From the IMG/VR virus record IMGVR_UViG_3300010352_001202: a stretch of 64,000 bases of DNA. One strand, written 5' to 3'. Position 1 is the stretch's first letter. Every line of letters starts with the position of its first letter. Positions 1 through 64,000 of the stretch are shown here, one piece after another. The notes beneath the pieces were generated by a model. That model did no database searches. It was not told the DNA's origin and worked only from the letters and a program-made list of their open reading frames with translations. The translations under genes were made by a program, and so were the position numbers. Source of the DNA: a virus. Taxonomy: Duplodnaviria; Caudoviricetes.

Positions 1-2
1 AC

Positions 3-806
3 GCATTAGCGAAAGCAGTTTCAGCAACATTCCCGGAGTTCTTGCTGCAAAAGCTAAATGTTCCTATCAAGCGTTCAACTGGTGTTATTGCTAGCTCACG
101 CGAAACAGTATCTGAATCTGGTATCTGGATGGTTAAGAAGCGTTATGCTTGCTTGATGTATGATAAGGATGGCATTAGATTAGATGTGGGCGGAAAACCT
201 GGCAAGGTTAAGGCTATGGGTCTTGACTTGAAGCGTGCAGACACACCTAAGTTTGTTCAAGAGTTCTTATCTGAAATCTTATTAGATACACTTACAGGTA
301 AGGGAGAAGCGGCTGTTATTGAAAAGATTCGCTTATTCAAAGAACAGTTTGAGGGTATGAAGCCATGGCAGCAAGGTACACCGAGAGCTGTCAATAAGTT
401 ATCACATTATCGTGATAAGCTGGAAGATGCAGGATTCAAGAAGGCAAAGGGTATACAAGTAGGAAATCTGCATGTTCCTGGACACGTTACAGCAAGTCTA
501 AATTGGAATCGCATGAAAGAAATCAATATGGATCAACATGCGATGAAGATTATCGACGGGCAGAAAGTGATTGTTTGCAAACTAAGAGATACACCCGAAA
601 ACAAGCTTACAAGCATTGCATATCCTGTAGACGAAGTTCACTTGCCAGACTGGTTCCTGAACTTACCATTCGACAGCGAAGGTATGCAAGCAGGTATTGT
701 AGACCAAAAGGTAAAAAACTTACTTGGTGTTCTAAACTGGGATCTTAGCAGAACCAATAAAGAACATGCACACTTAGAGACTCTGTTTGACTTCAGCGCA
801 GTCTGA
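3..806 (+). CDS. Family B DNA polymerase, C-terminal part (5'-truncated by window edge)
   Basis: Open frame from position 3; KKRYA and KAMGLDLKRADTP are PolB palm/thumb motifs as in T4 gp43. Confidence 0.9.
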   Translation, partial: ALAKAVSATFPEFLLQKLNVPIKRSTGVIASSRETVSESGIWMVKKRYACLMYDKDGIRLDVGGKPGKVKAMGLDLKRADTPKFVQEFLSEILLDTLTGKGEAAVIEKIRLFKEQFEGMKPWQQGTPRAVNKLSHYRDKLEDAGFKKAKGIQVGNLHVPGHVTASLNWNRMKEINMDQHAMKIIDGQKVIVCKLRDTPENKLTSIAYPVDEVHLPDWFLNLPFDSEGMQAGIVDQKVKNLLGVLNWDLSRTNKEHAHLETLFDFSAV

Positions 807-809
807 AAT

Positions 810-838
810 TTGACTAAGTCAACACCGCACTGTATAAT
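810..838 (+). promoter_or_regulatory. sigma70-type promoter
   Basis: TTGACT-17 nt-TATAAT. Confidence 0.75.
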
Positions 839-857
839 AATCAGAATAGGAGAAGTT

Positions 858-1061
858 GTGGAACAATATTTTTCAAAACAAGATAAAACAATCAACGGAG
901 TAACTCAGTTACTTCATTATATTCTTGAAGATAACAGTTCTGGTGTTATTAGGAATATTGTCAAGAACCTAAAACAAGATCAATTAGATGAGTTTTTAGA
1001 TAAACACACCTATGTAACACATGCTACAGAAAGCATGCCCGTATTTAAACCTAAGGAATAA
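858..1061 (+). CDS. hypothetical protein
   Basis: GTG start after GGAG, downstream of the promoter. Confidence 0.55.
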   Translation: MEQYFSKQDKTINGVTQLLHYILEDNSSGVIRNIVKNLKQDQLDEFLDKHTYVTHATESMPVFKPKE

Positions 1062-1063
1062 AC

Positions 1064-1798
1064 ATGCTATTAGACGCATTCAAAGACATTATCAAGCACA
1101 CAAGCAGTCTCGGCATTATCGAGATGGTGAAGCTTATGGGCACAGCAGCAACAACCAAGCTAGAAACAAAAGATATCGATAATACCGTTATCATCTACGG
1201 TGAAATGTATCAACCAATTAGCGGTGTTGATACAACATTAGGACTATCGCGCCTTGCAGTGCTGAAGGGCTATATCGGCATGCACGAAGAATCAACTGTG
1301 ACTATTTCAACAGAAACACGCGCAGGGGTTACAGTTCCTACAGAGATTGTATTCGACAACGGCGATGGATTTGTATCAAACTACAGATTTATGTCCGAGT
1401 CCATGATCAACGAACAAATTAAGGTTCCGCCTTTCAAGGGTGCAACATGGGATGTTGTTACGGTTCCGTCAAAAGCAGCTATTTCAATGCTTAACGACAA
1501 CTTTGGTGTATTAGGTACATTCGAAAAGCGTTTCATTGTTAGCGTAGACAAGGGAACACTGAAGTTTAGTATCGGTACAGGACCGACAGACAGAACAACA
1601 GTTCCGTTTGCTAAGAATGTTACAGGCACACTAAAGCACCAGTGGTCTTATCCGTTGGCACAAGTTCTTTCTATCCTGAAGCTTACAGATAATGCATCGA
1701 GCTCGACTATGAGTTTCTCAGATCAGGGTGCCCTTAAGATTGACATCGATAGCGGCATTGGCAAATATTCATACATCGTACCTGCAGGCAAAGCGTAA
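1064..1798 (+). CDS. putative DNA sliding clamp / processivity factor
   Basis: 244 aa, alternating helix/strand pattern of clamp size, next to the DNA polymerase; no diagnostic motif. Confidence 0.5.
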   Translation: MLLDAFKDIIKHTSSLGIIEMVKLMGTAATTKLETKDIDNTVIIYGEMYQPISGVDTTLGLSRLAVLKGYIGMHEESTVTISTETRAGVTVPTEIVFDNGDGFVSNYRFMSESMINEQIKVPPFKGATWDVVTVPSKAAISMLNDNFGVLGTFEKRFIVSVDKGTLKFSIGTGPTDRTTVPFAKNVTGTLKHQWSYPLAQVLSILKLTDNASSSTMSFSDQGALKIDIDSGIGKYSYIVPAGKA

Positions 1799-1799
1799 T

Positions 1800-2069
1800 A
1801 TGGAAGATGAGCCGGAGTTCAACGAAGTTATTTTAGCGTTGAAATATCCGGATTATCACAAATGGCGTGATTTAAAGGCTGCCAAGGCACGCGGCGGTTA
1901 TTGGCCCGATGGGTCTATAGTGCGCCTTAGTGATCCGGAAATGAAACCATATATGGATTACGAGATGGATCGTATTAGAAACGATCCAGAATATGCACGC
2001 AAGATCCTGAATAACTTAGGCCTTTATAAACAAAAATTACACGATACTGACGACGATTTGCCTAAATAA
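1800..2069 (+). CDS. hypothetical protein
   Basis: ATG 1 nt after the upstream stop. Confidence 0.6.
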   Translation: MEDEPEFNEVILALKYPDYHKWRDLKAAKARGGYWPDGSIVRLSDPEMKPYMDYEMDRIRNDPEYARKILNNLGLYKQKLHDTDDDLPK

Positions 2070-2072
2070 AGT

Positions 2073-2273
2073 ATGGACGACATAGACCGCACTTTTGAAA
2101 AACTCAAGAAACAAGATTATAAGACTGTCGAAGGTCTAGTAGGTAATCGTCTTACAGTTAATCCATATACATTTGAACTACACCTTCATAAGCTTTATCA
2201 CCGCATCGTTATAGATTGTGGTTGGACAGTAGAAGAATTCCTAGACGAACTAAACAACAGAAAATTCACATGA
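2073..2273 (+). CDS. small protein, GWTxxE(F/Y) family
   Basis: DRTFEKL...CGWTVEEF; resembles ORFs at 22630, 51612 and 53023. Confidence 0.65.
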   Translation: MDDIDRTFEKLKKQDYKTVEGLVGNRLTVNPYTFELHLHKLYHRIVIDCGWTVEEFLDELNNRKFT

Positions 2274-3841
2274 CAAATAGCAGAGTAAATTTCACAGAAA
2301 GACACGAAGAAGGTGGCTGGGCTAAGTATTTGCCTGCTATCAGCGGATTCTACACTACACATTTAGGTAAGGATTTGTCTGACGAAACATTCGTTCCTGC
2401 AGATCGCCTACCTAAAAAGTTCGAGTTCGGGTTGCAAGGACTAAACTTCTTAGATCCGGAATATAGTTATTTCAATTATAAGTATGGATTGTATTCAGCA
2501 GGACACGCTGAACGTAAGCTAGATAAATGCGATGATCGCGAACCCATGATACACAAGCGTGACCGAAAGAACACTGTACTTGTTGGTGACTCAGGGGGCT
2601 TTCAGATCGCAACCGGCGTTATTAAGCTTGATTGGGCTACGGTTAAGACACCCGCAGGCGACAAGCTAAGAGAAGAGATCTTGCGTTATTTAGAGCATAC
2701 AGCCGATTGGTCAATGACGCTCGATGTACCAGCATTTGCTGCACTGCCACCACTGAGCGAAAAGACAGGACTTACAAAGTTTGAAGATTGCTTAGATGTG
2801 TCAATCTACAATTTAGATTATTTCATGAAGAATCGTGTGCCTGGTGCAACTAAGTTCTTGAATGTAATGTCTGGTAGTAGCAATGAAAACTCCAAGCAAT
2901 GGTATGATGCAGTAAAGAAATATAGTATTCCTGCAGAAGTAGAGAAAATGGGATATACTGTAGATCGCACATTAGAGGGTTGGGCGTTCGCTGGTATCAA
3001 TATGAAGAACATGAAAACTGTTCTTGAAAGAATGTTGGATCTGCGTCGTGACAACCTACTTGGTGGTAAGGATTGGATCCACTTTCTGGGTATTGGCAGA
3101 CTTGATTGGGCATGCTATCTATCGTCTATCGAACGCCTGTTAAAGAAATATGATAATCCTAACATCAATATTAGCTTTGATGCTGCATCACCGTTTGTTG
3201 CTGCAGGCGGATATGCTCTGTCGTATAATTATAACTATTTCAAGCCAGATCAACTTACATATGCAATGGGCAGAGGTATTGATGATAAGGGCCTGAAAGG
3301 TAGTAATAGGGCGATGCCGTTCCAAGGACCTATTATGGAAAGACTTACTGCCGGCGATATGTGCGTTATGGGTCCCGGTGATCTAAATAAACACGGCAAA
3401 GAAGGTAAGACAAGCTGGGATACAACTACGTATGCATTGGTAATGGCACATAATGTGTATAACCATATTCAGGCAGTACAAGAAATCAACAGGCTGGCTG
3501 ATATCGAATATGCGGTTCGTAAAAATGTGGATTATAGGGACTGGTATCAAATGCGCGACAGGAAGAAGCAAACAAATCTTAGCGACTTTGTTCCTAACTC
3601 TATTTTATTCTTCAACAACTTTGTGGAGGTATTACTTGATCCTTCCAATAAAGATCCGTATAATATGTTGAAGGAGAATCAAGCTTTCCTTGACTACGTT
3701 AGCTTTGGTGATAAGAAAGCAACAACAACGTTTAGTTCGTTGTTTGGAGAAGAAGACAACCACAGCAACGACGAGCATACGCCAACAGGCGAGGAGCTTG
3801 CAGGTCTTGATAAGGAAGACCTAATAGACTTAGATGAATGA
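2270..3841 (+). CDS. dpdA: TGT-fold guanine transglycosylase, DpdA-like (probable 7-deazaguanine insertion into DNA)
   Basis: DSGGFQ, MTLD, HFLG, SFDAAS and late HN motifs of the TGT family; no CxCxxC zinc site; clustered with QueE and a QueD-like gene next to the DNA polymerase. Confidence 0.75.
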   Translation: MTNSRVNFTERHEEGGWAKYLPAISGFYTTHLGKDLSDETFVPADRLPKKFEFGLQGLNFLDPEYSYFNYKYGLYSAGHAERKLDKCDDREPMIHKRDRKNTVLVGDSGGFQIATGVIKLDWATVKTPAGDKLREEILRYLEHTADWSMTLDVPAFAALPPLSEKTGLTKFEDCLDVSIYNLDYFMKNRVPGATKFLNVMSGSSNENSKQWYDAVKKYSIPAEVEKMGYTVDRTLEGWAFAGINMKNMKTVLERMLDLRRDNLLGGKDWIHFLGIGRLDWACYLSSIERLLKKYDNPNINISFDAASPFVAAGGYALSYNYNYFKPDQLTYAMGRGIDDKGLKGSNRAMPFQGPIMERLTAGDMCVMGPGDLNKHGKEGKTSWDTTTYALVMAHNVYNHIQAVQEINRLADIEYAVRKNVDYRDWYQMRDRKKQTNLSDFVPNSILFFNNFVEVLLDPSNKDPYNMLKENQAFLDYVSFGDKKATTTFSSLFGEEDNHSNDEHTPTGEELAGLDKEDLIDLDE

Positions 3842-4058
3842 GAGACTTCAGAAGCACCTATCGACTTTAGAACAGTTGATAGGTTTACAGAAAGAATCCG
3901 TATGCCGCGGTGACCCTGCGGTGCAATATATGCATGGTATGCTAAATGGATTAATATGTGCCCATGCTATATTTTCTGATTCCTCTCCAGTATATCATAG
4001 TCGTCCTTTTAGAAAAAGACATACAAGAGTAAGACATAAAGTAAAACAAGGAAGTTAA
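3834..4058 (+). CDS. hypothetical protein
   Basis: ORF overlapping both neighbours. Confidence 0.6.
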   Translation: MNERLQKHLSTLEQLIGLQKESVCRGDPAVQYMHGMLNGLICAHAIFSDSSPVYHSRPFRKRHTRVRHKVKQGS

Positions 4059-4888
4059 TGACAAATAAGGTATGTATATATCACGGTAATTGCGCAGATG
4101 GATTTACAGCAGCATGGGTAGTTAGGCAAGCACAAGGATCTGAGGTTGAGTTTATCCCGGGATTCTATCAAACAGAGCCTCCCGATGTTACAGGTAAAAT
4201 CGTCTACATGGTAGATTTCAGCTATAAGCGTCCAGTTATGGAGAAGCTTATTGCGCAGGCAGAAAAATTTATTCACATTGATCATCACGATACAGCAATT
4301 AAGGATATGGAGGGCTTTGATGCCCCTAATTTCTTTACAATGTATTCCCCGGATAATTCGGCCAGCGGAGCAATGCTTACCTGGCTTTATTTTTATCCAG
4401 ATATTGCTGTGCCTGAATTTATTAAACACATCGATGATAGAGATCGCTGGCAATTTAAATTACGTGGTACACGCGAAATTCAGGCAAATGTATTCAGCTA
4501 TGAATATACGTTTGAAAACTGGGATATGCTTGTAAATCAAGCATTGGATGAGCAAATCAGAGAAGGCTCTGCCATTGAACGCAGAATGGCAAAGGATGTT
4601 AAGGAATTGATTGGTGTGGTAGTGCGCAGAATGAACATTGCAGGTTATAACGTGCCTGTAGCTAATGTGCCATACCAGTACGGTTCGGATATATGCCATG
4701 CACTCTGTAAAAATGAGCCTTTTGCGGCGTATTACTACGATAAACCTACAGGACGCGAGTTTGGCCTAAGGTCAGAAGCTGGCGGCGTACATGTAGGCGA
4801 AATTGCTACAAAATACGGTGGTGGAGGTCACGAACACGCCGCCGGTTTTAGAATCACTTACGGTGGTGCAAAGCACTTTGAATTATGA
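4058..4888 (+). CDS. DHH/DHHA1 family phosphoesterase
   Basis: YHxxCxDG, VDF, IDHH and GGGGH motifs. Confidence 0.9.
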   Translation: MTNKVCIYHGNCADGFTAAWVVRQAQGSEVEFIPGFYQTEPPDVTGKIVYMVDFSYKRPVMEKLIAQAEKFIHIDHHDTAIKDMEGFDAPNFFTMYSPDNSASGAMLTWLYFYPDIAVPEFIKHIDDRDRWQFKLRGTREIQANVFSYEYTFENWDMLVNQALDEQIREGSAIERRMAKDVKELIGVVVRRMNIAGYNVPVANVPYQYGSDICHALCKNEPFAAYYYDKPTGREFGLRSEAGGVHVGEIATKYGGGGHEHAAGFRITYGGAKHFEL

Positions 4889-5058
4889 AACCTTGGTTTG
4901 CATGGTATCCTGTAAACATTGATAATAAGTGGGTATGGCTAAGGACAGTCGAAAGGGAGCGGCATCATGCTTTCTTAGATGCACGTCCGTTTGGTGATTA
5001 TCCTTCCTATCCTGTTTCGGGTTATTGGGTATATAAAAATGTCAAAGAAAAATCCTAG
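4885..5058 (+). CDS. small Trp-rich protein (WFAWxP family), 57 aa, not in ORF track
   Basis: MKPWFAWYPVNIDNKWVWLRTV...; ATGA overlap; similar to ORF 42222. Confidence 0.65.
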   Translation: MKPWFAWYPVNIDNKWVWLRTVERERHHAFLDARPFGDYPSYPVSGYWVYKNVKEKS

Positions 5059-5467
5059 AGATTCTGATAAAAAGCCATCTGAAATGTTTATGAGGGCTGT
5101 ATCCGGCTTTGGTGTCGGTTCACCGGATTTAACATGTGGATGGTGCGGTAGATTACACCTTTGCCCCACCTCCGAGTCCTATACACAGGACGAAGACGAA
5201 GGAGTGGGATGGAGAGAAGATTGCGAAAGGCAATATAAAGAAGATCCAGATAATGTTGTATTGCATTGGGAATGGGATGCTATTTCGGGGCACGAGCTTA
5301 ATGGTATACTTTTTGTAGATGATTGTCCGTGTAACGGTATTACAAGATACGAAACATTTATATGGAAAGAGCGGGAAACAATCCGCAGATACCTAAAGGC
5401 GCGCATTGAACAAGAGTATCAATGGGCACAAGAAGAACTCACACTTAACAAACTTGCAGGAATATAA
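5039..5467 (+). CDS. hypothetical Cys-containing protein
   Basis: CGWCGR and CPC motifs. Confidence 0.6.
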   Translation: MSKKNPRDSDKKPSEMFMRAVSGFGVGSPDLTCGWCGRLHLCPTSESYTQDEDEGVGWREDCERQYKEDPDNVVLHWEWDAISGHELNGILFVDDCPCNGITRYETFIWKERETIRRYLKARIEQEYQWAQEELTLNKLAGI

Positions 5468-5468
5468 A

Positions 5469-5762
5469 ATGATCGGAAAGAAATTATTTGTAGTCGATGT
5501 AATCTCAAGCTTTCACAATCGTTATGTAATTGAGGCCGAAAGTCTCGAACATGCGTATGACGAAGTAACAATGATAGACTCGGGGAATGAAGAAGATTCC
5601 TTTGAGCCATTCTCGCAAAAGTTCTTAGGTGAGCAGATTATTGACGGTAGAAAGATTTCACCTAGAAAATTTCAAAAGTTACTTGTCGAATTAGAAAAAT
5701 CCGGCGATGGTTCATATTGGATGGGCGAACAACTTATTAGAAAGATCGATTATAACAGATAA
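5469..5762 (+). CDS. hypothetical phage protein
   Basis: Tightly packed ORF. Confidence 0.65.
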   Translation: MIGKKLFVVDVISSFHNRYVIEAESLEHAYDEVTMIDSGNEEDSFEPFSQKFLGEQIIDGRKISPRKFQKLLVELEKSGDGSYWMGEQLIRKIDYNR

Positions 5763-5765
5763 AAT

Positions 5766-6020
5766 ATGGCGAAAGAAGTTGAACATAAAGACCTATTAGG
5801 CAACCCTATAACAGAAAGTTCTAAGCTAGCGGTATCTCATCATAATAGCTTGAAAATTTGCTCTATCGTTAAGTTAAATCCTAAAATGCTTAGGGTAGTG
5901 CCTATTAACAGTAAGCGTAAATGGGCTGAAGGTGACGGATATTTAGTTTATCCCAGTCAGACTGTTGTGGTAGACGGACCGGATGTAATGGCTTACATAT
6001 TGCGTGGCGATGGAACGTAG
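5766..6020 (+). CDS. small SH3/KOW-like protein
   Basis: DLLGNPI...VVVDGPDVMAYIL; paralog of ORF 20577. Confidence 0.55.
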   Translation: MAKEVEHKDLLGNPITESSKLAVSHHNSLKICSIVKLNPKMLRVVPINSKRKWAEGDGYLVYPSQTVVVDGPDVMAYILRGDGT

Positions 6021-6237
6021 TAGAGATGAAGAAGCGGAAGAGATAATCCGCAGACTAAAGGCACCACCGAAGCCGAAACATAGGATGCTGACAGCAACCT
6101 GGGATTTTGTAACAACGGCGGACCTGCAGGTTACACACGGCATAGATTTAGAAAAAGAAATAACAGAAGCATTATCAGCAATGATAGCTGCCGAAATTGA
6201 TCAAGAACTATTAGGAAAAATAAGGAGCACAAAATGA
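6010..6237 (+). CDS. mini-protein resembling a segment of T4-type major capsid protein
   Basis: RMLTATW...DLQVTHGIDLEKEITEALSAMIAAEIDQELL matches the gp23 pattern R.L.A.(Y/W)..E.AQDL.A.HG.D...EL..IL..EI..EI.RE. Confidence 0.6.
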   Translation: MERSRDEEAEEIIRRLKAPPKPKHRMLTATWDFVTTADLQVTHGIDLEKEITEALSAMIAAEIDQELLGKIRSTK

Positions 6238-7412
6238 GAAAACTGTATTACATGGGTCTCGAATCGTACGAAGCCCGTTATACCTTACAACTGCAAGACT
6301 GGAACGAAAGAGTATTCAAGCTTAGAGGCATTGATTACGAGTGCGTTACAGGTACAGAGCTTGCAACAGATAAGAAGATTGTTACAGGTAGCGTTCTCGA
6401 TGCTCACGGCCGTACATATTACAGTTTGATGCAGACAGCAAATCTTATCAAGCTTATGAAAGAAGGCAAGGTAACAAACGAAGATGTTATCTTCTACGAA
6501 GATATGTTTACACCCGGTATTGAAAGTTTGCCTTACATTCTAGAACAAGTCCCGGCAGCATATCGTCCGAAGGTATATGTTCGCTGCCTGGCACAAAGTA
6601 TTGATCCGGACGATTTTGTCAATCGCGAAGGCATGGCACATTGGATGCGTAAGTTTGAACAAATGGTTGACGAGTTTGTTGATGGTATTTTAGTTGCAAG
6701 CGAAGAAATGGTTGCACACCTGCGTATTGCAGGAATGGATGCACCTATCTATGTTACAGGCCTACCGTTTGGTAAGGCTGAAGTGTTGAGCCGTGTTCCA
6801 CTTCAACAGCCGCTTGTCAACAGAACAAAGCGTGTAGGATTTGCTGCTCGGTGGGATGACGAAAAGCAACCTGATTTTTACATGGATTTGGCAGAGGCTG
6901 TTTATAAGGATGCACCAGAAGTAGAGTTCGCTGTGTTCTGCGGACATCCGGAACTGAAGAGCAATCGGCAAGCATATGTAGATCGAGCAAGAAAGCTAGA
7001 AAAGGGTAACCAAGCCAACTTTAAAGTGTATACTGGCCTGAAAAAGGATGATTACTACCGGCTTTTAGCAGATTCTACCGTTTTATTCAACTGCGCACTT
7101 CAGGACTGGGTAAGTAATACAGTAAGCGAAGCTGATACGTTGGGAACTCTTACCTTATATCCCGCCTATCGTAGCTTCCCCGAAGTGTTTGCTAATAATG
7201 CGAAAAACATGTATATTCCGTGGAGCATTGAAGATGCTAAAACAAGGTTGCTAGATATGCTTGCAGCACCATGGAAATACGAAACAGGACTTATTAGCGC
7301 ATGGCAGAATGGTACTATTGATCGCACTATCGATATTTTAGAAGGTGGTGGCAATCAATGGGCAAGAAATAGCAATGACTACAGAAAGTATGTAGCCAAG
7401 GCAAAATACTAA
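6234..7412 (+). CDS. glycosyltransferase, GT-B fold (GT4-like)
   Basis: VGFAARWDDEKQP and QDWVSNTVSEA (E-x7-E-like) motifs. Confidence 0.8.
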   Translation: MRKLYYMGLESYEARYTLQLQDWNERVFKLRGIDYECVTGTELATDKKIVTGSVLDAHGRTYYSLMQTANLIKLMKEGKVTNEDVIFYEDMFTPGIESLPYILEQVPAAYRPKVYVRCLAQSIDPDDFVNREGMAHWMRKFEQMVDEFVDGILVASEEMVAHLRIAGMDAPIYVTGLPFGKAEVLSRVPLQQPLVNRTKRVGFAARWDDEKQPDFYMDLAEAVYKDAPEVEFAVFCGHPELKSNRQAYVDRARKLEKGNQANFKVYTGLKKDDYYRLLADSTVLFNCALQDWVSNTVSEADTLGTLTLYPAYRSFPEVFANNAKNMYIPWSIEDAKTRLLDMLAAPWKYETGLISAWQNGTIDRTIDILEGGGNQWARNSNDYRKYVAKAKY

Positions 7413-7425
7413 TCAAGGAACAAAG

Positions 7426-8253
7426 ATGAATAGAGATGGACATAAAGACGTAGTGTATTTCATTGGACCAGAAGTCGAACATACACCTGCATATTCGAAG
7501 AGAACATTGTTTGTCGTAGGCAAGCAGGATGTTGAACAGATTGAACGCATGGCAAGGGAATATAGGACTCCTCATATTTTCTTAGGTGCTAATCATTCCT
7601 TCAGTGTAGATCCAACAGATGGAACACTATACTGGGATAAGACAATTACTGCATTGCTAGATAAGGGATTTTGGGTAACTTTAGATTACCAGGCACATGA
7701 ACACAAGTCAGTTCTGCTAATGCTTAACAAGGGTATTTGGCAGTGCCGTACTTTCGTACCATTACTGAGTGTTCGCATTCCTAATGTACAGACATCAAGT
7801 ACCAATCTTACAATCAAGATTGACGATGTAGACTTCAAGGCAACAAATGCAGGTGTATGGTGTCTAAACCATCACGAAATTACAGATAGTAATCGTTTCA
7901 CAGACTGGAATGATTATACAACTGATGAGGTTGTTGCTCCACTAGCAGGTCCTGTGCCTAATCCTGTTTTGCGTGTACCGGTTCCGACACCCGTGTTTGC
8001 AGATAACAACAAGCCCGAAGTAAACCTAGAGAAGGCTAAGGAAGTTGTTGAAGCTGCAAAGAATGATCAATCAATTGGATTAGATACATCTGCTGTATCA
8101 CAATTGAAGCCGGAGGAAAATGCGCAAGAAACAGAAATTTCAACCCCGGCTGTGGCTAGCGTTAAGGACGCTGCTGAAGCTTATGCGGATGGAGCCACGA
8201 AGGATCCCCTCTCGTCGAAAGAACCGTCGAAGAAAGCTAAAGGCAAGGCATGA
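7426..8253 (+). CDS. hypothetical protein of the modification cluster
   Basis: Globular ~170-aa N-terminal domain plus low-complexity Ala/Lys/Pro tail. Confidence 0.7.
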   Translation: MNRDGHKDVVYFIGPEVEHTPAYSKRTLFVVGKQDVEQIERMAREYRTPHIFLGANHSFSVDPTDGTLYWDKTITALLDKGFWVTLDYQAHEHKSVLLMLNKGIWQCRTFVPLLSVRIPNVQTSSTNLTIKIDDVDFKATNAGVWCLNHHEITDSNRFTDWNDYTTDEVVAPLAGPVPNPVLRVPVPTPVFADNNKPEVNLEKAKEVVEAAKNDQSIGLDTSAVSQLKPEENAQETEISTPAVASVKDAAEAYADGATKDPLSSKEPSKKAKGKA

Positions 8254-8630
8254 TAAAAAGTAGAACTATTTTTATTACTTTCCAGAAGGAAGGTATTCAT
8301 CGCTATCCGGATGCACCTGCAGGAGTTGAGTTCCTGCAACATCCACATAGGCATATTTTCCACTTTAGGGTTACTGTAGATGTTTTCCACAACGACCGTG
8401 ACATCGAGTTTATCCTTTTCAAACGCGAACTTGAGGCTCTTTATTCTGCGGCAACTTTAGAGGTAGATTACAAAAGTTGCGAAATGCTCGCAGAGGATCT
8501 TATTGGCTATATTTCCACAAAGTACCCCGGTCGCAACATTTCTGTAGAGGTTAGCGAAGATGGGGAAAATGGCGCAACTCTTCAATATGTTCCGCAGGAA
8601 AAAAGTTGTGGCGGATGTTGCGGTAATTGA
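8250..8630 (+). CDS. QueD-like T-fold protein (possible DpdL-type CDG decarboxylase)
   Basis: EGIH...LQHPHRHIF (LxxxHRHxF), SCEMLA, VEVSEDGENG. Confidence 0.7.
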   Translation: MIKSRTIFITFQKEGIHRYPDAPAGVEFLQHPHRHIFHFRVTVDVFHNDRDIEFILFKRELEALYSAATLEVDYKSCEMLAEDLIGYISTKYPGRNISVEVSEDGENGATLQYVPQEKSCGGCCGN

Positions 8631-8835
8631 GGATCCGCATGCTAAAGAGTTTGGAGACAAATATAAAGTAGTCTTCAAACTCGAAGGACACACACATCGG
8701 CATTACGAAATGTTAGAATGGGTTAATAATAATACCGTTGGTTCTGCCGATGTAAGATTTATAGATAGTTCGGTATATTTTGCTTTTGAAAACGAAAGCG
8801 ATGCAACCTTTTTCAAGATAAAATATTCAGTATGA
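8587..8835 (+). CDS. small protein, C-terminal DAxxFKL family
   Basis: FENESDATFFKIKY. Confidence 0.6.
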   Translation: MFRRKKVVADVAVIEDPHAKEFGDKYKVVFKLEGHTHRHYEMLEWVNNNTVGSADVRFIDSSVYFAFENESDATFFKIKYSV

Positions 8836-9164
8836 GTGATAATATGAGTTCAACTTCAATGGCAGCTGGTGATCCATGGATTTACCAGTCTAATACTATT
8901 CCGACTTCTACATTTACAGCTGGTTCGGGGCTATTGGTATCTTCATCAGCGACAGCGACCTGGCAAAATATCGAACTTGATCTTCCTGCCAATAAAGATT
9001 TCAAAGAACTTGCAGATAGGATTGGCGAGATTGAAAAACAAATGATGGTTCTCAGACCTGATTTAGCAATGCAAGAAAAGTATCCTGCGCTAAAAGAAGC
9101 ATACGATGCCTATCAGGTAATATTAGCTATTGTGAAAAGTAAAGGAACAGATGAAAAGCCATAA
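8832..9164 (+). CDS. hypothetical protein
   Basis: Ser/Thr-rich N-terminus, coiled coil, KYPALKEAY. Confidence 0.65.
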   Translation: MSDNMSSTSMAAGDPWIYQSNTIPTSTFTAGSGLLVSSSATATWQNIELDLPANKDFKELADRIGEIEKQMMVLRPDLAMQEKYPALKEAYDAYQVILAIVKSKGTDEKP

Positions 9165-10119
9165 AGTTTTGATCACAGGTGGTGGGGGATTTATTGGAAC
9201 ACAAGTTGCGTGGGAATTAGCCCTTCACGGACACGATATCACTATTGTTGACAGAGAACTACCAAAACATCGTTATCCGGGAATCTACCGTGTAAGCGAC
9301 TACCTGGAATTTTTTGAGAAAAACGAAACTCATTATGATACTATCGTTCACCTTGCTGCTGAACATATTGTTCCTGTTAGTGTAACAGAACCGGAGAAGT
9401 ATTACACAAATAATGTGATAAAAATGAAGGCTATGCTTGACTATATGGTCGAGCGTCGCATCAAAAATATAATCTTTAGTTCTAGCGGTAATACATACGG
9501 CAGGCAAGGTGGCAATGGCGCTCTTATCGAGAACTTGTATTATGATCCGGAAAATCCATATGCAAGTACAAAGGTAACAGGCGAACTTCTTATCAAAGAT
9601 TATGCAAGGGCATACGGATTGAAGTATGTAAACTTTAGATACTTCAATGCTGCTGGTGCAGATCCGCTATGCAGATTTGGATATGTACAACGCCCTGCAA
9701 CACATGTTATTCCTATTCTTTGCAATAAGGTACTAAATGATGAAGTATTTCAAATCTACGGTAATGAATATTTTACGAAGGACGGGACTTGTATTAGAGA
9801 TTATGTACATGTCGCAGACCTGGCAAGAGCACATTCAAAAGCAATAGAATATTTAGACGCAGGAAATGAAAACGACACATTCAATATCGGCGGCGGCAGT
9901 AGCGGTATCAGTGTCAAAGATTTAGTAGATGTTGTAGGTAAGGTAGTAGGCAAAACACCGTTGGTAGAATATGCACCACGACGAGAAGGTGACCCGGGTA
10001 TTCTTGTAGCTAATATTCACAAAGCCAAAGAGAAGTTGGATTGGGAACCTATGTACAATATCGAACATATTGTGCAACATGCATGGGATTGGGAGAAGAA
10101 ACTTGAAACAAGTGAATGA
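9151..10119 (+). CDS. galE: UDP-glucose 4-epimerase
   Basis: GGGGFIG, HLAA, YxxxK (YASTK), RYFNAAG, IRDYVHVADLA. Confidence 0.9.
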   Translation: MKSHKVLITGGGGFIGTQVAWELALHGHDITIVDRELPKHRYPGIYRVSDYLEFFEKNETHYDTIVHLAAEHIVPVSVTEPEKYYTNNVIKMKAMLDYMVERRIKNIIFSSSGNTYGRQGGNGALIENLYYDPENPYASTKVTGELLIKDYARAYGLKYVNFRYFNAAGADPLCRFGYVQRPATHVIPILCNKVLNDEVFQIYGNEYFTKDGTCIRDYVHVADLARAHSKAIEYLDAGNENDTFNIGGGSSGISVKDLVDVVGKVVGKTPLVEYAPRREGDPGILVANIHKAKEKLDWEPMYNIEHIVQHAWDWEKKLETSE

Positions 10120-10399
10120 ACATCAAGAAGAGTGTCTGAATATTCTGCAAGAAGAATGTGCGGAAGTTATACAGGCAGCTTCTAAAATCAAACGATTTGG
10201 ATTAGTAGGTAAACGATTAGACTCGGATACTAATCTAAATAATTTAGAAACTGAGTTAGGTGATGTCCTAGCAATGGTAGAGTTAGTTATAAACTCCGGT
10301 TTAGGAGTTACACAAGCGGGTATCGAAGAAGCAAAGCGTGCTAAATTTGAAAGACTATCGAGGTATATGCACACATGGGACCAAACATTAGAAAGCTAA
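10112..10399 (+). CDS. MazG-like NTP pyrophosphohydrolase
   Basis: EECAEVIQA...ELGDVL. Confidence 0.8.
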   Translation: MNEHQEECLNILQEECAEVIQAASKIKRFGLVGKRLDSDTNLNNLETELGDVLAMVELVINSGLGVTQAGIEEAKRAKFERLSRYMHTWDQTLES

Positions 10400-11019
10400 A
10401 AGAACTGTTCTCAAAACCAAAACAACCTATAGAGGAACCTATTGAAGATTCCATGTTAGGTACTAAAGATTTCACTATAGAGTCATATATCTACCCAGCC
10501 TCAACTGCGTCCGCGGCACAGATGACTAGCCAGACAGTAACTGCCGGAACAGGTGGTTCGTATATGTCTACCTCTACGAGCGGTTCGTATACATACACAA
10601 TTCCCAGCACTGCAACTGCTGGTGCAGGGTATGTGAATATATCCGGTGGCGGTGGTGGAATATCAATTAGTAATCCTTTCTCGATAGGATCAATAGGTGC
10701 AATGAAAGGCCCTGCAGCCAATGTTCTTAAATTATCAAATGCAGGAAAAGAAATAGTCACACTGAATAAAGATGGGTCTGTTACTTGGCATGACGAAATT
10801 AATATAAATGAAGCGGCAGACGCATTTGCTAAATCATTGAGTTTAGGTGCAGAGCACATGGCAGGTATTACACAAGGTGTAAAGCAAAGGATGCGCGATA
10901 GTGTCTTTAATGATTTGATTGAGATTGCTAAAGAGAAAGGTTCTCTATCTGCAGATGACTTGACTTATCTGTTATCTGCTGCTAAAATAATGGAAAAACT
11001 AAAAGGACCGAGGGACTAA
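10375..11019 (+). CDS. hypothetical protein with Ser/Thr/Gly-rich linker
   Basis: Packed ORF. Confidence 0.65.
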   Translation: MGPNIRKLKELFSKPKQPIEEPIEDSMLGTKDFTIESYIYPASTASAAQMTSQTVTAGTGGSYMSTSTSGSYTYTIPSTATAGAGYVNISGGGGGISISNPFSIGSIGAMKGPAANVLKLSNAGKEIVTLNKDGSVTWHDEININEAADAFAKSLSLGAEHMAGITQGVKQRMRDSVFNDLIEIAKEKGSLSADDLTYLLSAAKIMEKLKGPRD

Positions 11020-11020
11020 T

Positions 11021-11896
11021 ATGTTTGGAACAAATGAAATTGTCGGAAAGAAATATTTTAAGGATGCACCAAAGGATAGCTTGTTTGTAACAAGTATGTT
11101 CTTCACATTGCAAGGCGAGGGTCCCTTTGCCGGCCAACCTGCAATCTTCATTCGTTTGACAAAGTGTAATCTCGATTGCAGTTTTTGTGATACATTCTTT
11201 GATGATGGCGACTGGCTAACATTCAAAGAAATTGAAGCCAAGGTATATCACACAATCTGTGATTATTGGAATTCAAAGGGACAACCCGTCCCGTTGTGGG
11301 CATTACCGGCCGGCGGCGGCCCTTTGTATCCTAATATTGTAATGGTAATAACAGGCGGAGAGCCTTTACTTCAGGATAATCTTTCAGAATTTATGCGTCA
11401 ACAAGCCGGTGACTTCAAGGCAATACAGATTGAAAGTAATGGTGTACTTGATACCGAAGTGCCGGAAGAAGTGGTGCTTGTTTGCTCTCCCAAATGCGGT
11501 GAGAAAGATGGCAAGCCTACAAAGTATCTGCGTCCAAGCAAGACTATTCTAGAGCGTGCTGATTGCTTGAAGTTTGTAATGAGTGCAGATCCTAATAGCC
11601 CATATCACACAGTGCCCGAGTGGGCTATTGAGTGGTCGCAGGTAAAGGGTGATGTATATTGCAGCCCAATGAATATTTACAATACCTTCCCGCAGAAGAT
11701 TAAGTTACTTCGTGCAGAGAAGGGTAACATTACAATGGCTGAACGCAGCACTGTAGATGAAGTTATTAGCTTCTGGGAACCGGGTTTGCTGAACTTAGCA
11801 GAAAACCAAGCTAACCACGAATATACAGCAAGATACTGCATGGATAACGGCTTTAAGCTCAACCTGCAAATGCATTTATATGCGAGCCTTGCCTAA
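11021..11896 (+). CDS. queE: 7-carboxy-7-deazaguanine synthase (radical SAM)
   Basis: FFTLQGEG, FIRLTKCNLDCSFCDT, ITGGEP, IESNG, CSPK, C-terminal LQMH. Confidence 0.88.
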   Translation: MFGTNEIVGKKYFKDAPKDSLFVTSMFFTLQGEGPFAGQPAIFIRLTKCNLDCSFCDTFFDDGDWLTFKEIEAKVYHTICDYWNSKGQPVPLWALPAGGGPLYPNIVMVITGGEPLLQDNLSEFMRQQAGDFKAIQIESNGVLDTEVPEEVVLVCSPKCGEKDGKPTKYLRPSKTILERADCLKFVMSADPNSPYHTVPEWAIEWSQVKGDVYCSPMNIYNTFPQKIKLLRAEKGNITMAERSTVDEVISFWEPGLLNLAENQANHEYTARYCMDNGFKLNLQMHLYASLA

Positions 11897-12119
11897 AGAA
11901 TATCCTTACAGAGTTATATCTTGTAGTGAAAACAGATCTATACACGAATCTAAAAAAGCGTGGTTAGGTACACAAGGTATTCATTTTGGGGATTACGCTA
12001 TAAGAGATCTTCCCAAGGATTATACAGGTACTAAATACTGGGGTGGACTAAATTTTTATTGGTGCTTTGCAGACGAAGAAACTGCTACTATGTTTAGACT
12101 AAGATGGAATAAAGAATGA
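11880..12119 (+). CDS. small protein, C-terminal DAxxFKL family
   Basis: FADEETATMFRLRW. Confidence 0.6.
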   Translation: MRALPKEYPYRVISCSENRSIHESKKAWLGTQGIHFGDYAIRDLPKDYTGTKYWGGLNFYWCFADEETATMFRLRWNKE

Positions 12120-12355
12120 ATCCGGAGAAACTAAGCTGGGATATGTCCAAGACAGATTCTATGGTTATCGTAATCAGTTACGAAGGAAAGAAAGTAATGA
12201 GTCTTTCTTTACATGAAGCAATTGAATCTGCAGGTCGTAAAGCAATCATGAAGCATGTTCGCGAATGCGATAGGACACCGTGGTTGAAAAAATGGCACGA
12301 CGATAAAATGGAACAGGAAATAGAAATCCTAAAGGGCAATGAAGTTTCTAAATAA
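12116..12355 (+). CDS. hypothetical protein
   Basis: ATGA overlap. Confidence 0.6.
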   Translation: MNPEKLSWDMSKTDSMVIVISYEGKKVMSLSLHEAIESAGRKAIMKHVRECDRTPWLKKWHDDKMEQEIEILKGNEVSK

Positions 12356-12551
12356 AAAGAAGAAATACAGAGAGACATGGAAAACATCTCCACCACCACC
12401 AATACATCAAATGAAGGATGCTAAGAAATGGTGTCAACAAAATGTCAGCAAAGGTAAATTCTATTTCCACTATACAAACACTAGATGGTGGTTTGAATTT
12501 GAAGACGATGCTCTAGTATTTGCACTAATTTGGGGTAGTGGTTCGAGATGA
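12339..12551 (+). CDS. small protein, C-terminal DAxxFKL family
   Basis: FEFEDDALVFALIW. Confidence 0.6.
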   Translation: MKFLNKKKKYRETWKTSPPPPIHQMKDAKKWCQQNVSKGKFYFHYTNTRWWFEFEDDALVFALIWGSGSR

Positions 12552-12763
12552 ATATTCCTGCAGAATTTATCAACCGAGTTTACAAAACCAGATTTTCTGG
12601 CCTACTTAGCTCAGCCAGGGAACTAGATCAGATTCAGAATCTTGCGGAAGGTTCTGAGATAGATGTTATATATGAAAATGGTAGGGCAGTTGTTGTTCTT
12701 GTTTTTGAGACACAAGAGGATTGTCTTGCTTTTACACTAAAATATGGAAATAAATATGCCTAA
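12548..12763 (+). CDS. small protein, C-terminal DAxxFKL family
   Basis: FETQEDCLAFTLKYG. Confidence 0.6.
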   Translation: MNIPAEFINRVYKTRFSGLLSSARELDQIQNLAEGSEIDVIYENGRAVVVLVFETQEDCLAFTLKYGNKYA

Positions 12764-13388
12764 ATTACCATTCGGGATTTTACCCGGACATTGGGGTCTT
12801 GCAGGAAAGACCAGAGAAATTGCACAAGCTGAATATGAGCTTACAGGTTACGACCTTGAAAAGCGTATCCTTGAAATCAATCACGATGATCCAAATTCAG
12901 CAGACTTCAAAAGAAAGTCACTGGAGATTGATCTAAGATATAATAAGATTACAGAACCTTTTTATCATCGTTCACTTGCCGATCTAATTAGCGATCCAAA
13001 ACAGAAGGCACTAGCTACTGCGGAGTTAGATTACCGCGAAGGTATAATTACAGACTTGGAGTACCAAAAGCAGACTGCCACCCTAAACAACGAACCCTGG
13101 GTCACTGTAATTAATATGGACTTTGGTAAGAAGACTGCCCTGGAAGGTAGCTTTGAACTCGACTGGAACGAGCAGTTTGTTGACAAACTAAAAGCAGAAG
13201 GCTATACTGGCCCTACACCAGACAACATTGTAAATCAGTGGTTTATGGAAGTATGTCGAAATGTTGCTATGGAAGAGTTTGACGGTACTGGAGACTTTAC
13301 CGCTGACTCGGAAGCCAATTTGGAAGCCGTGAAACGCTGGCAAGGCGGAACGGAATCCTTTCCTAAAGGTCGAAAAGGTTATAAGTGA
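12756..13388 (+). CDS. hypothetical phage protein
   Basis: 210-aa ORF containing FELDWNEQFV. Confidence 0.7.
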   Translation: MPKLPFGILPGHWGLAGKTREIAQAEYELTGYDLEKRILEINHDDPNSADFKRKSLEIDLRYNKITEPFYHRSLADLISDPKQKALATAELDYREGIITDLEYQKQTATLNNEPWVTVINMDFGKKTALEGSFELDWNEQFVDKLKAEGYTGPTPDNIVNQWFMEVCRNVAMEEFDGTGDFTADSEANLEAVKRWQGGTESFPKGRKGYK

Positions 13389-13648
13389 ATCCATCCTACT
13401 ACGCAATGAAACGCAGGCTCGGCGGTGAAAAATGGACTGTCCGAGACAAACTTGTTGGAACCCATTCGTGCCATCAGTGTCCGGGGCATATAGCCCACGG
13501 ATTAGTTATCGGCGAACGCCGTGCTGAAATCCTTTTCGACCACTATCAAAAGAGACCACGCATTGCCTATCGTGTCTACTGGAGAATGCATCCGGAAGAA
13601 TTGCGTCTTGTACAAGAAATCTACAAGAAAAAGAAATCCTCTAAATAG
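13385..13648 (+). CDS. hypothetical protein
   Basis: GTGA overlap. Confidence 0.5.
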   Translation: MNPSYYAMKRRLGGEKWTVRDKLVGTHSCHQCPGHIAHGLVIGERRAEILFDHYQKRPRIAYRVYWRMHPEELRLVQEIYKKKKSSK

Positions 13649-13660
13649 TCAACGCCCCTG

Positions 13661-13689
13661 TTGACTATCCAACTACCCACTGTTATAAT
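13661..13689 (+). promoter_or_regulatory. sigma70-type promoter, leaderless spacing
   Basis: TTGACT-17-TATAAT, 6 nt before ATG 13696. Confidence 0.8.
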
Positions 13690-13695
13690 AAACTA

Positions 13696-14739
13696 ATGCA
13701 CACCTATATCCATACTGACGGCCATAACCTATTCCACCGCCAAATCCGCATGACTAATCCGGCGCTGGGGCTGGATAGCATGATAGGCATGGCTCTTCAT
13801 CTCATCCTAAACAGCATGAAGAAGGAATATGTCAAGTGGGGCGGAACCCATGTCGTCTTCTATCTCGAAGGTCGTAGCTGGCGCAAGGATGTATATCCCG
13901 GATATAAGGCAAACAGAAAAGTAGCCTTTGCGCAACAGACTCCAAAAGAACAAGAAGACCACCACATCCTTGTGGAGGCCTTTGACGATTTCGTGCAGTA
14001 CCTTGATGAAAAGACAAACATCACAGTGCTTCAGAATCCAAAGGCCGAGGCAGATGACATGATTGCTATCTTCATCGATGCACATCCCGATGATAAGCAT
14101 ATTCTGATTAGCTCCGATTCGGACTTCTTTCAACTACTCCGCTATCCCAATGTAACAATATACGATCCTGTCAAAGATATCCTTATCAAGCAGGATGGAA
14201 TCTATGATGATGACGGTAATAAGCTTGAATTTACTGTTACATCTGGTGCCAAAATCAAAGCAGGGAAAAAGAATCCTGATTTTGTTTGCGATCCGGATTG
14301 GTTTAACTATGCACTGTTCCTAAAATGCATTCGTGGCGACGACACTGATAACATCTTCAGTGCATATCCGGGTGTACGCGAGAAGGGCACAAAAACCACT
14401 GTTGGTATTCGTGAAGCATATTCCGATCGCGAGGGCAAAGGGTTCTCGTGGAACAACTTCATGTTGCAAAAGTGGGTTGACGAAAATAAGGTTGAGCAGC
14501 GAGTAAAAGAAAAATACGAATTCAATAGATCACTTATCGACCTTGGCCAAATTCCCGATGATGTAAAAATCGGATGTCTTGAAATCATTGCATCACAGAC
14601 TGGCAGAAAGAGTGTGCCTGCAATGGATATAGGAACAGGGTTTATGAAGTTCTGTGGTAAATGGGCACTAAAGAAGATCGGCGATAATGCCAACGCTTTT
14701 ATGCCAATGTTGAAAGCTAAATACAGCGAGCACCAATAG
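13696..14739 (+). CDS. rnh: 5'-3' exonuclease / T4 RNase H-like
   Basis: DGHN, WRKDVYPGYKANR, EADD, SSDSDF, GDDTDNI. Confidence 0.9.
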   Translation: MHTYIHTDGHNLFHRQIRMTNPALGLDSMIGMALHLILNSMKKEYVKWGGTHVVFYLEGRSWRKDVYPGYKANRKVAFAQQTPKEQEDHHILVEAFDDFVQYLDEKTNITVLQNPKAEADDMIAIFIDAHPDDKHILISSDSDFFQLLRYPNVTIYDPVKDILIKQDGIYDDDGNKLEFTVTSGAKIKAGKKNPDFVCDPDWFNYALFLKCIRGDDTDNIFSAYPGVREKGTKTTVGIREAYSDREGKGFSWNNFMLQKWVDENKVEQRVKEKYEFNRSLIDLGQIPDDVKIGCLEIIASQTGRKSVPAMDIGTGFMKFCGKWALKKIGDNANAFMPMLKAKYSEHQ

Positions 14740-14927
14740 TCCGTGGTTTCCGATTGTATTTTCGGTGGTGTTTACAGCCTATACCTGGGTTTTTGTTGAA
14801 GTTGTCATTCCTAATGGCGAAGCACAAAAACAGAGGGAAATAGATTGCAAGAATAAAAACGGAATTTTGCTGGAACACAAAGACGCAGGACCACTCTGCA
14901 TTAAACGAGAAATGATAATAACATAAT

Positions 14928-15425
14928 ATGTCTATAAAACTAAAACCCATTACAGAAACAAGCTGGCTCGTTATTGGTGACACCGACGATACAAGAATTG
15001 GTCTGTTAACAGAAATTCGTAATCAGTATGTCCTAATGGTTAAGGGCGAAAAGCAACAGTTTGTAAACAGAAAAGCAGTAAACATATATTTCAACGAAGA
15101 TGTTTTCAAGAATGTAGTTGAGCCTACGGAAGAGGCTCCTGTAAAGAAAACTTACTTCATCAACGGTTTCCCTGTGGACTTTGATAGTCCAAATGAGGTG
15201 TTGCTAAAAGGTAACAAGTTGCCTCTCTTTAGCAAAAAAGCGACAAGCGATGTGTATTATAGTGCAGGATATTATTGCTTGCATTTCCCTAAGAATTGGA
15301 TGCCTGCATATTGTCCAAAGCTATCCACCCTTGAGACATACGAATATGCAGGTCCCTATAAGACAGAATTAGAAATGCGTAGTTCGCTAACTAAGCTACG
15401 CAAGGAAAAGAATGCAGGCAAGTAA
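14928..15425 (+). CDS. hypothetical phage protein
   Basis: 165-aa ORF. Confidence 0.7.
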   Translation: MSIKLKPITETSWLVIGDTDDTRIGLLTEIRNQYVLMVKGEKQQFVNRKAVNIYFNEDVFKNVVEPTEEAPVKKTYFINGFPVDFDSPNEVLLKGNKLPLFSKKATSDVYYSAGYYCLHFPKNWMPAYCPKLSTLETYEYAGPYKTELEMRSSLTKLRKEKNAGK

Positions 15426-15721
15426 TGAGCGGTTGCGATATTTATTTTGTAGGATATGACAATGCACGAACTGATCGTGTGTGGGGATATCTATTAGAAG
15501 ATCTTAATGATCAAACTGCACCCTGGAACAGAAAATACCATACATTCTGGGGTAGCAGAAAAGGAAAGATTTATTTCCAAGGTGCAAAAAATTTCAACTC
15601 TGTAAAAGGCAACTACAGAGAGAAAATGAAAAAATATACAAGGGATGACACACTAAAAGATAAAGTGTTGGCAGACTTCGGTCAATTACTTCTAGTGCGT
15701 AAGCTAAAATATGGCTATTAA
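15425..15721 (+). CDS. WGR-like small protein
   Basis: DRVWGY...FWGSRKG; paralog of ORFs 15724 and 30025. Confidence 0.6.
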   Translation: MSGCDIYFVGYDNARTDRVWGYLLEDLNDQTAPWNRKYHTFWGSRKGKIYFQGAKNFNSVKGNYREKMKKYTRDDTLKDKVLADFGQLLLVRKLKYGY

Positions 15722-15723
15722 TC

Positions 15724-16059
15724 ATGGAAGACCTTATTACCGTTCACTGGTGTGGATTCAAACGCGATAGCGGCCGGGGGCAGGTGTGGGGTTATTTTAC
15801 TCCCAAGAATGTGGAACTTAGAATTCTAAATCGTTGGGAAGATCGTCCTCCTGTCGAATGCTGCGTATTTCGCGGTAAGATTGGTAAGTCATTATATCTT
15901 GAAGATGCCGATTATACCACAGTATTCCAACAAGAAGTTAGCACCAGGATGAAAAACTATAAAACCATCGATCCTGCCAAGATCCTTCCTAACTGGACTG
16001 CATTCAAGGAAGAGATGCGTCTGTATATGCTGTTCAGGAAACTAAGCGTAAATGAGTGA
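15724..16059 (+). CDS. WGR-like small protein
   Basis: QVWGYF...FRGKIGK. Confidence 0.55.
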   Translation: MEDLITVHWCGFKRDSGRGQVWGYFTPKNVELRILNRWEDRPPVECCVFRGKIGKSLYLEDADYTTVFQQEVSTRMKNYKTIDPAKILPNWTAFKEEMRLYMLFRKLSVNE

Positions 16060-16246
16060 AATAACTAAACTAAGAGCACGCCTGAAGAATGTACAGAAGA
16101 ATGTAACAGAATACAGGATGACTGTTGCAGAAGCCAAAGAACTATTGCGAGAGATAGATATATTACAAAAAGAAAAACCACCTCAAGTGGTTGTCAGTGA
16201 AACTGCCGTTAGAACAACTCAAATATTAGACGGCGGCGTTTTCTAA
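16052..16246 (+). CDS. hypothetical protein
   Basis: Ends ILDGGVF, followed by a terminator. Confidence 0.6.
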   Translation: MSEITKLRARLKNVQKNVTEYRMTVAEAKELLREIDILQKEKPPQVVVSETAVRTTQILDGGVF

Positions 16247-16268
16247 GGGACCTTCGGGTCCCTTTTTT
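16245..16268 (+). terminator. intrinsic terminator
   Basis: AAGGGACC-TTCG-GGTCCCTT followed by a T run. Confidence 0.9.
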
Positions 16269-16329
16269 AATGCTTCGATAAATAGGTGTTTTTGATAAAT
16301 ATATACACATTTATTGGAGAACAGAAAAT

Positions 16330-16623
16330 ATGGCAAGACCTAAGCCTACCATAATTTTAGAAAATGTTAATTCGAAAACTTATAAGGCCGAACAAGTTCT
16401 TGATGCAGAAGCGATTTACGCGGTGTTCTATAAAGAGAAACCTATCAATCTACGCACCCTGAGTCACTTGGTTTCGTATCCAGGACCTAAGTATAAGAAG
16501 GTGAGCTTTTCTAATTCGGGGCATGCGTTCAATCTAGCTGAAAGATTGAATAAGATGTTCAAAACAACAGATTTTTCAGTATTCAAATTAACTACAGGCG
16601 TGCCCTGTACTGAAGACGATTAA
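16330..16623 (+). CDS. hypothetical phage protein (late)
   Basis: Two GATAAATA boxes and a GGAG SD upstream. Confidence 0.75.
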   Translation: MARPKPTIILENVNSKTYKAEQVLDAEAIYAVFYKEKPINLRTLSHLVSYPGPKYKKVSFSNSGHAFNLAERLNKMFKTTDFSVFKLTTGVPCTEDD

Positions 16624-16985
16624 GGCAATGTATCCACAAAATACTGTGGATACATCTGACCAAACTTCCTCATAATAACACCAGCAATAGCATTAGCCTG
16701 ATTTTCAGTTTCACTTCCATCAGACCCGTCTAACTCCATCCCGGAGATTCTTTGCTTCCAGTGTACCAACTCGTGAGCAAGGGTTCTCATAACATCCATA
16801 GGATGTCTTCCCTTAGTTACAACATGAACTGTATTGTTGCTAAACTCTCCAAAAGAAGTGCCAGCACCTACAGTATCATCATCAACAAGATTTATTTCTG
16901 GCATCTCTGAAAGATCCAGTTCATGCTTGCACAACTGTAACAGGTGTGTTATCATATGTTCTTGTACTGCTTCACGAATTCTCAT
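16620..16985 (-). CDS. zincin-like metallopeptidase domain protein
   Basis: TLAHELVH...ENQANA; GATAAATA 5 nt before the ATG. Confidence 0.7.
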   Translation of the reverse strand: MRIREAVQEHMITHLLQLCKHELDLSEMPEINLVDDDTVGAGTSFGEFSNNTVHVVTKGRHPMDVMRTLAHELVHWKQRISGMELDGSDGSETENQANAIAGVIMRKFGQMYPQYFVDTLP

Positions 16986-17003
16986 AACACTATTTATCAC
17001 ACA

Positions 17004-17231
17004 ATGTCACAATCATTTATAGAGAAGATTTCCTTTTGGGGTGCAATCATTGCCTCTATATTATTGGCATTGCATATACCGGTAAGTGGTTGGGCATACA
17101 TTTTGTTTCTATTCTCAAACTTTGCATCCTTGTATCTGCTAAGAAATACTAATGCACCGAAGGTTATTTCTCACCAGATTATCTTTTTTATTGCTATAAA
17201 TCTGCTAGGCATCACCCAATGGTTGTTATAA
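17004..17231 (+). CDS. small membrane protein
   Basis: Three hydrophobic segments. Confidence 0.6.
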   Translation: MSQSFIEKISFWGAIIASILLALHIPVSGWAYILFLFSNFASLYLLRNTNAPKVISHQIIFFIAINLLGITQWLL

Positions 17232-17239
17232 ATATTGCT

Positions 17240-17581
17240 ATGTCTCCACTAAAGAAAGCAATCTTCACCGAAGTAAGGGAACACCACGAAAAGGCTGCTT
17301 CATTTGACGATGAACAGCTAAATAAGCTCATGTTCCATCATCCGGACGGTTTGAGACTTTCCTATTCTGGATTTGTAATACTCAAGAATATATTCACTGT
17401 TTATAGTTTTGCTATTCCGGAAACAATAAAATCTAGACACCAATATGGTATGTCCAAAATGGAATACCCATACTTCTTTACAAAGAGAAGGTTGATTCTA
17501 TTTTCCGAAATGGATTCGATGGTGATAAAACTGCATGGTGGTATAGAAGGATTCTTAGAGACTTGTAGTCAGCTTGACTAA
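17240..17581 (+). CDS. hypothetical phage protein (late)
   Basis: TATAAATA (exact T4 late box) 5 nt before the ATG. Confidence 0.7.
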   Translation: MSPLKKAIFTEVREHHEKAASFDDEQLNKLMFHHPDGLRLSYSGFVILKNIFTVYSFAIPETIKSRHQYGMSKMEYPYFFTKRRLILFSEMDSMVIKLHGGIEGFLETCSQLD

Positions 17582-17608
17582 GTAAGGAATCCTCTATATA
17601 ATAGAGGT

Positions 17609-18052
17609 ATGAATCCGAACTCTGAAGACGCACTATTTGAAACTCTTTCTCTGAACCGCGATATCATCGAAGGTTCAGGTCCTGCCTATGGAGGATATGG
17701 TGGTGCGCATTTACGCTGGAGTTGGGGCTATGGTATGCCTACCAAACTAGAAGTTTGGACAAACGAAAAAGGGCAGAAACATCGTATCTACGGCCCTGCT
17801 GTTAGATGCCTTCGCAAGTATAAACTAGAAGAATGGTGGAAGGAAGATAAACTCCACCGCATTGGTGGTCCTGCACGCATTCATAAGGACAATATGTTCT
17901 GGTATAAAGAAGGCGTGCTTCACAATCTCGACGGTCCTGCTGTTGTCGAAAGAGCTGGTCCCAAACAATATTGGATTGACGGCGCTAAACTGTCACCCAA
18001 AGAATACAAAAAAGAAATTGCGCGTCGTAAGCGCAAAGGTTTGATAAAGTGA
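17609..18052 (+). CDS. HRxxGPA-repeat protein
   Basis: HRIYGPAV, HRIGGPAR, HNLDGPAV repeats; promoter TTGACT-17-TATAAT 6 nt upstream. Confidence 0.75.
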   Translation: MNPNSEDALFETLSLNRDIIEGSGPAYGGYGGAHLRWSWGYGMPTKLEVWTNEKGQKHRIYGPAVRCLRKYKLEEWWKEDKLHRIGGPARIHKDNMFWYKEGVLHNLDGPAVVERAGPKQYWIDGAKLSPKEYKKEIARRKRKGLIK

Positions 18053-18819
18053 AAATAAGATTATGGTCAGATCTACATTTGGAATTTTCCAATCACAAAT
18101 GGGATCACATCTGGACACCTGCGCCGGAGGATAAGGAAACAACACTTATCCTTGCCGGAGATATCGATGTGGGTACCTGTGCTCAAGAATGGATGAATGT
18201 TCTATCAGATTCATTTAGGACCGTAATAAGAATCTGTGGTAATCACGAGTTTTACGACAATGATTACGACAAGGTAATACGCGATTGGCGCGACTTTGAA
18301 CAGTCGGGTCCGAGTAACTTCCATTTTTTACACAATGATTGGCGAATTATAGACGGTGTCAGGTTCCTTGGCGGAACTATGTGGACAAGCTTCGATGACG
18401 GGGATCCTATTGCTATGGGATACGCACATCGAGTAATGAATGACTACAGAAACACAAAACAGAATGGAAAGCTTATTACTCCCGATTTCATTCTGTCGCA
18501 ACATGAGTTGTTTATAGATTTTCTATTAAGGAAGTTTGATGAACCGTTTGAGGGTGACACTGTTGTAGTTACTCATCACAGTCCCGGTAATGCCCTAAAG
18601 AGAAAAGGGCATCGCGGAGATAGGAGCGATACAGCATACTTTGCAGACCTGGAACATATGATTGGACACCATAATAAGGCCAAGTTGTGGGTTCACGGCC
18701 ATACGCACAGGAATTGGGATTACATGATTAATGAAACTCGTGTAGTTTGCAACCCTTACGGTTACCATGGCAAAAGCACAAATGGTGGATTTGATAAAGA
18801 CCTAATCATTGATCTTTGA
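18049..18819 (+). CDS. calcineurin-like metallophosphoesterase
   Basis: SDLH, AGD, GNHE, THH, HGHTH. Confidence 0.92.
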   Translation: MKIRLWSDLHLEFSNHKWDHIWTPAPEDKETTLILAGDIDVGTCAQEWMNVLSDSFRTVIRICGNHEFYDNDYDKVIRDWRDFEQSGPSNFHFLHNDWRIIDGVRFLGGTMWTSFDDGDPIAMGYAHRVMNDYRNTKQNGKLITPDFILSQHELFIDFLLRKFDEPFEGDTVVVTHHSPGNALKRKGHRGDRSDTAYFADLEHMIGHHNKAKLWVHGHTHRNWDYMINETRVVCNPYGYHGKSTNGGFDKDLIIDL

Positions 18820-19025
18820 TTATGTACCACAAGCACGAAATACCGTTTCCGGAATATCTGTATACCTCATTGACCGGTAACCGGTATTGCCCTGTGTTTG
18901 ATACAGAAGTAGGGCGATGGTTTCTTGTTAACCCTAACAATGTAATGTCAATTGAGAAGATTGCAGCATTATGCAATATTCCCGACGAAGATGTGACTCT
19001 TCTAAAACTTCGTTACGGCAGCTAG
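18816..19025 (+). CDS. small protein, C-terminal DAxxFKL family
   Basis: DEDVTLLKLRYG. Confidence 0.55.
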   Translation: MIMYHKHEIPFPEYLYTSLTGNRYCPVFDTEVGRWFLVNPNNVMSIEKIAALCNIPDEDVTLLKLRYGS

Positions 19026-19057
19026 ACCTAACCCTAAGAACTAACATACAATAAGGT

Positions 19058-20053
19058 ATGAATACACAAATCTGGGAAAATACCCGCTGCATTCCCAGCA
19101 GCGACTCCAATGTGCGCAAGTATGTCTTCACCAACGAAGGCGCCAAAGGTGCTGTTGCGGAAGCGGTGCTGTACAAATATCCGACCTACGAGGATCGCAC
19201 TGTTGTATGTTGCAGCACGCAATCCGGCTGTCCGATTGGATGCCGTTTCTGCGGTACTGGTGAGTTCTTCATCCGCAGCCTGACTGCCGATGAAATCGTT
19301 GCGCAGGTGCAGCATCTATTCGCAGATCAAAATATCGATCACACAAAGGTTGATCGAATGCAAATTATGTTCATGTCGATGGGCGAACCCATGTTGAACA
19401 AGCAAGGGCTGGAAGGTGCATTGCGTCGTTTGCATGTTATGTACCCTCGTGCAGCGTTGCTGATCAGCACTTCTGCACCGGATGTGGATTACAACTGGTT
19501 GGCTGACCTGTCAGTGGAGATTCCTACCATTGGCCTGCAATTCTCTGTACACGAATCGACTGACGAAGCACGCAATAAGCTGATTCCGTTTGCGAATAAG
19601 CTGTCTTTGTCTGAGATTTCAATTGAGGGTGCATACTGGTTTTCACAGACCGGCCGTCAGCCATTCTTTAACTATTGCGCACACGAAGGCAATACTTCGC
19701 AGGAGGATGCAGATCGCTTGATGCAACTCTTCAATCCGCAAATCTGGCAAGCAACCGTGTCTGTTATTTGTGAGCAGGACGAATCCGTTGCTGCTGCAAA
19801 TCAGCGCCAACGCCAATTGGCTACCGACTTTATGGATAAGCTCCTGAGCCGTGGCTTTTCCGTTCGCTGCTTTGATCCTGCCGGTCAGGATGATATCGGG
19901 GGCGGATGTGGCCAACTTTGGTTTGTGCAAGATTTCGCCAACACTCACCCGGAACTTACTCGTAAGTCGTGTGGTGCTGGCAAAGAGAAAGTACACGCGC
20001 CGCGTGTTACTGATGAATGGATGACAATCGGGTTTCACAAGGGAGATTTCTAA
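19058..20053 (+). CDS. RlmN/Cfr-like radical SAM RNA methyltransferase
   Basis: CCSTQSGCPIGCRFC, MSMGEP, SVH, DIGGGCGQL; both catalytic Cys positions present. Confidence 0.82.
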   Translation: MNTQIWENTRCIPSSDSNVRKYVFTNEGAKGAVAEAVLYKYPTYEDRTVVCCSTQSGCPIGCRFCGTGEFFIRSLTADEIVAQVQHLFADQNIDHTKVDRMQIMFMSMGEPMLNKQGLEGALRRLHVMYPRAALLISTSAPDVDYNWLADLSVEIPTIGLQFSVHESTDEARNKLIPFANKLSLSEISIEGAYWFSQTGRQPFFNYCAHEGNTSQEDADRLMQLFNPQIWQATVSVICEQDESVAAANQRQRQLATDFMDKLLSRGFSVRCFDPAGQDDIGGGCGQLWFVQDFANTHPELTRKSCGAGKEKVHAPRVTDEWMTIGFHKGDF

Positions 20054-20577
20054 TGATTACACTAAAAGACTTTATGGAAGCTATCCAGTACAAGGTTACG
20101 GATGGCAGCAAGTATGAATGGCATTGCTATGGTCCCGATGCGTATTCAATGGATTACTGGAACGGCCTGCATGACGACGGTGGCGTGAGTGTTACCTGCG
20201 TGTTCGATACCGGTGATCAGACCGTCTACGAAATGCAGGCATGGGACTATGGTACCAAACGCTACTACCGTTGGATCAATCCCGATTACATCGACGAAGT
20301 CGCTGCCGAATCTGAGGAACGCGGCGTTAGCTTTGAAAATGCTATCGACGATATCAACTTCATTGATCTGGATGTTGCCGACGATATCCTGGAAAAGGCT
20401 TCAGCAATGGTTGCAGGCGAAGAGTACGATACTCGTGTGCAGATTAGCATTGTTATCGACGATGATCTGCTTTTCTCTGCAATGAAATTTGCGCACGAAG
20501 CAGATATCACCCTGAACGAATACATCGAGGAAATCCTTAGGTTGGAGATTGCTCGCGTAGCTGCAATGGGTGCGTAA
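20053..20577 (+). CDS. hypothetical phage protein with C-terminal ribbon-helix-helix-like segment
   Basis: AHEADITLNEYIEEIL. Confidence 0.65.
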   Translation: MITLKDFMEAIQYKVTDGSKYEWHCYGPDAYSMDYWNGLHDDGGVSVTCVFDTGDQTVYEMQAWDYGTKRYYRWINPDYIDEVAAESEERGVSFENAIDDINFIDLDVADDILEKASAMVAGEEYDTRVQISIVIDDDLLFSAMKFAHEADITLNEYIEEILRLEIARVAAMGA

Positions 20578-20846
20578 TGGCTTGGCCGGATATGCTGGGC
20601 CGGCATATCGAACCCGGCCAATATGTAGTCTACTACAGCAACATCTATCAGGTGGTAGATTTGCTTGGTGCAGGGGACGGTTGTGATTTTCGAACATGTG
20701 CAAGAGCACGCATCGGGTCCGGCCTAGTAAGGATCAAGTTGGTCGATGCTTCAAAAACTACTAAATCCGTTAAGAAAAATAGTCACGAGATGTGTATAAT
20801 AGACACAGACGATGTACTCGTCTGGAAATTAAAACGAGGATACTAA
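20577..20846 (+). CDS. small SH3/KOW-like protein
   Basis: DMLGRHIEPGQYVVY; paralog of ORF 5766. Confidence 0.55.
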   Translation: MAWPDMLGRHIEPGQYVVYYSNIYQVVDLLGAGDGCDFRTCARARIGSGLVRIKLVDASKTTKSVKKNSHEMCIIDTDDVLVWKLKRGY

Positions 20847-20847
20847 A

Positions 20848-22041
20848 GTGGAAATCGATAATGTAAAAATGTGGGTGGGTTCTATGGAAGTAGAACAAGC
20901 TGCCCTGGTTCAAATCATGAACATCTCGCAACTGCCTATCCTTGCGGGTCATATGGCTATCATGCCTGATGTCCACATGGGTAAGGGTGCCACTGTTGGT
21001 TCCGTTATTCCTACCCGTTCTGCTATCATTCCTGCTGCTGTTGGTGTTGACATCGGCTGCGGTATGGTTGCTGCAATGACTAATCTGAGGGCCGAAGACC
21101 TTCCAGATTCGCTGTTCTCTTTGAGAAACCAAATTGAACGCGACGTCCCTGTGGGCTTCAACGAGCACGCAAAGGGCATTCCTTCTGTTTCCGGCCCGTA
21201 TGCTGATGTTCTACGAAAGAATCTCAACAAGACTATGGATGCTTTCGAGCACCTAGCCCTGAAGGCGAAGCTTGGCCGCGCTGACGAGAAGAAGATCGGT
21301 CGTCAGGTAGGTACGCTGGGTGGTGGTAACCACTTCATTGAAATCTGTCTTGATGTAAATGGTGCAGTGTGGGTAATGCTACACTCAGGTTCACGCGGCA
21401 TCGGCAATCAAATCGGTACCGTTGCTGTGGAACTTGCTAAGGAGCAGGCTGCAAAGCGCGGATACGGCTTGCCAGATGAAGATTTGGCTTGGCTGGAAGA
21501 AGGTACTCCGGAATTCGATGCGTATATTGAAGCAATGCATTGGGCGCAAGACTATGCACGTTTCAATCGTGATACCATGATGAATTTGGTACTTGCCGGC
21601 CTGCGTCACCGTATTCCGAAGATGCAGGTGGTTGGTGAGGTAATCAACTGCCACCACAACTTTACTTCTTGGGAAGAGCACAACGGATCCGGAATGTGGG
21701 TTACCCGCAAGGGTGCTGTATCCGCCAACGAAGGTCAGCTTGGCATTATTCCGGGATCGATGGGCGCGAAATCTTTTATTGTGAGGGGGAAGGGCAACCA
21801 TGACGCCTACTGTTCGTGTTCGCACGGCGCAGGACGTAAGATGAGCCGGAACCAGGCGAAAAAGCTCTTTACTTCTCTTGACTTGGCTGAGCAGACTGCT
21901 GGTATCGAATGTCGCAAGGATGACGCGGTGATTGACGAAATCCCGGGTGCATATAAGGACATTGATGAAGTTATGGCTGCACAGGCTGATCTTGTGGATG
22001 TTGTTACCACCCTGAAGCAGATTCTCTGTGTAAAGGGTTGA
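20848..22041 (+). CDS. rtcB: RtcB RNA ligase
   Basis: MPDVH, VGVDIGCG, GGGNHFIE, HSGSRG, HN, RKGA, PGSMG, SHGAGR, DEIPGAYKDI. Confidence 0.96.
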   Translation: MEIDNVKMWVGSMEVEQAALVQIMNISQLPILAGHMAIMPDVHMGKGATVGSVIPTRSAIIPAAVGVDIGCGMVAAMTNLRAEDLPDSLFSLRNQIERDVPVGFNEHAKGIPSVSGPYADVLRKNLNKTMDAFEHLALKAKLGRADEKKIGRQVGTLGGGNHFIEICLDVNGAVWVMLHSGSRGIGNQIGTVAVELAKEQAAKRGYGLPDEDLAWLEEGTPEFDAYIEAMHWAQDYARFNRDTMMNLVLAGLRHRIPKMQVVGEVINCHHNFTSWEEHNGSGMWVTRKGAVSANEGQLGIIPGSMGAKSFIVRGKGNHDAYCSCSHGAGRKMSRNQAKKLFTSLDLAEQTAGIECRKDDAVIDEIPGAYKDIDEVMAAQADLVDVVTTLKQILCVKG

Positions 22042-22042
22042 C

Positions 22043-22228
22043 ATGAGAACAGAAAGAGACATCAACGAACGCTACGATGGTATTGAACAAGGTATCATGC
22101 TATATGCACACTGGAAGGATGGAGTGCAATATGTTGGTACCTGCGGCAAAACACTTGAACAGGCATTAGCAGATATCGACAAAGAACGAGAGAAAGAACT
22201 CGCCGATATAAGGTACTATAATGGATAA
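22043..22228 (+). CDS. hypothetical protein
   Basis: YAHWKDGVQYVGTCG. Confidence 0.6.
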   Translation: MRTERDINERYDGIEQGIMLYAHWKDGVQYVGTCGKTLEQALADIDKEREKELADIRYYNG

Positions 22229-22628
22229 CAATAACACACTAAAATTCGTCTGGGCTCATATGATTGAGCGTGGCAAGCTCACTACTGGCGAATGGAGCTA
22301 TTATGGCGGCGACTGGGAATCTTCTCCTTCGACTTGGAAATGGGAAGAAGTCGATGCTGCCAACAAAGCATTCAAGGAAAAAGTAAAGTCGGTCGGGGTG
22401 GATTGGGACAAGACCAAAGAGCCAGAATCATCTATGGAGTCTGCCTTTACTGATACCTTCCATGACTCAGATACAGTTGAGACCTTACTTGGTACAATTG
22501 TACTAAAGGATGGTTCGGAATATTTGGTAGGTGTCGGAAACTCCGATATCAATTTTGGCGAATACATCAAACTCATTCGCAGGCAACTGGAAGACCAACA
22601 ACGCATGAAAGACATCTTCGGAGACTGA
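22221..22628 (+). CDS. hypothetical protein
   Basis: Packed ORF. Confidence 0.65.
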   Translation: MDNNNTLKFVWAHMIERGKLTTGEWSYYGGDWESSPSTWKWEEVDAANKAFKEKVKSVGVDWDKTKEPESSMESAFTDTFHDSDTVETLLGTIVLKDGSEYLVGVGNSDINFGEYIKLIRRQLEDQQRMKDIFGD

Positions 22629-22629
22629 T

Positions 22630-22812
22630 ATGGAAAAACTAACTTTTGATGAATTGTACGCATTACTTGAGGATATGCCCGAGCAGGTATTCCTTGATAT
22701 GGTAGCATCCGATGAATCAAGGCAAGCCTGGTTGTCACAATACGGCTGGACTATCAATGAATACGAGGCCGCCGTTGTTGAGATGTTCGATTTCGACGGC
22801 CCAGAAGAATAA
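22630..22812 (+). CDS. small acidic protein, GWTxxE(F/Y) family
   Basis: YGWTINEY. Confidence 0.6.
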   Translation: MEKLTFDELYALLEDMPEQVFLDMVASDESRQAWLSQYGWTINEYEAAVVEMFDFDGPEE

Positions 22813-22878
22813 GCCAGTTGCACTCTGCAGAGCAGGGTGTATAATTATGACTGCTGCATAAGCACAAGGAGAGAACGC

Positions 22879-23121
22879 ATGTTTTTTATTGATCTATTGG
22901 CATTCCTGGTTGCGATTGGCGTGATTGTTTTCTTTGTCACGCAGGTCGCACTTCCTTTCTACCAAGGGACTCCGTTTTTCCCGTGGTTGCGTGGTACCCC
23001 TGCGCATCAGAAGGTAGTTCACATCCAGGAAGAACTTGCCGAAACTGAAGAGGAGATCCAAGCAAAGGCTCTCCAAGATGAACTCAACCGCCGGAAGGCA
23101 CAACTGAAGGAACCCGAATGA
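22879..23121 (+). CDS. small membrane protein, probable SPFH partner
   Basis: AGGAG SD, N-terminal TM plus coiled coil, ATGA overlap with the SPFH gene. Confidence 0.65.
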   Translation: MFFIDLLAFLVAIGVIVFFVTQVALPFYQGTPFFPWLRGTPAHQKVVHIQEELAETEEEIQAKALQDELNRRKAQLKEPE

Positions 23122-24365
23122 ACGCTACCCGAATGATTGCACTGATTGTCGGTGCAGTCCTCACCCTTGCTGTGGTGATTTGTCTCCCGATGATGTTTGA
23201 AGATCTGGATTCGAGCCAGATCATGGTCATCCAACACCCGATTTCGGGTCAACTGGATGTGATTACCGAGCCGGGCATTGCATGGCAGGGCTTTGGTTCC
23301 GTTACGAAGTATCCGCGACGTAACGAATTCAAGTTCAGCCTGGGTTGCGCTGCCGGCACTGTTGCTGCTAAGGACGTCCAGGTCGGCGACCATACCAGTG
23401 CAGGTCTTGGCATTCGTTTCTATGACGGTGGTAACGCAACTCTGTGCGGTTCCATCTCCTGGATGATGCCACTGGATCCGAAGAGTGTTGTGGAAATCCA
23501 TCGAGACTTCCACTCAGCCGAAGCATTCGAACTGCAAGCCATTCGACGCTCAATGGAATCGTCTTCGACGTTCTCCGGTCCTACTATGACGTCGTTTGAA
23601 TCGGCTGCTGGTCGAAGAAACGAGCTCCTGCAAATCCTGAACGAGCAAACCCTGCACGGTGTCTACAAGACTACGAGCAAGACTGTTCGCGCCAAGGATG
23701 TGGCTGGTGTGGAAAAGGACATGCAGATCACCGAAATCGTCAAGGACGAAAAGGGCCTGCCGATCCGAGCACAGGAAAGCTATGTGAACAAGTATCACGT
23801 CACTATGCTTCCGATGACCATCAGTTCCTTCAAGTATGAGGACCGTGTGGAAGCGCAGATCAAGGCGCAGCAGGAAGCTACCAACGCAGCGGTTGTTGCG
23901 ATTGCGAATGCCAAACGTGCCGACCAGGATGCAATTACGGCAGAAGCTCAAGGTCGAGCCAACGCTGCAAAGGCTGAATGGGAACAGAAGACCCTGAACG
24001 CGAAGACGATTGCGGATGCACAATCCAAGGTCACGATTGCGGATGCAAGCGTCAAGGAAGCTGAAGCGTTCAAGAAGGCTGAAATCTTGCGCGGTGAAGG
24101 TGAAGCGACTCGCAAGAAGCTGGTGATGGAAGCTGACGGTCAGTTGGACAAGAAGCTGGAAGCCCTGGTCAAGATGAACGACCGATACGCTACTGCAATC
24201 GAGAAAGCCCAACCCGGTGCCTGGTCTCCCGCAGTGCAAATGGGTCAAGGTGGTGCTAGTGCAGGCTCGCGTGCTACCGAACTGGTGGACCTGATGACTG
24301 CCAAGACTGCCAAAGAACTTGGCATTGACATGGGCGTAGTCCGCGGAGCTACTGCCAAGAAGTAA
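23118..24365 (+). CDS. SPFH/band-7 family membrane protein
   Basis: N-terminal TM, SPFH-like core, long Ala/Glu coiled coil (AEAQG, GEGEA). Confidence 0.75.
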   Translation: MNATRMIALIVGAVLTLAVVICLPMMFEDLDSSQIMVIQHPISGQLDVITEPGIAWQGFGSVTKYPRRNEFKFSLGCAAGTVAAKDVQVGDHTSAGLGIRFYDGGNATLCGSISWMMPLDPKSVVEIHRDFHSAEAFELQAIRRSMESSSTFSGPTMTSFESAAGRRNELLQILNEQTLHGVYKTTSKTVRAKDVAGVEKDMQITEIVKDEKGLPIRAQESYVNKYHVTMLPMTISSFKYEDRVEAQIKAQQEATNAAVVAIANAKRADQDAITAEAQGRANAAKAEWEQKTLNAKTIADAQSKVTIADASVKEAEAFKKAEILRGEGEATRKKLVMEADGQLDKKLEALVKMNDRYATAIEKAQPGAWSPAVQMGQGGASAGSRATELVDLMTAKTAKELGIDMGVVRGATAKK

Positions 24366-24448
24366 GTGAAATACAGGCGGCAACGCCTGTTGATCAACAT
24401 AGGGCTATGCACTATAATGGTGTATAGCCCTTACCTACGAAAGAGACT

Positions 24449-25234
24449 ATGTCAAATATTCACAACTTCGCTAATCGTCAACTCTGCGAATACGCATCGA
24501 TCTTTCCGACTGTTGCTTCATTGCTTGATCATCTGCTGTTTACAAACGGCAATGGTTATAGTGTACGCAACGGAATGATCGTCGACGGCAATAGAGTTCG
24601 CATCGACGAATATCCGGAAATGACCGATGCAGAATGGGATGCACTGATTGCTGCATGTCACGCCAAGGAACGCCGTTTCGCCGAAGAATATGCGCGTGAT
24701 GGCAAACCGGTCGATGAAGCAGCCCTGGCAGAAGATTGCTCCATCTATCAGCGTATGTCGGTTACCGACTCTGATTTTAGCATGCCTTCGCTGGCGGCCG
24801 ATTTGTTCGTAAAGATGGAAGCACGCCAAGAAGAGCGCGGCATGTTTGCCGGCGAATACTATCTTCGCCCGTATCCCTTGTCGAAGGGCTATGCAGATGT
24901 GTTCCGTTTGAATGAGAAGACGCCAAAATGGTTTCTGCAGATTGCATTCAACTTCTGCGCTGTTTGGACGGAATTCCTGACAAACGAAATCAATACCGGG
25001 CATGTGTGGCTGCCGCCTTCGCAACGTCCTAAGGTTGAACCTACACCGGAACAGGCTGCCAGAGCCGATGGTATCAAGGCACTGCTTGACATGCTCAAGT
25101 CGGGCGACGACTACGACGGCTGGCTGGATAAGCCGGAGCCTACGTCAGATTATGCAGATCTAACCTGGACCACAACGCACAGGGACCTGCTTGCTGCAGA
25201 GACGGTTCGCCTGAAGGCTTTGCTGGAAAAGTAA
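24449..25234 (+). CDS. hypothetical protein
   Basis: 261-aa ORF after promoter TTGATC-17-TATAAT. Confidence 0.75.
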   Translation: MSNIHNFANRQLCEYASIFPTVASLLDHLLFTNGNGYSVRNGMIVDGNRVRIDEYPEMTDAEWDALIAACHAKERRFAEEYARDGKPVDEAALAEDCSIYQRMSVTDSDFSMPSLAADLFVKMEARQEERGMFAGEYYLRPYPLSKGYADVFRLNEKTPKWFLQIAFNFCAVWTEFLTNEINTGHVWLPPSQRPKVEPTPEQAARADGIKALLDMLKSGDDYDGWLDKPEPTSDYADLTWTTTHRDLLAAETVRLKALLEK

Positions 25235-25516
25235 ATGGGCAAGCTTCGTGTATTATCTGTTGCCGAAGCTAAGTGGGATTCGGATGCCCTTGTCTGCGAG
25301 CAGGAATCTGGCTACGGCATCAATAAAGGGACATTGAGGATAAGGATCGGTACAGATGCCAGTCTGGTTGTTACTCAGTTCAATCACGGAATGCAACAGT
25401 GTGGAGTAGTGGTGCTAAAAGACCTTGACATAGATGGTCTGCTACAATACTTGCAAGATGTCAAGCAACTGATTTCAGAAGAACAACTGGCTTTGAAGCT
25501 AATGGGGAAAAAATGA
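25235..25516 (+). CDS. hypothetical protein
   Basis: Packed ORF. Confidence 0.6.
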   Translation: MGKLRVLSVAEAKWDSDALVCEQESGYGINKGTLRIRIGTDASLVVTQFNHGMQQCGVVVLKDLDIDGLLQYLQDVKQLISEEQLALKLMGKK

Positions 25517-25785
25517 GCAATATTGATATGATGAGCGGATTTATGGTTTACTGGATGGATATGTCCGGTGGCGAATTTTTCCCGTTCCATTCACACTTTA
25601 CGATGGACGAAATGACCGAAGCACTGGCCTTCATGGAAGACCTGCGCAGGAAGCCAGAAAATGCCTTTGTGGGTATGGTTTCACAAAATCCGGATCATGT
25701 TGGCAAGCCCGGCGCTAGCACCATACTGCCGGAAGACTATACGCCTGCAATCGTTGTAGTTCCAGCAATCGTGGAGAAAGTGTAA
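25513..25785 (+). CDS. hypothetical protein
   Basis: MVSQNPDHVGKPG. Confidence 0.6.
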   Translation: MSNIDMMSGFMVYWMDMSGGEFFPFHSHFTMDEMTEALAFMEDLRRKPENAFVGMVSQNPDHVGKPGASTILPEDYTPAIVVVPAIVEKV

Positions 25786-25912
25786 TGGACTTTTGGCTTA
25801 TCCTGCTTGTATTGTGCTTTGCAGTAAACCTATACGGCCTTATCATGGGCGGTGGTTTCCTAAGCCTGATCTTTGTTGGTCTCAGTGGTTACTTCTTGTA
25901 CGAAAGATTCAA

Positions 25913-26398
25913 ATGAAAATCAAAACACAAATCGGTAATCTGATGCATGTCACAGCCGGCCATATTGTGCATGGCTGTAATGCACAAGGCGTGATGGGTT
26001 CGGGTGTTGCACTTGGTGTGAAACAAACCTGGCCCAATGTTTACCACGACTACAAATCTATCTACGACAGCGAAGGCCTGCGCCTTGGTGTTGCATATCA
26101 GGTGGTAGTCAGCGACGAAATTGTCGTGTGGAATGCTATTACGCAGAATCTGTACGGAACTGGTAAACGCCTTACCAGTTATGATGCCGTCCAGACCTGC
26201 TTTGAGCAGATCAACTGGCACATCAAGGAAGGTGGTATCAACAACAAGAAGTTCACACAACCTGCTGAACTGCACATTCCGCTAATTGGTGCTGCACGCG
26301 GCGGCGGCAATTGGGAAATCATCCGTGAAATCATCGAGCAGACCGTAGAGTATCCTGTTACTCTGTGGCTTCCCGATTCAACTGTTACAACGAGGTAA
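25913..26398 (+). CDS. macro domain protein (ADP-ribose binding/hydrolase)
   Basis: VHGCNAQGVMGSGVA, PLIGAARGGGNW. Confidence 0.88.
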   Translation: MKIKTQIGNLMHVTAGHIVHGCNAQGVMGSGVALGVKQTWPNVYHDYKSIYDSEGLRLGVAYQVVVSDEIVVWNAITQNLYGTGKRLTSYDAVQTCFEQINWHIKEGGINNKKFTQPAELHIPLIGAARGGGNWEIIREIIEQTVEYPVTLWLPDSTVTTR

Positions 26399-26402
26399 GA
26401 CC

Positions 26403-26594
26403 ATGCTGAAAGTACATCAAGCCCCTTCTAAGGAACACCTCGATGTGTTCATCAACGCCTTCATGAACGGCGCAAACCGTAAAGGTGATTGGGCAGTAGC
26501 ACAACCCGATTGCGGCGCCGTGGTTTTTCCTGCACAATTTGTAGTTGTTGCAGATAATAGGATTAGCCTGGCAACAATTCAATTCCTCAATTGA
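26403..26594 (+). CDS. hypothetical protein
   Basis: GAGG SD. Confidence 0.55.
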   Translation: MLKVHQAPSKEHLDVFINAFMNGANRKGDWAVAQPDCGAVVFPAQFVVVADNRISLATIQFLN

Positions 26595-26606
26595 AGAAAG
26601 ACATAC

Positions 26607-27704
26607 ATGAGCTATTATCTGAAAGACGGCGAGCTGCTTTGGCCTACCAAAGAAGGCATGTACGATGTGCGCGATAAGCTGCCCGTCGGTACCTACACCG
26701 TTTGTGCCCACCCGATGAAGGGCTGGTACCTGAAGCCGATCTCCGACTTCGACATCAGCGGCAAGATCTACGGTAAGGCCACCCGCCACGCCGAGCGTAT
26801 CCTGAACACGTTTGCCGATCGTCCCTTTACCACCGGCGTGCTGTTGAACGGTGAAAAGGGTAGCGGCAAGACCATGCTGGCGAAGCGTGTTTCACAGCTG
26901 GCTGGCCAACGCGGTATTTCCACCCTGGTGATCAACACTGCGTACTGCGGCGATTCCTTCAATACCTTCATCCAAGAAATCGACGAACCGTGCGTTATCG
27001 TGTTCGACGAATTCGAGAAGGTGTACGACGACAAGGAACAAGAAGCCATCCTGACGCTGCTCGACGGTGTGTTCCCGACCAAGAAGCTGTTCCTGCTGAC
27101 TGTGAATGACAAGTACAAGGTCAATTCGCACATGCGGAATCGCCCGGGTCGCATCTTCTACATGATCGAGTTCAAGGGCCTGGACGCAGATTTCATTCGC
27201 GAATACTGCGAAGACAACCTGAACAACAAGGGTTACATCGACCAGGTGTGCCGTCTGACGCTGCTCTTCGTCAGCTTCAACTTCGACATGCTGAAGGCGC
27301 TTGTCGAGGAAATGAACCGCTACGAGGAAAGCCCGAACCAGGCCATGGAAATGCTGAACGCGAAGCCATACGATGCCGGCAGCGTGCGCCACAATGTGGA
27401 AGTGTTCATGGAAGGCAAGAAGTTGGAAGCTGAGCGTGTTCACCCGTGTGCCATCCGTGGCAACCCGATTGCGCACGAAGAGCTCAACTTCTGGGTTCGT
27501 CCGACTGTTGCCGAAGGGCAAGACCCGGATGATGTTGACCAGGTCGAACTCGAAGTGACGCAGGACATGCTGAAGAAGATTGATGCTGATTCCGGCAAGT
27601 TCACGTATGTGATCAACGAAGGCCAGCCGAACATGGCGGTGCTGGTGATCACTCGTGAAAGCTACAGCAACAAGACGCCTTACAGCTGGCTGGACGCATT
27701 CTGA
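26607..27704 (+). CDS. AAA+ ATPase
   Basis: Walker A GEKGSGKT, Walker B VFDEFEK, SRH NRPGR. Confidence 0.92.
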   Translation: MSYYLKDGELLWPTKEGMYDVRDKLPVGTYTVCAHPMKGWYLKPISDFDISGKIYGKATRHAERILNTFADRPFTTGVLLNGEKGSGKTMLAKRVSQLAGQRGISTLVINTAYCGDSFNTFIQEIDEPCVIVFDEFEKVYDDKEQEAILTLLDGVFPTKKLFLLTVNDKYKVNSHMRNRPGRIFYMIEFKGLDADFIREYCEDNLNNKGYIDQVCRLTLLFVSFNFDMLKALVEEMNRYEESPNQAMEMLNAKPYDAGSVRHNVEVFMEGKKLEAERVHPCAIRGNPIAHEELNFWVRPTVAEGQDPDDVDQVELEVTQDMLKKIDADSGKFTYVINEGQPNMAVLVITRESYSNKTPYSWLDAF

Positions 27705-27711
27705 GCTGAAT

Positions 27712-27984
27712 ATGCCTGAGCCGATTGAGCAGAAATATTCATCGGCGTATTATGCCTACAAGTCCCCTGATTATCACTATGTGATTTTTCAGGGGATACG
27801 ATCAAGGCATAGTTCGCAGGATGAAGCACTTCAACTGTGCGAGCAGTTGAATGAGCGATATGGACTTCCGCATGTGAATGTCTATAAAAGCTCGATGTTT
27901 GGAGATATCAAGCTCAGGCAGAAAAAAAATCAACGAAGAGAGAAAGAAAAATGTTTCGTAAACTACTTGTTATCTGCACCCTAG
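27712..27984 (+). CDS. hypothetical protein
   Basis: ORF between two larger genes. Confidence 0.5.
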   Translation: MPEPIEQKYSSAYYAYKSPDYHYVIFQGIRSRHSSQDEALQLCEQLNERYGLPHVNVYKSSMFGDIKLRQKKNQRREKEKCFVNYLLSAP

Positions 27985-28565
27985 CTATTGCCTCGTTGGG
28001 TGTGAATGCTGCAACAATCGACACCAGCGGTCTATCCGAAGCACAGGTTGCCGAGCTGAAAGCGCATGCTGCACAAATTGTTGCCAATGCTGCAAAGGCT
28101 GCTGCTGAGCCTGCTAAACCGGCAGAAGTTACTGCAATGGTTTCGTTGGCTTCTACATGGGGTCAGCAGGCTGCTGCCGCTGCTGAAGGTTTTGCCAAGG
28201 CGATGGGCATTGCGGCAAAGGAACTGAATGTCACTATCAACGACTTCCTGAAAAGCGATGCCGGTAAGCTTACTGCAATGCTGATCATCTGGAAGGTGGC
28301 TGGTGCTGCATTTGTGAAGGCTCTGTACGGCATTTTGTTCGTTACTGTTGGCCTAACTATGGTGCGAGTTATCTACACTCGTCTGTTCACCAAGGGCTAC
28401 GAGAAGGTTGAGTACAGCCGATTTGGTGGATTCTTCAAGGGTACCCGGATGGTTCGTATCCCTAAGAGCTTCCACGATCTGGAGAACGACGGCGAATGGC
28501 TTGCATTCTGGGTGATGATCATCCTGACTGTAGCTGTGATGATCTTCGGTGGAATGTTTTTCTAA
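27951..28565 (+). CDS. exported/membrane protein
   Basis: Signal peptide (VNA-A) and two to three TM segments. Confidence 0.7.
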   Translation: MFRKLLVICTLAIASLGVNAATIDTSGLSEAQVAELKAHAAQIVANAAKAAAEPAKPAEVTAMVSLASTWGQQAAAAAEGFAKAMGIAAKELNVTINDFLKSDAGKLTAMLIIWKVAGAAFVKALYGILFVTVGLTMVRVIYTRLFTKGYEKVEYSRFGGFFKGTRMVRIPKSFHDLENDGEWLAFWVMIILTVAVMIFGGMFF

Positions 28566-28641
28566 CACCGCTTGACATAGCCCTACGCGGGCATACAATA
28601 GGGGTAACAAGGGATTGTTACCCCTATACCTATAGAATAAT

Positions 28642-28875
28642 ATGAGATGCTACGATTGTAAAATGTGGGGAGACGGTAGTGGTACCGGCATTCCCTATGA
28701 TGCAGGCCATGTGAATTATTGCAAACATCCGCAAATTGACGGAGATCAGCATCCTTCCTATGGTGCTTGCGGTGAACCCACTTCCATGGTGATTGTGGAA
28801 AATCACTACCCACAACATCTAATGACACGCGGTAAGTTTGGCTGTGTCTTATTCGAACAACGAAAAGTAAAATGA
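28642..28875 (+). CDS. small Cys-rich protein
   Basis: CYDCKMW...FGCVLF. Confidence 0.6.
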   Translation: MRCYDCKMWGDGSGTGIPYDAGHVNYCKHPQIDGDQHPSYGACGEPTSMVIVENHYPQHLMTRGKFGCVLFEQRKVK

Positions 28876-29522
28876 AAGTCCAAGTCCGCAAGTGCCGCTT
28901 CACAGGTAAAATCTTCGAGGAGAAAGACCTCAAGAAGTATGCCCTTCACCTGAAGAAGCTGCGGATCGAGATGAAAGAAAAGCGCGAGGAAGATCGCGTA
29001 AAGAAAGATTGGATAAAGTGGCTCAAGGCTGAACGCAAGCGCATCAAAACAATAGATGAAATTGTTCCCTGGTTCCTTGCCAATCAAAAGAGAATCATGT
29101 ATGCTGCGAATGCAATGGGGCATCGTTTCAGTTCGGATAAGTTTTATCCGGAAACTGATAGCTTTACCAAAATGGTCCTTGGCGTAAGATATAATCCGCT
29201 TGCATCTAACTCGCATCGGTGTCCCGATAACGGCATAACTAATTGGTGTGGTAAGAATCCTAATCCTAGTGATCCCACATCCTATAAAGGGTGGACTGGA
29301 AACATTGCAGGTACGCTAACACGCGCCAAGAAGAATAACTATTCATATCCCTACGGCGAAGCACTAAAGATTGTCGGGCTGAAAACGGGATCCGGTGGCG
29401 GCGGTAACGAAAATTGGAACTATGGTGTAACTATCTTCCTTGATGATTGGCCTGGTCTGAAGCATGAGATTGATTTGACGGAACAAGAGTTAGTTGTTAA
29501 GAAACTGAAGGGCATAGCATGA
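28872..29522 (+). CDS. hypothetical phage protein
   Basis: CRFTGKIF...TGSGGGG...FLDDWP. Confidence 0.7.
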   Translation: MKVQVRKCRFTGKIFEEKDLKKYALHLKKLRIEMKEKREEDRVKKDWIKWLKAERKRIKTIDEIVPWFLANQKRIMYAANAMGHRFSSDKFYPETDSFTKMVLGVRYNPLASNSHRCPDNGITNWCGKNPNPSDPTSYKGWTGNIAGTLTRAKKNNYSYPYGEALKIVGLKTGSGGGGNENWNYGVTIFLDDWPGLKHEIDLTEQELVVKKLKGIA

Positions 29523-29785
29523 ATGCGCGGATGAAAGAACTCTTGGCTCAATCCAGACTCTTTTGCTATAATGATGGCACAGTGAGCTTGTTGGGCGAAT
29601 CCTATGCAGGACAACCCGAAATTGAAAAGTTTGCCGAGTTGATTATTCAAGAGTGTATGCAGTGTTGCACCAAAGTGGAAGAAGACAGGGAACTGTCGGA
29701 CTACCAAGGCGGTTTCAGAGATGGTGCATTGCTGTGTCGTGAAGAGATTAAGTCACACTTTGGAGTCAAAGATGAGCCCAGGTAA
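29519..29785 (+). CDS. hypothetical phage protein
   Basis: EKFAELIIQEC...IKSHFGV. Confidence 0.65.
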   Translation: MNARMKELLAQSRLFCYNDGTVSLLGESYAGQPEIEKFAELIIQECMQCCTKVEEDRELSDYQGGFRDGALLCREEIKSHFGVKDEPR

Positions 29786-30023
29786 GAAGAAAGATGTAGC
29801 ATTGGCATGTTATGCCATTGTGAGTGGAATGTTTGCTATGATGCATAATCCACGATACTGCGGCCCTAACTTCAGATGGGATGAGTTCGCCGAGTCAATG
29901 GGAGAACGATGTGAGGTAGATATCTTCATCTATGTTTATCCCTGCACCGAAGAAATGAAGAAGTACGCAAAGCAATGCGGTTCGGAAATTGCAGAGCGCC
30001 TTGTTGCACGCATGAAGGAATAA
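29772..30023 (+). CDS. hypothetical protein
   Basis: GGAG SD. Confidence 0.55.
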   Translation: MSPGKKKDVALACYAIVSGMFAMMHNPRYCGPNFRWDEFAESMGERCEVDIFIYVYPCTEEMKKYAKQCGSEIAERLVARMKE

Positions 30024-30024
30024 C

Positions 30025-30351
30025 ATGAGCATCGAAAGTCAATTCGGATTCATCGGTTGGTGTAATGATCCCAAAGAGAATCACGATAAGATTTGGGGCT
30101 ATTTCTACAGACCTACGCCCGAAGGGCAATGGCACAAAAACTGCTGCATCTTCTGGGCACGACGTGGCAAAGCCATGCAATTTAAGGCGGATATTGCTAG
30201 TTACGAGCTTACGGAAAAGCTCGTAAGAAGTAAGCTCAAGAAGGGCTATGTCAAAATCAGCCAGGCCCGTTTGTTTGAGATTTGGCCCACCTTCGTTGAA
30301 GAGGCCGAAGCCAAACTGATGTGGGAAGTTCTTGCAGGAACAATCAAATGA
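30025..30351 (+). CDS. WGR-like small protein
   Basis: DKIWGYF...FWARRGK...KLKKGY. Confidence 0.65.
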   Translation: MSIESQFGFIGWCNDPKENHDKIWGYFYRPTPEGQWHKNCCIFWARRGKAMQFKADIASYELTEKLVRSKLKKGYVKISQARLFEIWPTFVEEAEAKLMWEVLAGTIK

Positions 30352-30635
30352 CCAAGATGCAAGTACAAGCTATGCCTTGGAAAATGACTCCTGCGGATTT
30401 CCACAAGAAGCTCAGGAATTTTGGGCTAAATAATACTAACCATATGGAAAGACTTAAGATATTTCCATCGGTTCGTATCTCAAAAGATCACAGAGATGCT
30501 GCATACACATGGTGTCAGCAGAATCTCCGTCACAAATGGATTTGGTCCGACCCCACTCAGACCGACTACACTGACATCTACTTTAAGCAGGAAGCAGATG
30601 CAATTGTTTTCAAACTCACATTTGATACCATTTGA
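30348..30635 (+). CDS. small protein, C-terminal DAxxFKL family
   Basis: YFKQEADAIVFKLTF. Confidence 0.6.
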   Translation: MTKMQVQAMPWKMTPADFHKKLRNFGLNNTNHMERLKIFPSVRISKDHRDAAYTWCQQNLRHKWIWSDPTQTDYTDIYFKQEADAIVFKLTFDTI

Positions 30636-30701
30636 CGCAGCCTGCTAGTCGCTACATAATACATATACACAAACTTTAACCCCAACTGGAGAAAATACAA
30701 A

Positions 30702-31796
30702 ATGGCAAGTCTTGACACCCACCGCGTTGAACGCCCCCGTGATGTCCGTACCCTTCTGATGCGCTGCTTCAAGGTCGGTCGTCCTGCAATGATCTGGGGC
30801 CCGCCCGGTATTGGCAAGTCGGAACTGATCGCCGAAATCGGCGCAGAAACCGGCCGCCCCGTGATCGACATGCGTCTGCTCCTGCTCGAGCCGACTGACA
30901 TCAAGGGCATTCCGTATTACGACCCCGACACCCGGACGATGAAGTGGGCACAGCCTGCCGATCTGCCGACCGAAGGTGCGATGGCCAACGCTATCCTGTT
31001 CCTGGACGAAATCAACGCTGCCCCTCCGAGCGTTCAGGCTGCGGCTTACCAGCTGATCCTGAATCGTCGCGTTGGCGAGTACCACCTGCCGAAGGGTGTG
31101 TCGATGGTTTGCGCAGGCAACCGCGATAGCGACAAGGGTGTTACCTACCGTATGCCCAGCCCGCTGGCAAACCGTCTGGTTCACATCGAGATGGCGTCGA
31201 ACTTCGAAGACTGGCAGAAGTGGGCGATCGGCGCCCGCGTGCATGCTGATGTGGTTGGCTTCTTGTCGCACCACAAGCAGAAGTTGTTCAACTTCGACCC
31301 GAAGAGCCCGGACAAGGCGTTTGCTACTCCGCGTTCGTGGGTGTTCGTTGGTCAGCTGATCACGGACGATCTGCCCGAGTCGATGAACACGGCGCTGGTG
31401 GCTGGTACGGTTGGCGACGGTCTGGCAACGGAATTCAGCGCACACCGCAAGGTTGCTGCTCGTATGCCGAAGTCGGAAGATGTGCTGATGGGCAAGGAAA
31501 AGCAGCTGAATGTCAAGGATCTGAGCGCGATGTACTCGCTGACGATCTCCATGTGCTACACGCTCCAGGAATGGACCACCAAGGCCAAGGCCAAGGAAGA
31601 TGGGTTCGATATGAACACCTGGCACGAGTGCGTGGATCACTTCTTCACCTTCATGATGGACAACTTCCAAACGGAAATGATCGTCCTGGGTGCGAAGACT
31701 GCGCTGCGCGACTACGCTCTGCCGATCAACCATCGTCAGCTCAAGACCTTCAAGGGCTTCCACGACAAGTACGGCAAGTACATCCTGGAAGACTGA
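30702..31796 (+). CDS. MoxR-like AAA+ ATPase
   Basis: GPPGIGKS, FLDEINAA, AGNR, PLANR, TPRSW. Confidence 0.9.
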   Translation: MASLDTHRVERPRDVRTLLMRCFKVGRPAMIWGPPGIGKSELIAEIGAETGRPVIDMRLLLLEPTDIKGIPYYDPDTRTMKWAQPADLPTEGAMANAILFLDEINAAPPSVQAAAYQLILNRRVGEYHLPKGVSMVCAGNRDSDKGVTYRMPSPLANRLVHIEMASNFEDWQKWAIGARVHADVVGFLSHHKQKLFNFDPKSPDKAFATPRSWVFVGQLITDDLPESMNTALVAGTVGDGLATEFSAHRKVAARMPKSEDVLMGKEKQLNVKDLSAMYSLTISMCYTLQEWTTKAKAKEDGFDMNTWHECVDHFFTFMMDNFQTEMIVLGAKTALRDYALPINHRQLKTFKGFHDKYGKYILED

Positions 31797-31808
31797 TAGG
31801 AAGGCTTT

Positions 31809-32051
31809 GTGGCAAGATACACTCTAAGAACATACTGTGGTGGTAAGCAGCTAGAACGCTTCGACCACAGGACACCTGAGAGGCTACAAAGCATCCTTGA
31901 GCATCCAAGACACCATCGGGCCGGGACAACCGGACCCTTTGGTGAGGATGAGAAGCACGCAGATAAGTTTGAAATCATCGATTCACACCAGGAGAAGTTA
32001 TTCCTTGGTAATATCGATGATGCAATAAGATTTGCCAAGGGTCTGAAATGA
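31809..32051 (+). CDS. hypothetical protein
   Basis: GTG start after AGGAAGG. Confidence 0.55.
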   Translation: MARYTLRTYCGGKQLERFDHRTPERLQSILEHPRHHRAGTTGPFGEDEKHADKFEIIDSHQEKLFLGNIDDAIRFAKGLK

Positions 32052-32233
32052 GAGCGTACGAATATAAACTTGTCGACGGCAGTCTTGACACTGTCGAAAA
32101 GATTGTGAATCAACTTGCCCAGGATGGGTGGGCTCTTGCCGCCCCCATTCAAGTAAGGGCAACATCAACTGGTGCTTATTACACACAGGCAATGACTAGG
32201 CCCAAAGAATATAGCAGGCCGGCAAATAAATAA
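32048..32233 (+). CDS. small protein (VNQLAQDGW type)
   Basis: YKLV...VNQLAQDGW...YTQAM. Confidence 0.6.
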   Translation: MRAYEYKLVDGSLDTVEKIVNQLAQDGWALAAPIQVRATSTGAYYTQAMTRPKEYSRPANK

Positions 32234-32262
32234 TAAGGCTACATTGGTTGGGGAACCACTTC

Positions 32263-32288
32263 GAAGGGGCTTTTGCCCCTTCCTTTTT
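32263..32288 (+). terminator. intrinsic terminator
   Basis: GAAGGGGC-TTTT-GCCCCTTC followed by a T run. Confidence 0.8.
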
Positions 32289-32335
32289 ATCCTACAACCT
32301 TTGACACTCCGTAAAGGACATAATATAATATGAGC

Positions 32336-32530
32336 ATGAACTCGCAAGACGACCAGGACAAGGTAGCGCAAATCCTTGCACACGGATACTACACTGGTGG
32401 TAGCTGCCGTGGAAAAGGTATTGCACAGGAAGACCATACCTGCCCGTATGCCGAAGATATCAACGACGATCACACCACGCTATGTAATTGCTGCGAAGTT
32501 TGTCAGCATGAATGCGCAATGGACATTTAA
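32336..32530 (+). CDS. small Cys-rich protein
   Basis: HTCPYAEDI...CNCCEVCQHECAMDI; TTGACA-17-TATAAT 6 nt before the ATG. Confidence 0.7.
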   Translation: MNSQDDQDKVAQILAHGYYTGGSCRGKGIAQEDHTCPYAEDINDDHTTLCNCCEVCQHECAMDI

Positions 32531-32542
32531 CCAGGAACCAAA

Positions 32543-33751
32543 ATGGCAACAAAGATTGAATACACGCATGAAAAGATCCTCGAGCAAATCACCCGTGCTC
32601 GCATCTCGCTGCTGCTGCAACAGCCCTTCTGGGGAACCTTGGCAACTCGCCTGATTCTGAAGGATGCTACGGACGACGACTGGTGTCCCACTGCTGCTAC
32701 TGACGGGCGTTACTTCTACTACAACCGCAACTTTATCGGCAAGCTGACGAAGGCCGAGACCATCTTCCTTGTTGCGCACGAAGTCGAACACTGCGTTTAC
32801 GACCACATGGGTCGTCGCGGTAGTCGCAAGCCCAAGATGTGGAATGCTGCTGCTGACTTCGTTATCAACTACGAACTGCACGAGCACAACATCGGCAAGC
32901 TGCCGGATGCGAAGACTTCCGGTGTGCAGGCTTGCTTCGACGCAAAGTACAAGGGTATGTTTGCGGAAGAAGTCTACGAACTGCTGCTCAAGGATCCGAA
33001 TGCCAACTGGCCCGAGTTCGATGTTCACTTGGAGCCGGGCGATGGCAAGGGCGAGCCGATGACTGAAGAAGAGCGTCGTGTGCTGTCGGATGAGATCCGT
33101 GCTGCCGTGATGCAGGCTGCGAAGGCTGCCGGTGCTGGTAACACCCCTGCTGGTGTGAAGCGCATGCTGAAGGACTTGACTGATCCGCAGATGGATTGGC
33201 GTGAGATCCTCAACATGAAGATCCAATCGATGATCAAGAATGACTTCACTTGGCAGCGTTGCTCGCGCAAGACTCAAGCCTACGGCATCTATTTGCCGGG
33301 TACGAAGGAAGACGTGCGCGTAGAAGCTGCGGTGTCGATTGACTGCTCCGGTTCTATGTCCGAAGACATGCTGCGCGATTTGCTCAGCGAAGTTAAGGGC
33401 ATCATGGAACAGTTTGTTGACTTCAAGCTTCGCGTGTGGTGCTTTGACACGCGAGTCTACAACGAGCAGATGTTCACGCCGGAAAACCTTGATGAAATCG
33501 ACGAGTACGATATCAAGGGTGGCGGTGGCACCGACTTCATGTGCAACTGGGAATACATGAAGGAAAACGACATCCAGCCGGAACGCTTCATCATGATGAC
33601 TGACGGTTACCCGTGCGGTAGCTGGGGTGATGAAAACTGGTGCGATACGTTGTTCCTGATTCACGGTGACAGTGCGCATCGTTTGGTTGCCCCGTTTGGT
33701 ATGACTGCTTGGTACGAGCCGGACCGTCACAGCCCGCAAAACAAGAAGTAA
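32543..33751 (+). CDS. metallopeptidase-vWA protein (MoxR partner, DUF2201-like)
   Basis: TAATDG, AHEVEH (HExxH), MIDAS DCSGS, GGGGTDF, TDG. Confidence 0.9.
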   Translation: MATKIEYTHEKILEQITRARISLLLQQPFWGTLATRLILKDATDDDWCPTAATDGRYFYYNRNFIGKLTKAETIFLVAHEVEHCVYDHMGRRGSRKPKMWNAAADFVINYELHEHNIGKLPDAKTSGVQACFDAKYKGMFAEEVYELLLKDPNANWPEFDVHLEPGDGKGEPMTEEERRVLSDEIRAAVMQAAKAAGAGNTPAGVKRMLKDLTDPQMDWREILNMKIQSMIKNDFTWQRCSRKTQAYGIYLPGTKEDVRVEAAVSIDCSGSMSEDMLRDLLSEVKGIMEQFVDFKLRVWCFDTRVYNEQMFTPENLDEIDEYDIKGGGGTDFMCNWEYMKENDIQPERFIMMTDGYPCGSWGDENWCDTLFLIHGDSAHRLVAPFGMTAWYEPDRHSPQNKK

Positions 33752-33763
33752 GGAGAAAGAAAC

Positions 33764-33937
33764 ATGTGGAAAGTATTGTTTGTACTGTTGGTGCTTGTGT
33801 TGATCTGGATGTTCAGCAAAGATGCGCCGCCAGCCGCACCTTCTCAACAAGGTGTGGCTAAGGTAGTTCCCACTGAGGCACCTAGCGTCATTGACAATAT
33901 GGCGGCCTGGATGCGTGAGAATACCCCAAAGAAGTAA
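33764..33937 (+). CDS. small membrane protein, not in ORF track
   Basis: AAGGAG SD; MWKVLFVLLVLVLIWMF. Confidence 0.6.
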   Translation: MWKVLFVLLVLVLIWMFSKDAPPAAPSQQGVAKVVPTEAPSVIDNMAAWMRENTPKK

Positions 33938-33940
33938 TAC

Positions 33941-34222
33941 ATGATTCCGTACTTACTTCCCAACGACGACGCATTCGTTAACGATGTTGCTCGCGCTATT
34001 GCCCGTGATAGGCTTATGCGCGATGCAACTGAAGCACTCGAAGCAATGACTGGACTTTCAATCCAGGAAACAGAAGCCATCACATTGTCGTTCGACCGTG
34101 TGTTTGAACGACTCTGGGCAGGGTGCGATGAAGTCGATATGCGTCAGAAAGCATCCTATGCAGCTGATGCTTTAGCCGCCATCAATGCCATAAACCTAAA
34201 GTTGCTCACGGCTCAGACATAA
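33941..34222 (+). CDS. hypothetical protein
   Basis: Packed ORF. Confidence 0.6.
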   Translation: MIPYLLPNDDAFVNDVARAIARDRLMRDATEALEAMTGLSIQETEAITLSFDRVFERLWAGCDEVDMRQKASYAADALAAINAINLKLLTAQT

Positions 34223-34250
34223 AGAGGATAAATACATCAAAGGTATTTTG

Positions 34251-34550
34251 ATGTACACATCTTCTATATATTTGCATTTCATAGCCACTCCGAATAATAA
34301 GAATGTCATAAAGATGTTCTTTGAGGATTGGGCCGATAGGATAGGTAACAACCAAGTTAAATATTCTATCGTTGCAGGTGACGGTGGGGGACGCACCTCA
34401 TGGAATGATATCATTCGCGTTGATTTCGTGAATGAGGAAGATGCAACAATGATGAGACTTCGTGGAGTACCCGAAGAATTTCAAAAATACCTAAAATTTG
34501 CTGATTGGTTTACGTCTGTTGACGACGCAACACTACATCAAGTAAACTAA
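34251..34550 (+). CDS. small protein, DAxxFKL family-like (late)
   Basis: FVNEEDATMMRLRG; GATAAATA upstream. Confidence 0.55.
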   Translation: MYTSSIYLHFIATPNNKNVIKMFFEDWADRIGNNQVKYSIVAGDGGGRTSWNDIIRVDFVNEEDATMMRLRGVPEEFQKYLKFADWFTSVDDATLHQVN

Positions 34551-34595
34551 GCACTAGATCCACCTGGATCTGACTAACCCCTAAATTGGTGACTT

Positions 34596-35177
34596 ATGGA
34601 TACCTTACTTCTTAACGCTGACGGAACGCCTCTTTCCCATGTACCACTCTCTGTGGTATCGTGGACAGTAGCCATGCGTCTAATGTTCCTTGGTAAGGTC
34701 AGGGTCCTGAAAGAGTACGATAACTGGACCGTAAGGTCGCAGCATTTGGAAATGAAGGTCCCCTCCATTGTCATCATGACCGAGCAGGTAAAGTGGAACA
34801 AGCATCTGAAATACAGCCGGGCGAATGTATACCTGCGCGATGATTTCACTTGCCAGCTTCAAATTACCGGTCGCTGCAAAGACGCAAAGGGCAAAGTCAA
34901 GCACACAGATCTTACATTGGACCACGTTGTTCCGCGCTCTTTAGGCGGCAAAACCAACTGGCTCAATGTGTGTACGTCGTGTAAAGCATGCAACAGCGAC
35001 AAGGGCGCAGATGAGACAATTGTGCCGAAAAAGAAGCCGCACAGACCTTCTTACTACGAAATCTTGGCTAAGAGAAAGACTCTCCCGATTCACATCCGTG
35101 ATGAGGAATGGAAGTTCTACATCGATTGGCCAGAGCACCTGGTAAGGGTGTCACCGCAGCCAACAGGACACGGCTAA
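34596..35177 (+). CDS. HNH endonuclease (McrA-like)
   Basis: RDDFTCQ, TLDHVVPRSLGG, CKACNSDKG. Confidence 0.9.
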   Translation: MDTLLLNADGTPLSHVPLSVVSWTVAMRLMFLGKVRVLKEYDNWTVRSQHLEMKVPSIVIMTEQVKWNKHLKYSRANVYLRDDFTCQLQITGRCKDAKGKVKHTDLTLDHVVPRSLGGKTNWLNVCTSCKACNSDKGADETIVPKKKPHRPSYYEILAKRKTLPIHIRDEEWKFYIDWPEHLVRVSPQPTGHG

Positions 35178-35195
35178 GAAGCCAAATCCAGAAAC

Positions 35196-35220
35196 AAGGG
35201 CCCTTCGGGGCCCTTTCTCT
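35196..35220 (+). terminator. intrinsic terminator
   Basis: AAGGGCCC-TTCG-GGGCCCTT. Confidence 0.8.
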
Positions 35221-35338
35221 ATGTGTTTAATGGTAAAAATCTGCCGAAATGTTCACAATAATCAGAATTTATTGAACGACAAACGATAAATAAAACGGTA
35301 GATAAAATTAACCCTACACCATTAAACGGAGAACAAAA

Positions 35339-35635
35339 ATGGCAAAAGCACAAAAGAAGACCACAGCACCTGAAGCAGAAACTGTAACAGCAGCACCAGA
35401 AGCTGAAGCGCAAACAACCACAAGCCTTGAGCCTGTTCAGCTTACAATTGCTGACCTCCAACTCCTAGCTCGTATCGTTGATCTTGCATCGCGTCGTGGA
35501 GCTTTCCAGGCTGCTGAACTTACACAAGTCGGCGAAGCCTACAACAAGGTTGCTAGTTTCCTAGCGTATGTCGAAAGCGTACAAAAGAAGGATGAACCAG
35601 CAACAGCCGAAACTGCAGAAACACCTGCTGCCTAA
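35339..35635 (+). CDS. hypothetical phage protein (late)
   Basis: LTIADL...IVDLASRRGAF; GATAAATA and GGAG upstream; UUCG hairpin after the stop. Confidence 0.75.
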   Translation: MAKAQKKTTAPEAETVTAAPEAEAQTTTSLEPVQLTIADLQLLARIVDLASRRGAFQAAELTQVGEAYNKVASFLAYVESVQKKDEPATAETAETPAA

Positions 35636-35668
35636 TTGATAGGGGCTTCGGCCCCTAAAGGAGACATT

Positions 35669-36454
35669 ATGGCAATAGAAGGCCTAAAAAAGCACGCCGG
35701 TCAGCTTTCAAATACCGGAGTTCGTGTTGCTGTAGTATTCAGAAAGCTTCCTAACGATGAGAGCCATTGCCTTATTGTTGAAACAGAACGCTTGCCTGAC
35801 AGCTATCACGACTATGTTATTCAATGTTTGAATAGCAGAGAAGCATTCGAGACTAATGATTTTTATGAAGTATTGAATCGCAGGACATTTCCCGACGGCT
35901 TGAATTGCCTAACAGCACTTCATCAGCGCGGATATTTGCGTAAGGAGCCTGTAACTAACATTACAATGCTTCCACTTCCTAATCAGCCTGTACCGCTTGC
36001 TCTCATCAATGCAACTATTGACAAGAAGGTTGATCAGTATGTTGCTAGCCAACAACAACAGAAAGAGATTCCTGTTGATACTAGGACACCCGAGGAAAAG
36101 CTAGCAGCGGCAGAAGCATTAGCAGCAAGAATGCAGGGTAAGATTCCTGTGGAAGATCCTGCTGCAATTGTAGCTAGAGCTAAGGCACTGATTGCGTTAG
36201 CAGATCAGCTGGAAGATGATGCAGACAGTAAACGAGAAGAAGCCTATGCACTAGCACCTGAACTAAAGCCTAGCAGAGGTAGACCTCCTACACCTGAAGA
36301 GCTTGTTGAGCAGAAGATGGAAGAGCGTAAGGCCAAGCGTCGTGAACGCGATCAGCGCAAGGCAGCAGAAGCTAAAGTTGAAAAGAAAGAGGCAGCATTA
36401 GATGCCAAAGTAGCAGCAAAGATGAAAAGAGATGCTGCCAGGGCCAGTCAGTGA
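35669..36454 (+). CDS. hypothetical protein with GRP motif and basic tail
   Basis: AAGGAG SD; SRGRPP. Confidence 0.75.
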   Translation: MAIEGLKKHAGQLSNTGVRVAVVFRKLPNDESHCLIVETERLPDSYHDYVIQCLNSREAFETNDFYEVLNRRTFPDGLNCLTALHQRGYLRKEPVTNITMLPLPNQPVPLALINATIDKKVDQYVASQQQQKEIPVDTRTPEEKLAAAEALAARMQGKIPVEDPAAIVARAKALIALADQLEDDADSKREEAYALAPELKPSRGRPPTPEELVEQKMEERKAKRRERDQRKAAEAKVEKKEAALDAKVAAKMKRDAARASQ

Positions 36455-36514
36455 ATCCCGTAATATGGCAGGTTTATAGCTTGCCATATTCTTATAAATA
36501 ATAGGAGTCGGGAG

Positions 36515-36859
36515 ATGCGCAGAATGGCAAAGAAAACAACAACAAGCTTCAATATAGATAAAGCTATTAGTCGAATTGCGAAACCATCAGTCTTTGATCG
36601 TATCGTTAAGGAAATTGAAGCTAAGGAAATACCAGCTAAGTATATTGAACAAATCCTTGTTCAGTATTATGATGGTAATATTGTTGAACTAAGCGGTAAT
36701 GAATTAACACATCCTATCCCAGTAAACAGAAATGCAAGCTGGGCAGTAATGGAAGATTCATTTAAGAAAATGAGAGATGTTAAAATCTTTATCAACACTG
36801 ATAGACTTGAAAAGGATATTAACGAAGAAGTTGAAAAACTACTCGGTAATTATTGCTAA
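36515..36859 (+). CDS. hypothetical protein (late)
   Basis: TATAAATA upstream. Confidence 0.7.
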   Translation: MRRMAKKTTTSFNIDKAISRIAKPSVFDRIVKEIEAKEIPAKYIEQILVQYYDGNIVELSGNELTHPIPVNRNASWAVMEDSFKKMRDVKIFINTDRLEKDINEEVEKLLGNYC

Positions 36860-37914
36860 GAATTAAATTTCTTTTCTAGCCAACTAAAATCATTAATCAA
36901 CCCGAGCATATCGGGTTGATCCTTATGTGCAACGCCAAAGGCGCGCCCTTCGTTCGCACCCATAACAGCAAAATCCCCAAACTCCCTGTCTTCACCTAGT
37001 GTACACCAAGCGTGCAATCTTTGTTCGGTTTCGGTATTATCTTGGTTGTGGATTAGCTTGGAAGATAACTTCACGCATTCCCTAAACGCACTTCTCCAAG
37101 CCGAGAACGGATCTGTATTGAATTGGGTAATATTACTTACTTCGGGAATAACCTTAAAGCTCTTGGATACTGATGTAGTGAAATCAACTGGAGAACCTGT
37201 ATATTTTAGTAAAAGATCGGTAGGGAATAGCTTTATACCACCGTACCCATATTCTAAGTCATTTACAGGATTTTTAGAATGCCACACATGTACAGACAGC
37301 CTATCAAGCGACTCGGGCTGATAAGTAAAATCAAAGGTAGGCAGGATTACCGCGTCAGCATCAACAACGAAAAACATATCTGATTTGTTGTATGATGCAT
37401 ATTCGGCTGCGGCCTTGTGTGCTTCATAAATGCCTTTGATATTGTGCAGCCGTTTTGCTCTAGGGAATCTATCTTGCAGTGTTTGAAAGTTTCTGTCAGC
37501 ATACTCTTCATCGTAGCTAAGGAATATAATATCGAAGAGCGGATACTCAAATGCTGCAACAGGAATACTCTTCAATCTCACTGTGCCTGCGGCAAGTTCC
37601 TTATCGGAATATCTGCCGGGATCGGACAACACATTCTCTGTATTGAATAGTCGCAATGCAATATCGTTATTCCAGATATGCACATAATCCTTGTCTTTGC
37701 TTTCTGGTCTAAAAGAAAAATCAAACTCGGTAAATATTATTTCTTTATATGTCTTGATAACATAAAAGTATTCACCTACACAGCTTTTAGCTATATCCAA
37801 TAATACGGTATCTGTGAGTTCTTCTGCTTCTACTACTTCCGCAGAAGTATTGTTACAAATACGATTTACTACATATTCGTTGTATTGATTCTTTAGGATA
37901 TATACCTTTGCCAT
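36856..37914 (-). CDS. GT-A fold glycosyltransferase-like protein
   Basis: DIIFLSYDE, FFVVDAD (DxD), GYGGIKLFP; CTAAATA box upstream. Confidence 0.65.
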   Translation of the reverse strand: MAKVYILKNQYNEYVVNRICNNTSAEVVEAEELTDTVLLDIAKSCVGEYFYVIKTYKEIIFTEFDFSFRPESKDKDYVHIWNNDIALRLFNTENVLSDPGRYSDKELAAGTVRLKSIPVAAFEYPLFDIIFLSYDEEYADRNFQTLQDRFPRAKRLHNIKGIYEAHKAAAEYASYNKSDMFFVVDADAVILPTFDFTYQPESLDRLSVHVWHSKNPVNDLEYGYGGIKLFPTDLLLKYTGSPVDFTTSVSKSFKVIPEVSNITQFNTDPFSAWRSAFRECVKLSSKLIHNQDNTETEQRLHAWCTLGEDREFGDFAVMGANEGRAFGVAHKDQPDMLGLINDFSWLEKKFNS

Positions 37915-38005
37915 ACTGTTCCCATTATGTGCTACTATTTAGCATCCAGTGATTGACCACATCTGTTATTATATTGTAAACTCGCTACAAAGCCAAGGGG
38001 CGAAA

Positions 38006-38278
38006 ATGAAAGAATATGTTCTAGTTGAGTTCTTAGCCTCATTTGGAGAAGGCGGAATATTGCAGGCAAAGCTAGGCGCGCTCGGCGACGACTTTGTAAT
38101 GATCAAAGACGATTATGAATATGATGTTGAGGACGATAGCGGGCTAAACTGGATTCGTGTATCAGGTAAGATTAGCTCCATGTATGCATCGGTCATTAAG
38201 TTACAAGATCCGTTCCTGGCCGAGCGTATGCGTATATCCTACATTCCAGAAGACCTAAAAGATAAGTATCGAACATGA
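38006..38278 (+). CDS. small protein, DAxxFKL family-like
   Basis: SSMYASVIKLQ. Confidence 0.6.
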   Translation: MKEYVLVEFLASFGEGGILQAKLGALGDDFVMIKDDYEYDVEDDSGLNWIRVSGKISSMYASVIKLQDPFLAERMRISYIPEDLKDKYRT

Positions 38279-38583
38279 AGTTCTATGTACCGCACAGTGT
38301 CATTGATCATCTTGAAGAACAAGAATGCACTTGGCTGAATCCCGCTGATTTTAGCTTCCACAAAAGATGTATCAGAATGAATGACTGGGCAAGCGGTTGG
38401 ATATTTGAAGCAGACGATAGCTTCAATTCTTTCTTTACTATTATCACAGGTAAGCAACTACCTACAATCACCGACGAAGAATATCAGCAATTTGTCATGG
38501 ATAGAGTTGCCTTTCTTAGCAAGAAACGAGCCGAGGAGTTTCGCACTGCCTGGGTAGCGTTTCTTCCTAAGAGATCACCTTAA
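38275..38583 (+). CDS. hypothetical protein
   Basis: ATGA overlap. Confidence 0.6.
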   Translation: MKFYVPHSVIDHLEEQECTWLNPADFSFHKRCIRMNDWASGWIFEADDSFNSFFTIITGKQLPTITDEEYQQFVMDRVAFLSKKRAEEFRTAWVAFLPKRSP

Positions 38584-38600
38584 ATTAAGATAAATAGTTG

Positions 38601-38984
38601 ATGACAACTATAGCGAACATCGAAGCATTACCATCAAGTCCATTTCAAGGTTCCGGCCTAGTAGGGATTGTTATCACAAACGGTGTTCCCTGCTATTTCC
38701 GTCTAACAGGAACAGATCTAAACCGTATAGTATCAATAAACTGGTATCCTAAGAATCCAGCAAGCCTGGTGTTTCAGATGCGCCAGCTTATCCTTGTTGA
38801 TAACTCCGAAGGCACATTCATGGTTCAGGTAATGGATAATTACCTAGATACAAATGACCGCGGAGGAAGACTAAGCTTTCGCTTAGACGACGGAACAACA
38901 CTGTCCGCACCAGTAAAAACTTACGGGAGAGTATCGGTTGGCCCTATGTGGCAAGCACCCGATCAAGGCCTAATTACAGGATAA
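38601..38984 (+). CDS. beta-rich hypothetical protein (late)
   Basis: GATAAATA 4 nt before the ATG. Confidence 0.65.
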   Translation: MTTIANIEALPSSPFQGSGLVGIVITNGVPCYFRLTGTDLNRIVSINWYPKNPASLVFQMRQLILVDNSEGTFMVQVMDNYLDTNDRGGRLSFRLDDGTTLSAPVKTYGRVSVGPMWQAPDQGLITG

Positions 38985-38994
38985 GAAATGAAAG

Positions 38995-39303
38995 GTGAAA
39001 GAGGTTAGTGTAATATTGAGGAATCAATGGCTAATCACTATCGACGAATTTAGGGTTCTCGATAATTACGCTTATTCAGGAAAAATTTGGACATTAATAC
39101 ATCGTCCAGGCTATACGAACAGCACCTTGATAACTGAAAGGACTGTTGAGTATATATTTGATCCAGAAGCACTTACTTTCTTTGGAATAGTTTCTTCCAA
39201 TGTGTTGGCAACATGGGATACAAATTGCACAAGGAATCTCAAATCACATGAAGAATTCTGCATCAAAGATTCCCTGTTCATACGACCGTACTCTAAACAT
39301 TGA
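38995..39303 (+). CDS. hypothetical protein
   Basis: FDPEALTFF, weak match to the DAxxFKL family. Confidence 0.5.
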   Translation: MKEVSVILRNQWLITIDEFRVLDNYAYSGKIWTLIHRPGYTNSTLITERTVEYIFDPEALTFFGIVSSNVLATWDTNCTRNLKSHEEFCIKDSLFIRPYSKH

Positions 39304-39335
39304 CTTTGGTCAATATATTTGCTAAACTTATAATA

Positions 39336-40097
39336 ATGAAGTCTCTTCTGATAGCACTGAGTTTAGCAGTTTCGTTTCTGGCATTTGCTGGCCGAGGCCA
39401 TAAACCTGTGGTACCCGAATTTAGCGCGAAGAGTTATCTTGTTGCTAACGAGGACGGTACGGTGCTAAGGGAACAGGCCGGTAATATAGTTCGTCCTATT
39501 GCATCCATTAGTAAGCTAATGATAGGATTACTTGCTTCAGAGCAGGACCTAACTGAACAACTTCCAATTCCAAAAACACGAACAGTCCACAGCAGCATCC
39601 CTTACAAGATATCAACTCTTTCTAGGCACAATCTCCTAGAGCTTGCATTAATCCGGTCTGATAATTTTGCTGCACAGATATTATGTGCCAATCTTCCAAA
39701 TTGCGTTGAGCATATGAACAGCAAGGCAAAAGAGCTGGGTATGAATAATACATCCTTTGCTGAACCAACTGGCCTAGATAGCCGCAATGTAAGTACAGCA
39801 CAGGATTTATTGCAACTCATGTTGGTAGCATCTGCTAATAGCGTCATCTCCAGTATATCGAGTAAACCTAAAGCCGATATAGCTACACCTAAGAATACAG
39901 TCCATATCAACAATACAAACCCGCTAACTGCTAAACTTGACATTCTATTATCAAAAACTGGATTTACTAACCCGGCAGGTGGCTGCTTGGTAATGATACT
40001 AAATTCACCTGTCGGTAAAAGAATCCTTATCTTGCTCGGAAGTACGAATGCTCATACACGCATTCCCGACATGGAAAGGTTAGTCAAGGAACTGTGA
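39336..40097 (+). CDS. D-alanyl-D-alanine carboxy/endopeptidase (peptidase S11, PBP7-like)
   Basis: Signal peptide; SxxK (SISK), SxN (SDN) and KTG motifs; FAEPTGL. Confidence 0.9.
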   Translation: MKSLLIALSLAVSFLAFAGRGHKPVVPEFSAKSYLVANEDGTVLREQAGNIVRPIASISKLMIGLLASEQDLTEQLPIPKTRTVHSSIPYKISTLSRHNLLELALIRSDNFAAQILCANLPNCVEHMNSKAKELGMNNTSFAEPTGLDSRNVSTAQDLLQLMLVASANSVISSISSKPKADIATPKNTVHINNTNPLTAKLDILLSKTGFTNPAGGCLVMILNSPVGKRILILLGSTNAHTRIPDMERLVKEL

Positions 40098-40270
40098 TTC
40101 AGCTCAATGTAATATTGCCGTCCGATACAGAACTCGACGAAGATAGAGAGTTGGATGTTATCAATCACAGCAGGCACCAAGACTTCAACTACTACCTAGT
40201 AGAAACAACAGAAGAATATTTCACAATACTTACACTAAAATACGGAAAGGATAGCGTATGGCGTCGATAG
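40094..40270 (+). CDS. small protein, DAxxFKL family, not in ORF track
   Basis: GTGA overlap; ETTEEYFTILTLKYG. Confidence 0.6.
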   Translation: MIQLNVILPSDTELDEDRELDVINHSRHQDFNYYLVETTEEYFTILTLKYGKDSVWRR

Positions 40271-40704
40271 AACAAGATTTCAAATTTGCCCCATTATCTG
40301 CTGCTTATGGACAGTTTCTTGTCGAAGTACATTCAATGGACTCGCATGCGCTATTGGTTAATGTTACACATCACTATGGACTGACGGTTGTCGGTAGTGT
40401 AGTTATCTCTGTTACCACGACAGAAGATATTGCAATGTTGCTAAAACTTAGGTTCGGTACGGAATTAGTTAAAAGGCCGGAGCCTAAGCCAGAGCCAGAA
40501 CTTAAAATGAAGATTCTGAAGAATAGGAATTATGGAAGTTCCTCAAACAATAAAAAATATTACTACGATTACGAAAGTAGCTTCGATTCTTCATACATGA
40601 AACTGATAAAGGATGATTTGCTCAACAGACTTATAACTACCGACAGTTTAAAAGAAGAACTTAAATATTTAGACGAGTGGAAAGACCTCGACAAGTACGA
40701 GTAA
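40258..40704 (+). CDS. DAxxFKL family protein with C-terminal extension
   Basis: TTEDIAMLLKLRFG. Confidence 0.6.
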   Translation: MASIEQDFKFAPLSAAYGQFLVEVHSMDSHALLVNVTHHYGLTVVGSVVISVTTTEDIAMLLKLRFGTELVKRPEPKPEPELKMKILKNRNYGSSSNNKKYYYDYESSFDSSYMKLIKDDLLNRLITTDSLKEELKYLDEWKDLDKYE

Positions 40705-40742
40705 CCGGTTACTATATTCGCTGACCTGCAATATACTAAGAC

Positions 40743-40967
40743 ATGATCACCCTAATCTATCATATCAAGCCGGAAGATAAAGATGCCGAGCTCGAGTGGC
40801 TCAAGGAGCAGAAGATATTTCCGTCTACGGAAGTAGCATATAGATTCGACGATAAGGGTGAGCTTGTCAAACAACTAATGGTTGGCGCTATTGTATCGCC
40901 GGCGGCAGCACTTACCATCAAGCTTCGACACAATCTCGACATGCAGAAGGATTATAAGCAAAAATGA
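40743..40967 (+). CDS. small protein, DAxxFKL family
   Basis: VSPAAALTIKLRH. Confidence 0.65.
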   Translation: MITLIYHIKPEDKDAELEWLKEQKIFPSTEVAYRFDDKGELVKQLMVGAIVSPAAALTIKLRHNLDMQKDYKQK

Positions 40968-41194
40968 AGCTTATGTCCTACAATGTGATTTACGGTCTAA
41001 CCGAAAAGGCCAAAGAATGGCTGACTAACGAAGTCGGGGTTACAGTATTCAAGGTAGTGCCCGATCACCGTGGTATGAAAGATGCAGCAGGAGAACCGTT
41101 AGAAAACATTATCATCTTCCGTGTCGACGAAGAGCATGCTACCGCTATTCGTTTAAAGTATCCTAGGTATGTCTTTAAGGACCTTTCGGCATGA
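40964..41194 (+). CDS. small protein, DAxxFKL family
   Basis: VDEEHATAIRLKYP. Confidence 0.65.
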   Translation: MKLMSYNVIYGLTEKAKEWLTNEVGVTVFKVVPDHRGMKDAAGEPLENIIIFRVDEEHATAIRLKYPRYVFKDLSA

Positions 41195-41412
41195 AGAAAC
41201 ACCGATTTGCAATAGGTGTACTCGGTGCAGAAGCTATGTGGGACTTCGCTATGGTACATGAAATGAATATTCATAGCCTACCGCCCGAAGTTCCGAATAT
41301 AAGCGATCCCGGCGAGAAGCATCGGAAAACGCTTTATGTCTATGAAGCTATAGCAACTGACGAAACTTTCCTTGTGTTTAAGTTAACAGTGGATGGAGTA
41401 ATAGCACGATGA
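41191..41412 (+). CDS. small protein, DAxxFKL family
   Basis: ATDETFLVFKLT. Confidence 0.65.
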   Translation: MKKHRFAIGVLGAEAMWDFAMVHEMNIHSLPPEVPNISDPGEKHRKTLYVYEAIATDETFLVFKLTVDGVIAR

Positions 41413-41615
41413 GAGCTATTGTACACATGCTGGTAACAAAAGACACCGAATCACTGCTAATAGAAAAAATCCTAGAACTAGGATATACACCGCAGCATGT
41501 TTGGCGTGGAGAGCATTATCAAGTATACATGGCAGAGATGCCAAGGGAAGAATTTCTGATACTGAAGCTGTCTATACCGTTTATTGAAGTAGACGAAATC
41601 ATAAATCCATTATGA
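41409..41615 (+). CDS. small protein, DAxxFKL family
   Basis: MPREEFLILKLS. Confidence 0.65.
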   Translation: MRAIVHMLVTKDTESLLIEKILELGYTPQHVWRGEHYQVYMAEMPREEFLILKLSIPFIEVDEIINPL

Positions 41616-41857
41616 AGCAAAAATACTATGTAAGGGTGTCGCAATCGGATGCCAGGTCATTAGAAAGGTATATGGAGCTAAACGGATATGCCTTTAGACA
41701 CCTGTCAAATGACTTTGGACCTGGGCCCGGTACAAGCCTATATTCTGTGAAAATGGATTCAGTTGACGAGCTGTCTCTAAAGCTATCATTCCCTGTTACA
41801 GGTTGTATGAACTTCACCAAGACACTTGACCGCTTTGCAGCGCCTGTGCTAAAATAG
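41612..41857 (+). CDS. small protein, DAxxFKL family
   Basis: MDSVDELSLKLSFP. Confidence 0.65.
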   Translation: MKQKYYVRVSQSDARSLERYMELNGYAFRHLSNDFGPGPGTSLYSVKMDSVDELSLKLSFPVTGCMNFTKTLDRFAAPVLK

Positions 41858-41877
41858 TAAAACAAATAGGAACCAAC

Positions 41878-42225
41878 ATGACCATCGACTGGACCGAATA
41901 CACATTTACTTTCGAGCCGAAGGAAGAAGCCAATTTCCGTCGTATCCTGGATCGGCTCGAGCCCGAAGAATACAACATCATCGAAGATGTTCGCCCTGTG
42001 GATCACAAGGAAGGTACTGATCTCCGTTATGTCGATCGCCAAATGGTAATCGAGATGGATCCGGAAGCTGCACTTACCTTTCGCCTGGGCATGAAACATC
42101 TGAAGATCCGCCGCAAGCGCACGGAAGAAGAACTTGCAGAAGAGAAAGAAATCAATGATCGTCATACCATCAAGGTTACCGTGAAAGTTGATGGTATGCT
42201 TCCGCCGACCGGAACTACTCCGTGA
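41878..42225 (+). CDS. DAxxFKL family protein
   Basis: MDPEAALTFRLG; own promoter TTGACC..TAAAAT. Confidence 0.65.
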   Translation: MTIDWTEYTFTFEPKEEANFRRILDRLEPEEYNIIEDVRPVDHKEGTDLRYVDRQMVIEMDPEAALTFRLGMKHLKIRRKRTEEELAEEKEINDRHTIKVTVKVDGMLPPTGTTP

Positions 42226-42464
42226 AGTTCAGAATACTGACTGCCGACGAAAGGGCAGATATTAGGAGAGAAAAATTATCCTGCTGGCATAAGTGGTTTG
42301 CATGGCGCCCTATTAGACTTACTTCCGACGAGCACGAAGTCAGGTGGCTTGAAGTGGTGTACCGTAAAGGGCGCCTACGTGGAAGCGAGGAAGGCGATTT
42401 CTGGAAATGGAAGTACGCCGATAGCTCCCTGGATATCCTGAAGTTACACGTGGGCGACGAATGA
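42222..42464 (+). CDS. small Trp-rich protein (WFAWxP family)
   Basis: WHKWFAWRPI...WLEVV. Confidence 0.65.
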   Translation: MKFRILTADERADIRREKLSCWHKWFAWRPIRLTSDEHEVRWLEVVYRKGRLRGSEEGDFWKWKYADSSLDILKLHVGDE

Positions 42465-42772
42465 AACAATACTATACCCTGGTGCAGGCGTTCTCGCCTG
42501 AGAATGACAAGCACCTTGAGGACTTTCTTCGCGAACAGGGTATAGATTTCGATCTCGGTGCCGATATTGCCAGCGAACTCAAGGAGTTCGGATATAAAGA
42601 ACTTAGTGGAGCACACCCGATGGCTCTGCTAAAGAAATACACAGTGCTTATCGAAGAGCATGAGCTGTCAGCGATAATGTTATCAGTGGGCGGAGTTACA
42701 GTTATAAGAAACCGTCCTGCTGTAAATGCAAAAAATAAAGTAAGAGGAATGTTCAAGTGGATCTTGAACTAG
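42461..42772 (+). CDS. small protein, DAxxFKL family-like
   Basis: IEEHELSAIMLS. Confidence 0.6.
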   Translation: MKQYYTLVQAFSPENDKHLEDFLREQGIDFDLGADIASELKEFGYKELSGAHPMALLKKYTVLIEEHELSAIMLSVGGVTVIRNRPAVNAKNKVRGMFKWILN

Positions 42773-43062
42773 GTGTTTATTACAACATTATCGAACCATA
42801 CACCGAAGAATATAGGGATGTTGGTTCATACCTCTATAACCACGGAATAAGATACTCTCTTAGAATATCTACAGAACGGGACGGCATCCCGGATGCTAAC
42901 TGGATGGTCACAATGAAACCGCAGACCGTTGTGATCTATACAGCCAGGATGACAGAGGAAGATATGGTGGTGCTAAAACTAATATTTCCTCACATTGTCA
43001 TAAAGAAGCCCGTAATGAAAGAATCAATCCATGTAATGGTAAAAAGAATCTTACCGTCTTGA
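42757..43062 (+). CDS. small protein, DAxxFKL family
   Basis: MTEEDMVVLKLIFP. Confidence 0.6.
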   Translation: MDLELGVYYNIIEPYTEEYRDVGSYLYNHGIRYSLRISTERDGIPDANWMVTMKPQTVVIYTARMTEEDMVVLKLIFPHIVIKKPVMKESIHVMVKRILPS

Positions 43063-43322
43063 AACATTACATGATTATAGAAAGATACCCCGATGACAAT
43101 TCGGGTATCGAAACAATGCTAAAGGAAGGTGCAGTCCATGTCGGGACAATCATCTTTGATACGCATTCTTCCATGACAAAAGCAATGTATAGAAAATATA
43201 TCCTATCGTTAAGTGACGCTGATTTATTGGTATTCAAATTGCGGTACAACGGTATGGTTTCAGTTGAGCCACTTAGCTGTGACGAATATCATCATTATAA
43301 TAATCTCGGTTATATCAAGTAA
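43059..43322 (+). CDS. small protein, DAxxFKL family
   Basis: LSDADLLVFKLRY. Confidence 0.6.
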   Translation: MKHYMIIERYPDDNSGIETMLKEGAVHVGTIIFDTHSSMTKAMYRKYILSLSDADLLVFKLRYNGMVSVEPLSCDEYHHYNNLGYIK

Positions 43323-43336
43323 TCGATAAATAGAAG

Positions 43337-43789
43337 ATGAAACACATTATCCTAATGCTCGTTGTATTGATGTGTTTTGTCGCCAGTGCCTCACCCGTAA
43401 CCGACCAAGAACCCAATTGGCAACCTATTTACGGTTATAAGAACTCCTATAATAAAGTATACATAGATACAAATAGTCTTGAACGCACTCAAGACAGGGA
43501 CGGAGATTACGGCATTGGAATACTACTTATAGTTCCTAATCAGCCAGAAGTTGCGAAACGAAAAGGTAAGCCTGATGTAACCATACGGAGTATGGTAAGA
43601 CGATTAATGGTTGAATGTTCGGCAGGTGTAGGAACTCCATTGTACGACTTATACTTCGAAGTAGAAAAGCCGACAAATACCACAACTTCGATTACAGGTA
43701 AATCATACGACGATGTAATTGAAGATAACATATTCAAGCTTCCAAGAACAAATCCAATCTATCAAACCCTCTGTCCGATAACAGTCTGA
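43337..43789 (+). CDS. exported protein, surface-adhesin E-like
   Basis: Signal peptide; W..I, VYIDTNSL and two-Cys pattern; GATAAATA 4 nt upstream. Confidence 0.55.
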   Translation: MKHIILMLVVLMCFVASASPVTDQEPNWQPIYGYKNSYNKVYIDTNSLERTQDRDGDYGIGILLIVPNQPEVAKRKGKPDVTIRSMVRRLMVECSAGVGTPLYDLYFEVEKPTNTTTSITGKSYDDVIEDNIFKLPRTNPIYQTLCPITV

Positions 43790-43809
43790 TTTTCCTTTTT
43801 ACTTTTCAT

Positions 43810-43886
43810 TCTCAGATTACTATCTCAGATTTGGAAATTTGAATAGCAATCCTACACAGGAATCCTGCGGGAAAATCCTGCACAGA
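43810..43886. repeat. 13-bp-period short direct repeats
   Basis: TCTCAGATT at 43810 and 43823; AATCCT(A/G)C at 43848, 43861 and 43874. Confidence 0.6.
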
Positions 43887-43954
43887 TTTCCCGCCTATAG
43901 GCCTATGCACGCATGAACTCTTGACTTTCCAAAATGTCTCAGCTAAACTATTTT

Positions 43955-44488
43955 ATGGACGAACAAAATTACGAAAACTTGGCCAAACGCCATCCTGACC
44001 TATTCCAAAAAGCAGGATTAGAATACTTCTCAATCGGTAATGGTTGGATCGGTATTGTAGATACATTGTGTGGTTTTATTTCCTACGATGTAAACCAGGC
44101 TCGCTATAAGCTGAAGTATGCAATGGAACATCAGGGCGAAAAATATGCCATGACTATTCCCGAAGCCGAAGCTAATCTTGCAAAAGCATTGGAAGATCTT
44201 CCTACTATCCAAGATGTGAAGGAAAAGTTCGGGGGCCTGCGTTTCTATGTAAGTGGTGCAAGCGATAAGGTCTACAACTATATCGAATTTGCCGAAGCAT
44301 TGTCTCATCGCACCTGTGAAGAATGTGGTGCACCTGGAGAGCGTAGATCCGGCGGCTGGATAAAGACGCTATGCGATACGCACCATAAGTCACGCAAAGG
44401 CATCCTCGGCGATGTGGATGATTACGATGACGACGAACCGCTTACAGCGGCGCCTACCCAACTCGCTCCCAAAATTGCCGACGAGTAA
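43955..44488 (+). CDS. hypothetical phage protein with zinc ribbon
   Basis: VKEKFGGLRFY...TCEECG...TLCDTH; TTGACT-17-TAAACT 5 nt before the ATG. Confidence 0.75.
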   Translation: MDEQNYENLAKRHPDLFQKAGLEYFSIGNGWIGIVDTLCGFISYDVNQARYKLKYAMEHQGEKYAMTIPEAEANLAKALEDLPTIQDVKEKFGGLRFYVSGASDKVYNYIEFAEALSHRTCEECGAPGERRSGGWIKTLCDTHHKSRKGILGDVDDYDDDEPLTAAPTQLAPKIADE

Positions 44489-44564
44489 AGATTTCCATCC
44501 ATCCAAACCGAGAAAATCTTAGGAAACTTTTCGAAAGATTTTCATCGAAAATCAAAGAAATTTT

Positions 44565-44609
44565 GTTACAGTTCGTTACAGTTCTTACGAACTGTTACTT
44601 CCAGTTACA
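44565..44609. repeat. helically phased (G)TTAC repeats
   Basis: TTAC at 44566, 44576, 44585, 44595 and 44605; GTTACAGTTC twice. Confidence 0.65.
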
Positions 44610-44610
44610 T

Positions 44611-44997
44611 TTACTGACCTAGATATTCAATGGCACTTTTCAAGATTGAAACATCATCTTGAAGGTGTCCTAATCCACGATTACAGTTATCACAGAGAAG
44701 CCCGCGGACGCGACCTGTTTCGTGACAATGGTCGACAGTAAGTCTACGCGGTGTTCCGTAGGATGAAATAGCAGTTTCGGGTTTCTTGCATATTCCACAA
44801 ACATTATTGTGGCTTTCTAAAAGCTCTAGATAAGTTTCGTAATCTAATCCATAACGGGATTTCAAATCGGCCTTTAGTGCTCGAAGTCTATTTTTCTCAT
44901 CTGGTAGCTTTTTCAGCCCAAGCCTGGCTTCCTTCAGTGAATTGCTAATTTTTTCCTTGTGTTCCTGCGTTCGTGGTTGCCTTCTTTTATCTTCCAT
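44611..44997 (-). CDS. endonuclease VII-like HNH homing endonuclease
   Basis: RYGL, CGIC, VDHCHETGRVRGLLCDNCNRGLG. Confidence 0.9.
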   Translation of the reverse strand: MEDKRRQPRTQEHKEKISNSLKEARLGLKKLPDEKNRLRALKADLKSRYGLDYETYLELLESHNNVCGICKKPETAISSYGTPRRLTVDHCHETGRVRGLLCDNCNRGLGHLQDDVSILKSAIEYLGQ

Positions 44998-45220
44998 AAA
45001 ATTCCCGATATGTAGTTATTACTTATCTTCCTCCTGTTGCTGGCCCGCAACACATTGATCTTGGCCTTGGTCGGTCTTCACCCTGTAAGATCTTTGTTGC
45101 ATATAGGCGACAGCAAGGGCAATGGTCTTGGTAAAACTCTTTTTCGTTCAACCGATCGACATACTATATAGTCAGCCTGCGTCCAGTTAACAGCTATTGC
45201 AGGCCTGCTAAAATGTAGGC

Positions 45221-45532
45221 ATGTACAAACAAGTTGGTCCCTGGGTTATCGTCGACGGATATGCTGCTGCGCGGCATCTTGTCGGCGCAGATCCCGACGA
45301 TGTTCGTTCCCGTGTTGCACTCATCGAGAAGACCCCGCGTGTTCGCATCCGCCCTGCCTACCAACGCGAGAATCGCGGCACCTATGAAGACGGTGGCGAA
45401 TACATCAACTATCGTTGGGAAGAACACCTTGATTGGTGCTATGGCGACAAGGGCGACGATGCGTTTGACCAAGAATCCCGAGCATGGTGCGATGCCATGC
45501 TGAAACTGTTAGGTTACACACTGGAGAACTGA
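45221..45532 (+). CDS. hypothetical protein
   Basis: TGnTAAAAT 6 nt before the ATG. Confidence 0.7.
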   Translation: MYKQVGPWVIVDGYAAARHLVGADPDDVRSRVALIEKTPRVRIRPAYQRENRGTYEDGGEYINYRWEEHLDWCYGDKGDDAFDQESRAWCDAMLKLLGYTLEN

Positions 45533-45533
45533 C

Positions 45534-45698
45534 ATGCCCAATCCGCGCTATGCAAAAATCGACAACGACGAAATCGACGAAGACACCGAAGACTGGTACG
45601 ATGCCAACGGTAATCCGACACCCGGCGGCCTGTATGATGCAGGCGGCCACATGGACGGCGAACGGGCCGCGGACCGTGCCGACTATCTCCGCGAATGA
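45534..45698 (+). CDS. small acidic protein, not in ORF track
   Basis: GGAG SD; MPNPRYAKIDNDEIDED...; ATGA overlap. Confidence 0.6.
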   Translation: MPNPRYAKIDNDEIDEDTEDWYDANGNPTPGGLYDAGGHMDGERAADRADYLRE

Positions 45699-45952
45699 AC
45701 GAAGAAGTTATTGTCCCTGCATGGGACCCGATTGCCTACCTCAGCGGCCTGCACACCAGGCAGATCATGAATCTACGGGATGACTGCCACAAGTTTCAGC
45801 ACGATGCGGTCGACTTGTTGGAATATGCTCCCTACCACACCATTACGCTGGACCAAATCCGTGAGGTGTTGGCAACGCGAGAGCACATTCCCAACAAGGC
45901 TGAAGCAAAAGTAATCCGCCAGCAGAAAGCAAAGGCGAAGCGCAACCGCTAA
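45695..45952 (+). CDS. hypothetical protein
   Basis: VLATREHIPNKAE. Confidence 0.65.
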   Translation: MNEEVIVPAWDPIAYLSGLHTRQIMNLRDDCHKFQHDAVDLLEYAPYHTITLDQIREVLATREHIPNKAEAKVIRQQKAKAKRNR

Positions 45953-45990
45953 CCTGTTGCTGTTGCTGCCTGTCTACACTAAAATACAGC

Positions 45991-46317
45991 ATGACCACAG
46001 TACCTCCAAAATACGATTCAAGCTGGTATCCTATTCCAGCAGGATATAAACAGTGTCCTGTCTGTGAAGGCACCGGTGTTGTTCCGCTTGACGAGAAGGA
46101 ACTTACCTATAGCTGGAACAAGGGAGCCACTCACCGGGCATGCTGCAACTGTGGTGGCCAGACAATGAGTGGCCGTGCGCTGGGCTACACGAAGATCGAC
46201 CCAGGGACAGATCTTGGGTGCAAACACACATTCGTCGGTAGAAATGCGGGCCGGTGTTACACAATCTACACCTGCACCAAGTGCGGCACGCATTACGACA
46301 TCGACAGCGGAGATTGA
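45991..46317 (+). CDS. zinc-finger protein (DnaJ-like CxxCxGxG)
   Basis: CPVCEGTG, CCNCGG, CTKCG..YDIDSGD. Confidence 0.7.
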   Translation: MTTVPPKYDSSWYPIPAGYKQCPVCEGTGVVPLDEKELTYSWNKGATHRACCNCGGQTMSGRALGYTKIDPGTDLGCKHTFVGRNAGRCYTIYTCTKCGTHYDIDSGD

Positions 46318-46318
46318 T

Positions 46319-46519
46319 TTGACAACACAAGAAATCACAAAACCCGTTTGTTACATCAAGTGGGACGATAACGGCGGCCGGTATTCAATACCGGAGGCAG
46401 AAGTGGATGCGTTCACTTACGCGGTTGAATCTATCCAAAATGCCGAATGGGATTCTAACGAACGAGATCTGCTCATTGACGATTTAGAGCAACGCTTCGG
46501 GCACTATAGAAAGAACTGA
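46319..46519 (+). CDS. hypothetical protein
   Basis: TTG start after GGAG. Confidence 0.5.
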   Translation: MTTQEITKPVCYIKWDDNGGRYSIPEAEVDAFTYAVESIQNAEWDSNERDLLIDDLEQRFGHYRKN

Positions 46520-46520
46520 A

Positions 46521-46730
46521 ATGAAGATGCAACCCGGTGATTACCAAATCTACGGCGTGGGTTCGGACTATATTTGGGTGGTTTCTGGCCTTCTAACCTA
46601 CAGTATGGAATGGCCAGACAGAATCGTCAATCGCGGGAAAACCTACAAGTTCGGTTCAAACGAGCCAATGGACGAGTGGATGATTGGCGTCTGGGGCGGC
46701 CATGCAAAGTACATCGAGGTGAAAGAATGA
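46521..46730 (+). CDS. hypothetical protein
   Basis: Packed ORF. Confidence 0.55.
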   Translation: MKMQPGDYQIYGVGSDYIWVVSGLLTYSMEWPDRIVNRGKTYKFGSNEPMDEWMIGVWGGHAKYIEVKE

Positions 46731-47020
46731 AAGATCGTGATCTGGTTGTCTCTGTTGTCAAGATCATTCAACTGCGGGTCGAGTGGATAGGTGTTGATGG
46801 TAGGGTACAAGGATACAACAAGAAGTTTCAGAAGCCTGGTATCGCTGCCGACCATTGGGCGCGCGATAAGATTCGACGGTGGGAAGATAAGACATTCAGC
46901 CAACCCGGTGCTGGACCTGCCTATCACACCATGTCTGCGGCTGATCACAAAGAAAGCCGACGCCGTTTCGAGATTCTGAAGCGCCGTGCTACCCGTGTGT
47001 TCAAACGGATGATCGCCTAA
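46727..47020 (+). CDS. hypothetical protein
   Basis: GAGG SD; ATGA overlap. Confidence 0.6.
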   Translation: MKDRDLVVSVVKIIQLRVEWIGVDGRVQGYNKKFQKPGIAADHWARDKIRRWEDKTFSQPGAGPAYHTMSAADHKESRRRFEILKRRATRVFKRMIA

Positions 47021-47076
47021 TAAATAGTTGACAGCAGGCGCTTGCCCTGCTACAATATACACAACAAGGAGATACC

Positions 47077-47184
47077 GTGGAAAAACTTCAAGTCGTCTTG
47101 CTTCAAATGTTCGGCGCAGTGATCTGCAACCCCGAATGGTGGTTTGTCCAGTACGCACCGGTCTTCCTGTCAGCCTTCCACTAA
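47077..47184 (+). CDS. 35-aa hydrophobic peptide
   Basis: TTGACA..TACAAT promoter, AAGGAG SD, GTG start. Confidence 0.5.
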   Translation: MEKLQVVLLQMFGAVICNPEWWFVQYAPVFLSAFH

Positions 47185-47188
47185 CAAC

Positions 47189-47263
47189 CTGGCGTTAGTA
47201 TAACGGACAATACAGCGGCCTTCTAAGCCGTCAATAGAGGTTCGATTCCTCTACGCCGGACCA
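47189..47263 (+). tRNA. tRNA-Arg(UCU)
   Basis: Acceptor CTGGCGT/ACGCCGG, anticodon loop CTTCTAA, GTTCGATT T-loop, encoded CCA. Confidence 0.93.
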
Positions 47264-47273
47264 TACGAATAGA

Positions 47274-47302
47274 GATAAGTAATCTAACCGAGGAGGTTAG
47301 AT
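47274..47302 (+). promoter_or_regulatory. late-type box plus RBS-sequestering hairpin
   Basis: GATAAGTA, then ATCTAACC-GAGGA-GGTTAGAT covering the SD and start codon. Confidence 0.7.
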
Positions 47303-47645
47303 GAAATATCAGTGCAGGACATGCTCGACAACAGGCGAAGAAAACTTTTATAAGACCGCAAGGTATCAATGCAAGGCTTGCTGGAATAAAAGAACAGCAC
47401 AAACAGGCAAGGATAAGATAAAAGATATCAAACTGGAATACGGTGGAAAATGTTCCAGGTGTGGGTATAATACTTGTTTAGATGCTTTAGAGTTTCACCA
47501 TACCGATCCATCGATTAAGGAGTTCCACTTAGGCGAACGACGCGGACTTAGGATTGATACCTTGCGCGCTGAACTAAACAAGTGTATACTTGTATGTAGG
47601 AACTGCCATACTGAACTTCATTTTGAAATGAAAGACAAGGACTAA
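47301..47645 (+). CDS. HNH homing endonuclease
   Basis: GGKCSRCGY, LEFHH, CILVCRNCH. Confidence 0.88.
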   Translation: MKYQCRTCSTTGEENFYKTARYQCKACWNKRTAQTGKDKIKDIKLEYGGKCSRCGYNTCLDALEFHHTDPSIKEFHLGERRGLRIDTLRAELNKCILVCRNCHTELHFEMKDKD

Positions 47646-47647
47646 AA

Positions 47648-47869
47648 ATGTTACTCAAGCGTCAAGAAATCATTGAGTTCGATCCTGCCAAGAAAGCACA
47701 TCGGGCTGCTGTTCATGCTTTCATGAGGCGCGGCGCGTGGTCGGATTCCCCGCTGCGGTTTGCCTACGATCCTTCCTTCGGCAGTGTTGCCGACCAGGTC
47801 CGTGCCAAGTTGCTTGATTGGTATGTATCGCGAGAAACCAAGCTACCCACACCGGAGAAACAAACATGA
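47648..47869 (+). CDS. hypothetical phage protein
   Basis: FDPAKKAHR...W...P.RF. Confidence 0.65.
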   Translation: MLLKRQEIIEFDPAKKAHRAAVHAFMRRGAWSDSPLRFAYDPSFGSVADQVRAKLLDWYVSRETKLPTPEKQT

Positions 47870-48027
47870 CCTTTCTGATCGGCCTTGTCATTTCAATCCT
47901 TGCTGCCTTCATTGGCTGGCTGGGCGTGCAGCGTACCGGCAACTACGAAAACGGCTGGGGCGCATTGCTCCTCTGGTCGATCCCGGTGTACCTGGTTGTC
48001 GCTGGCCTACTCTTCATGCTCCTATAA
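47866..48027 (+). CDS. small membrane protein
   Basis: Two TM segments; GGAG SD. Confidence 0.6.
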   Translation: MTFLIGLVISILAAFIGWLGVQRTGNYENGWGALLLWSIPVYLVVAGLLFMLL

Positions 48028-48034
48028 GAACACA

Positions 48035-48052
48035 GGGCCCTTAGCTCATGGT
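48035..48052 (+). pseudogene. 5' remnant of a tRNA gene
   Basis: GGGCCCT-TAGCTCA-TGGT is an acceptor 5' strand plus D-arm start with no matching 3' half. Confidence 0.5.
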
Positions 48053-48059
48053 GTGATAA

Positions 48060-48136
48060 GTGCCGGTAGCTCAGTCGGTTAGAGCGTCGACCTCATAAGT
48101 CGCGGGTCGTGGGTTCGAGCCCCACCCGGCGCACCA
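48060..48136 (+). tRNA. tRNA with CAU anticodon (elongator Met or Ile2)
   Basis: Acceptor GTGCCGG/CCGGCGC, loop CTCATAA, GTTCGAG T-loop, CCA; lacks initiator features. Confidence 0.9.
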
Positions 48137-48782
48137 TATCATATTCTTTTACCTTTGCCACAAGTTCTTCGTAGGTAATAGAGCTTTTGGTATGTTTTTT
48201 GGCATTCTCGCTGAAAAGCATAAGTTCACAGTTCAACGGATGTTTTATGTAATATGGATCATACCCATTTATGATAGCTTCGTTGACACTCACCCTGTGA
48301 TCTCTTGTCACACCACCTGGATTATCTTTACTCCTCATTCCGTGTTTCCGAATAAGAGTTCCATCAAAAAGATCTGGATAATCCGATAAAGTGAATGTAA
48401 ACCAAAATTTGGCGCGCCCCTCGTGACTATATAGTGTTTCGTGATTTTCGCATATTTTCTTTGCAGTCCGATCTCTCCAAGAATATCCACAATGTTTACA
48501 GACACATTTATATAGAGTGGAAAATGGTGCCTTAGGTGATTTTGGTTTAGGTACCGGTCCAGTTCTTATCTTTGAATAATCTTTCTTCGCATTCGTGTGC
48601 TTTGCACTGCAAGATCTGGAACAATAGAAATTGTGTTGTTTCCCCCATTCTATTTTTATACCACATCCACAACAGAATTTCGGATTAGCAGCATATTCGG
48701 CCATTCGTCTCTGGCGCATAACTTCTCCACCGAGTTTACCATTTTCCTTACTGGCATTGTTTGACCATTTGCGTTGCGACAT
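48093..48782 (-). CDS. putative HNH-type homing endonuclease with zinc fingers
   Basis: Likely start MSQRKW 4 nt after CTAAATA; YCSRSC, CKHCG, RDHRVS...HPLNCEL...ENAKK. Confidence 0.75.
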   Translation of the reverse strand: MSQRKWSNNASKENGKLGGEVMRQRRMAEYAANPKFCCGCGIKIEWGKQHNFYCSRSCSAKHTNAKKDYSKIRTGPVPKPKSPKAPFSTLYKCVCKHCGYSWRDRTAKKICENHETLYSHEGRAKFWFTFTLSDYPDLFDGTLIRKHGMRSKDNPGGVTRDHRVSVNEAIINGYDPYYIKHPLNCELMLFSENAKKHTKSSITYEELVAKVKEYDMVRRVGLEPTTRDL

Positions 48783-48842
48783 GCTATATTTAGTTCGTAA
48801 CGGTGTCGGCCTATTGTAATCCCGAACCAAACGAAAGACACT

Positions 48843-49226
48843 ATGAACCACGACGACTACATGGCACTCAAGCGCGGTAAGCTCACGCCCATGCGCGGCT
48901 TGCAGAGCATCATTACCGAGGTTGGTGCTGGCGTGTATGCCTACATGGTTATGCTTTCTAATGCGGGACGCGACCAGGAAGCAGGTTTCTACGGCGATAT
49001 TCGTGAGCGTGCATTCAGGATTCGTAGCGAGGTCTACGACAATCCTGTGCAGGAAAATCTTGACAAGTGTTCGGCTGATATGATGTGTATCTATCGCGAC
49101 TTGAATACTGCCTACATCTTCCTGCAAGCACACAAGCCCGATGAGGCTTGTCTCCTGCAATCGGTTACCAATACTGCTTGCGAGCTGGAGTATGACATCA
49201 AACACTTCCTGGATGCTGCAACATGA
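48843..49226 (+). CDS. hypothetical protein
   Basis: 127-aa ORF. Confidence 0.65.
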   Translation: MNHDDYMALKRGKLTPMRGLQSIITEVGAGVYAYMVMLSNAGRDQEAGFYGDIRERAFRIRSEVYDNPVQENLDKCSADMMCIYRDLNTAYIFLQAHKPDEACLLQSVTNTACELEYDIKHFLDAAT

Positions 49227-49438
49227 TCCACTTCGATTTCATTGTATCCGATGTTGAAGCAGAAGACATTATGGGTGCAATTCATGATCAAATCATCAAA
49301 TGCCATTCGGATCGAATCGAAGCGTGGGGGACCAGCGGGCACGAAGATCCTGCCAAGAAGGAATGGTTTACTGCCCGCGTCAAGTACCTCGAAGAGCTGA
49401 AGGCAAAAATGACAAATCGGAGGGTTAATGAAGGTTGA
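49223..49438 (+). CDS. hypothetical protein
   Basis: ATGA overlap. Confidence 0.6.
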   Translation: MIHFDFIVSDVEAEDIMGAIHDQIIKCHSDRIEAWGTSGHEDPAKKEWFTARVKYLEELKAKMTNRRVNEG

Positions 49439-49643
49439 TAAGAAAGATGCCAAAGTCGGTGATTGGAGAGTCGACATCATCGAATCCGAACGCGGGTGGG
49501 GTAGCAAGGTAGACGATAGCGTTTACTTCACTGATCGGACTGAAGCTGCTGCCTGGGTGAAAGAATACAACGACAAGTTCAATCCGCCCGTGCCAGCGCC
49601 GGATTGGTACATGATGGCAGTGGCACCTGTTCAAGTCAGGTAA
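49428..49643 (+). CDS. hypothetical phage protein
   Basis: ESERGWGSKVD...PDWY. Confidence 0.7.
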   Translation: MKVDKKDAKVGDWRVDIIESERGWGSKVDDSVYFTDRTEAAAWVKEYNDKFNPPVPAPDWYMMAVAPVQVR

Positions 49644-49793
49644 AGGTGGGTGGCGGATGCGAAAGTGAAGGCCGCCTACGGACAGTGGATACATCAGTGT
49701 GTGGGCTAGACCAGCTGGCGAATCCGCCGTGCTCTGTATCGTGACTGTCACTAATCCTTTGACATCTATATCCTGTTGTTGCATAGTAGAGCT

Positions 49794-50315
49794 ATGCGAC
49801 ACCTACTCCTATCTTTAGCTTTGATTCCTGCTGTTGTTACCCCTGCAGAAATCACCATGTGTTACCGCGACAAGGCTGCTGAATATAGGCAAACTCAGGA
49901 AAAATGCTTGGCCACGATGATCTACGGCGAAGCTCGAGGGGAGGCGTTTACGGGCAAGGTGGCAGTTGCCTACACTGCGCTGAATCGTGCTGTAAACCGG
50001 CCTTTATGCGATGTAATCCTGCAGCCTAAGCAGTACAGCATCTTTAATGGCAGCGCAGAGTGGCATGCTGCTGCAACAGACCCACTTGTGGAGCCTGCAC
50101 AAGAAAACAAAGCCGATGAAGAAGGATGGCAAGATTCGTTGCGTGCGGCCAAGTTGGTTATGGCAGGCGAAGTTAGTGACCCATCTAATGGTTCCACTCA
50201 TTATATTTCTGATCGCGTAATGAAACTAAAGAAATATAAGTATCCGAAATGGTCGCGAACATATGTGCAGGTTGCTAAAATAGGAGAGCATAGATTCTTC
50301 AAACAAAATATATAG
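49794..50315 (+). CDS. cell wall hydrolase (SleB/CwlJ, Hydrolase_2)
   Basis: CLATMIYGEARGE, VAVA...NR, QYS, GSTHY, IGEHRFF; signal peptide. Confidence 0.9.
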   Translation: MRHLLLSLALIPAVVTPAEITMCYRDKAAEYRQTQEKCLATMIYGEARGEAFTGKVAVAYTALNRAVNRPLCDVILQPKQYSIFNGSAEWHAAATDPLVEPAQENKADEEGWQDSLRAAKLVMAGEVSDPSNGSTHYISDRVMKLKKYKYPKWSRTYVQVAKIGEHRFFKQNI

Positions 50316-50317
50316 AT

Positions 50318-50977
50318 ATGGATTACAATCATCATTATACCAGACTAATAGAAAGAGCAAAAACACGGACTCCAGATCCTGCTATTCATTATGAAAAACA
50401 CCATATTATTCCGCGGTGTCTCAATGGTACAAATGATAAATCAAATCTAGTGAAACTAACACCCGAAGAGCACTATGTTGCACATCAACTATTGGTAAAA
50501 ATATTTCCAGGAAATCGCGGATTAGTTCATGCTGCCACCATGTTATGTGTCGATGGTTCGGGTCATAGATCAAATAATAAAATCTACGGATGGCTTAGAA
50601 AACTCGATGCTGAAACAAAAAGTAAATCGCAAAGGGGTAGAAAACTAGGACCAAATAAAAAGAAAGGCCGACCTGGTCATCCTTCGACCTTAAAGGGAAC
50701 AAAACGAGGCCATCCATGGAACTACGGATTAAAAACAGGACCGAACGGTAAGGCCGGAATAAGTACAGGACCAAATAAAAAGAAGGGTCGGCCCGGTGCT
50801 GCCTCTGCAAGGAAGGGAAAGAAATATGGTCATAATGCTAAACTCGGAAAACCAGATGGTCCACAAGAAAAGATTATATGCCCGTACTGTGGTAAGGAAG
50901 GCGGAAAAGGCGGAATGAAAAGATATCATTTTGTTAACTGTGAGTTCTACAAGCCTATTGACATCACAACGGTGTAA
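50318..50977 (+). CDS. HNH homing endonuclease with repeated basic tail
   Basis: EKHHIIPR...NLVKLTPEEHYVAH; GPNKKKGRPG twice; CPYCGK. Confidence 0.88.
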   Translation: MDYNHHYTRLIERAKTRTPDPAIHYEKHHIIPRCLNGTNDKSNLVKLTPEEHYVAHQLLVKIFPGNRGLVHAATMLCVDGSGHRSNNKIYGWLRKLDAETKSKSQRGRKLGPNKKKGRPGHPSTLKGTKRGHPWNYGLKTGPNGKAGISTGPNKKKGRPGAASARKGKKYGHNAKLGKPDGPQEKIICPYCGKEGGKGGMKRYHFVNCEFYKPIDITTV

Positions 50978-51068
50978 TCGTATACTAGCTACGCCGTGTG
51001 AAGGACAGTGCGAGCGGAGGCAATATCAATAAGACCTCCCCCGTTCTTGTCTCGGTAAATAGACGACT

Positions 51069-51351
51069 GCCCCGATGGTGAAATCAGGTAGACACAAGGG
51101 ACTTAGACAAATTTGAGTGCCTGGTTGGAAACAATCAGAGTAGAACCCGTCAAATTCGGTGAACGCTGTAAAATGCCAATACCGAGCCAAGCCCAAAAGG
51201 GAAGGTGTAGAGACTAGACGGCGGGAACCTAAAGCGAAAGCTATGGTTAAGGTATAGTCCAGACCACAAACAGAAATGGTAACGAAAGTTATAGTGGTAA
51301 GAAAATCCCTCGGCTTCGGCCATGCCGGTTCGATTCCGGCTCGGGGCACCA
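51069..51351 (+). tRNA. tRNA-Leu(UAA), intron-containing (exons 51069-51104 and 51302-51351)
   Basis: Acceptor GCCCCGA/TCGGGGC, spliced anticodon arm AGGGA-CTT|AAAA-TCCCT, long variable arm, CCA. Confidence 0.93.
51105..51301 (+). mobile_element. group I self-splicing intron (IC3-like), 197 nt, no ORF
   Basis: P1 ACUU/GAGU with U.G at the splice site; P3 CCGUC/GACGG; P4 UUCGGU/ACCGAG; P7 GACUA/UAGUC; terminal G. Confidence 0.92.
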
Positions 51352-51365
51352 AGGATACTGGAAAT

Positions 51366-51605
51366 ATGGCTAGCATGCAGATTGATGTTCCTGCTGAAGT
51401 GTATGGTAGGTGTGATTGGTTTGTTCCGCCGCGCATTGCAGCATGGCTGAAAGAACAATCTCTTGCGTATCATTTTACCGGAACTACTTCGTATGGTTCG
51501 GGTCAAGGATTGAAAGGGCACTATACGGTTGATCTCTCCAATCCAGACGATGCGACTGCATTCAAAATTCAGTTTCCGGATTGCAAGGTACATTATTTTG
51601 AATAG
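51366..51605 (+). CDS. small protein, C-terminal DAxxFKL family
   Basis: LSNPDDATAFKIQFP. Confidence 0.65.
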   Translation: MASMQIDVPAEVYGRCDWFVPPRIAAWLKEQSLAYHFTGTTSYGSGQGLKGHYTVDLSNPDDATAFKIQFPDCKVHYFE

Positions 51606-51611
51606 GTAATC

Positions 51612-51761
51612 ATGAATAATATCTGCTATGAGGAAATGAAGGCACTGTACTTCCAGTGGCTCCGTAGACCCGTCGGTACCGAATCTGATTTCTTCGAATT
51701 GCACGGATGGACCCGTGACGGATTCTTTGCCACAGGCAGAGCGTTGGAAGAGAATGTCTAA
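51612..51761 (+). CDS. small protein, GWTxxE(F/Y) family, not in ORF track
   Basis: YEEM...FFELHGWTRDGF. Confidence 0.55.
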   Translation: MNNICYEEMKALYFQWLRRPVGTESDFFELHGWTRDGFFATGRALEENV

Positions 51762-52005
51762 ATCCAAATCAAGACCGCAAAGAATAAAAATGGCTGTTGG
51801 CGTAAAAGTCAAGAGCCTTCATCCTTCTGGCGAGGAAGGTGTGGTTGTTGCTGTGTCTCCACATAATCCTAGAAACCCGATCAGCGAGCATGGCATGATT
51901 GAGTTCAAGGTTACCGGTCCTTGCAATAGCACTTACCTGAAAGTTGGCGACGATGAACATTATGTTGAGTACGAATGGGAAAAACATTTGAAGGTGATAG
52001 GATGA
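51754..52005 (+). CDS. small SH3-like protein
   Basis: VGVKVKSLHPSGEEGVVV. Confidence 0.55.
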   Translation: MSKSKSRPQRIKMAVGVKVKSLHPSGEEGVVVAVSPHNPRNPISEHGMIEFKVTGPCNSTYLKVGDDEHYVEYEWEKHLKVIG

Positions 52006-52238
52006 TACTAGATAAAGAAATCACAGAAGAGTTGTTCTATGACTTTTCTGTGTGGATGTGGAAATGTGACCTCAATGTAACAAGAGATGACATTGAGGAT
52101 TTCTTCCGTGAGAACGGAATCACGCGCCATGAAGCTGTAACCTCTGCCAATCATCACGGCATTGTTATTTCTGTTGTCACATTCGAAAACGATAGATCTT
52201 CTGGATGGGCTAGGTTCTGGAAGTGGATCTGGAAGTGA
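52002..52238 (+). CDS. hypothetical protein
   Basis: Packed ORF. Confidence 0.55.
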   Translation: MILDKEITEELFYDFSVWMWKCDLNVTRDDIEDFFRENGITRHEAVTSANHHGIVISVVTFENDRSSGWARFWKWIWK

Positions 52239-52438
52239 GCACACCACCTGTCCTGGATGAGACTTCATTCAAGTCAACCTACATTGCAACTTTTCTTGCG
52301 TCTTACATGGCTGGGCGTTATAATGATGACTGTATGAACGGACATCCGGGCAAACCGTACGAAAATCAGCCGATCGAAGATGCTGTTTTCAATGCCGAGT
52401 GTGCGTGGGATTCTTACAGAAAGATATACAATGTTTGA
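52235..52438 (+). CDS. hypothetical protein
   Basis: GTGA overlap. Confidence 0.6.
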   Translation: MSTPPVLDETSFKSTYIATFLASYMAGRYNDDCMNGHPGKPYENQPIEDAVFNAECAWDSYRKIYNV

Positions 52439-52640
52439 TTGGATTAAGAAACTATTCGGTCACGGCCATATCTATGCAGACTTTGTGTGCGAAGACGGAA
52501 CCATAGGTCATAGTAAGGCACCCTATATCGGCGACACAGATACCTTTGATCTCGATAAATATTCCGAGCATCTGAAGGCTGAGATTTAGCACAACCATGG
52601 TAAGCGTGTTACAACTATTTCGAATGTGAGACTTGTATGA
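52431..52640 (+). pseudogene. small ORF with one internal TAG (52587-52589)
   Basis: Frame continues 16 codons to a TGA overlapping the next ATG (ATGA). Confidence 0.5.
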
Positions 52641-53026
52641 AAATGTACATCCCCGAAATCAGTGACGAGATTCGCCTCCTATCCGATTGGACATTTGGTC
52701 TTGTCAACGAAACTCGCAATGCGACACTGATGGAGAAGATTGGTGACAACCGCAGTACACAGTATGCCTACAGGGATCCGTATACTACCGTTCCCTGCAC
52801 TATTCCGGCCGGTGCCGTATTGAAGATTGATCGCATCTATGTTCGCAAAGGCAAGGGCGATTTCAGTTCCATTACTTTCCTGTGGAAAGGTGAAAGTATA
52901 GATCCCAGGGTGGTACAGCGTGATCCACAATACTGGGGCGAAACCATAGTCAAGATTCCACGCAAGCCCGTCCGCTTTTGGGCCAAGCTGGATGATGTGA
53001 ACAATATAGAGTTCGAAAGAGCGTGA
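52637..53026 (+). CDS. hypothetical phage protein
   Basis: LKIDRIYVRKG...RFWAKLDDVN. Confidence 0.75.
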   Translation: MKMYIPEISDEIRLLSDWTFGLVNETRNATLMEKIGDNRSTQYAYRDPYTTVPCTIPAGAVLKIDRIYVRKGKGDFSSITFLWKGESIDPRVVQRDPQYWGETIVKIPRKPVRFWAKLDDVNNIEFERA

Positions 53027-53232
53027 CTGAAGACGATACCTTCCGCATCCTTGCACGACCTTCCTATGAGGAAATGATAGGTCTACACCGGGAATGGCAA
53101 ATCGGGTGGCGCAGAACTCATTCCAATAGCAGTACATATCCCTCAACACAGAATATTGTATTTGCAGAGCACTATGGATGGACGTGGCTGGAGTACCAAA
53201 AACAAATACAATACCATAGACTGCATCCATAG
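53023..53232 (+). CDS. small protein, GWTxxE(F/Y) family
   Basis: DDTFRILARPSYEEM...YGWTWLEY. Confidence 0.6.
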   Translation: MTEDDTFRILARPSYEEMIGLHREWQIGWRRTHSNSSTYPSTQNIVFAEHYGWTWLEYQKQIQYHRLHP

Positions 53233-53251
53233 GCACTGTTATACTAACCCC

Positions 53252-53695
53252 ATGGGCCAATATATCAGACATGCTGTAGTACCAATGGAAGAGATCGTTG
53301 AAAAGATCTTATTCTTTTGGGGTGCGCCGCGCCGTACCAAAGCTCTGTTATCAACTGGCCACGAGGTCGGCGTTGTCAGCCTCCGTATGCGGACATTTGG
53401 TAGGGCCGCATCAAGCAAGTCGGGTATCCACTGCAAAGCATGTGGGCTAAAGGCAACGCATTTTGCAATCGAAGGATTTACCGGCAGCCAGATTCCTTCT
53501 GTGCATGCTAATCTGTACGGCATGAAGCACAATGTGGAAGTGCTATTCACACAAGATCATGTCCTTCCTGTATCGCGCGGTGGTAAGGATAGCCTGAATA
53601 ACTCACAGGTAATGTGCCAACCCTGCAACAGCAGAAAGGGTTCGCGCAGCGATAGGAAGTTCAAGGCCGAAATGCGAGGAGAAAAGAAATGCTGA
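53252..53695 (+). CDS. HNH endonuclease family protein
   Basis: CKACG, TQDHVLPVSRGG, NSQVMCQPCNSRKG. Confidence 0.85.
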   Translation: MGQYIRHAVVPMEEIVEKILFFWGAPRRTKALLSTGHEVGVVSLRMRTFGRAASSKSGIHCKACGLKATHFAIEGFTGSQIPSVHANLYGMKHNVEVLFTQDHVLPVSRGGKDSLNNSQVMCQPCNSRKGSRSDRKFKAEMRGEKKC

Positions 53696-54024
53696 TGACA
53701 AAATACAAGTTCCTTACATTGCACGACGAGCGTGGCAATCATCTCGTTGTGACTCGGTTGGAGGACGGTGCGCAAAAGTATTTCTTCCTCGCCGGAGAAG
53801 ATAGGACGCAAGGCCTTACCGAATTTATGAAATCAATGACGGACGAGTTGATCGAGGGCTACTTCCCGAAGCCAGGAAAGCGTGGTGGCAGTCCGGTTGA
53901 CAATTGGGCCTTTCTCGGGCATAATCCCGGGAGACAGCTCGCAGAGCAGCGGGGAAGGTGCTACCCAATCTCCCGAAAGCAGACAAAAGATTTCCGAGGG
54001 TGTAAGAAAATATTATCAAAATAG
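53689..54024 (+). CDS. hypothetical protein, 3' end probably disrupted
   Basis: Composition changes abruptly near 53950-54000. Confidence 0.5.
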   Translation: MLMTKYKFLTLHDERGNHLVVTRLEDGAQKYFFLAGEDRTQGLTEFMKSMTDELIEGYFPKPGKRGGSPVDNWAFLGHNPGRQLAEQRGRCYPISRKQTKDFRGCKKILSK

Positions 54025-54373
54025 AACAGAAGATCAGAGACAAACCAATAGACAAAATAGATCAAAATCTGCAAAATTAGCAAATAGACAAAGAACTATA
54101 ACAGACGAAGAAAGATTAGCAGCATCTATTCGTGCTAAAAAACAACGACGAGAAGAAGACGAATCACAAAGACAAGCAAGAATAGATAAGCAAAAGAAGT
54201 CGAGAAAAGAAAGAACACAGGAACAAAAAGAAGAAACCAATAGGAAAAGAGCAGAATCGTTTCTAAAAAAGACACCCGAACAGATAGCAGAGACTAATAG
54301 AAAAAGAAACGAATCGCATAGGCTGAGACGGCTAAGAATAGCGGGAACAACTGATGATGGTACACCGCAATAA
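53951..54373 (+). pseudogene. orphan DNA-binding tail of a homing endonuclease (NUMOD3-like)
   Basis: GEGATQSPESRQKISE followed by basic repeats; no catalytic domain or credible start. Confidence 0.55.
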
Positions 54374-54379
54374 AAGTAC

Positions 54380-54933
54380 CGAAACGGGCGGATTGTAGAG
54401 AGTAGAAGAGCTTTCCAATCCGCAAGGAAGATCGACTCCAGTGGGATGGGCACTGTCGATTCTCTTCCTTGTGGCCCGTATTGTGCTGGCTGATTAAGAT
54501 CCTTGAGGATCTGAAGGTCACCAAGCCCTCTGGAGGGTGGGTACCGGATATGGACCCCGATAGATACTTCCATGGCATTAGAGTATAGTAAAAATAGAGT
54601 GAAGTAAAAATAAAGTGTGAAAGAAATCAATCTAACCCGAGTCGTCGGCCTGAGGAGATATATCCAAAGTACGCTAACTTTTCTAGATAGGGCCTAAAAA
54701 CCCGGCCACTTTCATCGTGCAGGCGTGGGCGCCACAAGGTGAAATGCACTTATATTTTAATTTTAGATTATAAATTGTGAATGAGTCTCGGAGAACACTG
54801 GAGAAAAGGTAGCGAGAGCTACTGAGTACATTGAAGGTGCTGAGGCGGAGAGTGTCGCTGGAAACGGTGATATCAATAAGTTCTATTGGAGCCTACCAAG
54901 TCTAGCACGGCTAGCGGGTGGGCTTTTCTCTTT
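54380..54933 (+). ncRNA. candidate large structured non-coding RNA
   Basis: About 550 nt without a + strand ORF; many nested stems, GNRA loops, terminator-like 3' end. Confidence 0.6.
54890..54933 (+). terminator. intrinsic terminator
   Basis: AGCCTACC..CTAGC-ACG-GCTAG..GGTGGGCT followed by TTTCTCTTT. Confidence 0.65.
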
Positions 54934-54946
54934 GTCCAAACTCTAT

Positions 54947-54974
54947 TTGACATTGCTGCTGCCCGCGCTATAAT
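54947..54974 (+). promoter_or_regulatory. consensus sigma70 promoter, leaderless spacing
   Basis: TTGACA-16-TATAAT, 6 nt before ATG 54981. Confidence 0.85.
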
Positions 54975-54980
54975 AAGCAC

Positions 54981-55298
54981 ATGGGACACAGAACAATAGT
55001 CATCTTCAACAACGACATTACCGATCAATGGGGCGAAGACCCGGAGCTTGGTAAGAAGATTCAGCGAGCATCGCCACATGCAATGGGTGGCAAGATGGCT
55101 GACTTCGGGACTGGTCGTGTAGTAGAATGCTGCCATGCAGATCAACAAACGCTGGCGGTGATTGATAGCACCAGTATGTTTCCGATTGTGCATTCTAGCT
55201 GGCACCGCGATCAAACCTGGCAGACACGCGATCTGGGACTGCTGAGATTGGCAGCCGAGAAAATGGGTTACAGACTTGTAAAGAAAGCAACAAAATGA
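54981..55298 (+). CDS. hypothetical protein
   Basis: Follows the consensus promoter. Confidence 0.7.
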   Translation: MGHRTIVIFNNDITDQWGEDPELGKKIQRASPHAMGGKMADFGTGRVVECCHADQQTLAVIDSTSMFPIVHSSWHRDQTWQTRDLGLLRLAAEKMGYRLVKKATK

Positions 55299-55741
55299 AA
55301 TGCAACATCACGGCTAACACCAACGGCAAGGGCCGCTGGACGGATGAGGAACGCATGGTCCTCATCACCAAGCTGAAGATTGGCTACAACAGCCAGGAGT
55401 ATTACCCGGAGGAACCGTTCAATGGTGAGCTGCGTGCTTACTTTGATCCAAGCGGCTTCGTCCCGGGTTCCTGGTATGTTCCGGGCCACGGTTTGATCTA
55501 CACGGACAAGCAGTGGATGAAAGAGTTCAAGAAGGGCTTGCGTGAGCTCGGCCTGAGCATCAAGGCTGTGCAGGATGTCTGTTACAGCGAACAAGGAATG
55601 CAGGGCAACGATTATGTCTCGTTGGACATTGGTCCTGTGTTTTATGCAAGCTGGAAACGCCTCCTGAAGAAGCAGGAACAACCGATTGAACTTTCTCTTC
55701 CGTGGAAACCACAACTTAGTAACCTTAAGGAACCAGTATGA
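55295..55741 (+). CDS. hypothetical phage protein
   Basis: GLIYTDKQW...YSEQGMQGNDYVSLD. Confidence 0.75.
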   Translation: MKCNITANTNGKGRWTDEERMVLITKLKIGYNSQEYYPEEPFNGELRAYFDPSGFVPGSWYVPGHGLIYTDKQWMKEFKKGLRELGLSIKAVQDVCYSEQGMQGNDYVSLDIGPVFYASWKRLLKKQEQPIELSLPWKPQLSNLKEPV

Positions 55742-56028
55742 AGCGCACTATTGCAACGATTCTTGCAGCGTCCATCCTGCTTACCGCTTGCGGTGCAGAC
55801 AACAAGGTGATCGGTGGTGTCGAATATGGCACTTACGGTTTGATGAACCAATCGGAGATGAAGAATCCGAACATCCAATACGAGATTTCGGGCTGGTCCA
55901 TCTTTTGGTCATTCATTCTTGTTGAGACCATCATTGCCCCGATCTACTTCATCGGCTGGGATATGTACCAACCGATCGGCAAGAAGGACCCGAACTGGGT
56001 GCCTGGCCAGGTAAATCCGGCCAAATAA
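55738..56028 (+). CDS. lipoprotein
   Basis: Signal peptide with lipobox LTAC. Confidence 0.75.
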   Translation: MKRTIATILAASILLTACGADNKVIGGVEYGTYGLMNQSEMKNPNIQYEISGWSIFWSFILVETIIAPIYFIGWDMYQPIGKKDPNWVPGQVNPAK

Positions 56029-56029
56029 A

Positions 56030-56335
56030 TCAACCTTTGTATTTGTGGACTGAGGAGACCACTACGTAAACGTAGTGGTCTCCTACTTGTGTCATAAGTG
56101 GCAATCTATGTTGATCAGATCGGTAAGCCTTCAATATCTCTACATTGTGATCGATAAGGAAGGTAAGTAGTTCTCTAAGGTGTGTTCGGGATATATTTCC
56201 GTGCAAACCCCTGATCCAAACAATGGTCGATGTCTCCCATAACAAAGTGCATATAGCAACATAGGGTTCAAATGGATTATCGGTTTCGGAAGAATAAAAA
56301 CGTAGGGTGGATGTGAGGATTTCATGTCTGATCAT
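56030..56335 (-). CDS. hypothetical protein (late)
   Basis: CTAAATA 5 nt before the ATG. Confidence 0.6.
   Translation of the reverse strand: MIRHEILTSTLRFYSSETDNPFEPYVAICTLLWETSTIVWIRGLHGNISRTHLRELLTFLIDHNVEILKAYRSDQHRLPLMTQVGDHYVYVVVSSVHKYKG
56053..56084. terminator. perfect 14-bp hairpin at convergent gene ends
   Basis: AGGAGACCACTACG-TAAA-CGTAGTGGTCTCCT. Confidence 0.55.
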
Positions 56336-56465
56336 ATTATTATTTAGTTTGCAACCAGATTGACATCTAACTCGCTATAACACATAATACAACTTCCCAG
56401 GACGGTCTGTGATAGGCACAGTGGGGTCCAACAAAGTAACTAATGCCATGAAAGGCACACATAAA

Positions 56466-57209
56466 ATGAAGAAAATCCTTACTGCTCTTGCACTTGCAGC
56501 GTGCACCTTTTCGGCGTCTGCCGGGCTGGTGTTGGGCGCACCCGGTCTTGCTGATCAAGGTACTTTGACCTTGAATAATTTTGCCAATGGTGGCCACAGT
56601 GGCACTATCCAAGCAAACCCGTTTCCTGCCGAATCGGTTGGTGTCGGTGGTATGAACACTACGTTCGCCGGCTCGCTTGCGAGTGACGGTTCGTACACTG
56701 TCTACTGCGTCGAAGCATATTCCCCAGCATATTGGGGCGCAGGCGGTGCGCATGTTTACGACTTCGGTGCTGCTGCTGTCAGTGCTCAGAGCATCCTGAT
56801 CAGCAAGCTGTTCACTGTCAACGGCGGCGTGACTGCTTCGAGTAACGACAACTCCGCTGGCCTGCAGCTGGCTATCTGGGAAGTTTTGTATGACTCGAAT
56901 CCGGTGGACGTGACCTCCGGCCAGTTTCATGCATCCGTTACTTCCGGCGCCACTGCACGGGCCAACTACCTGCTGTCGCAAGTCAACTCGGTCGGTGCCA
57001 ACTACATGGTATCGTTGTTCACTGATAACAACCTGGAGAAGCCGGGCCGACAAGACTTCATCACCGTGACCGCAGGGACGTTCGGCTGTAATGAAAATGA
57101 TTGTGGCGGCACCGTTCCCGAACCAGGCAGCCTAGCACTTGCTGGCATGGGCCTTATGGGCGCAGGCGTGGTTGGTCGGCGTCGCAAGCTGAAGGTTGTT
57201 TCCGAGTAA
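56466..57209 (+). CDS. PEP-CTERM sorting domain exported protein
   Basis: Signal peptide; YCVE and GLQLAIWE; C-terminal VPEPGSLALAGMGLMGAGVVGRRRK. Confidence 0.92.
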   Translation: MKKILTALALAACTFSASAGLVLGAPGLADQGTLTLNNFANGGHSGTIQANPFPAESVGVGGMNTTFAGSLASDGSYTVYCVEAYSPAYWGAGGAHVYDFGAAAVSAQSILISKLFTVNGGVTASSNDNSAGLQLAIWEVLYDSNPVDVTSGQFHASVTSGATARANYLLSQVNSVGANYMVSLFTDNNLEKPGRQDFITVTAGTFGCNENDCGGTVPEPGSLALAGMGLMGAGVVGRRRKLKVVSE

Positions 57210-57229
57210 ATCCGGAACTTCTTTCATAC

Positions 57230-57250
57230 AGAGGCCTTCGGGCCTCTTCT
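57230..57250 (+). terminator. intrinsic terminator
   Basis: AGAGGCC-TTCG-GGCCTCT. Confidence 0.75.
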
Positions 57251-57316
57251 CACGACCGCAAATAACAACAACACCCTTTTCTCTGATAAATACATAAAAC
57301 ATTATTGGAGAAAAAT

Positions 57317-58120
57317 ATGTTAGCATTATTGAAAGCATTCTTCGCAAAGTTCTTCGCCAAGAAAGTTGCTGAAGTTATTGAACATCAACTAAATGGTTGG
57401 ATTGTAGATAAGGCCGATGGCAGGGACCTTATCTACAAGGCACCGCGAGTTACAAAAACACGCGCATTGGCACCATCGGTTGATCTTACACCATTATTCG
57501 GCCCGGTTGAAAGTCAAGGAGCACTCAATGCCTGCGTCGGGCATGCTGTTACGTCAGCACTTGAAGTTGGCCTAAAGACTACTGATAAATCTCGCCTATT
57601 TGTATACTACAATGCCCGCGCTGGCGAGCTAACAACATCAAGGGATGCCGGCTGTGGAATCCGTAGTGCGATTCTGGGCGTAGCAAAAAAGGGTGCGGCA
57701 GATGAAGCACTGTGGCCATACGACGCAAGCATGGTCCTGGTAGCACCCACAGCAGCCGCGGTTTCAGACGGATTAAGCGTGCCGCCCAGGATCTCTACAT
57801 ACGAGCGCGTCACTACACTTGCAGCACTGAAGGGTGCCATCAATAGTGGCCTACCAGTTGTATTTGGTTTCAAGGTATATCAACACTTCCGCACAGAAAC
57901 TGCAACAACAGGAATGTATTCATTCCCAGCAGGCCAATCACAGATTGGTAGCCACGCTGTTGTAGCCGTAGGGTATGATGACACAACAGGTATGGTGAAG
58001 TGCCGCAACTCGTTTGGATCAAACTGGGGGCAGGCAGGATATTTCTACATGCCTTATGCCTGGTTTGTTGACTTCACTTCGCAGGTATCAGACGCCTGGG
58101 TTATTCGTCCTAAAGTCTAA
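57317..58120 (+). CDS. papain-like cysteine protease (C1A)
   Basis: QGALNAC, SHAVVAVGY, RNSFGSNWGQAGY; GATAAATA and GGAG upstream. Confidence 0.92.
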   Translation: MLALLKAFFAKFFAKKVAEVIEHQLNGWIVDKADGRDLIYKAPRVTKTRALAPSVDLTPLFGPVESQGALNACVGHAVTSALEVGLKTTDKSRLFVYYNARAGELTTSRDAGCGIRSAILGVAKKGAADEALWPYDASMVLVAPTAAAVSDGLSVPPRISTYERVTTLAALKGAINSGLPVVFGFKVYQHFRTETATTGMYSFPAGQSQIGSHAVVAVGYDDTTGMVKCRNSFGSNWGQAGYFYMPYAWFVDFTSQVSDAWVIRPKV

Positions 58121-58231
58121 TATCATTTGCCACCCCTGGGTGGTCGCATAATCTCCTGTCCAGCTGCATAATACTTGCAGCAACAGGAGATTGTCTTTTG
58201 TTGCACCCCAACCCACACACGAAAGACACAA

Positions 58232-58456
58232 ATGGAAGCCCTTGTCAAACTCATCCTCGTCGTCCTGTTCATCTGTTTCCTGCTGCTGGCAGGTCCCTGG
58301 TGCTTCATCTGGGGCATCAACACGCTGATGGCTGCTTCGATGGTCGGTGCTCCGGCTGGCGCCTTTGTCCCGCAGATCGCCTTCAGCTTCTGGACCTGGC
58401 TGGCTGCGATCCTGGCAGGCGGCCTGGCCATCCTGCCGTCCGTGCGCCGCGGTTGA
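58232..58456 (+). CDS. small membrane protein
   Basis: Hydrophobic; IWGINTL...FWTWLAA. Confidence 0.7.
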   Translation: MEALVKLILVVLFICFLLLAGPWCFIWGINTLMAASMVGAPAGAFVPQIAFSFWTWLAAILAGGLAILPSVRRG

Positions 58457-58507
58457 TCTTCCAGTGGGGTGGTGCTATACTAACGCATCACCCCACTTGG
58501 AACAAAA

Positions 58508-58888
58508 ATGAACGCGAAGCCAGGAGATAAGTTTTCACTCAGGATACCTGGTCAGGGTGTCCAAAACAAGGTTGCCTGCATCAAGGCTATCCGTACACTT
58601 ACGGGCCTTGGGCTGAAGGAAGCAAAGGATGCGTCCGAACGCTACAACGAGCAGCAATCTTTCGAGTTCTCTGGCTCGCTCTTCCTTCCACACATCGCCA
58701 CCGATCAAGAAATCGATAACCAGTTCCGCATCCTGCGTGCTGAAATGGTTGAAGTCGGTGATCCCGTCTACAAACTGCTGGAAGAACTTCGCAGAATCGG
58801 TGCGCAAGCATTGATTCAAGGTGAAGACGAACTTGCCAACGAAATCCTTCAACTTGTCTTAGCGGAGAAACTTCGTAGAGCTGTATGA
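58508..58888 (+). CDS. ribosomal protein L7/L12 C-terminal-domain-like protein
   Basis: NKVACIKAIRTLTGLGLKEAKDASE resembles KVAVIKAVRxxTGLGLKEAKDLVE. Confidence 0.75.
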   Translation: MNAKPGDKFSLRIPGQGVQNKVACIKAIRTLTGLGLKEAKDASERYNEQQSFEFSGSLFLPHIATDQEIDNQFRILRAEMVEVGDPVYKLLEELRRIGAQALIQGEDELANEILQLVLAEKLRRAV

Positions 58889-59061
58889 AGCAGAACCCGA
58901 CACCGCAGCGGTTGCACGATCGCATTTCGAAAAATAGAAAAGTTCGAAAACTGATATTTGTTGTCTGCTATCCGGGAAGACGGCTACTACCGTCGACAAA
59001 GCGGGCAAGAAGAATATCAAAAACATTCTACCAGAAACTTTCGGAGAATAAGCATGACTGA
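58885..59061 (+). CDS. small basic protein, not in ORF track
   Basis: ATGA overlap; 58 aa, Arg/Lys-rich. Confidence 0.4.
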   Translation: MKQNPTPQRLHDRISKNRKVRKLIFVVCYPGRRLLPSTKRARRISKTFYQKLSENKHD

Positions 59062-59257
59062 GTTCAAGGCTGGTGATAAAATCCGTCTGATCAAAATGGG
59101 TGATGATCCTACCCCCATTCCGCCGGGTGCAACTGGTACTATCCAACACTACACCATCTTTGGTCTCGGTGCCATTATCACTGTGAAGTGGGATCCACCA
59201 AACGAATCCAGAGCACTCAATCTCTGCTATCCGGAAGATTGGTTTGAGGTTATTTGA
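59054..59257 (+). CDS. DUF4314-like small protein
   Basis: GDKIRLIKMGDDPTPIPPGATGTI...VKWD. Confidence 0.7.
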   Translation: MTEFKAGDKIRLIKMGDDPTPIPPGATGTIQHYTIFGLGAIITVKWDPPNESRALNLCYPEDWFEVI

Positions 59258-59332
59258 TAAGACTCCAAAGGTAATAGTTGACGCAGGTACTGGTCTGCTA
59301 CATAATACATACATCGCACACAGGAGCACACG

Positions 59333-59605
59333 ATGAGCCGAACCAAAGCAATCAATGAATACTGCAAGGGTTGCATTTACGACCACAAGGCGCCCGGAAC
59401 TTGGCGTGAACAGGTCGAGAACTGCAACTCTGGTCCGCAAGCCAAGGTGCCGTGCCCGCTGTGGCCGTACCGTCCCATCACCGTTGCAACCGTCAACGCC
59501 AACCGGAAGCACCGCGACACGGCCGGCAACGAGATCGACATGGATGCACTCCTGGCCGATCTGGAAGACGAAGAAGACGAGCCTGCTGCGGATCCGGTGG
59601 CATGA
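59333..59605 (+). CDS. small Cys-rich protein
   Basis: AINEYCKGC...C...CPLWPYRP; promoter and AGGAG SD. Confidence 0.7.
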   Translation: MSRTKAINEYCKGCIYDHKAPGTWREQVENCNSGPQAKVPCPLWPYRPITVATVNANRKHRDTAGNEIDMDALLADLEDEEDEPAADPVA

Positions 59606-59802
59606 AAAAGTTCATCCTGTGGCACGATGGTGACAAGGATACGGGCATTCCCGGCGAGCGCGCCGAGGTGGTGTTCGATCCCGATTCCATTGCCGGCCAT
59701 TCTGCCGAAATCGGGCAAAGCCATGTTGCCCATGTCAGGATTGTCCTGAAGGATGCTTTTCAGAAGCTCTGGGACTTTCCTGTCAAAGTCAATGTCGAAT
59801 AA
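59602..59802 (+). CDS. hypothetical protein
   Basis: ATGA overlap. Confidence 0.6.
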   Translation: MKKFILWHDGDKDTGIPGERAEVVFDPDSIAGHSAEIGQSHVAHVRIVLKDAFQKLWDFPVKVNVE

Positions 59803-59808
59803 GGAATC

Positions 59809-60075
59809 GTGATGCTCAAGTCTATCAGTTACTGCACCGCAAACGAAGACGGCGTGGAAGAAATCTCCATTTGCCGTGATCGCACACTGCTCGAATGGTC
59901 CAAGCACATGCTGGCCACCGGCTCCAGCGATCGCGAAATCACCGAGGTGTATGTGGTTGATGGACTGCAATGGGTGGACAAGGCTACTCGCATTGCGCCC
60001 GGTTTCGAGAAGCAACACGAGCTCTTCGAAATCAAGGGCGAATTCAAGCGCCAGGACAGCCAGTTGACGGCATAA
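59809..60075 (+). CDS. hypothetical protein
   Basis: AAGGA SD. Confidence 0.6.
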   Translation: MMLKSISYCTANEDGVEEISICRDRTLLEWSKHMLATGSSDREITEVYVVDGLQWVDKATRIAPGFEKQHELFEIKGEFKRQDSQLTA

Positions 60076-60115
60076 CTCCTTCTGCTATAATAAACACAAG
60101 CAACAAGGAATAGAC

Positions 60116-60367
60116 ATGCGAGTTTCCAAGCAAGGCCTGCAATCACAAGTTCGTGTGTTGAAGCGTCCCGAAACCATGTTTGCGGAAGACGACAGCTGGC
60201 GCATGGGCCACATCATGCTGGACAAGGATGCAAGCGGCTACATGCTGGAAGAGGTGGTTGGTTCGGCTGGTTCCACTAACAACCTGTCAACTCGCATGTC
60301 TGCATCGGACATGGATACCTACCTTACCGGCATGCTGCGCGGTGTTGGACTCACAGTGAAAGTGTAA
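60116..60367 (+). CDS. hypothetical protein
   Basis: TTGACG..TATAAT promoter, AAGGA SD. Confidence 0.65.
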   Translation: MRVSKQGLQSQVRVLKRPETMFAEDDSWRMGHIMLDKDASGYMLEEVVGSAGSTNNLSTRMSASDMDTYLTGMLRGVGLTVKV

Positions 60368-60371
60368 GAAC

Positions 60372-60605
60372 ATGGCACTCTTAGGAAAACAGGTCAAACT
60401 TACTGGCCTCAGTCAAAAGGGCAAGAACAGGGTCAGGGAACACTCAAACGAGTGGGTAGTTCTCGCGGAAACAGATCATGTTTTGTTCGCACCGGGGGCT
60501 GTTGGCCCGTGGATCTTTGTGTCCCCGAAGGGCTGCGATCAGAATCACAAGGCATCGAGATGGATCAAGGTAACCGGGGACCCCGATTTTAGGATAGAGG
60601 AGTAG
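60372..60605 (+). CDS. hypothetical phage protein
   Basis: KGKNRVREH...W...RWI...DPDF. Confidence 0.65.
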
Positions 60606-61146
60606 ACTCCAACCTTTGTAGTCTTTTTGCCTCTTCTCTTGCCTTTGCTGCTATTTTCATCCGGGCTTTTGTTTCTTCGCTTTTCGGACCGAATGATCTT
60701 CCCTTCAGGGCTGCACTTAGTTTATCTTTTGTTTCATTACTGATTTGTTTCTTCGGCCTGCCTAAGTGATATTCCCTAATCCTGGCCTTTGCCTCTTCTG
60801 TGTGATGATAACCCGGTTTTCCCTTTCTTCCTTTTTGTATAATACTTTTTTGTTTTTTCTGTTCCTCTGTATATTGATAACCGGATGTTCCGTCGCCACC
60901 ATCCGTCCTGTTATTTAGAATACCTGTTCCTAAGTCCTTCCTACCATACCACCTAATCATTCTGCGTTCAAGAGCAAATGCTCCAATCTCGGATAGGTTG
61001 GTCTCTAAGAAAACTATTCTAAAACGATCTCTCGGTGTAGTCGCACTTCCGTTATGCGGTCTTACAGCACGATCGCCTTTTCCTTTTCCAATGTAATATG
61101 GTGTCCCATCCTTTCGGAGGTAAGCATAGACATAAAATATATACAT
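60589..61146 (-). CDS. GIY-YIG homing endonuclease with NUMOD3 repeats
   Basis: YVYAY...YYIGKG, R, E and NRTDGGDG; HTEEAK, SEETK; GATAAATA 4 nt upstream. Confidence 0.9.
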
Positions 61147-61267
61147 ACTTTATTTATCCGGGCTAACCGTAGGTTGACAGACTTCTGCCAAGAGTGCATA
61201 ATCAGACTACGGTGGACGGAATAAGCCAGACACCTGTAAACACACACAATCCACTTTGGAGATACAC

Positions 61268-61735
61268 ATGACCCAAGCTACCGATACCACCGTTACCCAA
61301 ACCCCCGACACCACGACCGCCACTGCTGCGCCGGCTGCCCCGAAGGCCCCGAGCAAGAAGTCCCTGGCCCTGGCGATCTTCCAGGCCAAGATGGCCGACC
61401 GCGTCGCCGGCAAGTTCGCGTCCAACAAGGAATTCCGCGCTGCTGTGCTGACCACCATCCAGGCCGACCTGGGCGTGAGCGTTGCATCCGCTGCGACGAT
61501 GTACAACGCCGCCAAGAAGGACGCCGAAGCCGCTGACGCCACCGTCAAGCTGGGCCGTGACCCGAAGAAGGAAAAGGCCCCGTCGACCGGCAAGCGCGGC
61601 CGTCCCGCTGGTAGTCGCAACAAAGAAAAAGCACCTGTCGAAGCACCTGCAGCCGATGCTGTGATTCTTCCGGCTGCTGAACTGGAAACTGTTCCGGAAG
61701 TTGCAACGCCCGCGGCTGAACCGGCACACGCCTAA
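61268..61735 (+). CDS. Ala/Lys-rich putative DNA-binding protein with AT-hook
   Basis: KRGRPAGSRNK; strong promoter; highly GC3-biased codons. Confidence 0.7.
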   Translation: MTQATDTTVTQTPDTTTATAAPAAPKAPSKKSLALAIFQAKMADRVAGKFASNKEFRAAVLTTIQADLGVSVASAATMYNAAKKDAEAADATVKLGRDPKKEKAPSTGKRGRPAGSRNKEKAPVEAPAADAVILPAAELETVPEVATPAAEPAHA

Positions 61736-61754
61736 TCAGATTCCAGTCTGCCAC

Positions 61755-61788
61755 ATAGTCCATAGCGGGTAAATACGCTATGGACTAT
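61755..61788 (+). promoter_or_regulatory. start-codon-sequestering hairpin with late box in its loop
   Basis: ATAGTCCATAGCG-GGTAAATA-CGCTATGGACTAT (13 bp, perfect). Confidence 0.75.
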
Positions 61789-62442
61789 TCGCGCATTTAC
61801 AATCAGCTAATAGAACGCGGGCAAAATCGTCAAGAAGGCAGGCGCCGTAAAGACCTGGTTAGTTTACTGGGACACATAGAACGACATCATATAAAGCCGA
61901 GATCTCTCGGTGGTGCAGATTCTCCGGAAAATCTAGTATACCTTACCCCGGAGGAGCATTTTGTTGCACACAAACTTTTAGTAAAGCTTCATCCAAATGA
62001 TATCGGTCCGTTACGGGCGCTGATGATCCTATCGGGAAGAAATAACAAATATAGAAACAACAAGTTATTTGGGTGGGCCCGCAAACGCTATTCGGAAATG
62101 CGCAAGGGTAACATACCTTGGAATAAGGGTCTAACCTGGTCGGAAGAAGTAAAAGATAAGATAAGGGAAGCTCGTAAGTTGCAAGTTATCACAGACGAAA
62201 CTCGGGCAAAGATTAGTGCCGCCGGAAGTGGTAAAAATAATCATTTCTATGGTAAAAAGCATTCGGCCGAATCAAAAGCAAAAACGAGTGCAAACAATAA
62301 ATCCAGTAAGAAAGTATCCTGTGATGGTGTTGTGTATAACTCAATGGCCGATGCCGCCACGGCATATGGATTCAAGTTATATGTAACAGTAAAGAAAAGA
62401 TGCTTATCCGAAAAATGGCCCGGTTGGTTCATACTCGATTGA
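61780..62442 (+). CDS. HNH homing endonuclease with NUMOD3 motifs
   Basis: ERHHIKPRSLGG...NLVYLTPEEHFVAH; NHFYGKKHSAESK. Confidence 0.9.
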   Translation: MDYSRIYNQLIERGQNRQEGRRRKDLVSLLGHIERHHIKPRSLGGADSPENLVYLTPEEHFVAHKLLVKLHPNDIGPLRALMILSGRNNKYRNNKLFGWARKRYSEMRKGNIPWNKGLTWSEEVKDKIREARKLQVITDETRAKISAAGSGKNNHFYGKKHSAESKAKTSANNKSSKKVSCDGVVYNSMADAATAYGFKLYVTVKKRCLSEKWPGWFILD

Positions 62443-62472
62443 CTATTTGTTTTGCAGCCATTACAATGCAGC

Positions 62473-63021
62473 ATGGCAACAAAATCTACCAAATCTACCA
62501 AACTTCCCGATCAGGTCTATGTGACCCAGAAGAAGCAACCCAAGTATGACAACGGCGTCATCATCGGGTATGACACCCCGCTGGGCTTCCTGAACGCTTA
62601 CGAGCCGAAGAAGTCGACCTGGGCATCCAAGATGAAGACTCAGATCGAATGGGCCTATGGTGGATACATGGCTGATTTCAAATGGGAAGACCGCGGCGGG
62701 CATATGTGGATCTCCGGCTGGCGCTGGGACTACGATCCCGTTACCCGCGACAGAATAAAGAAAGTGCTCGACGACTGGGCCGATCCACAACCGATGGTGT
62801 ACGACAATGCACCGATGCGTGGCTTCAAGATCGAGAACTCTGTGAGTCGATATTCCACTTCCAACAAGCTGTGGCGCATCCTGGACCCACGTGGGTTTGA
62901 ACTTGAGATCACTACTGGCTGCCTGGAAACAATCATCATGGAAGCTGGCATCCTGAAGGGCGGGGAGATCGACGCACCTTGCAGCTGGATGAGCAACAAG
63001 AACCTAGTAGTGGTGCCCTAA
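62473..63021 (+). CDS. hypothetical phage protein
   Basis: DNAPMRGFKI...ILDPRGFELEI; TTGACT-17-TACAAT 5 nt before the ATG. Confidence 0.75.
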   Translation: MATKSTKSTKLPDQVYVTQKKQPKYDNGVIIGYDTPLGFLNAYEPKKSTWASKMKTQIEWAYGGYMADFKWEDRGGHMWISGWRWDYDPVTRDRIKKVLDDWADPQPMVYDNAPMRGFKIENSVSRYSTSNKLWRILDPRGFELEITTGCLETIIMEAGILKGGEIDAPCSWMSNKNLVVVP

Positions 63022-63022
63022 T

Positions 63023-63490
63023 ATGAAAAATGTAACTGCTCAAGTCAACAACGGCCACGAAGACTGCATTGTCAAAATTGCAGAAGTTGAAGCCAGACGC
63101 AATGCGAAATATGTCGGGCAGATGGCAATCCGCGACGCCCACGGCAACTGGTCGGAAGATGTTCCTGCGGAGATCTTCTGGCAGGAAACACCCCCGGTGG
63201 AAGGATACTCCAACTACTTCGCATTGTTCGTGCGTCGTGGTGTGCTGTACATCACAAGTGGTGCATCTGCTGTAGAAGGCGTTATCAACGGTGTAGTGGC
63301 GGATGATGGCGAAATCATCTACAGTCGCGCCCGCCACGACATGCGCTACTCGCAAGACAAGTCTGTCTGGATTGACGGTGGAAGAGACTACATGCGCAGC
63401 GGTATGCATGGCCGATTCATCCTGCTGAAGGTTGTTGACGGACAATGGTTCGAACTCGAAGGTGAGGAGATTCCAAATGAAGGCGAGTGA
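63023..63490 (+). CDS. hypothetical phage protein
   Basis: YSRARHD...IDGGRDY. Confidence 0.75.
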   Translation: MKNVTAQVNNGHEDCIVKIAEVEARRNAKYVGQMAIRDAHGNWSEDVPAEIFWQETPPVEGYSNYFALFVRRGVLYITSGASAVEGVINGVVADDGEIIYSRARHDMRYSQDKSVWIDGGRDYMRSGMHGRFILLKVVDGQWFELEGEEIPNEGE

Positions 63491-63701
63491 AGCACGGGCG
63501 ATGGCAGACGAGAAGTCTTACTTCAGGCAAATCCGTGCTGAAGCAATGACAGGGAAAACTGTCACCACCCTGGAGTTTATTTCTCGCGAGTTTGCCGACC
63601 AGGCAAGGCTTCATCTGACAAGTCTGGGTTATGAATGCGGCAAAATCAAAGAGCACAAGGATTCGTTTGGTGATGACTACTTGTTCCATGTGAGCTGGTA
63701 A
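63477..63701 (+). CDS. hypothetical protein
   Basis: GAGGAG SD; L..LGY...VSW. Confidence 0.65.
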   Translation: MKASEARAMADEKSYFRQIRAEAMTGKTVTTLEFISREFADQARLHLTSLGYECGKIKEHKDSFGDDYLFHVSW

Positions 63702-64000
63702 TGAACATCCTGCTTGTAATCCATTCATCTGGTAGTTATGATGACTTCCGTGAAGATCCTGTCCTTGCCACATTCGATCAAGCGAAGGCTGATGCGAAGG
63801 TAGCAGAGATGAAGGCTCGCCTTGTTCGCAGGAACGAAGTGTGGGGTCTGATAAACATCACCCATATGAAACAATGGGATGCAGTCAATCCGCGACCATT
63901 GGTAGGTACCATCAAACCGAAGGCACTTCCTAACTTCGGTGGCGGCGGGTTCAACAAGTGGACACTGACGCAAAAGGAACAGTATCGTGCAGCAAAAGCT
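63701..64000 (+). CDS. hypothetical protein, 3'-truncated by window edge
   Basis: TAATG overlap; open to the end of the window. Confidence 0.6.
   Translation, partial: MNILLVIHSSGSYDDFREDPVLATFDQAKADAKVAEMKARLVRRNEVWGLINITHMKQWDAVNPRPLVGTIKPKALPNFGGGGFNKWTLTQKEQYRAAKA

What the first reader, a model, noticed from the sequence alone, without database searches (positions are those of the whole stretch)
54380..54933. About 550-nt ORF-free, heavily base-paired region: candidate large structured RNA
Seen: the longest non-coding stretch in a densely packed genome. Nested stems are ACGGGC(54384)/GCCCGT(54474), GGATTG/CAATCC, CAAGGAAGA(54423)/TCTTCCTTG(54463), ATCGAC/GTCGAT and CAGTG/CACTG. Hairpins are AGATCCT/AGGATCT and CCCTC/GAGGG. 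Long-range pairings are AAAATAAAGTG(54607)/CACTTATATTTT(54747) and TTTCATC/GGTGAAA. GNRA-capped hairpins are GTAGC-GAGA-GCTAC(54809) and TCGCTG-GAAA-CGGTGA(54855), and a terminator-like element ends the region. Known: large ornate RNAs such as GOLLD and ROOL occur in phages near tRNA genes. I cannot match it to tmRNA, RNase P or a group I/II intron. Inference: a known ornate RNA variant or a new class.
Basis: partly seen in the sequence, partly recalled or inferred. Interest (0 to 1): 0.78.

Follow-up and report, generated by a model that had tools for sequence, protein, structure and literature searches.

The report
Hammerhead-released large RNA of jumbo phages
This gene-free stretch of an uncultured giant phage holds a self-cutting hammerhead RNA followed by a conserved, folded RNA of about 450 bases that matches no catalogued family; the hammerhead should cut that RNA free, and what the RNA then does is unproven.

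Summary
A type I hammerhead ribozyme (54345-54487, 84-nt insert in stem III) has a predicted cut at 54480|54481. Behind it lies a ~450-nt RNA ending at a terminator (~54933); the next gene has its own perfect promoter. I found the unit in 23 other uncultured phage loci (complete relative: 365 kb, T4-type capsid), about 56% identical on average, and none in cultured phages, plasmids or bacterial genomes. The hammerhead shows compensatory stems, a G3:C8 core swap and an invariant U1.7. The released RNA is modular (205-460 nt): a universal ~115-nt core plus optional 5' and 3' domains, with strong covariation. No Rfam family matches; it is not ROOL, GOLLD, tmRNA, RNase P or an intron. Best reading: a stand-alone phage ncRNA matured by the ribozyme, acting in trans, probably by binding a protein (inferred). 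Cleavage, expression and partner are untested. The hammerhead lead came from an earlier scan note, and the scan had already found this family on another genome (locus L073).

The parts
53897..53925 (+). Sigma-70-type promoter (11/12 consensus); likely start of the precursor transcript
   Evidence: relatives have a promoter of the same type upstream of the hammerhead, mostly 150-890 nt away
53882..54373 (+). 5'-truncated remnant of a probable GIY-YIG-type homing endonuclease gene; its last codons and stop lie inside the hammerhead core and loop II
   Evidence: 73% identical over residues 22-162 to the C-half of the intact ORF at the same place in L033; GIY-YIG call rests on the YVY..YIG motif (own knowledge), Pfam gave no hit and PHROG only unknown-function families
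54345..54487 (+). Type I hammerhead ribozyme: stem I 54347-50/54481-84, CUGAUGA 54351-57, extra U 54358, stem II 54359-63/54376-80, GAAA 54381-84, stem III 54385-89/54474-78, GUA 54478-80, U1.7 54487; predicted cut between 54480 and 54481
   Evidence: sequence; 21 homologues with compensatory stems
54390..54473 (+). Branched insert closing stem III (two hairpins); variable in the family (stem III plus insert 38-130 nt)
   Evidence: two compensatory pairs in run X6
54481..54933 (+). Predicted released ncRNA, about 450 nt, 5'-OH start, terminator end
   Evidence: cleavage and expression not shown
54497..54575 (+). Optional 5' domain: hairpin 54497-54512, long helix 54521-54575 capped by a conserved GGAUAU loop
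   Evidence: 94% paired, 17 double changes, 0/500 shuffles; this subtype in 9 of 21
54637..54746 (+). Universal core: H1 54637-48, near-invariant 3-bp hairpin with GAUAUA loop 54654-65, H3 54690-703, CCACU box 54706-10, H4 54707-46
54785..54873 (+). Optional 3' domain: P5 54785-91/54840-46, AGAA bulge, CACU/GGUG helix, variable hairpin 54808-23, helix H6 54852-73
   Evidence: P5 90/90 cells paired in cis, 66% in trans; in 16 of 21
54889..54933 (+). Intrinsic terminator-like stem and U-rich tail
   Evidence: covarying stem in all homologues; not called by the strict scan
54947..54974 (+). Perfect TTGACA/TATAAT promoter of the downstream gene (54981-55298), which is therefore transcribed separately
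   Evidence: similar promoter detected in 19 of 21 loci

Best explanation
A free-standing phage ncRNA gene with a built-in maturation ribozyme. Host-type RNA polymerase starts at the promoter at 53897 and reads through a leader (in relatives a cassette of other structured RNAs, here a dead nuclease gene). The hammerhead folds and cuts at 54480|54481, and the terminator sets the 3' end. The result is a ~450-nt RNA with a fixed 5'-hydroxyl end, whatever lies upstream, and one that RNase E attacks less readily. The RNA then acts in trans, most likely as a decoy or scaffold that binds a host or phage protein through the invariant loops of its core, with optional domains adding sites. Shown: conservation, secondary structure, hammerhead anatomy, flanking signals. 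Inferred: transcription and cleavage (about 0.85 for the family, 0.7 for this copy), stability, action in trans (about 0.75), protein binding as the job (about 0.4).
For: Hammerhead core complete in 21/21, anchored stems paired 98%, 99% and 95% in cis against 94%, 65% and 63% in trans. G3:C8 swap of the C3-G8 pair in L125 and L165; covariation at this pair marks active cores (PMC3088659). Unpaired U1.7 in 21/21 and loop II ending in A in 19/21, fitting the conserved reverse-Hoogsteen contact (PMC6155905). The RNA is never found without the hammerhead, while the upstream DNA changes freely. Core: 90% of cells paired, 16 of 22 pairs with double changes, 0/500 shuffles; a model from 11 seeds recovered all 10 held-out loci and nothing else in 804 kb. 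Conservation in other samples stops at the element's ends. Terminator plus separate downstream promoter argue against cis control. Invariant letters sit in loops and bulges while domains are gained and lost, as expected of binding sites. 5'-hydroxyl RNA is a poorer RNase E substrate (PMC4191395).
Against: No cleavage assay, no RNA data, no partner. In this copy stem I is only 4 bp plus a mismatch, the core has an extra U, and stems I and II have low predicted probability once flanks are added (0.04-0.07; 0.56-0.60 with minimal flanks), though many homologues behave alike. The 3' product alone folds only modestly better than shuffles (mean z -1.9, other strand -1.4), and the comparative fold is 14 kcal/mol above the minimum-energy fold. 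The CM alignment leans toward its own structure and related sequences inflate shuffle tests. One relative (L123) has lost most of the RNA, so it may be dispensable.
Confidence: 0.6

Rival explanations
1. The released RNA self-assembles into an RNA-only multimer like OLE, ROOL or GOLLD, through the self-complementary core loop (GAUAUAUC) or a kissing contact between the GGAUAU loop and the core's AUAUCC.
For: The core 8-mer is a palindrome in most members; the 5'-domain loop is complementary to the core; palindromic kissing loops bridge OLE and GOLLD chains (PMC12286853).
Against: L121, L220, L221 and L232 break the palindrome without restoring it; the GGAUAU domain is in only 9 of 21; members as short as 205 nt exist; no covarying pseudoknot found.
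Confidence: 0.15
2. The hammerhead only trims the upstream RNA cassette or message; the downstream part is a trailer, or works as DNA (origin or protein-binding site).
For: Most relatives have other structured modules upstream; L123 keeps the hammerhead but little of the RNA; bacterial hammerheads are proposed to process polycistronic transcripts (PMC6765202).
Against: 200-460 nt of helices kept through G-U and double changes is RNA-level selection; the unit persists in this window where the upstream modules are gone.
Confidence: 0.1
3. The core is itself a second catalyst or a ligand-binding RNA of a new class.
For: Compact 115-nt multi-helix core with invariant unpaired letters in every member; new self-cleaving classes were found beside hammerheads (PMC6765202).
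Against: No match to any Rfam ribozyme or riboswitch; no supported pseudoknot; no downstream gene under its control.
Confidence: 0.1
4. The RNA mimics part of rRNA and soaks up ribosomal proteins.
For: The 3' domain shares two short words, in order, with 16S helix 23; an L7/L12-like gene lies a few kb downstream in most relatives.
Against: Profile and CM searches of 16S and 23S gave nothing significant (best E 0.8); the resemblance was noticed after the fact; that domain is missing in 5 of 21.
Confidence: 0.05
5. It is part of a mobile intron or nuclease-guide element belonging to the upstream homing endonuclease.
For: The nuclease ORF ends inside the hammerhead in this window and L033; NUMOD3 or HNH ORFs lie near other copies.
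Against: The overlap is seen in only 2 of 21; one copy per genome at a fixed place; no intron match; here the nuclease has lost its N-terminal half while the RNA is intact.
Confidence: 0.03

Closest known systems
Type I hammerhead ribozymes of phages and prophages (Rfam RF00163; Perreault et al. 2011, PMC3088659)
   Same: Full core, three stems, NUH site, open stem I, likely loop II-stem I contact; phage setting.
   Different: Stem III always carries a long, often branched insert, so Rfam misses it (best 16.4 bits, cut-off 34); it heads a conserved large ncRNA instead of flanking small ORFs.
Theta ribozymes (PMC10879173)
   Same: A phage self-cleaving ribozyme placed to mature a neighbouring non-coding RNA.
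   Different: Theta is HDV-like and trims the 3' side of tRNAs; here a hammerhead would make the 5' end of a non-tRNA of 205-460 nt.
ROOL, GOLLD and OLE ornate RNAs (PMC5737381, PMC12286853)
   Same: Large structured RNA of unknown function in phages, a few kb from tRNA genes, with conserved domains joined by unconserved linkers.
   Different: No sequence or CM match; shorter; no supported pseudoknots (ROOL has three); 5' end set by a ribozyme; so far one phage clade only.
T4 tRNA-cluster transcript with species I and II RNAs and segB (PMC2330249)
   Same: T4-type phage, one precursor holding small RNAs, invaded by a free-standing GIY-YIG nuclease gene.
   Different: No ribozyme is described there in the passages read; sequence relationship not tested.

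Membership tests
Type I hammerhead ribozyme | Core C3 U4 G5 A6 N7 G8 A9, G12 A13 A14 A15, U16 H17 | tested here: met
   All present; one extra U after A9, as in L033 and L226; a natural extra nucleotide is reported for a viroid hammerhead (title cited in PMC6155905; position from own knowledge)
Type I hammerhead ribozyme | Stems I, II, III closing the core, stem I open | tested here: met
   stem I of this copy is 4 bp plus a mismatch, among the weakest of the set
Type I hammerhead ribozyme | Tertiary contact between loop II and stem I | tested here: inconclusive
   U1.7 21/21, terminal loop A 19/21; signature only
Type I hammerhead ribozyme | Self-cleavage after H17 | not testable with these tools
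   needs an in vitro assay
ROOL RNA | Match to the Rfam model | tested here: not met
   no hit at E<=10, none at cut-off in 18 homologous loci
ROOL RNA | About 581 nt, six multistem junctions, three pseudoknots (PMC5737381) | tested here: not met
   205-461 nt; no conserved pseudoknot detected
GOLLD RNA | Match to the Rfam model; often over 800 nt with a universally conserved 3' region | tested here: not met
   here the 3' domain is optional
ROOL/GOLLD/OLE | RNA-only multimer | not testable with these tools
   needs biophysics
tmRNA | tRNA-like domain with T-loop and CCA end; conserved tag frame | tested here: not met
   ARAGORN and Rfam negative; the frame after the resume-like word differs among homologues because of 1-nt indels
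RNase P RNA | P4 pseudoknot between conserved regions I and V | tested here: not met
   look-alike words are 45 nt apart and not complementary; no Rfam hit
Group I / II intron | Catalytic core (P7, or domain V) and interrupted host gene | tested here: not met
   no hit here, while the same scan finds the real group I intron at 51095

The most novel reading that the evidence does not exclude
This phage clade runs a non-coding RNA operon of up to six uncatalogued structured RNAs, cut apart by tRNA look-alikes and a hammerhead, and the released RNA is a new functional class (a trans-acting decoy, self-assembling particle or new ribozyme) used in host takeover or counter-defence.
Probability: 0.3. 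Interest if true: 0.88.

Novelty: new variant of a known kind. Interest (0 to 1): 0.66.

Why it matters
The biological job of bacterial and phage hammerheads is an open question (PMC6765202, PMC6155905). Here one is tied without exception to the start of a conserved large RNA, which gives a precise, cheap test: one predicted cut site, one predicted product. It also adds an uncatalogued family of large phage ncRNAs with natural deletion variants (205 to 460 nt) that map its essential core, and shows that hammerheads with long stem III inserts escape Rfam, so more such genes are probably hidden.

Tried and rejected
Rfam at cut-off and at E<=10: nothing for the RNA. Cultured phages and plasmids by blastn: nothing. 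Bacterial and archaeal genomes: exact pattern 0 hits; loose pattern 33 hits, none better than E 0.03 with the model, taken as chance. More distant jumbo phages sharing the downstream gene: no core found in 19 records, most incomplete. First pattern from the hammerhead loop: 0 hits. No RNA holder listed among sequencing runs; run X9 is probably DNA; no evidence either way on expression. Tag or peptide coding: frames not conserved. Twister-like reading of 54515-54540: key letters change in all three laid runs. CsrA sponge: GGA 2.3 per 100 nt against 1.6 genome-wide, ANGGA 0.68 against 0.52, not tested further and not convincing. Antisense target in the own contig: longest match 12 nt, chance. 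Reverse transcriptase: none in G000. Ro/TROVE: none in G000 or five relatives, one complete. rRNA mimicry: not significant. RNAalifold on plain MAFFT alignments missed most core helices through misregister. A possible pairing of the stem III insert with the CACUGG word holds in only about half the loci and competes with local stems. Seven paper searches found no description of this RNA; the library lacks most subscription papers.

Full report
Setting. The window is part of a 152.7-kb viral contig, estimated 39% complete, held in full by two activated-sludge runs that may be its source. A complete relative is 364.6 kb with a Gp23-type capsid gene, so this is an uncultured T4-type jumbo phage. 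The nearest cultured match of the neighbouring gene is only 43% identical. tRNA genes lie 3-7 kb upstream.

Observation. The stretch 54374-54980 is the longest gene-free gap of the window. It folds better than shuffles on the + strand (z -3.13) and less so on the - strand (-1.65). Rfam has nothing for it, even at E<=10.

The missed hammerhead. An earlier scan note on this same stretch proposed a hammerhead; I checked it. CUGAUGA is at 54351, stem II at 54359-63/54376-80, GAAA at 54381, stem III at 54385-89/54474-78, then U-A and stem I (54481-84 with 54347-50). The predicted cut is between 54480 and 54481.

Homologues. Searches by the downstream gene and by conserved words gave 20 further full-length loci, one truncated one (L123) and two found late (L232, L237). 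The 3' products are 41-95% identical to each other (mean 56%) and 47-67% to this one. Every fetched locus whose downstream gene is 58% or more identical carries the element; with one exception (L020), more distant ones do not. Contigs from four other studies match almost only inside 54380-54974. There is one copy per genome tested and none in cultured phages, plasmids or bacterial genomes.

The hammerhead looks selected for activity. All 21 have the full core. Stems anchored on invariant letters, with no folding step, pair at 98, 99 and 95% within a sequence against 94, 65 and 63% between sequences. L125 and L165 read GUGAUCA, a swap of the C3-G8 pair; covariation of this pair is a known mark of working cores (PMC3088659). 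U1.7 is invariant and loop II ends in A in 19 of 21, matching the reverse-Hoogsteen contact of type I and III hammerheads (PMC6155905). This copy is among the weaker ones: 4-bp stem I, an extra U, low ensemble probability with flanks. Cleavage was not tested.

The released RNA. It has three blocks joined by unconserved AU-rich linkers. A 5' domain comes in at least two subtypes or is absent; the subtype here shows 17 double changes and 94% pairing on a plain alignment. A ~115-nt core is in every full member: H1, a near-invariant 3-bp hairpin with a GAUAUA loop, H3, a CCACU box and H4 with a bulge; 16 of 22 pairs show double changes (on a model-fitted alignment; the model found 10 held-out loci). 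A 3' domain is in 16 of 21; its helix P5 pairs in 90 of 90 cells against 66% in trans. A covarying terminator stem ends all copies, and the next gene has its own promoter. Lengths run from 205 to 461 nt. No ORF is conserved, and no pseudoknot or antisense target is supported.

Upstream. In most relatives a promoter and up to five other structured modules precede the hammerhead; one, with a 7-bp acceptor-like stem and a T-loop, is in 14 of 21 loci. The four present in L227 match nothing in Rfam. In this window and L033 a probable GIY-YIG nuclease gene has inserted so that it ends inside the hammerhead; here only its C-half is left, behind an intact promoter. The RNA is intact regardless, so the nuclease is a passenger.

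How it most likely works. Transcription from 53897-53925 (inferred), self-cleavage at 54480 (strongly predicted), termination near 54933 (predicted), giving a 5'-hydroxyl RNA less open to 5'-dependent RNase E attack (PMC4191395). The cut gives the RNA a constant start whatever inserts upstream. Because it has its own ends and controls no downstream gene, it should act in trans. Invariant loops on a modular frame fit a protein-binding decoy or scaffold best (about 0.4); RNA-only assembly, a second catalytic activity, a mere trailer and rRNA mimicry are weaker rivals. The phage encodes RtcB, which joins exactly the ends a hammerhead makes, but RtcB is common and no link is shown.

Comparison and novelty. 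The hammerhead is a member of a known class by every feature testable here. The product fails membership of ROOL, GOLLD, tmRNA, RNase P and introns. It resembles the ornate RNAs in being a large orphan phage RNA, and theta ribozymes in having a ribozyme as maturation device. I found no paper on it in seven searches. The scan had already noted the same family on the genome of L073, and similar hammerhead-plus-ncRNA layouts in other jumbo phages whose homology I did not test; these notes are leads, not support. Verdict: real, uncatalogued RNA family with a sharp testable prediction and an unproven job; interest 0.66.

Noticed in passing
L227:1620-2380, L120:1580-2250, L121:1915-2570, L122:2315-3070, L224:2135-2800: Promoter-led cassette of further conserved structured modules (M1-M5) upstream of the hammerhead, including two tRNA look-alikes with T-loops and a probable double-pseudoknot motif; the four in L227 have no Rfam match; absent from this incomplete contig.
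   Followed up: partly
window 51069-51352 (+): A tRNA gene, by its UA^A anticodon probably Leu, split by a group I intron (51095-51282); missed by ARAGORN. L108 has a group I intron about 3 kb upstream of its element too.
   Followed up: partly
window 20848-22038 (+): RtcB RNA ligase; also in relatives G001 and G002.
   Followed up: partly
window 56409-57209 (+): Phage-encoded protein with a PEP-CTERM sorting motif and a weak thioester-domain hit, unusual for a virus.
   Followed up: no
window 58508-58888 (+): Probable ribosomal L7/L12-like gene; the equivalent gene in many relatives has Pfam PF00542 hits.
   Followed up: no
window 44611-44997 (-), 48093-49205 (-), 50318-50977 (+), 53156-53695 (+), 60589-61146 (-): Dense set of known or probable free-standing homing endonuclease genes around the tRNA and ncRNA region.
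   Followed up: no
L236:2097-2195, L238:2369-2467: Hammerhead cores with the same 5' stem I sequence but a short stem III and no downstream RNA, directly before an ORF in other phages.
   Followed up: no
L123:2941-3330: Truncated copy: hammerhead and first half of the core kept, the rest replaced by a single hairpin.
   Followed up: partly
L226 and L227 core helix H4; window 54707-54746: Near-identical H4 in copies whose other domains differ strongly, and L124/L125 share the 3' half but not the 5' half, suggesting domain swapping between phages.
   Followed up: no
window 5174, 12392, 24882, 31459, 33092, 45189, 61754: Seven single-base differences between the window and the stored genome G000; none in the finding.
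   Followed up: no
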